A stretch of DNA of 20,000 bases, taken from assembly GCA_008632985.1 (NCBI GenBank), contig QPGO01000297.1, positions 49,776-69,775 on the forward strand, read 5' to 3'. Shown here in pieces: positions 1 to 20,000 of this stretch. The notes beneath the pieces were generated by a model, which worked only from the letters and a program-made list of their open reading frames with translations, had not been told where the DNA came from and made no database searches. The DNA is from Psammoneis japonica (taxonomy: Eukaryota). The translations under genes were made by a program, and so were the position numbers. Each line of letters begins with the position of its first letter. The stretch's first letter is position 1.

Positions 1-122
1 GCGTTTCATCTCTGCGATTTTGATTTCTCCGTTGCTGAACACAGCGACCATACGCGTCGATACCTGCATCCTCAATGATCAACACCGTAAGCAAAGAAAA
101 TCCCATCAAATGAATAGGCGCA

Positions 123-2520
123 ATGTTTGAATTACTTCCAGGGTACAATGTCACGCCCATGACAGACTTAGCTATGACGCTCCCAATGTTTTCTCACGGA
201 TCTCCGCATGCACCGGACTGGAACGACGACGGAAATCTTGATTTGTGGCATCATAATCACTACTCATTCAGCGGGGATGAACAACGATGGTCAGATCCAA
301 GTACGGATAGAAAGGGTCCAGATAGTACACCTGGCGGATGCATGGTGGATTGGGACGCTGTACTGCGAGACCCTGAGAGTGGGACGTACTATGCGCAGCC
401 CCATGGTTTCATTGCGTGGAGTGATAGTGTGAGGGACTGGTGTGTGAGTCCATTTCCGTCATTTCGGTGACTACGTCGAAACTGATTATATATTGTATGT
501 GTTCATATCTCACACAATTTCTTTGACATTATTCAGTTCGATGCGCATTCGAGTGCCTTTCTTGACATTGATAACGACGGGGTGAAAGACCTATTTGTGA
601 CTACGGGAGGCGGTAAAGGCTACGGAAACTCTTTTCGATACAACAATTTGCTCTTCTGGGGAGAGAAAACAAATTCAAAGGTTGGACTGCGATTGAGGGG
701 TGGCAGAAGAGCGGCAAAGAAGGCGGGATTAGACGGCCGAAATCACAGAGGGAACGAGAGAGGTCGTCACCAATACTGGATGGATGCCAATGGCGATGGA
801 TTTTTGGATGTTGTTACACTCACAGAAGAGAATAAGGCGAACTCGATAGTGCCGGGAAAGCTCTATCAAAGCCTAAACGGAAGAAAGTTTGAGGAGGTTG
901 ATGTTCTTGGTGGAAAAGATTTCGCAGAATTCGCCGAAATGGCAATGTACGTTTCGCATTTCGTGAAGTTTGAGTCGTGTGTAACTCGTTACTTTGCCCA
1001 TTTGCTGTACTACACGCGGTTTGTTTCCAAGTCTTCTTACGCTTTTCTCTTCCTTTTTCACAAAAAGACTCACAGACATTGATGGCGATGGCTACGCTCG
1101 TGAGTAGCCCTTTTGTTCTGCAGCTGCATCTTGGAAAGCCTTCTGCAAGGTTGATCCATAGGCATCCGTCACAAACAAGACTCGCTCAACCTTTCCATTG
1201 CCCCTTTTTCGTTCTTTTCGTTTCGTTCAGGCGAGTTCCTCGTGCCTTCACACTGCAATCCGCGTCACAATAAGCACGCCTCTCATCGCCCAAACTACGT
1301 TTGTAAAAGGGCTCCTCGCGGAAGCATAAGTGTGTACAAAATGCACCCTAAAAAATCCTTAACAAGAATGGCAACTATTCCACCTCTCAGACCTTATGAC
1401 TACATCAGGTCGATCGCCACGGGGGATTGGGATAAAGATGGAATTGCTGATATTGCGATCCTGTGGTTTAAGGAAGTTCATTTTCATCTATCAACAACAA
1501 GGCTTAAAAGATGTCGACGCTCAGAGAAAGACAGAGATCGCAGAAAATGCGCTTTCATTTTGGGCACACCGAATGACATTGTCAATCTCAGCACCGTGTG
1601 TGGTAATGAAGGGGCAGCGGGCATCCGTTTCGCTGACTTCAATCTAGACGGAAAGGAGGACATGCTTGTGTACGTTAACATACGTGAAGCTTTTCCATTT
1701 CTTCTTTTCTTTTCATTTGTGCTCACCCAATCGATCAATTCATTCTCGCAGTATCTGCAAGAAGCCTGGTCTTCACCGCGTATACGAGCAGATCTCAAAG
1801 CGCAGCTGGAAAGTGCTGAAGGATGACACTGGAGAGAAAGCTGATTTTGGTGATCTAAACAATCCAAAGTTGACCACGGGTGGACCAAAGTTCTGCGACG
1901 GCGTTCCGATCTCAGTTAACAACACAGCAGAGCGTTGTAAGCCACCATTTTATGGCTCGGAAGAATGTAAAGACGTGCGATACCACCACCAGTTCGTGAT
2001 CTGCAACATGAGAGCCAAGGATAACAGAAGATCCGTTGCCAGAGCTTTCAGTCCAACAGTTGCTGACATTGATAACGATGGATATGCTGACATTATCCTT
2101 GGGTACAAATTTGGGAGTACAGTGATAGTGCGAAACACGTTGGGAGAGGTGGAACCAAATAGATTCTTTTTGGTCCGGTTGGACAGAACGGCTGGAGCAG
2201 CGGCGTCCATTGGGGCCGTAGTAACAGTACACTGCTACCGGATGGGCCCATACAGCAATGAGACGAAGACACAAATGCGTGTCCTCTCCTCCCTCAGCCA
2301 TGGAACCGATGCCGAAGGCGGTGCCGAGGATAGATTGATCTTTGGACTCGGAAAGCATGGAAGGGTTTTTAAACTCACAGTGCATTGGCCACACTGTTGC
2401 GAACCAACAGAGATTTTTCACCACAACAACACAAAGCTCCTTACTTGGAATACTTCAAGCATGATGGAGCCCTTTGAGGTATATCTACCTGAGAATTGTG
2501 ATGGTAGTTGCTGGTTATAA
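123..2520 (+). CDS. FG-GAP/VCBS repeat protein with C-terminal ASPIC/UnbV domain (CRTAC1-like). Exons 123-443, 537-946, 1068-1099, 1231-1669, 1752-2520; the true 5' end may lie further upstream
   Basis: Repeated Ca-binding FG-GAP motifs: DWNDDGNLDL, DIDNDGVKDL, DANGDGFLDV, DIDGDGY, DWDKDGIADI, DFNLDGKEDM, DIDNDGYADI. C-terminal 'SIGAVVTV...TQMRVL...RLIFGLG...LTVHWP' fits ASPIC/UnbV. GT-AG introns at 444-536, 947-1067, 1100-1230 and 1670-1751 join the ORF pieces in frame. Confidence 0.88.
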
Positions 2521-3224
2521 CGAATTCAGTCACTTGAAGAGGGCAAATATGCAAGAACGACCGCTTCAGTCACCGTCGTTTCGAGGGGCATAAGCAGGAG
2601 CTCTACACACAGTGCTGCGGGTCCGCTCTTTCTGTAAAAAATGCGCAAGGAGTGCAGTGAAATACTTTCGCAAGATAACGGAAATGCCGCATTCAACCCC
2701 AGCTGTCATTTCCCGTGTGAGAGAGGTCACAGGTTTGCATTGTGCATTACCTTTCGTCGTCTCGTTGGCAGGACGAATCCGCTCGCGTTGAATACTCAAC
2801 ATAAAATGTAAATTAAAAAAGTGGAAAATAATGAGTGTAGGTGTTCTGAGATTTGTCGACAGCAAGAAATTCTTGATGCTGTATTGCTGCGCATTGCCGT
2901 GTGCAAGAAGAATAATTACATCCACTGGCACAAGCCTGTCTCCTCCCAACCTCTGGAATGTTGTCCGGTGCAGTTGCGGCTGGTGGAACGGGCGATCGCT
3001 GTTGGTGCCCAATGGAAGAAATGTTTGATGTTGACATTCCCGCAGCATGCACATGTTTCCGATGCAGCAGCATAGAATCTATGTTTGCATGTAAACAATC
3101 TAATGAGCCAATGCAAGTGTCGCTACATAGACTGTCTCCACCTATCGTCGAATCGACACTTGTCATTGGTCGTATCTACCGTCATTTTCGGACCCCATGC
3201 ACCAGCGAAAGCTACGGTTAGAAT

Positions 3225-3435
3225 TGCGGGTCGTGACATAAAATCCCCTTGCATCATTCTTCATGCCGACAGACATATAATCACAAACAAATGCTGATCC
3301 ACTGAAACTCTCACCATTCAGAAGGGTCATAGAAAACTGCGGGTCGCCCCGTGCATCATTCTTCGCGCAGCAGACATACAATCACAAACAAACAATAATG
3401 ATCGACTGAAACTCTCACCATTCAGAAGGGTCATA
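3225..3435. repeat. Imperfect ~105-bp tandem duplication covering the last codons and 3' flank of the minus-strand gene ending at 3415
   Basis: TGCGGGTCG...TGCATCATTCTTC...CAGACATAyAATCACAAACAAA...ACTGAAACTCTCACCATTCAGAAGGGTCATAG occurs twice (~3225-3331 and ~3337-3435). Confidence 0.9.
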
Positions 3436-4397
3436 GTCGTCTTCGAAGACTGGCATCCACTCGAGCGGGAAAATGTCGGGGAGGCGAGGAATCATGGAAT
3501 CGCGTGCCTTGTGCATAAAGTTAATGCGGTTCGCCAACTGTTCTCCAAGCACCTGATCGGCCACCAAATCACGCTTGTTGAGCATTCCCTTGATGACATC
3601 CTCCAGATGATTGAATTGTGATTTGTACCAACGTTCGCTTTTTATTTGCTGATCGCATCGAAAACTTCGTATCAAAACTGCGCTCACCCGCTTCATGGGG
3701 AGCATCGTTGAGCGTTTTTTAACATCATGTCGAGAAAATAATCAGAGCACAGGGAGCAACCCCAAACGTAAGATAAACATTCTCTGCCATTGAAGGCAGA
3801 ATCAAACAAGAAAAAGTTTTGTGTGTTTTGCGCCAAGTCGAACTCGGCCAAGCGGAGCTCGATGAGGCCCGTGAAGAGACAGTGGGCCTTTGGATTGTAC
3901 TCGTCAAGACTTTTCATGCCACAGAAATCTTCGGTCCAACTCCAGGGGGCGCAGAGCGATTCCTTGACAGAGAGGTCTTCTCCATAAAATGACAGGAGGT
4001 TGGAAACACACCCTGCATGGAATGGATGCAATCGTCTCGCCTTTTCAAAGTTGGAAAGCGAATTGAAAGAATCTTGACAGCGCGGATCCTTCTCCTTGAG
4101 AGCTTTGTCATCTTGCCACATTCGGGAACCACACCGCTTTCCACATTCGCTGCACAGCTTCCCGCAATGTGTGCAAATGTTGAAGGCATTGAGCTTGCCA
4201 ATGTGCTTGACAAGTTGTTCAAAGCATGGTGCATTGTTCAACACCGTCAAAATGGCCTCGTTCCAACCTTTTGAAATGATGCGGCACTCATCATTCAACT
4301 CATGCCATGGAAAGCATCCACCTCCAATGACAAGCTCAAACACAGTGCTTGAGGAGTCTACGCAAAGGCTCTTGGCAGAAGCCGGTGGGTTCGACAT
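3415..4397 (-). pseudogene. F-box-like hypothetical protein gene with a 1-nt frameshift at an A6 run (3715-3720) and apparent Tyr-to-Cys/His erosion of its 5' half
   Basis: ORFs 3693..4463 (ATG at 4397, MSNPP) and 3415..3705 fuse if one A is added (MMLKKRSTMLPMKRV). N-terminal 'VFELVIGGGCFPWHELNDECRIISKGWNEAI' resembles an F-box. There is no Tyr in the first ~135 aa, but Tyr is present further 3'. Confidence 0.55.
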
Positions 4398-4509
4398 GGT
4401 GATGACAGGAAAAACATCTGCTTCGAATCTCTCCACACTGTGAACACGACACGCAGCACACACCGTGGGTATTTTTTTTTAGCGCAGCAACAAATGATTT
4501 AGCCTTGCA

Positions 4510-6714
4510 TGGCCCGGAGTGCTTCAGCATTGTTCACAGTTGCACCAAAACATGCAAAAATCTGCTGAACAGATCAGAAGCCTGTTCTCTGCAGCTCTTC
4601 TTTAAGTTTTCCTTTTTTGGGTTGAGATTGTGACATTCTCCCCGCTGTTTCCTTGTTGTGTCTTCTCTCTGCTGCCTTCTCTTCTGTGTGTGTGTGGCAC
4701 CAAGGGCTGGAATTTGTGTCTTTGAAAGCTTTTGGTTGGGCAGATCCAAGGAGAAACAACGGGTGCTGCTCAAATTCCCCGAGCAGCATGCTTTTGTTCT
4801 CGATCTTCGAGTCGTGCATTTTTGGGTTGCTTCCTTCCGCAAAACTGTTGGGTCATGGTTTGGCTTGCCACGATCTGTCCTCACAAGCATCTTTGTTGCA
4901 ACTGTTGGATGTCCACGGAACTTTGGGCAGAGTGCCTCCGCAATGATGTCAAACTTGGTTTCACATGTGATGGCATGTTTGCACTGCAGTGGGCAGAGAG
5001 ACAAAGATGAGCTCTGCAAAAATGTGGCTGGACTTTCAAACATTGCAACAGAAAACAATGCTGTTGCCAATGGCATGCATTGGCACAAGACTGAGTGCAG
5101 CTGCAAGCCTGCTGGAGATCCCAGTCAGTTTCGCTGTCTGCCAACAACAACAAATGTTGAAGGTCTAGAAGAAAATGGGCAGAGGTTTGGTGTGACGAGA
5201 GCAGAAATTCTGGCAGAGTTTTTGGAAACAGCCCCCCACATTCAGAGTGCAGAAAAGGCTCAGCGAGCCAAGAAGAGACAATGCATTGAAAGTGAAAATG
5301 ATGGGAACAATGTTTCTTTGGAAGAGTTGGAGACTGCAAGGCAACAAAATGCCCCCTGCACTTCAACTGCTGGGATTCAATGCAAGCAGCACACAATGCA
5401 TCTTCACGCTGATGTTGGTTTGCCCCGCAGATGTGGATGTCAAGTTGGTTGTGCAAAACAGGGCCAATGTTCTTTCTGCCATTGTCAATCATCTTCAAGG
5501 GTTCAAATCTGTTTTGCCCAACCAGGGTGACAAGAAACTTGCCATTGAGTTTGAAAAAGTGGCCACTCATCACTGTGCACTCTGCATCATGGTGTCCATT
5601 CAGTGGCAGCCCTTGGCAATCTCAAGGGTGAAAGAAGGGAGATTGAAAATGACATGAACCAGGCTCAGTGCTGTCAACACATGATTCTAGACCAAAAAAA
5701 AAGATGGTGTCACATGACACAAATTGGCAGGTGGTGCAGCAGAGACAGGTGGCTGCTCTCCTCAGCACTGGAGCCAACAAGATGAGTCAAAACTGATGCC
5801 CTTCTTTGTTTGGAATCATTGGGTGAAAAATGCTTTTGTTCAATGTGAAATCAAGAGCTGGGGGGCTTTCTGTTTGGTTGATGTGTGAAAGTGTTCACAA
5901 CAAAATCATGCTGATGCTGCTGTGTCACTGAATGCAAAGAAGATGTTGTGGCGGAAGATGATGATGACTTTGAGAAAGCAATGGAGTCATTGGGCAAATC
6001 TCAAGAACTCTCAGGTCACTTTTTCTGCATTGACGGCAGCCCATTGGATGTGTTTCTTGGGAGTCAAGTGCACACATGCATGGGCTGAAAGGCTTTTGTG
6101 TTGATGGTGGTCTGTTGCAAGAAGCCTGCCATGAAGTTACATCATGAGAAGCTTTCCAAAGAATGTCTTGAGTTTGAGAAGCGCTGCTGCAGGCAAACTC
6201 AAATGCCCTTTTGGAAGAGGCAGCTGATCTCATGAACTCAGTTGCTTGTTCCAGCCAACTCGCAGTCAGAAGTCAGAACTCTGTGTTCTCTCAAGATGGG
6301 AATGTGCTCATGAAGTTTTGCACAGATCATGACTGGGCCAGCTTTCATGATGAGATTCTTGCACAATCCAGCCATCCAAGCTGTCAGCTTCCTGCCTTTT
6401 TGCAATGAAAAGCCGGGGTCATTGCATGAGACCGCCATTGTTTGGAAGGACGAAGGTCTTGGAGTCATGCTCTTGCTTTTCACACATTGTGAGCTTGGCT
6501 TGCTCCAAGTGCTTGATGAAAAGTCGTCCAAGTGAGTCAACAACTGCGGGGAAAGAGCCAAGTGGTGCAGAGCAATGAAAAAAAAGCAGCAAAAGAGGCC
6601 CGAAGATCAGCCACCAAGAAAGATTTGGAAACAAACCCCACCTTCATGGTCAACTTCGAGTGCCACCAGGACAACAATTACAACCACGTGGTGACACAGC
6701 CACAATCACGGTAA
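4510..6714 (+). pseudogene. Decayed coding sequence of unknown identity (repeat/TE-derived or duplicated gene) inside a TpA/CpG-depleted island
   Basis: Protein-like frames (…RAEILAEFLETAPHIQSAEKAQRAKKRQ…; …EALLQANSNALLEEAADLMNS…KKAAKEARRSATKKDLE…) are broken by TGA stops at 6406, 6427, 6490, 6514 and 6517 that read well as CGA (Arg). The 290-aa ORF 4658..5530 has no Tyr. Confidence 0.55.
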
Positions 6715-7197
6715 TTCGTCCTCACGCTGCTTGCTCAACGAAAAACACTGCAGCACCGGAAAGTGAGAAAATGTGATGACTGATGACAGACGAGTGGATG
6801 ACTTTGGTCAAAAGATTCGAACTGCCCTACTTAAGGAATGATATCTTCGAAAACATTATTGTCACTTTTAATAGAAGACCAATGGTATGACCTTTCTGTT
6901 GAATGTACAATGATTTTTATTGCCCTCACAGTCTTTAATGACTTGTTCTGATGTTTGGATATTGCATTTACTTAATTGGAGACAACATTTTTGTCCTTTA
7001 TAAATGTTCGGATAAATGTTTGGATCACATAACAAAGCACAAACAGAATGACCGCCTCACCGTGTGACCGCGATTGTAGTGACCGCCAATCAAGTCTCGT
7101 TCACTTTCAAATTCATTCCTGTGTCTCACAAAAACGGAAAATTCCTCGCGACGATCAAAGCGCACAGAGAGCGAAAAAAAAGTGAGAAGAGAGAACC

Positions 7198-8527
7198 ATG
7201 CGTGTCCTAGCCCTGGCTTTCCTTTTGGCCGCTTGCGCCGTCGGTGTCCGTGGGTCAAGCACGGAGGACAGTAGCACCGAGGTAAGTGATCCTGTGTTGC
7301 TTTCTCTGTGCGTCGAATCCGTTCTTTCCTCTCGTCGCACGTTGCGTAAGGCATTCTGCGTTTCTCATATTTTTCTTTCTTACTCCTCTCTCTCAGTTGC
7401 TGCATGAAGACAAAAATTTAGGAGATCTTGTGCAAGAAGAAAAAGGAAACGATTTTTATATAGAAGATGAAGATAGTCAACGTTCCTTACGTAGGCGACC
7501 CATCATTGACGAAAGGTTGCCCCCAGACGTCCGCGCCACGAAACGCCGAGGCACTACTACCTATACTCTAAACATTCGCATCTGGTATTGGCTGAGGCAA
7601 AAAGACTTGTGCTTTGATCCTTTAGAATGGTGCACAAGCTACATCGCCGATGAGTTTGAGTCGGCGGATTTGGAAAACAAAGCTACGGTTTTGGCTTATG
7701 CAGCAGCTTGGGGTAACTGCTGGGCGACAGCTCGGGCCACTTCGAGAGTGAGCGCCCTTGTTGATGCCGAAGCCGTACTCTCCGTCAAGCAACGAGGACG
7801 GATTGGAGCTGTAAAGGAAGTCAATTTCAACTCTCGATTGGATAAGTGTCAGCTGTCGGTTGCATACAGCCGATCTGCCGCCGAAACCTCGCTAGACTCT
7901 GAAGGGCAAGCTCTTGCGATCACTGACCTGAATGAGGTTTGCACAAAAATGAGCCCGATACACCCGCACTACTTCGCGCTCTGCGCTGACGGTGTTGGAG
8001 ACGCAGAAGCATTTGGCTATGCTAATGCGGACTCTACCGCTTCCGGTTTCTCCCGAGCGTTGGCAGAGTCACACACGTCACAGACAGTAAGCGTCAAATC
8101 CGAGGGCAGAAGCATCGAAAGCTTCCATGCCGTCGTAATTGGTGGGGCATCCAGCTTTACTCAGGCCGGCACTAGAACTATTGCTAATGCATACGCCAAT
8201 GTTGCCACCATTGCGGTTGCTGAATCTTGGATCAGTCATTGTTTGGAGTGGTATGGTTGGTACTGCGCTAGGAATAAAAATTCCTTTTGCTATGAGGACT
8301 GGGGCTACACTTGCATTGAGGCGTGGTCTATTGCGGAAACCGGAGCCAACGCTTTTGCCGATGCATTTTCAAAAGCTGTGGCGAGATCCACGGCCGACCT
8401 TGAAGTTACAGTTGCAGTGAGAGCGTTGTTTGCTCGTGATCGGGCGACTGGCAAAGTTTCCATGGGCTTGGAGGCAGACACCGAGTTTTCTGCAGGTGCA
8501 GTCGCTACCTGTAGGGCCAAGACATAA
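7198..8527 (+). CDS. Secreted Ala/Ser-rich, Cys-containing hypothetical protein (~404 aa); exons 7198-7281 and 7397-8527
   Basis: Signal peptide MRVLALAFLLAACAVGVRG. A GTAAGT...CTCTCTCAG intron (7282-7396) joins it in frame to the long ORF. An acidic pro-region is followed by an RSLRRR motif. Confidence 0.85.
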
Positions 8528-9575
8528 AGAAGTAATTTGGGATGTGTAAGCAAATGAGTGGCAAGGGTGATGAGCTCATCTTATTGCTGACTGTTGGGAA
8601 GTGCTTGTTTATTAGGGATCGGGCAACACAAGAATAGAATGCAAGGCGACAGGAAAGGGCGACTTTGGAGCGGCCGTTTATGTTCTGATGTTGTGGTGGC
8701 TACTCGTACGATTACAAAGCAGACACTAACTATTGATAGCATTTGGATACAATTTCGTGTCAGCAACTTTCAAAGTTTAGTGCGGAAACGGATCGAAACC
8801 AACGCGTCTTCCATAAAGGGTGGTTGAGAAAAAGCTTGCACCGCAACTAAAATGCTTGACTTGTCTTCACACCACGTTTGCTGTTGGAAGCTTTTGGTAA
8901 AAAGGACAAAAAAGGAAGCAACAAAAGTCGCTTCCAAGCCATTCGCGTTCCCAACAGATCCTCTAGGTACGAAACTATTACTCCGCGCCGAGGGCCGGGG
9001 TTGGCAATCAGCATACCCAACCTCATCGACAACGACCAATAACCTCCAAATCAAGACAGATGATATGGGCCATTCGATGAGATTCTTCCTTTTCAACATT
9101 GCGACGTGATTGGTTTCCTTTTTGTGGCTGTGTTCGACGTGCAATGCAAGTGTGATACAAAACGTGGTTCAAAGAGTTCGTCGCATTCGACTACATATCT
9201 GACCCCGAGGACAAGTTGCTCAAGCACCTCCCGCAACAGCTGACCTTCTGGTCTACTTGCGCATCTACGTGATGATATTCGAAAGGACGAAGAATGGCCA
9301 TGACTGCGAAGCGTGGAGGTTTTGCAACTGCAACTCTTGCGAGTTATAAGCGTATTTTTTAACGATATGCAACTTACCTTGCGCCTATTCTACAATACAT
9401 ATAGCGTAAAGAACCTTCCATTAAAAGCTATCAATCAGCGAAATTCCTGACGGGGTCTAATTCCCCTAAAGTACCTAAAGGAAGTTATATCACTTTCAGC
9501 AGAAAGACTGCACGTGCATGCAAAGCTACCATACTCTACCGGTACCTCACCACTCGCCAGCGATTCCAATTCCAA

Positions 9576-10838
9576 TCAATAGTCTTCATAGTCTCCGTCA
9601 TCATCTTCACCTTTCTCCCTATGAAAATGCTCATCTTGAAAGCGGAACTGCTCGTATCGTCTGCTTAGATCGTCCAGTATCACCGGCCCAAGATTACCCG
9701 TGTTGAAAAGCTTCAAAAAGTTGGTGCAACGTTTCAACGTCAGTTGATCTTCTGGGAGTCTCTCGGCGTATTTGTTGGCAAATCTGACCAACACGTCGTG
9801 TACATTCTCCGTGGGCGCCTCAAGACCAATCTTTTTAACATAGCAAAAGTTCTTGTCGCGATTGAGACAAAAGAGCAAGTACTCACAAAAGGCGGTTTGT
9901 AGTGCCGGATCCGCCTTCATATTTTTGGACATTGGCAAGAGATTGGCGACACCATAACCGTACCAAGCCCCTGGACGCTCTCGAAAAAAAAATTGGGGAG
10001 GTGTCACTCCAGGTACATCGAGAAAGAATGCTCGAGGCTTTTCGCGAATCATGTATTCCGTGAGAACTCGTGTTTTGCCGGGTGTATCCTCAATCGCCGG
10101 ACCACCCGACTTTTTGAGATTTTTCTTCTTCTCCCCCACCTTTACCTTGACTTGCTTCTTGATAAGTCCTCTTGCTTTAGCATTACGGAGCAAACATTGC
10201 AACAAGCTGCTCTTGCCCGTGTTGGCAACACCAACAGTCAGTGCCGTGTTGATCCCACCCTTTGTTTCCACGTGATGCAGGAGACCATCATAGACTACAT
10301 CAAAAGCTTCCGCTTCGGATCGGTTTTGTCTCGTGTCTACAAAAATACTTCTCGAGTCTGGCCAGTTTTTATCGGTCCATCGCTCGACGCGATCTCTCGT
10401 CTTGGCATCAATCATGTCAGCGTGAGTGTAGCAGATCAAATGAAGACGGTGTTTGGCGAGACGAGTAAAAGACGGATGATGGGAGGATCCTGGTAAACGA
10501 ACATCCCGAATCTCCAGCAGGACGTTGGCCTGATAGGACTTTTTGTGGATGGACTCTAGAGCTTCAAATTCATACTTGGGCGAAGAATGCAAGTATTGTT
10601 CAAACGCGGCTCCATTCCATTGCGTAGACCAGTTTCTAGTCATGGATTCCCATTTCTTTTGTTCTTTGGCCTCAACAGTCGAACGTGACAGGGCTCGTCC
10701 TATATGATACTTGTCTTCACATTCGATCCGGGTACTAAACAGCCGAGAATATGCCGAGCGTTTCTTGAGACACCACGCGACAGGAGCTACCCGCCGCCAC
10801 GCACCTCCATTCATGATGCCGCTTGATCTGAAGATCAT
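9576..10838 (-). CDS. Circularly permuted ribosome-biogenesis GTPase, YlqF/RbgA/MTG1 family, probably mitochondrial
   Basis: Motif order DVRLP, G4-like THAD, G1 GVANTGKS, G2 PGKT, G3 DVPG is characteristic of circularly permuted GTPases. C-terminal 'FNTGNLGPVILDD' and a basic N-terminal presequence also fit. Confidence 0.9.
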   Translation of the reverse strand: MIFRSSGIMNGGAWRRVAPVAWCLKKRSAYSRLFSTRIECEDKYHIGRALSRSTVEAKEQKKWESMTRNWSTQWNGAAFEQYLHSSPKYEFEALESIHKKSYQANVLLEIRDVRLPGSSHHPSFTRLAKHRLHLICYTHADMIDAKTRDRVERWTDKNWPDSRSIFVDTRQNRSEAEAFDVVYDGLLHHVETKGGINTALTVGVANTGKSSLLQCLLRNAKARGLIKKQVKVKVGEKKKNLKKSGGPAIEDTPGKTRVLTEYMIREKPRAFFLDVPGVTPPQFFFRERPGAWYGYGVANLLPMSKNMKADPALQTAFCEYLLFCLNRDKNFCYVKKIGLEAPTENVHDVLVRFANKYAERLPEDQLTLKRCTNFLKLFNTGNLGPVILDDLSRRYEQFRFQDEHFHREKGEDDDGDYEDY

Positions 10839-10899
10839 CGCATATCATATGGTCCAATTGGTTCTATTGTGTCGTACGGTATGAGCTAAATGATGAAAG

Positions 10900-10923
10900 A
10901 TGAATGAATGAATGAATGAATGA
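10900..10923. repeat. (ATGA)n microsatellite, about 6 units
   Basis: atgaatgaatgaatgaatgaatga. Confidence 0.9.
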
Positions 10924-11056
10924 CAACAATAGAACGATACCTGTCACCTGTCACTTGTCACCTAACACATTTTGGAAAATTTGATTTCTGCAAAATTCCA
11001 AAAATTGGGGGATCTTTCATGCAATCATGACGTCAGCAGGACCTCACATTTTTAAA

Positions 11057-11889
11057 GTCTGTCTGTCTCCCCTCACTCCGGCTTGCTTTCTCGACTTCCT
11101 TGCACCTTGCTTGCAATCCTTGCGGTCACAACCGCACCTTTCAAATTTTCTAATGTTAGTGAGAACACCCAAGCTCAGTTGAAAGTTGTAAGAGCTCCCA
11201 TCCACAAACCCAGCAACATGCTCAAACTCCTGCGACTCAAAGCAGTGGGGCCGTGCACGGGCGCACACATCAAAATCAAGAAGAAAACCTCCGCCCTTGG
11301 CGTTGTTGACATGGCAACAAGTGACGTGTCTGGACCAGCAGCCCAAACCAGTTGTCACTGTCACACATTTTGGGAACCATCTCCAGCAAAACCTTGCACT
11401 TTGAGTGCAGCTGTCTTCATCTGCTTCGGCGATGTCAAGCGGAACCTGGGCGCTTTGTTGCCCCCCGCCACACTGCTCCTCTGTTCACATGCTGTTGTGC
11501 TCTCCCCCCTTTGCCATCAGAGTGACAGCTCATCACCAGCGCAGGCACCCCTTGTTCGAAAACCGTGATCTTTTCTAAACTTGACAGCTGCAGATGCTCA
11601 GTTTGGTGTTGCTGCTGTCACACCACGTCACTGCGCTTCGTTTGCTCGTTGCTCGGTTGCTCGTTGCTTGCTTTGTGTTTGAGTTGTGTGCCATGTGGGC
11701 ACTGCATGGCATGAAGAAAGTGACGAAAGCACTGCGAATACGGACGTTGAAAAAAATTGCATGCATTGCTTCAGTCTGTTTTGACAAAACAGGAAATCCA
11801 ATCGTTGAAAAAATTTGCATGCATTGCACTTCGGAGTCTATTGTGCTTGACAAAAAAGGAAATCCAATGTCTGTCTGTCTCCCCTCACT
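11057..11889. mobile_element. ~790-bp insertion (11078-11868) flanked by perfect 21-bp direct repeats (probable target-site duplication), carrying a decayed minus-strand ORF fragment
   Basis: GTCTGTCTGTCTCCCCTCACT occurs at 11057-11077 and 11869-11889. The interior is TpA-depleted. The minus frame 'RFCWRWFPKCVTVTTGLGCWSRHVTCCHVNNAKGGGFLLDFDVCARARPHCFES' is Cys/His-rich. The right end has two ~60-bp tandem units. Confidence 0.7.
11746..11868. repeat. Two imperfect ~57-66-bp tandem units at the right end of the insertion
   Basis: CGTTGAAAAAAwTTGCATGCATTGC...TTGACAAAAmAGGAAATCCAAT occurs twice. Confidence 0.85.
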
Positions 11890-11979
11890 GACTCAGCGCC
11901 TCGTCACTCGTCACCGTACCATGTGCCATCTCGCATCTCGCACAAAAAAAATCAAATTTCGACAAGATTTCGATTGACC

Positions 11980-12684
11980 ATGGTGTCGTTTACTCCCTTG
12001 CACCCGTCAATAGCACTCCTTGCAGTCACAACCACCTTCTTGGGTGTCGCTCATGGTTGGTCCCACCAACCACCACGAACGGCACATTCTCGGAGAGACT
12101 TTTTCCAAGGAGGTGCCGCATTTCTCGTTGCAGCATCAACCACACTACCGCTTGCTGCCGTGGCGGCCGCAACGCCATCTGCCCAAGAGCTTGAAAAGCT
12201 TCAAAAAGGCCATGCTCGCGTTCAGTACTTGTTGGATCATTGGGATGAAGTGACACAAGTGTGTGGCACAGCCGTTATGAGTGATACGGAACGACGACAA
12301 GTCGTGCGAACCGAGGGTGGTGGAGGAACGACGGGATGTACCAAGACGCCGCTGCGAGTTCAGGAATTTATGGGTTTCAAGAGTACAGAGGATCCTCTCT
12401 TCAAGGCGGACAAGCTCATGGTTCGGGCGACGCCACTAGTGGATCCGGATGATCTAGATGGGTACTTGGATGCTGTTGAGAAGTACAAGGAAAAAGCGGA
12501 CAACACGGCTCTCATGGCGTATACATCCTCTTGGGGAGAGGCAAATCCCAATGGAGGAAAAGAAGTAATTGATGATTATCTTGAGCGAACAAAGGCGGAT
12601 GTGATTGACTCGGAAGCGTCGTTGAGGAGTGTGTTAAAGTATCTCAACCTGACGCCCTTGCCACCCATTCAAGGAAAGCTGTAG
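11980..12684 (+). CDS. Nucleus-encoded thylakoid-lumen protein of unknown function (234 aa)
   Basis: ATG at 11980. Signal peptide ends AHG|W (an ASAFAP-type aromatic +1 residue). A transit peptide, a twin-arginine SRRDF motif, a hydrophobic stretch and an AxA site follow, i.e. the tripartite targeting typical of complex plastids. The ORF is intact with host-like composition. Confidence 0.85.
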   Translation: MVSFTPLHPSIALLAVTTTFLGVAHGWSHQPPRTAHSRRDFFQGGAAFLVAASTTLPLAAVAAATPSAQELEKLQKGHARVQYLLDHWDEVTQVCGTAVMSDTERRQVVRTEGGGGTTGCTKTPLRVQEFMGFKSTEDPLFKADKLMVRATPLVDPDDLDGYLDAVEKYKEKADNTALMAYTSSWGEANPNGGKEVIDDYLERTKADVIDSEASLRSVLKYLNLTPLPPIQGKL

Positions 12685-13085
12685 CTCGACCGCTACATAC
12701 GGTATTATAATACCTCCTATGCTACAGTACACATGAATGTTCCCCAGTGTGATCATTATTCTACTTTCCATGACACCTTCACTGACCCGGCGCTGTCAAG
12801 TTTGAACGAGTAGGCAAGGAGCAGGTCGCTCATTTAAAATTGTCAGTCCGTTGTTACGAAGTATCCTTGCTCGTATTTTGTTCCTCAGCACACGGTGCAT
12901 TGTGAGATCACTGCGCAGTCATGTTCAATCGCTGTAAAGTCCTAAAGCATGGGTCGAGGTTCGAGAGATGTATTCGCTGTCTTTCACTGGTGTGTCTCTC
13001 TCTATCTCTCTCTGGTAATCCTAATTGTGTCGTTCCGTCCGATGCCTTCTCTTCACTCCTCGTTTCCGCACTTATCAAAATCTTA

Positions 13086-13121
13086 TTTTGGGAGCCTTGC
13101 ATGTTTTGGGAGCCTTGCAGG
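13086..13121. repeat. 18-bp tandem duplication
   Basis: TTTTGGGAGCCTTGCATG followed by TTTTGGGAGCCTTGCAGG. Confidence 0.85.
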
Positions 13122-13182
13122 TTTTAAATATGTGTACGTTTAGAGAGAAAACCACCCTTGCTTTCTTCTTTTCAGCCACAAA

Positions 13183-14285
13183 TCATGGATCCAAGCCACC
13201 TGCTTTGGGGTGGTGAATGACGAAATGGTTGCAAACGACCTCCAACTTGTACCCCAAATCGCTGTGCATTTCCATAAACCAACTCGTCTCGTTGTATTCG
13301 AATCCACGTCGTGACCAGTTGTACTGTGGTAAACCGTGTCGATAGGCCACCACCACGTGGGGCGGTTCCAAAAAGCCTTCTTCTAGTATTGGATACGAGA
13401 ACTCGACAGTATCAAGTCGGTACCAGTTTTTGGCAAAATGATTGCCGGCACCATGATGGCCTCCGACCGCGTGAAACGGAGCCGCTTCATCCTTTTGAAC
13501 AAGTGCCAACAATTCTTGTTTGGAAATGGGCATGATGGATTGTTTTGCAAGGGCATTACCTTTTCTTGTGGACGACGTGAATGGACTCAATCGCTCAAAA
13601 GCAGGCAGCATATAGAGTGTCTTGTGTATCAGACCGTCTCGAAAGTCATGGGTGTCAAGAGCAGCCTTGAGTGAGACATATGCTGCGGCATCCGGAACAA
13701 ACTCGACATTATTAACGAACAACAGCAAGTAGTCGCTCTCGATGGAATTCATGGCCAGGTTTCTCAACTGATTCGTCGGATAGTAATCGAGGTTTGCCTC
13801 CCAAAAAGAATATGAATAGACGTTTTTGTCAATTTTTCGCCATGACTTGTTACAAAGGATTCCAGTGCTGAGATGTGATGCATGCTTTGAATAAGAATGG
13901 CACACGAGACGGGGCCTCCCCACTGTTTGATTAGATACAAGAGATTGTCGAGATTGTCCGTTGAAGCGTGTGTGACCAAAGTAATGTCGTGTTTTTGTAC
14001 CGGTCTTTTACTCGGAAAGGCGTTCGACAATTCAAGAGAAGAAGAACCTTTATCAGCAAGAGTACGAAGCATAATTTGCAGTGGCGCTCTCATTTCTCTG
14101 GGATGGACGGATCGAGACACAGGGAAAAACGTTCTCAGAATGAGCAAAAATGATATAACAGCAAGAAGCAACAGTGTGCATGCTCCTTTTGCTATTCGAA
14201 ATACTTTTGATTTGTCATTTCTTTTTGTTGTGAGAAGGAGGTTTTGTGGATGTGCAGTGTCGATGACACGAAACCTTCGCTTCAT
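13183..14285 (-). pseudogene. Glycosyltransferase family 49 (B4GAT1/LARGE-like) type II membrane protein, frameshifted at ~13803-13807
   Basis: N-terminal TM (TLLLLAVISFLLIL), then 'DITLVTHAS..L..L..QWGGPVSCAI', 'YPTNQLRNLAM', 'LYMLPAFE' and 'HFVIH'. Adding one T (HILF-WEANLDYYP) fuses ORFs 13764..14285 and 13183..13923. The DxD position reads NVE. Confidence 0.75.
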
Positions 14286-14429
14286 CGTTGTCGATGCCGC
14301 CCACCATCAAACCATCCAACGGCACCGTCCACCATCATGGTGTGGTGCGGTCGGTCGGTGCGTGAGTGCGTGCGTGCGCGGCAATTTTTTCATGTTCGTG
14401 GCCGGTTAAAGGAAAAGAGAAAAAAAGAG

Positions 14430-16500
14430 GGGAATCAACCGTTGAACACACACACACAATTGACCATGCAACCATGGCCAGAGTTGCACTGGCTTCTTTT
14501 GATCCAGGGTGGTTGCTGCAGGTGCAAAGAGTGGGGCACATTGCAGTTGCAGGAGGGTGACAATGTGGCACTGAGTGTGTGCCACCAGGCTGAGCAGCCC
14601 AGCTTGGGCATCAGCCAAGCCCTGCCAGGCCAGCTGCCCTGGCTCCAGCTGCTCTTCCCAGTGTGCGTGAGTTGTTGAAGGAGCACCACATTGACTCAAA
14701 GGCTGTGTTTTAAGTGGGGCAGAGAGAAAAACTGTTGTCTTGGCTGGTGCTTGCTTCAGACCCTGCATCATGAGCGCAAGCTCCTCTTGAGAAATGAGCG
14801 AGAATGGCCATTTTTGGCGCCTCTCTTTGGTTGCCCACTTGGCATTGCCAACAAATCTTGAACCAAACTTCACTCACAGTTTCTTCACTCTTCAACCACA
14901 AAACCAGGTTCAACTTTTTGTTGGCTTCTTTGTGGCTGGGGTCACTGTTGCAGGCACAAATGGTGGGCACATGCCATGTGGCTGCTTGGCAACAAGAGTG
15001 TGATGCCAAGCATGTGCTGCACACCAAGGAGCCAAGCAGCCCAGCCCAGCTTTGAATGGAGCCCCAGGACAGCAGCCAACTCTGGGTGATCTCAGCATGG
15101 TGTGCTTGTTTGGGCTGTGCTGCACTCACCCCACAGTGCTCTGTGTTGTGGTGGCTTGTTGTGCAAGCCGTGTGGCTGAAGAGCCAGCAGCCAGCCAGGG
15201 CCCATCTTGCAAAGGCCACAAATGTTGACCCTGTGCAAAGCTGTGTGAGGGGGCAGGCACAGGGATTTGCAATGATGGCTTCACAGCCATTGGCCCCAAG
15301 TTGGCATTTGATTGGGATCCAGTGCTGAGGGGCTGTGAAGTGTGGGGTTGGGAGCCCAGCCAGCTCGCACTCTCTTTGTTGTCACAAAGTGCTGCCACAG
15401 CTGTCTTTGCATTGCAGCCAGCCAGGTGCGGTTGACCCCAAGTTGGCACTTGATTTGGAGTGACTGCCAAGGAGCTGTGAAGTGTGGGGTTGGGCAGTCC
15501 AGCCAGCTCACACTCTTTGCTGACAGCAGAAAGCACTGTCGCAGCTGTCCTTGCGCACACATGGCCAGAGCAGCCTTGGCACATCCTGCTGACAAAACTG
15601 ACAAAGACAGCGACTCTTGTGGTTGAGCCACTCAGCACGCAGGAGATCTGGGCACACTCCTGGGAAGTCAAACAGGAAGGAGGGCTGAGCATTGCCGCCA
15701 GTGCCAGGCACAAATGTCAGCTTGTCTTGAGAGAGATTCGAGCCCACACAGCCCCGCGTTGGGCATCTTTGCTGGCAAAATGGAAAGCATTCTTGAGCAC
15801 ATTCTGGCATGTGGGCAGCACTGTCACCAAGAGGGCTGCTCTGCAGAGGAAGAGGGAAATGGGCAACAACATTTTGCAAGAACTGTTTTGTGTCAATGGT
15901 CGGGTGGGATGTGGCAGCATCATCTGGACTTTGATGGAGCATTTGGCGGACAAAGCTTGAGCACAGAGAGTTGTCCACTCAAGCTCCACAAGTGGCACTT
16001 TCCAAAGGTGACACCACACATGGGCCATGTGTTCATGCATCAACATGCCTCAAGCTGCAAGTCACACAAAAAAACCACCACCAACCTTTCAGCCAACCAC
16101 CATCATGGACAGAACAGGTCAAGAGGTTCAAAACAAGAGCGATTCATTGACTCTCTTCTGGTTCCATGCATTCAAGAGCTTCTTGTCCTTCTCAAATGTT
16201 TGTTGTGCATTGTTGTCTCTTTTAATTCAAGTGCAAAGAGGAGTCACTTTTCTTGTTTCCATCTCTTGAGATGTTGTTGGTTGTTGAGTGATGCAACTTT
16301 TGTTGTCACATTTTTGGAAATGTTGGCAAACCCGATCACTGCTTGATTGTCAACCCATTTGCTGTTTTAAGTCTCCATGGCATAAAATGCCATAATTCCA
16401 GAGCCCTCAATTGTTTCATCAAACGCAGTGCTTTGAAACACGTCCAACATCAACTCGACTCAGTTGAAATCCCAGTTTGTGGGCGATGAAAAATCACGAA
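14430..16500 (-). mobile_element. Heavily mutated retrotransposon relic, tentatively DIRS/Ngaro-like (end of RNase H region plus N-terminus of tyrosine recombinase ORF)
   Basis: Minus-strand fragments 'DTKQFLQNVVAHFPLPLQSS', 'FDFPGVCPDLL', 'RVAVFVSFVSRMCQG...ARTAATVLSAVSKECELAGLPNPTL' resemble, from memory, diatom DIRS-type RNH C-termini and YR N-termini. TpA and CpG are strongly depleted and there are many frame breaks. No catalytic YR motifs were recognised. Confidence 0.45.
15294..15554. repeat. Diverged internal direct repeat (~117-bp units, period ~142 bp) within the relic
   Basis: CCCCAAGTTGGCAyTTGATT...GCTGTGAAGTGTGGGGTTGGG...CCAGCCAGCTCrCACTCT...CAGCTGTCyTTGC occurs at 15294-15410 and 15436-15554. 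Confidence 0.85.
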
Positions 16501-16799
16501 TGTCAAACAAATGGCTACTTTCGACATCAAGATCCCCGAGTTCAATCCAAATGTGACGGTACGCCTCACAGCTTATGGCCATGACACATACAAGCATGCC
16601 TCATTGTCATCGCGTCGAGCACTCGTATCGAAAATGCCGATAGATCAAAGTTCAGGAAAAGGATGGAATACAAATTCATTTGTGAATTCATTAGTGGCAT
16701 TGGCGTAATGATATTTACGGCAGAAGCAATCTAAAATCCTTATTCATCATTGACATTTCTGTATTGCTCAGATTTTGAAATCTGACCACTACCGTTAAG

Positions 16800-16932
16800 C
16801 ATTTAGCTGTCTTTGTATGGAAGTGGAAATGACACTTAACGATTTACACTAACCATTTAGCTTTCTTTGTGTCGAAGTGGAAATGACACTTAACGATTTA
16901 CACTAACCATTTAGCTTACTTTGGCTCGAAGT
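16800..16932. repeat. 54-bp tandem repeat, about 2.5 copies
   Basis: CATTTAGCT..CTTTG....GAAGT starts at 16800, 16854 and 16908; the first two copies continue GGAAATGACACTTAACGATTTACACTAAC. Confidence 0.92.
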
Positions 16933-17219
16933 CAGACAAAGAGATTGGGCTATGGGCTTGTCGTTAACCAGCCACGAGCATGAAATCTTTACCGCGTGCG
17001 CTTGCATGCACGCATGCCATGATTTGGAGTCGTTGGAAAGTACAAGGAGCTATGATGCATACGCTTCCGCGCGTTCCACTCGCGTCAATGTGGCCTACGC
17101 GGAACAATACGAACAATCCAGTATGTAGAATCCTACATGCGACATGGGGGCTTGGCGATCGATCGTGCTGAGCGGCCAGACCATATTTTTTCTGCAGCAA
17201 CCAGCAACACGAACACACC

Positions 17220-18808
17220 ATGGCGCATCGACCGGCGCCGCCGTATAATGGTTCAACCGCCAACAAGCGTGACCGCAGTGACTCGAGAGGTGGCTATGAT
17301 AGTACCATGCGTGGTTATCCAGACGTTCCGCAACGACGACGAGGTGATTTGATGATTTGCTTCCAATAACAGCACATCAAAGGAAAAACAAACCCGGAGA
17401 ATACGATTGGCTCACGTAGTACTGTATGCTCTGTTCTTTTGTGTTTAGATAAGAAGCCTCGCCACAGTGATGCTGACTACTATGGGCCTCGCAGTAGTGA
17501 ACCAAGCTATTATGGTGACTACTCTGGTCCTGAACGGGATTGGAAATGCCTGGAGGTAACATTTTTTGGCATGCAAACACCTCGTGAAACAACTTTTCTG
17601 TTTTATATTTGAACATGATGTGTCTCTCGATATGACTCTGACGACTGTATCATCGCCTCATTTATTTGGATGCTTATTAATAGTGTCAAACTCGTAATTA
17701 TGCACAAGAGGAACGCTGTTCAAGGTGTGGCGCTTGGTATGAGCCGCCACGCCGCCGAGAGGAAACCGATCGTCGGAGTGACTTTGGCAGGGCTCTAGAG
17801 CAGCTGGATAAGGATGCCGATGAGTTTGGACGTCGTCGTCATCAAAAGAAAAGGTCGTCTCCACCACTACCTCCGAGTAATAGTATGGAATGGCCTTCCA
17901 TCTTTCAAGAGCACGGAGCAGCCTACGTCTTTGATGCACGGTCAGGATTCTTTTATGAATCAGCCAGTGACTTTTTTTATGATCCCAAAACGAAGCTTTA
18001 CTACGGTAACAAGAAGCAGCGGTACTTTTCCCACTGCCCAGGACAGAACCCACCGTTTCAAGAGGTTGCAAACCAGCAGACAGCGGAAGAAGTAGTACCG
18101 AAAGCAGAGGCCAAGCCGAGCGAAACGAAAATGATTGCCATCTCGCTCAAGACCAAGAAGCTTCCGAAAACGAAAGCCTCCAAGGATGCTACCAAGGTTG
18201 CTGCTTCTGCCAAAGCTCCCAAAGAGCCGACCGAGACATTGGTTCAAAAGAAACACTCCGCTCACATGGACATGTGGTCGGAACGAGGAAAAGAAATGCG
18301 TGGTAGCGAGCAGCCTACCACGGCTGACGTGGTAGTACCCAAGACGGCCAAGGGCCAGCCTATTTGCGTCCTGTGCAAGAGGAAGTTCGCCAGTATCGAG
18401 AAGCTCCGACAGCACGAAGAAAAGTCTGCGTTACATAAGGAAAATCTGGAAAAGAAAAAGGCTGCTGCTGCAGACAAGGCTGCTGCTGCCTACCGAGATC
18501 GTGCCAAGGAGCGTCGCTTCATGTATGGTCCAGAGACAGTGACGCAAGCTCCCGTAATTGCAGAACAAGTTCGACCTACTCAAGTCGTCCATCCCGAAGA
18601 GAGCCTTGGCGAAACAAATATTGGGAATCAAATGCTCCAGAAGCTAGGATGGAAATCAGGCAAGTCCTTGGGACGTCAACAAGCGTCCACTACAGAGCAA
18701 TCACGCGAGAGTGTGCAGCAAAATATTCGTAGCGACTGGGAGAAGATTGAAGCCATGGCAGACTCAGCATCCTCCTCTGGCAACAGGAAAAGTGGGCTAG
18801 GAAGTTAA
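17220..18808 (+). CDS. RBM5/RBM10/SUA-like splicing factor (RanBP2 ZnF, OCRE, C2H2 ZnF, G-patch), ~451 aa; exons 17220-17343, 17449-17555, 17684-18808
   Basis: Introns 17344-17448 and 17556-17683 (GT-AG) give a continuous frame. Splicing reconstitutes the RanBP2 finger WKCLE|CQTRNYAQEERCSRC. Also present: OCRE 'YVFDARSGFFYESASDFFYDPKTKLYY', C2H2 'CVLCKRKFASIEKLRQHEEKSALH', 'YRDRAKERR', and G-patch 'NIGNQMLQKLGWKSGKSLG'. Confidence 0.9.
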
Positions 18809-19543
18809 GGCCTTGATATGTGTCATATATTATGTGTTAGCGACGTGAAGAATGTCAGCTTGTACTGGCTTGCCCTACAATAATTTTTAATGCTCATTAT
18901 ATGGTATCCAAGGGCTTGTGTTAATTCAGACTTGAGAACCATAGATCTACAGAGTAGGTACCTTCCGATATTCTACATAAGTACCATCGCAAACTCTGTC
19001 ACAATACGTGACGACACACAAAAGGTGCCCTTCTTTCTTCCCTTTTCTTGCCGAGTCAATAGAACCGTAATGACGCCAGACGTCGTTTCTTTTCGTTTGC
19101 TGCTTCAGTAGTAGCGTCTTTTCGGCTATTAGGGCTCTGAACTGGATCATTATTTTCGTGCCTTTCGTACCGTGAAACAAAAGTCCGTGCGGCGATATAC
19201 ATGCTCGTCGGGGAAGGCAACGGGGGCTTCGGTCCGACGATGCGCAATGAGAGGTCCGTGCGATAGACATGTAACAAGCGTTTCAAGTAGTGTGTTCTAC
19301 TGCTTCTGATGGATGGCAATACCATACGTCAACTTCTCGTGGTAAGCTGGTTGCGTAGATATTGGTTGAATAGAAGTAGAAAGGGTATAGCTACAATCTT
19401 AATAGCATCAACGGGATAGCCATTGGATCTATCTAGCGCCTTCATAGAAAGCTACTTCTACATCACGCTAGTCTACACAACATCTACCGTCACATCGAAC
19501 TGAGACCGACATGCACGTTCACAAAACACCCACTAAAAACTTG

Positions 19544-20000
19544 CTATTCTTCGCGAGCTCTCTTGACTCCTCTTTTTTCGTCTCGTTTCTTGACAAAGTT
19601 CGGGTTGTGCTGCAAGAACCAAAACATAAAGTTATCGTCACTTTGACGACCAGCCAAGACGTGCGGCCAAAGAGCATCAGGAATTACATTTTCTCGGCGC
19701 AGCAAGTGTCGTCCGGCACGGTTCATTTTGCAGTAGCAGTCCATTTCGTCTTGGTTATCGTCACGTTTGACGACTATCGTCACTTTGACGACCAGCCAAC
19801 ACGCGCGGCCAACGAGCATCAGGAACTCCATCATCTCGGCGCAGCAAGCGTCGTCCGGCACCGTACATTCCGCGGTAGTAGTCCGTTTTGGGCATGGTCA
19901 CCCTTTCAATCGAATACGAAGCCTTCCCGATTTCTTCGGGCGAAATAGTGAGTGCAGAACAACCATTCAAATAGAGAGTTTTGAGGTTCGGTAGCGATAG
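19544..20000 (-). CDS. 3' end of a leucine-rich-repeat protein gene (continues beyond the window), with a duplicated C-terminal module and a frameshift; possibly a pseudogene
   Basis: Frame from the window end reads LSLPNLKTLYLNGCSALT (an LRR). It is followed by 'DYYRGMYGAGRRLL...VPDARWPRVLA' and a second copy 'DCYCKMNRAGRHLL...IPDALWPHVLA...FMFWFLQHNP', a C-terminal cap typical of diatom LRR families. Confidence 0.7.
19633..19888. repeat. ~114-bp direct repeat (period 142 bp, ~87% identical) with a short partial copy between
   Basis: TATCGTCACTTTGACGACCAGCCAA...CTCGGCGCAGCAAG.GTCGTCCGGCAC starts at 19633 and 19775; partial copy TATCGTCACGTTTGACGAC at ~19756. Confidence 0.9.

Follow-up and report, generated by a model that had tools for sequence, protein, structure and literature searches.

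What becomes of a gene that lies beside a stretch of chromosome from which a single dinucleotide has been almost wholly erased? The question is raised by a 20,000-nucleotide window from Psammoneis japonica (the whole stretch of DNA that we analysed; positions below are counted from its first letter), in which an island nearly devoid of TA adjoins the 5′ end of a minus-strand gene (Table 1). The original prediction, made from the letters alone, held that an activity mutating TpA works in place on the chromosome and spreads about 0.5 kb past the repeat, in the manner of RIP leakage, leaving Cys and His where Tyr would be plausible. The reading we lean towards, with modest confidence, is that an in-place process converting TpA to TpG or CpA on both strands acted on a chromosomal block that continues from the island into the gene, its target set by position, as a silent-chromatin-like domain would set it.

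Table 1. Coordinates of the features discussed, with the evidence for each
Feature	Positions	Strand	Evidence
Gene for a protein of an unnamed family	3415..4397	minus	18 homologs and tblastn
A6 run at the frame break	3715..3720	minus	sequence reading, frame arithmetic, local translation
TA-erased tract in the gene (residues 14-206)	3780..4358		2 TA among 108 TA/TG/CA sites; ML step at 3775
Fully TA-free part of the tract (373 bp)	3986..4358		0 TA among 77 sites
TA-keeping patch separating the tract from island 1 (first 13 codons and upstream)	4359..4503		4 TA among 30 sites
Island 1, nearly TA-free, CG-poor, rich in TG and CA	4504..6680		4 TA among 431 sites; CG fraction 0.05 (4600-6600)
Island 2, single-copy, TA-poor, CG mildly reduced	10964..12275		12 TA among 251 sites; CG 0.187; depth 61-82
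Second, cleaner spill-over: unique DNA beside the high-copy repeat	14203..14379		0 TA among 35 sites, P = 6e-4
Repeat unit, roughly 100 copies	14380..16994		summed depth about 7000 vs about 60; joints 16993>14380

The gene and its family

The gene is read in two frames. Frame A runs from a Met at 4397 to 3696, and the C-terminus lies in a second frame, 3741-3415; one extra A in the A6 run would join the two. Local translation offers another rescue, a 59-nt GT..AG interval (3723-3665) that is, by its sequence, a candidate intron. The product has a weakly F-box-like N-terminus, a Cys cluster and a helical C-terminal domain. A sensitive protein search returned 18 relatives (best E 1.9e-28), one of which (P0013, 842 aa, matching in five short stretches) was excluded from every family alignment. 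By tblastn, family proteins land on 4397-3777 and 3639-3421 of the window, so that the gene is colinear with its family on either side of the distal edge of the erased tract; the same search found no second copy of the gene inside the islands.

The earlier description of the gene as F-box-like is a weak lead. The window protein misses the threshold of PF00646 and PF12937 and has no Pfam match at all, as is also true of the C-terminal frame at E≤1; within the family, F-box-like is detected in two of 18 members (best E 0.034) and F-box in one of 18 (0.047). An AF2 model of the homolog P0001 places helices at 20-26, 32-41 and 43-52, with pLDDT 53-75. Compared as a whole with the PDB by Foldseek, that model had no match at E≤0.001, and a profile search of PDB sequences with the family had none at E≤1. 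A search for protein homologs of near length gave 75 word candidates and none at E≤0.001. Metagenome contigs yielded 32 pattern matches to the window protein and no relatives; two weak metagenome loci from a scan with P0011 (L001 and L002) proved unrelated and were discarded. Viral contigs scanned with patterns from P0001, P0010 and P0007, a scan able to detect close relatives only, held none. The nearest clusters in the Protein Atlas are hypothetical proteins of giant viruses, at 0.91, which is below recognition level and serves as a lead only.

TA erasure within the gene

The loss of TA is a property of the DNA and is confined to part of the gene. Across 3780-4465, TA makes up 3 of 130 TA, TG and CA sites (P = 1.6e-9 at a rate of 0.2), and both TG and CA are elevated (rho 1.4-1.6). 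The distal part of the gene, 3415-3779, retains TA at 10 of 65 sites, which differs from the tract (Fisher P = 0.001), and the TA fraction in the six other genes of the window is 0.19-0.22. The whole window is short of TA (rho 0.4-0.9). The two TA left in the tract lie at 3898 and 3985. Read as codons, the differences listed against other copies place the converted codons for residues 28, 32, 60, 82, 124 and 125 within the fully TA-free part of the tract.

Both strands are affected, and evenly: the tract's sites now read TG at 49 and CA at 57. The two outcomes are also interleaved, with a runs test of z = 0.26 in the tract and z between -0.6 and 0.5 across the tract and each of the three islands of the window. 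These tests reject the idea of strand patches, in which long runs would be TG only or CA only.

Direction of change

Contigs of the same sample carry two to three diverged extra copies of 3785-4400, at 80-90% identity, which may be paralogs, homeologs or diverged alleles. We took the direction of change from the 37 differences listed for 3863-4304, the other copies being known through the listed rows only (40 of 723). At all seven listed differences that involve TA, the other copy has it where the window reads TG or CA, and none is reversed. The outcomes at these polarised sites are four TG and three CA, and the residues altered are Y32H, K60E, Y82C, Y124H, L125P and I144V. Of the differences involving CG, seven pair CG of the other copy with TG or CA of the window, against three reversed. 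The window copy is the derived one, since TA at 4304 is common to two copies and CG at 4233 to three. Expressed as losses, seven of nine TA positions of the other copies are gone, against about 7 of 21-24 CG positions. The window's own state at the listed sites comes from one contig at single-copy depth (63.7-68.1, baseline near 61). Copy B has 36 gaps and is interrupted by a stop at residue 92, and so is no pristine reference.

Because the other copies keep TA, duplication alone did not bring about erasure here. Copies also match pieces of the gene's C-terminal part (3433-3505, and up to 3641), which nevertheless retains TA.

In-place mutation of chromosomal TpA, the core of the original prediction, is thus borne out by the seven-to-zero polarity, by the family as outgroup, by the involvement of both strands and by a tract that ends inside a colinear gene; we regard in-place action on both strands as well supported. 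The process also mutates a neighbouring gene in the full sense, as had been proposed, because the changes alter amino acids.

Tyrosine loss

The protein bears the mark of these changes. Its 5′ half was said to be free of Tyr, and so it is: residues 1-137 contain none, the first being residue 138, and all six of the distal Tyr motifs named beforehand are present. An absence over 137 residues has a probability of 0.007 at the window background (65 Tyr in 1814 aa) and 0.012 at the family's own rate for the block (66 in 1824). The window protein is the sole member of the family to be Tyr-free there; the others have one to eight. At family columns rich in Tyr, it has Cys or His at four of five in the tract against none of five distally, whereas the 17 homologs have Cys or His in nine of 135 cells (0-2 each; P = 0.002). 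These column counts omit residue 14 of the second frame, which shared the Tyr column of residue 138 while lying upstream of the frame break, an alignment artefact.

The claim that Cys and His stand in for Tyr holds for some residues and fails for others. C28 is Tyr in eight of 12 homologs; H32 is Tyr in 10 of 14, and TAT in two other copies from the same sample; C82 and H124 are each TAT in one other copy. C58 (APCFEQ), on the other hand, is Tyr in none of 13 homologs and C107 (PRCQDS) in none of 15, and H127 (FHAG) is itself conserved as His in 15 of 16. Two of the four motifs offered as examples stand. At the positions that do hold, homologs or other copies carry Tyr in place of the window protein's Cys or His. 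The distal half is also Cys-rich (7 of 99 residues), so Cys content alone says little.

A sharp-edged block

The spill-over had been expected to fade with distance from about 4500. The tract is real and sharp-edged, and a gradient is unproven. A step at 3775 (2-lnL support 3775-4015) has lnL -158.8, against -159.4 for a linear ramp and -161.3 for exponential decay from 4500, whose length constant ran to the limit of the grid; the step thus fits at least as well as decay. Nor is the profile monotonic, for the patch nearest the island keeps TA (at 4359, 4470, 4480 and 4500), with P = 0.0002 against an island rate of 0.01 and Fisher P = 0.02 against the tract. Six block edges could be fitted, with TA fractions of 0.004-0.05 inside and 0.18-0.27 outside. 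Neither a TSD nor a poly-A tail is visible in the sequence bounding 3780-4358.

These 145 bp are the least mutated part, contrary to simple decay from the island.

At the distal edge, 3775, similarity to the other copies also stops (3785, 3828), as does the conserved family domain (about 3777); targeting defined by homology would give the same pattern.

Islands, repeat and copy number

That the gene's neighbour is a repeat, past which mutation spread, is unproven. Island 1 is about single-copy (depth 72-108 in the sample contigs, baseline near 61), terminal repeats were not found in it, and it has no recognisable transposon feature. Pfam at E≤1 matched none of its seven long frames and none of the four in island 2, and nothing resembling island 1 was found among the other DNA windows compared. 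Aligned with itself by blastn, the window showed no relationship among its three islands.

The gene is one of several that are touched. Island 2 overlaps the 5′ part of a plus-strand gene, 11980-12684, by about 300 bp (4 TA among 60 sites, P = 0.004). The short flank of unique DNA at 14203-14379, in which CG is normal (16 of 51), takes in the start of a glycosyltransferase-49 gene (start 14285, minus strand), from its upstream region through its first 27 codons. The boundary at 14380, where the repeat begins, is set by a contig break and by the joints. Three of the four genes in the window whose 5′ end faces an erased block show rewriting, and the reach of erasure is 0.18 kb in the flank at 14203-14379 and about 0.7 kb in the gene.

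Copy number appears neither required nor sufficient for erasure, and position matters more. Within the repeat, 14380-16365 is TA-free (3 of 458 sites) and 16366-16994 has normal TA (33 of 132), though the latter segment exists in about 60-100 copies. The bin 668-1334, at about eight times baseline depth, is likewise normal in TA. We give position the greater weight because the single-copy islands 1 and 2 and the flank at 14203-14379 are erased and the multicopy 16366-16994 and 668-1334 are not.

CG loss alongside TA loss

In the islands, losses of CG to TG or CA accompany those of TA; in the gene they are weaker (the seven against three of the copy comparison). CG stays close to normal over 3780-4100 and drops somewhat in 4101-4400, where 10 of 77 sites are CG against 38 of 139 further from the island (Fisher P = 0.017), a nested pattern that is a hint only, since the index is partly lowered by the added TG and CA; counted per base, other genes have 5-6 CG per 100 bp and 4101-4400 has 10 in its 300 bp. 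At three of the four edges of islands 1 and 3, the TA-erased zone extends beyond the CG-poor one, and TA erasure outruns CpG decay. Deamination of 5-methylcytosine in methylated repeats makes CpG decay but cannot turn TA into TG or CA. The locus shares with such decay the loss of CG to TG or CA, and differs in losing TA as well, over the wider zone.

Alternative explanations

Was the gene reached from the island, or was this copy of it a target in its own right? Either may be so. A recent duplicate, possibly a pseudogene, could have been targeted separately and now form, with the island, two blocks side by side; the mutation would still be made in place and in DNA. We hold this to be possible, if on the whole unlikely. 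The extent of the 80-90% copies (3785-4400) is almost exactly that of the tract, the TA-keeping patch parts tract from island, the frame is broken at the A6 run, and a sharp step fits at least as well as decay. Set against these are the TA kept in other copies at all seven listed sites, the normal TA of segments with far higher copy number beside the erasure of single-copy DNA, and the duplicated C-terminal part that keeps its own. The candidate intron, moreover, could restore the frame, so that the gene need not be a pseudogene.

The remaining explanations are much less probable. Gene conversion could have imported a tract already erased in a copy elsewhere, with no mutation at this locus, an origin that the tract's sharp limits on either side and the presence of several copies would suit; we think it improbable, as no donor is visible in the sample and every other copy seen differs from the window at the listed sites. 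Still less plausible is editing of RNA (or cDNA) by an ADAR-like enzyme, followed by reverse transcription and insertion, which would make the tract a retro-copy. The change of T-A to T-G does fit the 5′ U preference reported for ADAR and cited by the Bigelowiella preprint (bioRxiv 10.64898/2026.01.13.699255), but the tract ends inside a gene that is colinear with its family on both sides, the two strands are equally affected and interleaved, and the unique flank of the repeat is erased too. Editing of a single-stranded RNA or cDNA intermediate of a retroelement, against which the original prediction had argued, is indeed a poor fit because both strands are affected and the tract stops within a colinear, cellular-looking gene. 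That chance, codon usage or selection against TA emptied the gene's 5′ half is hardly credible: TA is low throughout the window and the protein is Cys-rich overall, but the probability given above for 3780-4465, the one-way differences (seven to none) and a family that keeps its Tyr speak otherwise, and comparison with the other copies and the family refutes it.

We return, then, to in-place mutation of a block set by position. On this account, TpA in DNA would be converted to TpG or CpA on either strand, with a slower decay of CpG besides. The erased block would not be confined to island 1 but would take in the 5′ two thirds of the gene copy, a further 0.6-0.7 kb or so, and end abruptly at about 3775-3985. 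Its target would be positional, a silent-chromatin-like domain with edges blind to the limits of genes and repeats; the part played by chromatin state in defining the domain is our suggestion. Gene parts no more than about 0.2-0.7 kb away from an erased block would be rewritten, here as Tyr>His, Tyr>Cys, Leu>Pro, Lys>Glu and Ile>Val at conserved positions. The chemistry may be deamination of adenine, as has been proposed for Bigelowiella, where the preprint puts forward ADAT2/3-like polynucleotide adenosine deaminases as candidate enzymes.

Comparison with known systems

The closest parallel is Bigelowiella natans, in which TpA is converted in place to TpG or CpA on chromosomal DNA, as mutation-accumulation lines have shown directly (Mettrop et al., bioRxiv 10.64898/2026.01.13.699255). 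There the targets are integrated giant-virus and virophage DNA, and clonally growing cells acquire new mutations at about 1e-7 to 1e-6 per site per generation. The two cases share the exclusive change of TpA to TpG or CpA, both strands, a regional and in-place mode of action, and low TpA with high TpG and CpA in the long term. They differ in that Psammoneis belongs to another lineage; that a cellular-looking gene copy and unique flank DNA are hit here and not viral DNA only; that 0-2% of sites are left here, against a rho for TpA of 0.45 there; and that the island cores here have lost CpG along with TpA. The words "diatom", "flank" and "boundar-" do not occur in the preprint. A literature search for TpA erasure in diatoms found nothing, the sole paper with the signature being the Bigelowiella preprint.

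RIP leakage is likewise the work of a mutator linked to repeats or heterochromatin that alters adjacent genes over some hundreds of bases and changes their amino acids, and there too it was necessary to exclude that the gene was itself duplicated. The reach of 0.18 kb and about 0.7 kb in the window is of similar order. Chemically the two are opposites: RIP turns CpA into TpA, whereas here TpA is lost, not gained. A distance gradient is documented for RIP and is not shown in the window, and high copy number is neither needed nor sufficient here. The machinery of RIP is fungal (RID).

Significance

Tentatively, and with rather less confidence than in the mutation itself, we suggest a broader habit. 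A chromatin-guided, adenine-deaminating mutator may reach one to a few nucleosomes beyond the silenced element before stopping sharply, and so routinely rewrite the promoter-proximal coding sequence of adjacent genes, a counterpart of RIP leakage that would inactivate or diversify genes near silent DNA. As it stands, the locus constrains any mechanism to one that acts on double-stranded chromosomal DNA, is strand-symmetric and leaves edges sharp within about 100-200 bp, and it offers concrete predictions for work on methylation, histone marks and mutation accumulation in a culturable alga. If erasure is indeed positional and overshoots, it would be more than a means of killing mobile DNA: it would be a local source of amino-acid-changing mutation in host genes, in parallel with what RIP leakage is for the effector genes of fungi.

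Three TA-erased blocks and the gene beside one of them

The window has a eukaryotic look and is gene-dense, and in three blocks of it TA is almost absent while TG and CA are strongly up (rho 0.0-0.15 for TA, 1.5-2.2 for TG and CA). The CG fraction is 0.04-0.05 in the cores of blocks 1 and 3, against 0.21-0.31 in genes; in block 2 it is 0.19, a mild depletion only. Block-against-block blastn found no relatedness among the three. Block 1 takes in part of a minus-strand gene, which we call the tract, and the adjoining TA-poor island 1 (4504-6680). The island is about single-copy (summed depth of sample contigs 72-108, against a baseline near 61), none of its seven long frames holds a Pfam family at E<=1, and we found in it neither terminal repeats nor a hidden copy of the gene family, nor a look-alike among the other DNA windows compared. 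The original prediction spoke of a mutating activity that spreads about 0.5 kb past "the repeat" into the gene; that label is therefore unsupported, and spread past a repeat is not established. Island 2 (block 2), also single-copy, keeps TA at 12 of 251 sites and a nearly normal CG. Of the two divergent genes around it, one encodes a GTPase and ends at 10838, and the other starts near 11980. We found no recognisable domain in the island, and it may be a younger erased block.

Features of the window and their TA content (each TA, TG or CA counted as one site)
Feature	Position	Strand	TA	Remark
Block 1	about 3780-6680		TA-erased	
Block 2	about 10964-12275		TA-erased	
Block 3	about 14203-16365		TA-erased	
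Gene, main open frame	4397 (Met) to 3696	minus		read from sequence
Gene, C-terminal second frame	3741-3415	minus		read from sequence
Other window genes (six)			fraction 0.19-0.22	
Distal gene	3415-3779		10/65 sites	
Tract	3780-4358		2/108 sites	
TA-free stretch	3986-4358		0/77 sites	
Tract plus upstream	3780-4465		3/130 sites	P = 1.6e-9 at rate 0.2

Among 1.84 billion representatives scanned in full with HMMER, the window protein has 18 relatives at E<=0.001, 5 of them at E<=1e-10, the best at E 1.9e-28 and 41% identity. These 18 detectable members (P0001-P0018) carry no family name. Common to them are an N-terminal G-Y-L-P-W-Y-E-L ... V-S-K-x-W motif, a Cys cluster, an F-H-x-x-C-V-x-N-L-L-S-F-Y block and a C-terminal F-P-L-x-W-M-P end. 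Calling the gene F-box-like is a weak assignment: the window protein matches no Pfam family, and an F-box-like match appears in 2 of the 18 members, at best E 0.034. An AlphaFold model of the homolog P0001 (pLDDT 76) predicts three short N-terminal helices and has no PDB fold match that we could find; for the family's helical C-terminal domain the prediction is confident (pLDDT about 90), again without a PDB fold match. The nearest Atlas clusters, at a sub-threshold score, are giant-virus hypothetical proteins.

By tblastn, family proteins map to 4397-3777 in one frame and to 3639-3421 in the other; the gene is therefore colinear with the family, and its reading frame is broken close to the A6 run at 3715-3720. 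One more A in that run would join the frames, as would removal of a 59-nt GT..AG interval, 3723-3665. Judged from the reading frames, this copy is possibly a pseudogene. Its last codons and 3' flank are tandemly duplicated at 3245-3436 (87% over about 90 bp); both copies of the duplication keep TA, and one difference between them is TA versus CA.

Tyrosines lost to Cys and His

The TA depletion inside the gene is real. Residues 1-137 contain no Tyr, as had been claimed for this half of the gene, and all six of the Tyr motifs reported from the distal half are present. The chance of such a Tyr-free block is 0.007 at the window background rate and 0.012 at the family rate for the block; among 16 members compared, the window protein alone lacks Tyr there, the others having 1-8.

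The family served as outgroup, in an L-INS-i alignment from which one misaligned second-frame row was dropped, with columns taken where at least 30% of at least five homologs have Tyr. Ten such columns emerged, five in the TA-free part and five distal. In the TA-free part the window protein has C28 (TGC; Tyr in 8 of 12 homologs), H32 (CAT; Tyr in 10 of 14, His in 3), H65 (CAC; Tyr in 5 of 15), H77 (CAT; Tyr in 5 of 16) and, in the fifth column, Phe; at the distal columns it has Tyr, Glu, Phe, Phe and Tyr. Cys or His thus occupies 4/5 Tyr-rich columns in the TA-free part versus 0/5 distally (Fisher P = 0.048). Counted cell by cell over these columns, Cys or His fills 9 of 135 cells in the 17 homologs, with 0-2 per homolog, and 4 of 9 in the window protein (P = 0.002).

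The second line of evidence came from the sample itself, contigs from three runs of which were aligned to the window. Contigs at depth 56-68 carry the window's own sequence; 3785-4400 is matched in addition by diverged contigs, two or three in number, each at depth 50-63 and 80-90% alike. Among the best 40 of 723 differences by support, 37 of which lie within 3863-4304, the other copy has TA and the window TG (4024, 4028, 4152, 4304) or CA (3968, 4153, 4220) in seven cases, with none the other way; the other copy has CG and the window TG or CA in seven, with three in reverse. Still within those 40, the TA cases yield Y32H (TAT in two other copies), K60E, Y82C, Y124H, L125P and I144V, amino-acid changes that bear out the idea of a process that mutates neighbouring host genes, and the CG cases include V40I, V41I, S50L, E64K, D112N and V179I. 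Another copy has Trp at H77, so H77 is not a simple Tyr change.

Family and sample copies together verify at several sites the core prediction that Tyr gave way to Cys or His, although two of its four example motifs fell. Those that hold are GGCFPW, at C28, and LHPFHAG, at its first His (H124). The claim is not borne out for the Cys of APCFEQ or that of PRCQDS (Tyr in 0/13 and 0/15 homologs), and the second His of LHPFHAG is a conserved one, shared by 15/16.

The second of the diverged copies has TGA at residue 92 where the window has CGA, and 36 gap positions; it may itself be decaying. Extra diverged copies occur in the sample throughout window positions 1-4669 (summed depth 80-490 versus about 61), and TA is normal there despite them, except at 3780-4358.

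A block rather than a gradient

A spill-over that fades with distance from the island was the reading we began from, and it is not what the sites show. A single step at 3775 (2-lnL support 3775-4015) gives lnL -158.8, a linear ramp -159.4 and an exponential decay of free origin, which collapses to the same step, -159.2; decay from 4500 reaches -161.3 with its length constant at the grid limit, and a step fixed at 4500, the case with no spill-over, gives -167.6. Within the tract, TA is kept at 2/31 sites in 3780-3985 and at 0/77 in 3986-4358 (P = 0.08). In the 145 bp adjoining the island (4359-4503) it is kept at 4/30, which significantly exceeds the figure for the tract (P = 0.02) and also the island rate (P = 0.0002). 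The sites therefore describe a block that ends sharply on its distal side, with a patch at the gene start that is less mutated. CG counts do nest toward the island, weakly (23/78 in 3415-3779, 15/61 in 3780-4100, 10/77 in 4101-4400, 20/431 in island 1), a hint only, because added TG and CA partly deflate the CG index.

Island 3 (block 3) offers a cleaner test of spill-over because the limits of its repeat are set independently. A unique contig ends at 14380, contig joints link 16993 back to 14380, and summed depth climbs from about 60 to about 7000. Outside the repeat, the unique 177 bp at 14203-14379, spanning the first 27 codons and upstream region of a glycosyltransferase-49 gene, have 0/35 TA (P = 6e-4) and normal CG (16/51). 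On the opposite side TA is back from 16365, still 630 bp within the repeat, and 16366-16994 keeps 33/132 TA despite about 60-100 copies. Around island 2, the TA-poor zone enters the 5' end of the gene near 11980 by about 300 bp (4/60, P = 0.004). Four genes have their 5' end turned toward an erased block, and three of them are thus partly erased; only the GTPase gene ending at 10838 retains its TA.

The repeat unit itself, 14380-16994, is about 2.6 kb long and has a depth roughly 100 times that of single-copy DNA; the joints suggest that elsewhere it is arranged in tandem or as a circle. Since most of its depth matches the TA-free form present in the window, the family appears to have expanded once TA was lost, or in spite of the loss. 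Two short tandem duplications lie in TA-normal DNA: 16796-16932 (54-bp period, 92% identity) and 19633-19888 (142-bp period, 87%), parts of which are skipped by several contig joints.

Mechanism

The change is directional, TA to TG or CA, TpA-specific and accompanied by slower CpG decay. Both strands are affected, with no strand patches (z from -0.6 to 0.5 by runs tests in every block); the edges are sharp and follow neither gene limits nor repeat limits; and erasure neither requires a high copy number nor follows from one. The chromosomal gene copy was altered while other copies kept TA. These features fit poorly with a single-stranded intermediate, and in-place action on the chromosome, as originally proposed, is preferred over editing of a retroelement RNA or cDNA.

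They fit a DNA-level mutator acting in place on a positional domain, which might be a block of silent chromatin, and its chemistry could be adenine deamination, as Mettrop et al. propose for Bigelowiella natans. We give such positional spread slightly better than an even chance. In the main rival reading, the gene copy might instead have been the target in its own right, as a duplicated and possibly dead copy: the tract has nearly the same extent as the segment 3785-4400, which can be aligned to other copies, and as the conserved domain of the family, and a TA-keeping patch lies between the tract and island 1. We consider direct targeting rather unlikely. In-place mutation of DNA, common to direct targeting and positional spread, is very probable.

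Known systems

A mutation-accumulation experiment with Bigelowiella natans saw TpA>TpG/CpA mutations appear in place within integrated viral DNA (Mettrop et al.), and the signature matches that in our window. The text of that preprint mentions neither diatoms nor flanks nor boundaries, and our literature search found no description of this signature in diatoms. RIP leakage, as documented in PMC2973834, shows a distance gradient in Leptosphaeria maculans and reaches at least 930 bp in Neurospora crassa; the window's behaviour resembles it, but the chemistry is opposite and no gradient is shown here. The locus is a genuine and instructive case in which a mutational process described only recently extends into host genes.

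Follow-up and report, generated by a model that had tools for sequence, protein, structure and literature searches.

In a stretch of 20,000 nucleotides from the genome of the diatom Psammoneis japonica (the window), three discrete islands have lost nearly all of their TpA dinucleotides. We think it probable, from their composition and from the comparison of copies, that these islands are targeted DNA segments on which a TpA-directed hypermutation has run near to completion, accompanied by a slower decay of CpG. A strand-symmetric mutational process that converts TA to TG or CA (A>G or T>C), rather than a native composition of this DNA, accounts best for the islands. The observed/expected ratio (o/e) of TpA is 0.02-0.11 in 3775-6678, 11054-11916 and 14408-16367, as compared to 0.62 elsewhere in the window, CpG is also low in all three (0.15-0.72), and TG and CA within them rise to 1.4-2.0. 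The individual segments and their o/e values are as follows:

3775-4500: shoulder of island 1, partly depleted; TA 0.10, CG 0.72
4501-6678: core of island 1; TA 0.03, CG 0.23, TG 1.72, CA 1.70
11054-11916: island 2, intergenic, single-copy and partly depleted; TA 0.11, CG 0.65
14408-16367: island 3; TA 0.02, CG 0.15, TG 1.72, CA 1.99
12,800 nt of the window: background; TA 0.62, CG 1.00, TG 1.15, CA 1.17

An earlier note on this DNA had described the islands as almost free of TA and enriched in TG and CA, and our recount agrees with it. If the 43 TA per kb of the window's background are taken as the expectation, the core of island 1 retains four TA (at 4603, 5166, 5688 and 6138) where 94 are expected (Poisson P = 3e-35), and island 3 retains two (14711 and 16223, both in TTAA, the next TA being at 16368) where 85 are expected (P = 5e-34). 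The near-absence of TA thus holds for all three islands, being less extreme in island 2 and in the left part of island 1. AA is not depleted, and a 24-nt direct repeat stands at the edges of island 2 (11054-11077 and 11866-11889). The co-depletion of CpG is a point that the earlier note had not stressed. TA and CG ratios correlate across 40 non-overlapping 500-nt segments (r = 0.75, P = 2e-8), and in every island the loss of TpA is more complete than that of CpG. The long overlapping reading frames that had been pointed out in the islands are real, with lengths about as in second-order Markov copies of the same islands (P = 0.25 for island 3, P = 0.03 for island 1). In annotation, such islands give rise to spurious long ORFs and to pseudo-proteins rich in Cys and His, and they conceal from homology searches where the DNA came from.

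Several lines of evidence argue that the islands carry the footprint of a mutational process and give its direction. The density of pyrimidine-purine (YR) steps is unchanged, with 227-244 per kb in the islands and 243 in the background, such that transitions alone suffice. When 96% of the TA and 82% of the CG in background sequence were converted in a simulation, CA reached 1.87 and TG 1.85, compared to 1.70-1.99 and 1.72 in the real islands, and the profile correlations to the converted background were 0.96 and 0.95. Both strands were hit equally, as judged by the counts of TG versus CA (253/210, 224/227, 88/82 and 59/74), and a runs test for strand-coordinated clustering of TG versus CA found none (|z| < 0.7).

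The extended sequence context is also altered. Nine of the 17 surviving island TAs are found in YTAR, as compared to 81 of 555 TAs (14.6%) in the background (P = 2.4e-4), and in the two core islands YTAR holds five of the six survivors. On the side of the gains, the islands contain 379 YTGY+RCAR versus 245 YCAY+RTGR tetranucleotides (binomial P = 9e-8), whereas the background is close to balanced (500 versus 454, P = 0.15); the contrast between islands and background has a Fisher odds ratio of 1.40 (P = 0.0013). These tetranucleotide gains point to TAY>TGY as the direction of change. Most surviving TAs stand in TTAA or CTAG, which read TAR on both strands and hence would be the last to go under a preference for TAY. 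It should be kept in mind that TA is palindromic, such that A>G on one strand is indistinguishable from T>C on the other.

Further evidence for this direction comes from a gene into which the depleted zone extends:

3418-4397, minus strand: gene of an unnamed protein family, with its N-terminal part in frame 3696-4397 and its C-terminal part in frame 3418-3741

The two frames are separated by an intron or frameshift. The gene has 18 representative homologues at E <= 1e-3 (best 1.9e-28), its C-terminal frame aligns to homologue residues 272-334 with 46% identity (E = 4e-19), and Pfam assigned no family to 12 of 13 homologues. A look-alike search with a language model placed a homologue nearest to hypothetical proteins of giant viruses, though weakly (score 0.91, 113-130 shared features). 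The border of the zone depleted of TA falls within the gene, the shoulder of island 1 covering its 5′ two-thirds. Its protein contains 1.7% Tyr and 7.7% Cys, as compared to 2.5-5.2% and 1.9-4.6% in 10 homologues, which upholds, for the sole demonstrably real gene, the previous statement that relict frames in the islands are poor in Tyr and rich in Cys. At the 12 alignment columns where at least three homologues have Tyr, the residue in the window is His in four, Phe in three, Tyr in two, and Cys, Glu and Thr in one each. One such case is nucleotide 4304, which lies in a His codon in the window and where the diverged copy as well as six of nine distant homologues have Tyr.

Diverged copies of this gene exist elsewhere in the genome, and at the sites compared they still carry TA and CG. 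Among the 40 differences listed of 723, for which as many as three contigs were applied jointly and which all lie outside the transposon described below, eight rows have TA in the other copy and TG or CA in the window, and none has the reverse; in 12 rows the other copy has a CG that the window lacks, and in three it is the other way round. The whole tally of differences (A>G 113, G>A 90, C>T 115, T>C 110, each transversion type 20-41) is without polarity and mixes all regions. A>G and T>C at TpA on both strands, the hallmark of the process in Bigelowiella natans (see below), is thus found here as a footprint, polarized for 3863-4304 within the shoulder, and supported by composition and context statistics for the core of island 1 and for islands 2 and 3. 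Taken together, the YR steps, the simulated conversion, the diverged copies, the context and the homologues support the strand-symmetric TA>TG/CA process that had been suggested for this DNA.

Island 3 forms the interior of a mobile element, which was delimited by repeat alignment, flanks and contig depth:

14380-16993, unstranded: 2614-bp DNA transposon bounded by terminal inverted repeats (TIR)
14380-14405 and 16968-16993: terminal inverted repeats, complementary at 20 of 26 positions
14372-14379 and 16994-17001: 8-bp target-site duplication, GCGTGCGC, an identical 8-mer on both flanks, whose length is not certain owing to the simple, GC/GT-rich context of the flank
14408-16367, unstranded: transposon interior (island 3), TA-free and CpG-poor
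16368-16993, unstranded: transposon tail of 626 nt, with ordinary TA and CpG content
16796-16932: tandem repeat inside the tail, 2.5 copies of a 54-nt unit

The element combines terminal inverted repeats with an 8-bp target-site duplication, as hAT-like transposons do. Neither a hAT transposase nor the terminal motif of that family was seen, Pfam finding no transposase domain in the frames of 14380-16993, and the element is, to judge by these frames, non-autonomous or decayed. A 22-letter pattern of its terminal repeat had 0 matches in metagenome contigs. Contigs from a public sequencing run end at 14380 and resume at 17037, with joints from 16993 to 14380 and a loose end behind 16994, and 303 of 709 contigs, many of which cover the transposon, agree with the window to 99% or more. 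The summed depth over the transposon is about 7000, compared to 61 for single-copy sequence, and tail and interior are repeated to the same degree. The depletion stops within this repeated unit: in the stretch 16501-17000, TA o/e is 0.68 and CG o/e 1.06.

The other two islands behave differently in copy number. Contigs of the public run match the window at a single-copy depth of about 61; the assembly may itself have been made from this run, in which case the agreement is not independent. A 7794-nt contig (depth 61) covers 5323-13115, with island 2 inside, with three differing letters, and a 1312-nt contig covers 4038-5349 with one. Over the core of island 1, contigs have depths of 61-68 and are continuous with host genes. 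No similarity was detected among the three islands, even when they were compared in purine/pyrimidine code.

A process with a closely related signature was described in a recent preprint on the chlorarachniophyte Bigelowiella natans, where integrated viral DNA undergoes de novo hypermutation of TpA to TpG or CpA (bioRxiv 10.64898/2026.01.13.699255). Two single-copy integrated viral regions gathered 231 mutations in mutation-accumulation lines, and 230 of these were A>G or T>C, each of them located at TpA; there was no C>T hypermutation, and CpG is not mentioned in the text of the preprint (bioRxiv 10.64898/2026.01.13.699255). The authors name an ADAT2-like enzyme as a candidate, and they cite in their Discussion the preference of ADAR for U before the edited A (bioRxiv 10.64898/2026.01.13.699255). 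As far as that text goes, B. natans and the islands have in common the conversion of TpA to TpG/CpA on both strands, the confinement to discrete regions and the enrichment of CpA and TpG. The residual frequency of TpA is 0.0018 in B. natans, and in the core of island 1 it is also 0.0018 (4/2178). In B. natans, as here, targets can be single-copy, and sequences of transposon type are among the depleted set. With the per-window thresholds reported for B. natans, four to six 1-kb windows qualify, depending on the phase; those starting at 4001, 5001 and 6001 form a cluster of three (4001-7000), and islands 2 and 3 yield only one to two consecutive windows.

There are also differences. The host here is a diatom (a stramenopile), whereas B. 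natans is a rhizarian. The islands are 0.9-2.9 kb in size and nearly saturated, compared to regions of 25-186 kb in B. natans. CpG is co-depleted in the islands, whereas the preprint's text is silent about it, and the main text of the preprint gives no context beyond TpA, whereas a preference for TAY with resistant YTAR sites is suggested here. Finally, mutations in B. natans were seen de novo, whereas the islands are known from their footprint alone. The earlier note had suggested that the pathway may be undescribed. Given the B. natans preprint, this no longer stands in general, but it does so for diatoms, for which we found no report of TpA hypermutation in the literature.

Among other known systems, fungal RIP mutates C>T mainly at CpA, creates TpA as well as stop codons, and needs duplicated DNA. 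The islands resemble its products in that RIP, too, hypermutates confined regions by transitions in a specific context, breaks down mobile DNA and can spill over into the genes next to it. Unlike under RIP, the islands lose TpA and with it the stops TAA and TAG, the damage is of the missense kind (Tyr>Cys/His), and single-copy DNA is among the targets. Decay through 5-methylcytosine deamination in methylated transposons has in common with the islands that CpG turns into TpG/CpA, and its marks, a loss of CpG together with an excess of TpG/CpA, are found here (CG o/e 0.15-0.72, the 12 versus 3 rows, and the simulation), but it covers the CpG half of the pattern only. APOBEC3 and ADAR, both animal families, have as substrates double-stranded RNA or the single-stranded DNA intermediates of replication. 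The resemblance lies in the motif-specific transitions with which these host deaminases mark invading nucleic acids; the differences are that the targets here include chromosomal DNA present in a single copy as well as a DNA transposon, that neither strand is favoured, and that AA is undepleted. TadA and ADAT2-ADAT3, as well as the adenine base editors made from them, edit an A that follows U or T, and in the anticodon loop of bacterial tRNA-Arg the edited A is followed by a pyrimidine, which matches the TAY preference suggested for the islands. The natural substrate of these deaminases is tRNA, and chromosomal DNA of algae is a putative substrate only. The window itself contains no TadA/ADAT gene.

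How else might the islands have come about? The earlier note had proposed a RIP-like process directed at repeats, in which duplicated DNA would be recognized and its TpA mutated afterwards. The presence of island 3 in a high-copy element and the existence of diverged copies of the gene 3418-4397 could speak for this, and the internal 142-nt duplicates of island 3 show two TG<->CA double differences, which suggest that some decay took place after a duplication. We nevertheless regard a homology trigger as quite improbable and do not retain this part of the proposal, because the core of island 1 and island 2 are at single-copy depth, the islands are mutually unrelated, and the tail of the transposon is equally repeated, yet undepleted. 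RIP would hit all copies of a duplicated sequence, whereas TA and CG are still present in the gene copies where these were compared; instead of C>T at CpA with a gain of TpA, the islands have the opposite composition (CA/TG 1.4-2.0), and the target in B. natans is single-copy as far as the preprint describes it. A native composition, be it that a donor (virus or mobile element) avoids TA and CG or that selection removed both, strikes us as improbable. The borders do match features of insertions (the direct repeat of island 2, the transposon end at island 3), and since so many contigs over the transposon are nearly identical to the window, the depletion may predate its spread. However, this leaves unexplained the YTAR survivors and the YTGY/RCAR excess, the YR-step density equal to that of the host background, and the depletion of part of the length of a gene whose relatives bear TA and Tyr.

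A rather unlikely, though chemically distinct, explanation is that thymine rather than adenine is the affected base. Modified thymine in a TA context occurs in some protists and is mutagenic, and the thymine in RTA could be oxidized in silenced DNA by a TET/JBP-type enzyme to 5-hydroxymethyl- or 5-formyluracil, which would mispair with G and give T>C. The TAY/YTAR context reads equally well as RTA>RCA, and the co-extensive loss of TA and CG (r = 0.75) is expected if both follow base modification; on the other hand, the authors of the B. natans preprint name an ADAT2-like candidate. An artefact of sequencing, base-calling or assembly at modified bases is exceedingly improbable. The supporting reads are from one sample of unrecorded library type and may be the assembly's own source, but the contigs, whose assembly used exact 31-letter words and whose depth is about 61-fold, reproduce the islands with 1-3 differing letters over 1.3-7.8 kb, and an artefact would neither produce Tyr>His/Cys at conserved positions in one family member only nor stop sharply inside a repeat unit.

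With respect to its origin, the affected DNA is demonstrably foreign in the case of the transposon only; the core of island 1 and island 2 are single-copy segments that possibly are of foreign origin as well. Pfam, applied to 76 and then to 104 frames, gave no match at E <= 0.001 in the islands, and at E 0.001-1 there were scattered matches only, all far below family cut-offs. Word-indexed protein searches returned nothing for frames 3696-4397 and 15627-16343, scans of viral contigs found no relative of 3696-4397, of 4634-5527 or of one homologue of the gene (P0094), and Rfam had 0 matches. The host side is clearer, in that the named relatives of the GTPase gene in the window are diatoms (50-53% identity), and a quick tree places it within the diatom clade. 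This supports the assumption of a diatom in the earlier note and led us to reject Bigelowiella as the source of the window; a first look-alike search had pointed to no particular taxon.

We therefore return to TpA hypermutation with slower CpG decay as the preferred reading and propose the following course for it. Nearly every TpA would be changed to TpG or CpA, i.e., by A>G on either strand, the preferred substrate being TA followed by a pyrimidine (TAY>TGY), such that YTAR sites would resist longest, and most CpG in the same segments would become TpG/CpA at a slower pace. The targets would be particular stretches, namely the transposon interior and two single-copy segments, and not repeats as such. 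The edge of the process may enter an adjoining gene, where it would turn Tyr codons into His or Cys and make no stops. Of this, the data establish the composition, the direction in which sites changed, the extended context and the relations of copy number. Beyond that, this may be the same process that acts de novo in Bigelowiella natans, its chemistry may be an enzymatic deamination of adenine on DNA by an ADAT2/TadA-like enzyme, and it may be targeted by silencing marks which also bring CpG methylation. Methylation in diatoms is mainly at CpG and on repeats (PMC5124317), which fits the CpG decay in the islands. However, the CpG loss may be a process separate from the TpA loss, given that the B. 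natans lines had no C>T hypermutation and that CpG does not figure in the preprint's text. The undepleted and equally repeated tail demands an extra assumption, for instance that it is a captured old fragment, that selection acts on transposition-competent ends, or that targeting operates below the level of the element.

Any mechanism will have to accommodate a preference for TAY (or RTA), the equality of the strands, the overlap with CpG decay, sharp boundaries within an element and independence from copy number. More tentatively, and as a possibility falling somewhat short of a probability, we suggest that diatoms have an active hypermutation of A in TAY on either strand, which would be directed to silenced foreign DNA by the marks that also bring CpG methylation, would share ancestry with that of Bigelowiella and would thus represent an old defence present across the stramenopile-alveolate-rhizarian (SAR) assemblage. 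As far as we found in the literature, a 2026 preprint on one chlorarachniophyte is the sole report of TpA-directed hypermutation, and if the diatom footprint is the same process, it would be no one-species oddity. If true, this would place the process in an ecologically dominant group with genetically tractable members, in which the deaminase and the targeting signal can be tested. Since its edge would spread into neighbouring genes and change Tyr to Cys or His without creating stops, it would, if true, also be a source of protein variation near mobile DNA.

In a sliding dinucleotide count over the whole window, with every TA and CG located and a table drawn up for each island, the depletion of TA is genuine and far beyond chance. 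The background, i.e., 12,800 nt of non-island sequence with 43 TA/kb, predicts 94 TA for the core of island 1 (4501-6678) and 85 for island 3 (14408-16367), whereas 4 and 2 are left, respectively (Poisson P = 3e-35 and 5e-34), which confirms the discrete, nearly TA-free islands of the earlier note. Depletion is milder in the shoulder of island 1 (3775-4500) and in island 2 (11054-11916), with TA observed/expected at 0.10 and 0.11. The excess of TG and CA that had been noted in the islands likewise holds, at 1.4-2.0 times expectation, and across 40 non-overlapping 500-nt windows TA runs against TG/CA (r = -0.85). The many overlapping ORFs, which had been called spurious, are the chance yield of sequence with TGA as its only stop; Markov copies reach the longest ORF in 25% of cases for island 3 and 3% for island 1. 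Pfam searches of the island frames gave no match at E <= 0.001, and those at E 0.001-1 were scattered and all far under the family cut-offs.

The same islands show a drop in CpG, a point that the earlier note had not emphasized. Observed/expected values are 0.23 in the island 1 core, 0.72 in the shoulder, 0.65 in island 2 and 0.15 in island 3, as compared to 1.00 in the background, and TA and CG values correlate over the 40 windows (r = 0.75, P = 2e-8). The decay of CpG is thus co-extensive with the loss of TpA, though slower.

Features within and around the islands:
3418-4397, - strand: shoulder gene, with an N-terminal frame (3696-4397) and a C-terminal frame (3418-3741)
14380-16993: DNA transposon of 2614 bp with terminal inverted repeats and 8-mer flanks, island 3 being its interior
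Flanking genes, ordinary eukaryotic: FG-GAP/ASPIC protein, MTG1-like GTPase, Glyco_transf_49 and OCRE/G-patch protein

Mutation, and not native composition, is favoured as the source of the islands by four kinds of evidence. Transitions preserve the purine/pyrimidine pattern, and pyrimidine-purine steps occur at 227-244 per kb in the islands versus 243 in the background, so that transitions alone suffice. When 96% of TA and 82% of CG in the background were turned into TG/CA in a simulation, CA came to 1.87 and TG to 1.85, matching the islands, and the profile correlation rose from 0.70-0.79 to 0.95-0.96. The direction of change in the shoulder can be polarised by diverged gene copies from the same genome, about 80-85% alike and aligned over 3785-4400: among the 40 differences listed out of 723, 8 have TA in the other copy versus TG/CA in the window and 0 the reverse, and 12 add a CG in the other copy and 3 remove one. 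At nt 4304 the window codes for His and the other copy for Tyr, the residue found in 6 of 9 distant homologues. In the 12 alignment columns with Tyr in at least 3 homologues, the window has His (4), Phe (3), Tyr (2), Cys, Glu and Thr (1 each). Overall, Tyr makes up 1.7% of the shoulder-gene product (2.5-5.2% in homologues) and Cys 7.7% (1.9-4.6%), bearing out the claim of Tyr-poor, Cys-rich frames for this one gene.

Sequence context adds to this. The remaining TAs lie in YTAR (TTAA, CTAG and others), the one context in which a purine follows TA on either strand, in 9 of 17 cases overall (background 14.6%, P = 2.4e-4) and in 5 of 6 within the two core islands (P = 3.5e-4). Among the products, 379 YTGY+RCAR stand against 245 YCAY+RTGR in the islands (P = 9e-8) and 500 against 454 in the background (P = 0.15; Fisher odds ratio between the two 1.40, P = 0.0013). 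Hence, the altered A has a 3′ pyrimidine (TAY>TGY) or, equivalently, the altered T a 5′ purine. Both strands are used equally, and the order of TG and CA shows no runs. If native composition or selection had made the islands TA-poor, there would be no reason for the survivor bias, for the product skew or for the partial depletion of a single gene-family member. The diverged copies, the contexts and the strand symmetry therefore support the earlier proposal that duplex DNA is mutated A>G/T>C at TpA.

An artefact has also to be weighed, namely a region- and context-specific base-calling error. Read contigs of 1312 nt (4038-5349, 1 differing letter) and 7794 nt (5323-13115, 3 differing letters) match the window at a single-copy depth of ~61; they come from three runs of one sample, with library type unrecorded, which may be the assembly's own source, such that this support is not independent. 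However, base-calling error leaves the segment structure and the mutation evidence from homologues and contexts unexplained.

The core of island 1 has single-copy depth, and island 2, bounded by a 24-nt direct repeat, is single-copy as well. No similarity among the three islands was found by BLASTN or in a purine/pyrimidine code, which is transition-proof. Within island 2, a 58-66-nt unit with the palindromic core TGCATGCA is tandemly duplicated at 11745-11868 (83% alike).

The edge of the depleted zone falls within the shoulder gene, of which the same genome holds at least 3 diverged copies. A search of 1.84 billion representatives with its frame 3696-4397 gave 18 relatives (best E = 1.9e-28), and the C-terminal part of the family lies in the separate frame 3418-3741 (63 residues aligned at 46% identity, E = 4e-19), implying that either an intron or a frameshift separates the two frames near 3700-3790. 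No Pfam domain was found in the family. A protein language-model search with one homologue, P0094, weakly placed giant-virus hypothetical proteins nearest, on few shared features and with a look-alike score of 0.91; scans of viral contigs with the shoulder gene and P0094 found no relative, and the hint was not borne out. Just past the 3′ end of the gene lies a 104-nt tandem repeat (3245-3436; 1.9 copies, 86% alike), where one contig steps back 113 nt, a hint of copy-number variation.

The transposon has inverted-repeat ends (20/26 positions) and the 8-mer GCGTGCGC on both flanks; read contigs break off at 14380 and restart at 17037. Its summed depth of ~7000, versus 61 for single-copy sequence, is taken over contigs at least 80% alike, so that what it shows is a family of large size and not copies that are identical. 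A few read joints from 16993 to 14380 represent head-to-tail neighbouring copies, with 5-6 variable letters between and depths of 30-119, and another joint (depth 76) skips 1879 nt (14974-16854), marking an internally deleted derivative. Internal 142-nt duplicates of island 3 differ from each other by two TG<->CA double changes, a hint that some decay came after that duplication.

The last 626 nt of the element (16368-16993, including a 54-nt tandem repeat) are as repeated as the interior but undepleted (TA 0.68 and CG 1.06 observed/expected in 16501-17000). This spared tail suggests that the transposon captured an older fragment, decayed beforehand, as its interior, that only lineages with intact ends continued to transpose, or that targeting acts below the level of the element. 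Together with the single-copy state of islands 1 and 2 and the TA and CG retained at compared sites in the diverged shoulder-gene copies, it speaks against the RIP-like, repeat-triggered process of the earlier note, which is not supported. The chemistry runs opposite to that of fungal RIP: TpA and TAA/TAG stops are removed, and gene damage is missense only.

The MTG1-like GTPase shares 50-53% identity with named relatives from the diatoms Cyclotella, Nitzschia and Thalassiosira (71-73% with the best unnamed matches), and a quick tree places it within their clade, with Ectocarpus outside (SH-aLRT 91), which supports the earlier guess of a diatom host. The FG-GAP/ASPIC gene (486-2517, + strand) and the Glyco_transf_49 gene (13186-14306, - strand) each span different reading frames, probably through short introns. 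Upstream of the GTPase gene, reads seem cut at an (ATGA)n microsatellite (10891-10930). Within the ORF at 19472-19945, a 142-nt direct repeat occurs twice (19633-19888, 87% alike); several of the read joints there jump over 134-155 nt and carry differing filler letters, suggesting length variants or further family members.

The process converts TpA>TpG/CpA in a saturating, strand-symmetric and TAY-biased manner; it is independent of copy number and confined to discrete segments, the borders of which can lie inside a gene or a transposon. It may well be enzymatic adenine deamination on DNA, with which a preference for TAY would agree, given the anticodon-loop context in which bacterial TadA acts. 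Its main mechanistic rival is mispairing of oxidised thymine (RTA>RCA), which fits the sequence data equally well because TA is palindromic. Targeting may follow silencing marks that also bring CpG methylation, which is described as typical of diatom repeats (PMC5124317).

The earlier note had held such a mechanism to be possibly undescribed, which no longer holds in general. In mutation-accumulation lines of Bigelowiella natans, 231 of 302 nuclear mutations fell into two single-copy integrated viral regions. Of these 231, 230 changed A>G or T>C, and every one of the 230 lay at a TpA, with a rate of ~6e-7 per site per generation; the preprint further describes 124 genomic clusters of TpA-depleted, CpA+TpG-enriched 1-kb windows, 324 CDS with a TpA frequency of 0.0018, and a proposed ADAT2-like DNA adenine deaminase (bioRxiv 10.64898/2026.01.13.699255). 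The residual TpA frequency of island 1 is equal (4/2178), and under that paper's thresholds 4-6 windows qualify here, 4001-7000 forming a cluster. The two processes could well be the same. In contrast to the CpG-depleted, TAY-biased islands, the preprint text does not mention CpG, and searching its main text for terms turned up no context statement beyond TpA. Full-text literature searches returned no report of TpA hypermutation in a diatom. The window is a diatom case of a phenomenon with one previous description, from 2026, and it adds CpG co-depletion, TAY context and sub-element borders as constraints on TpA hypermutation.
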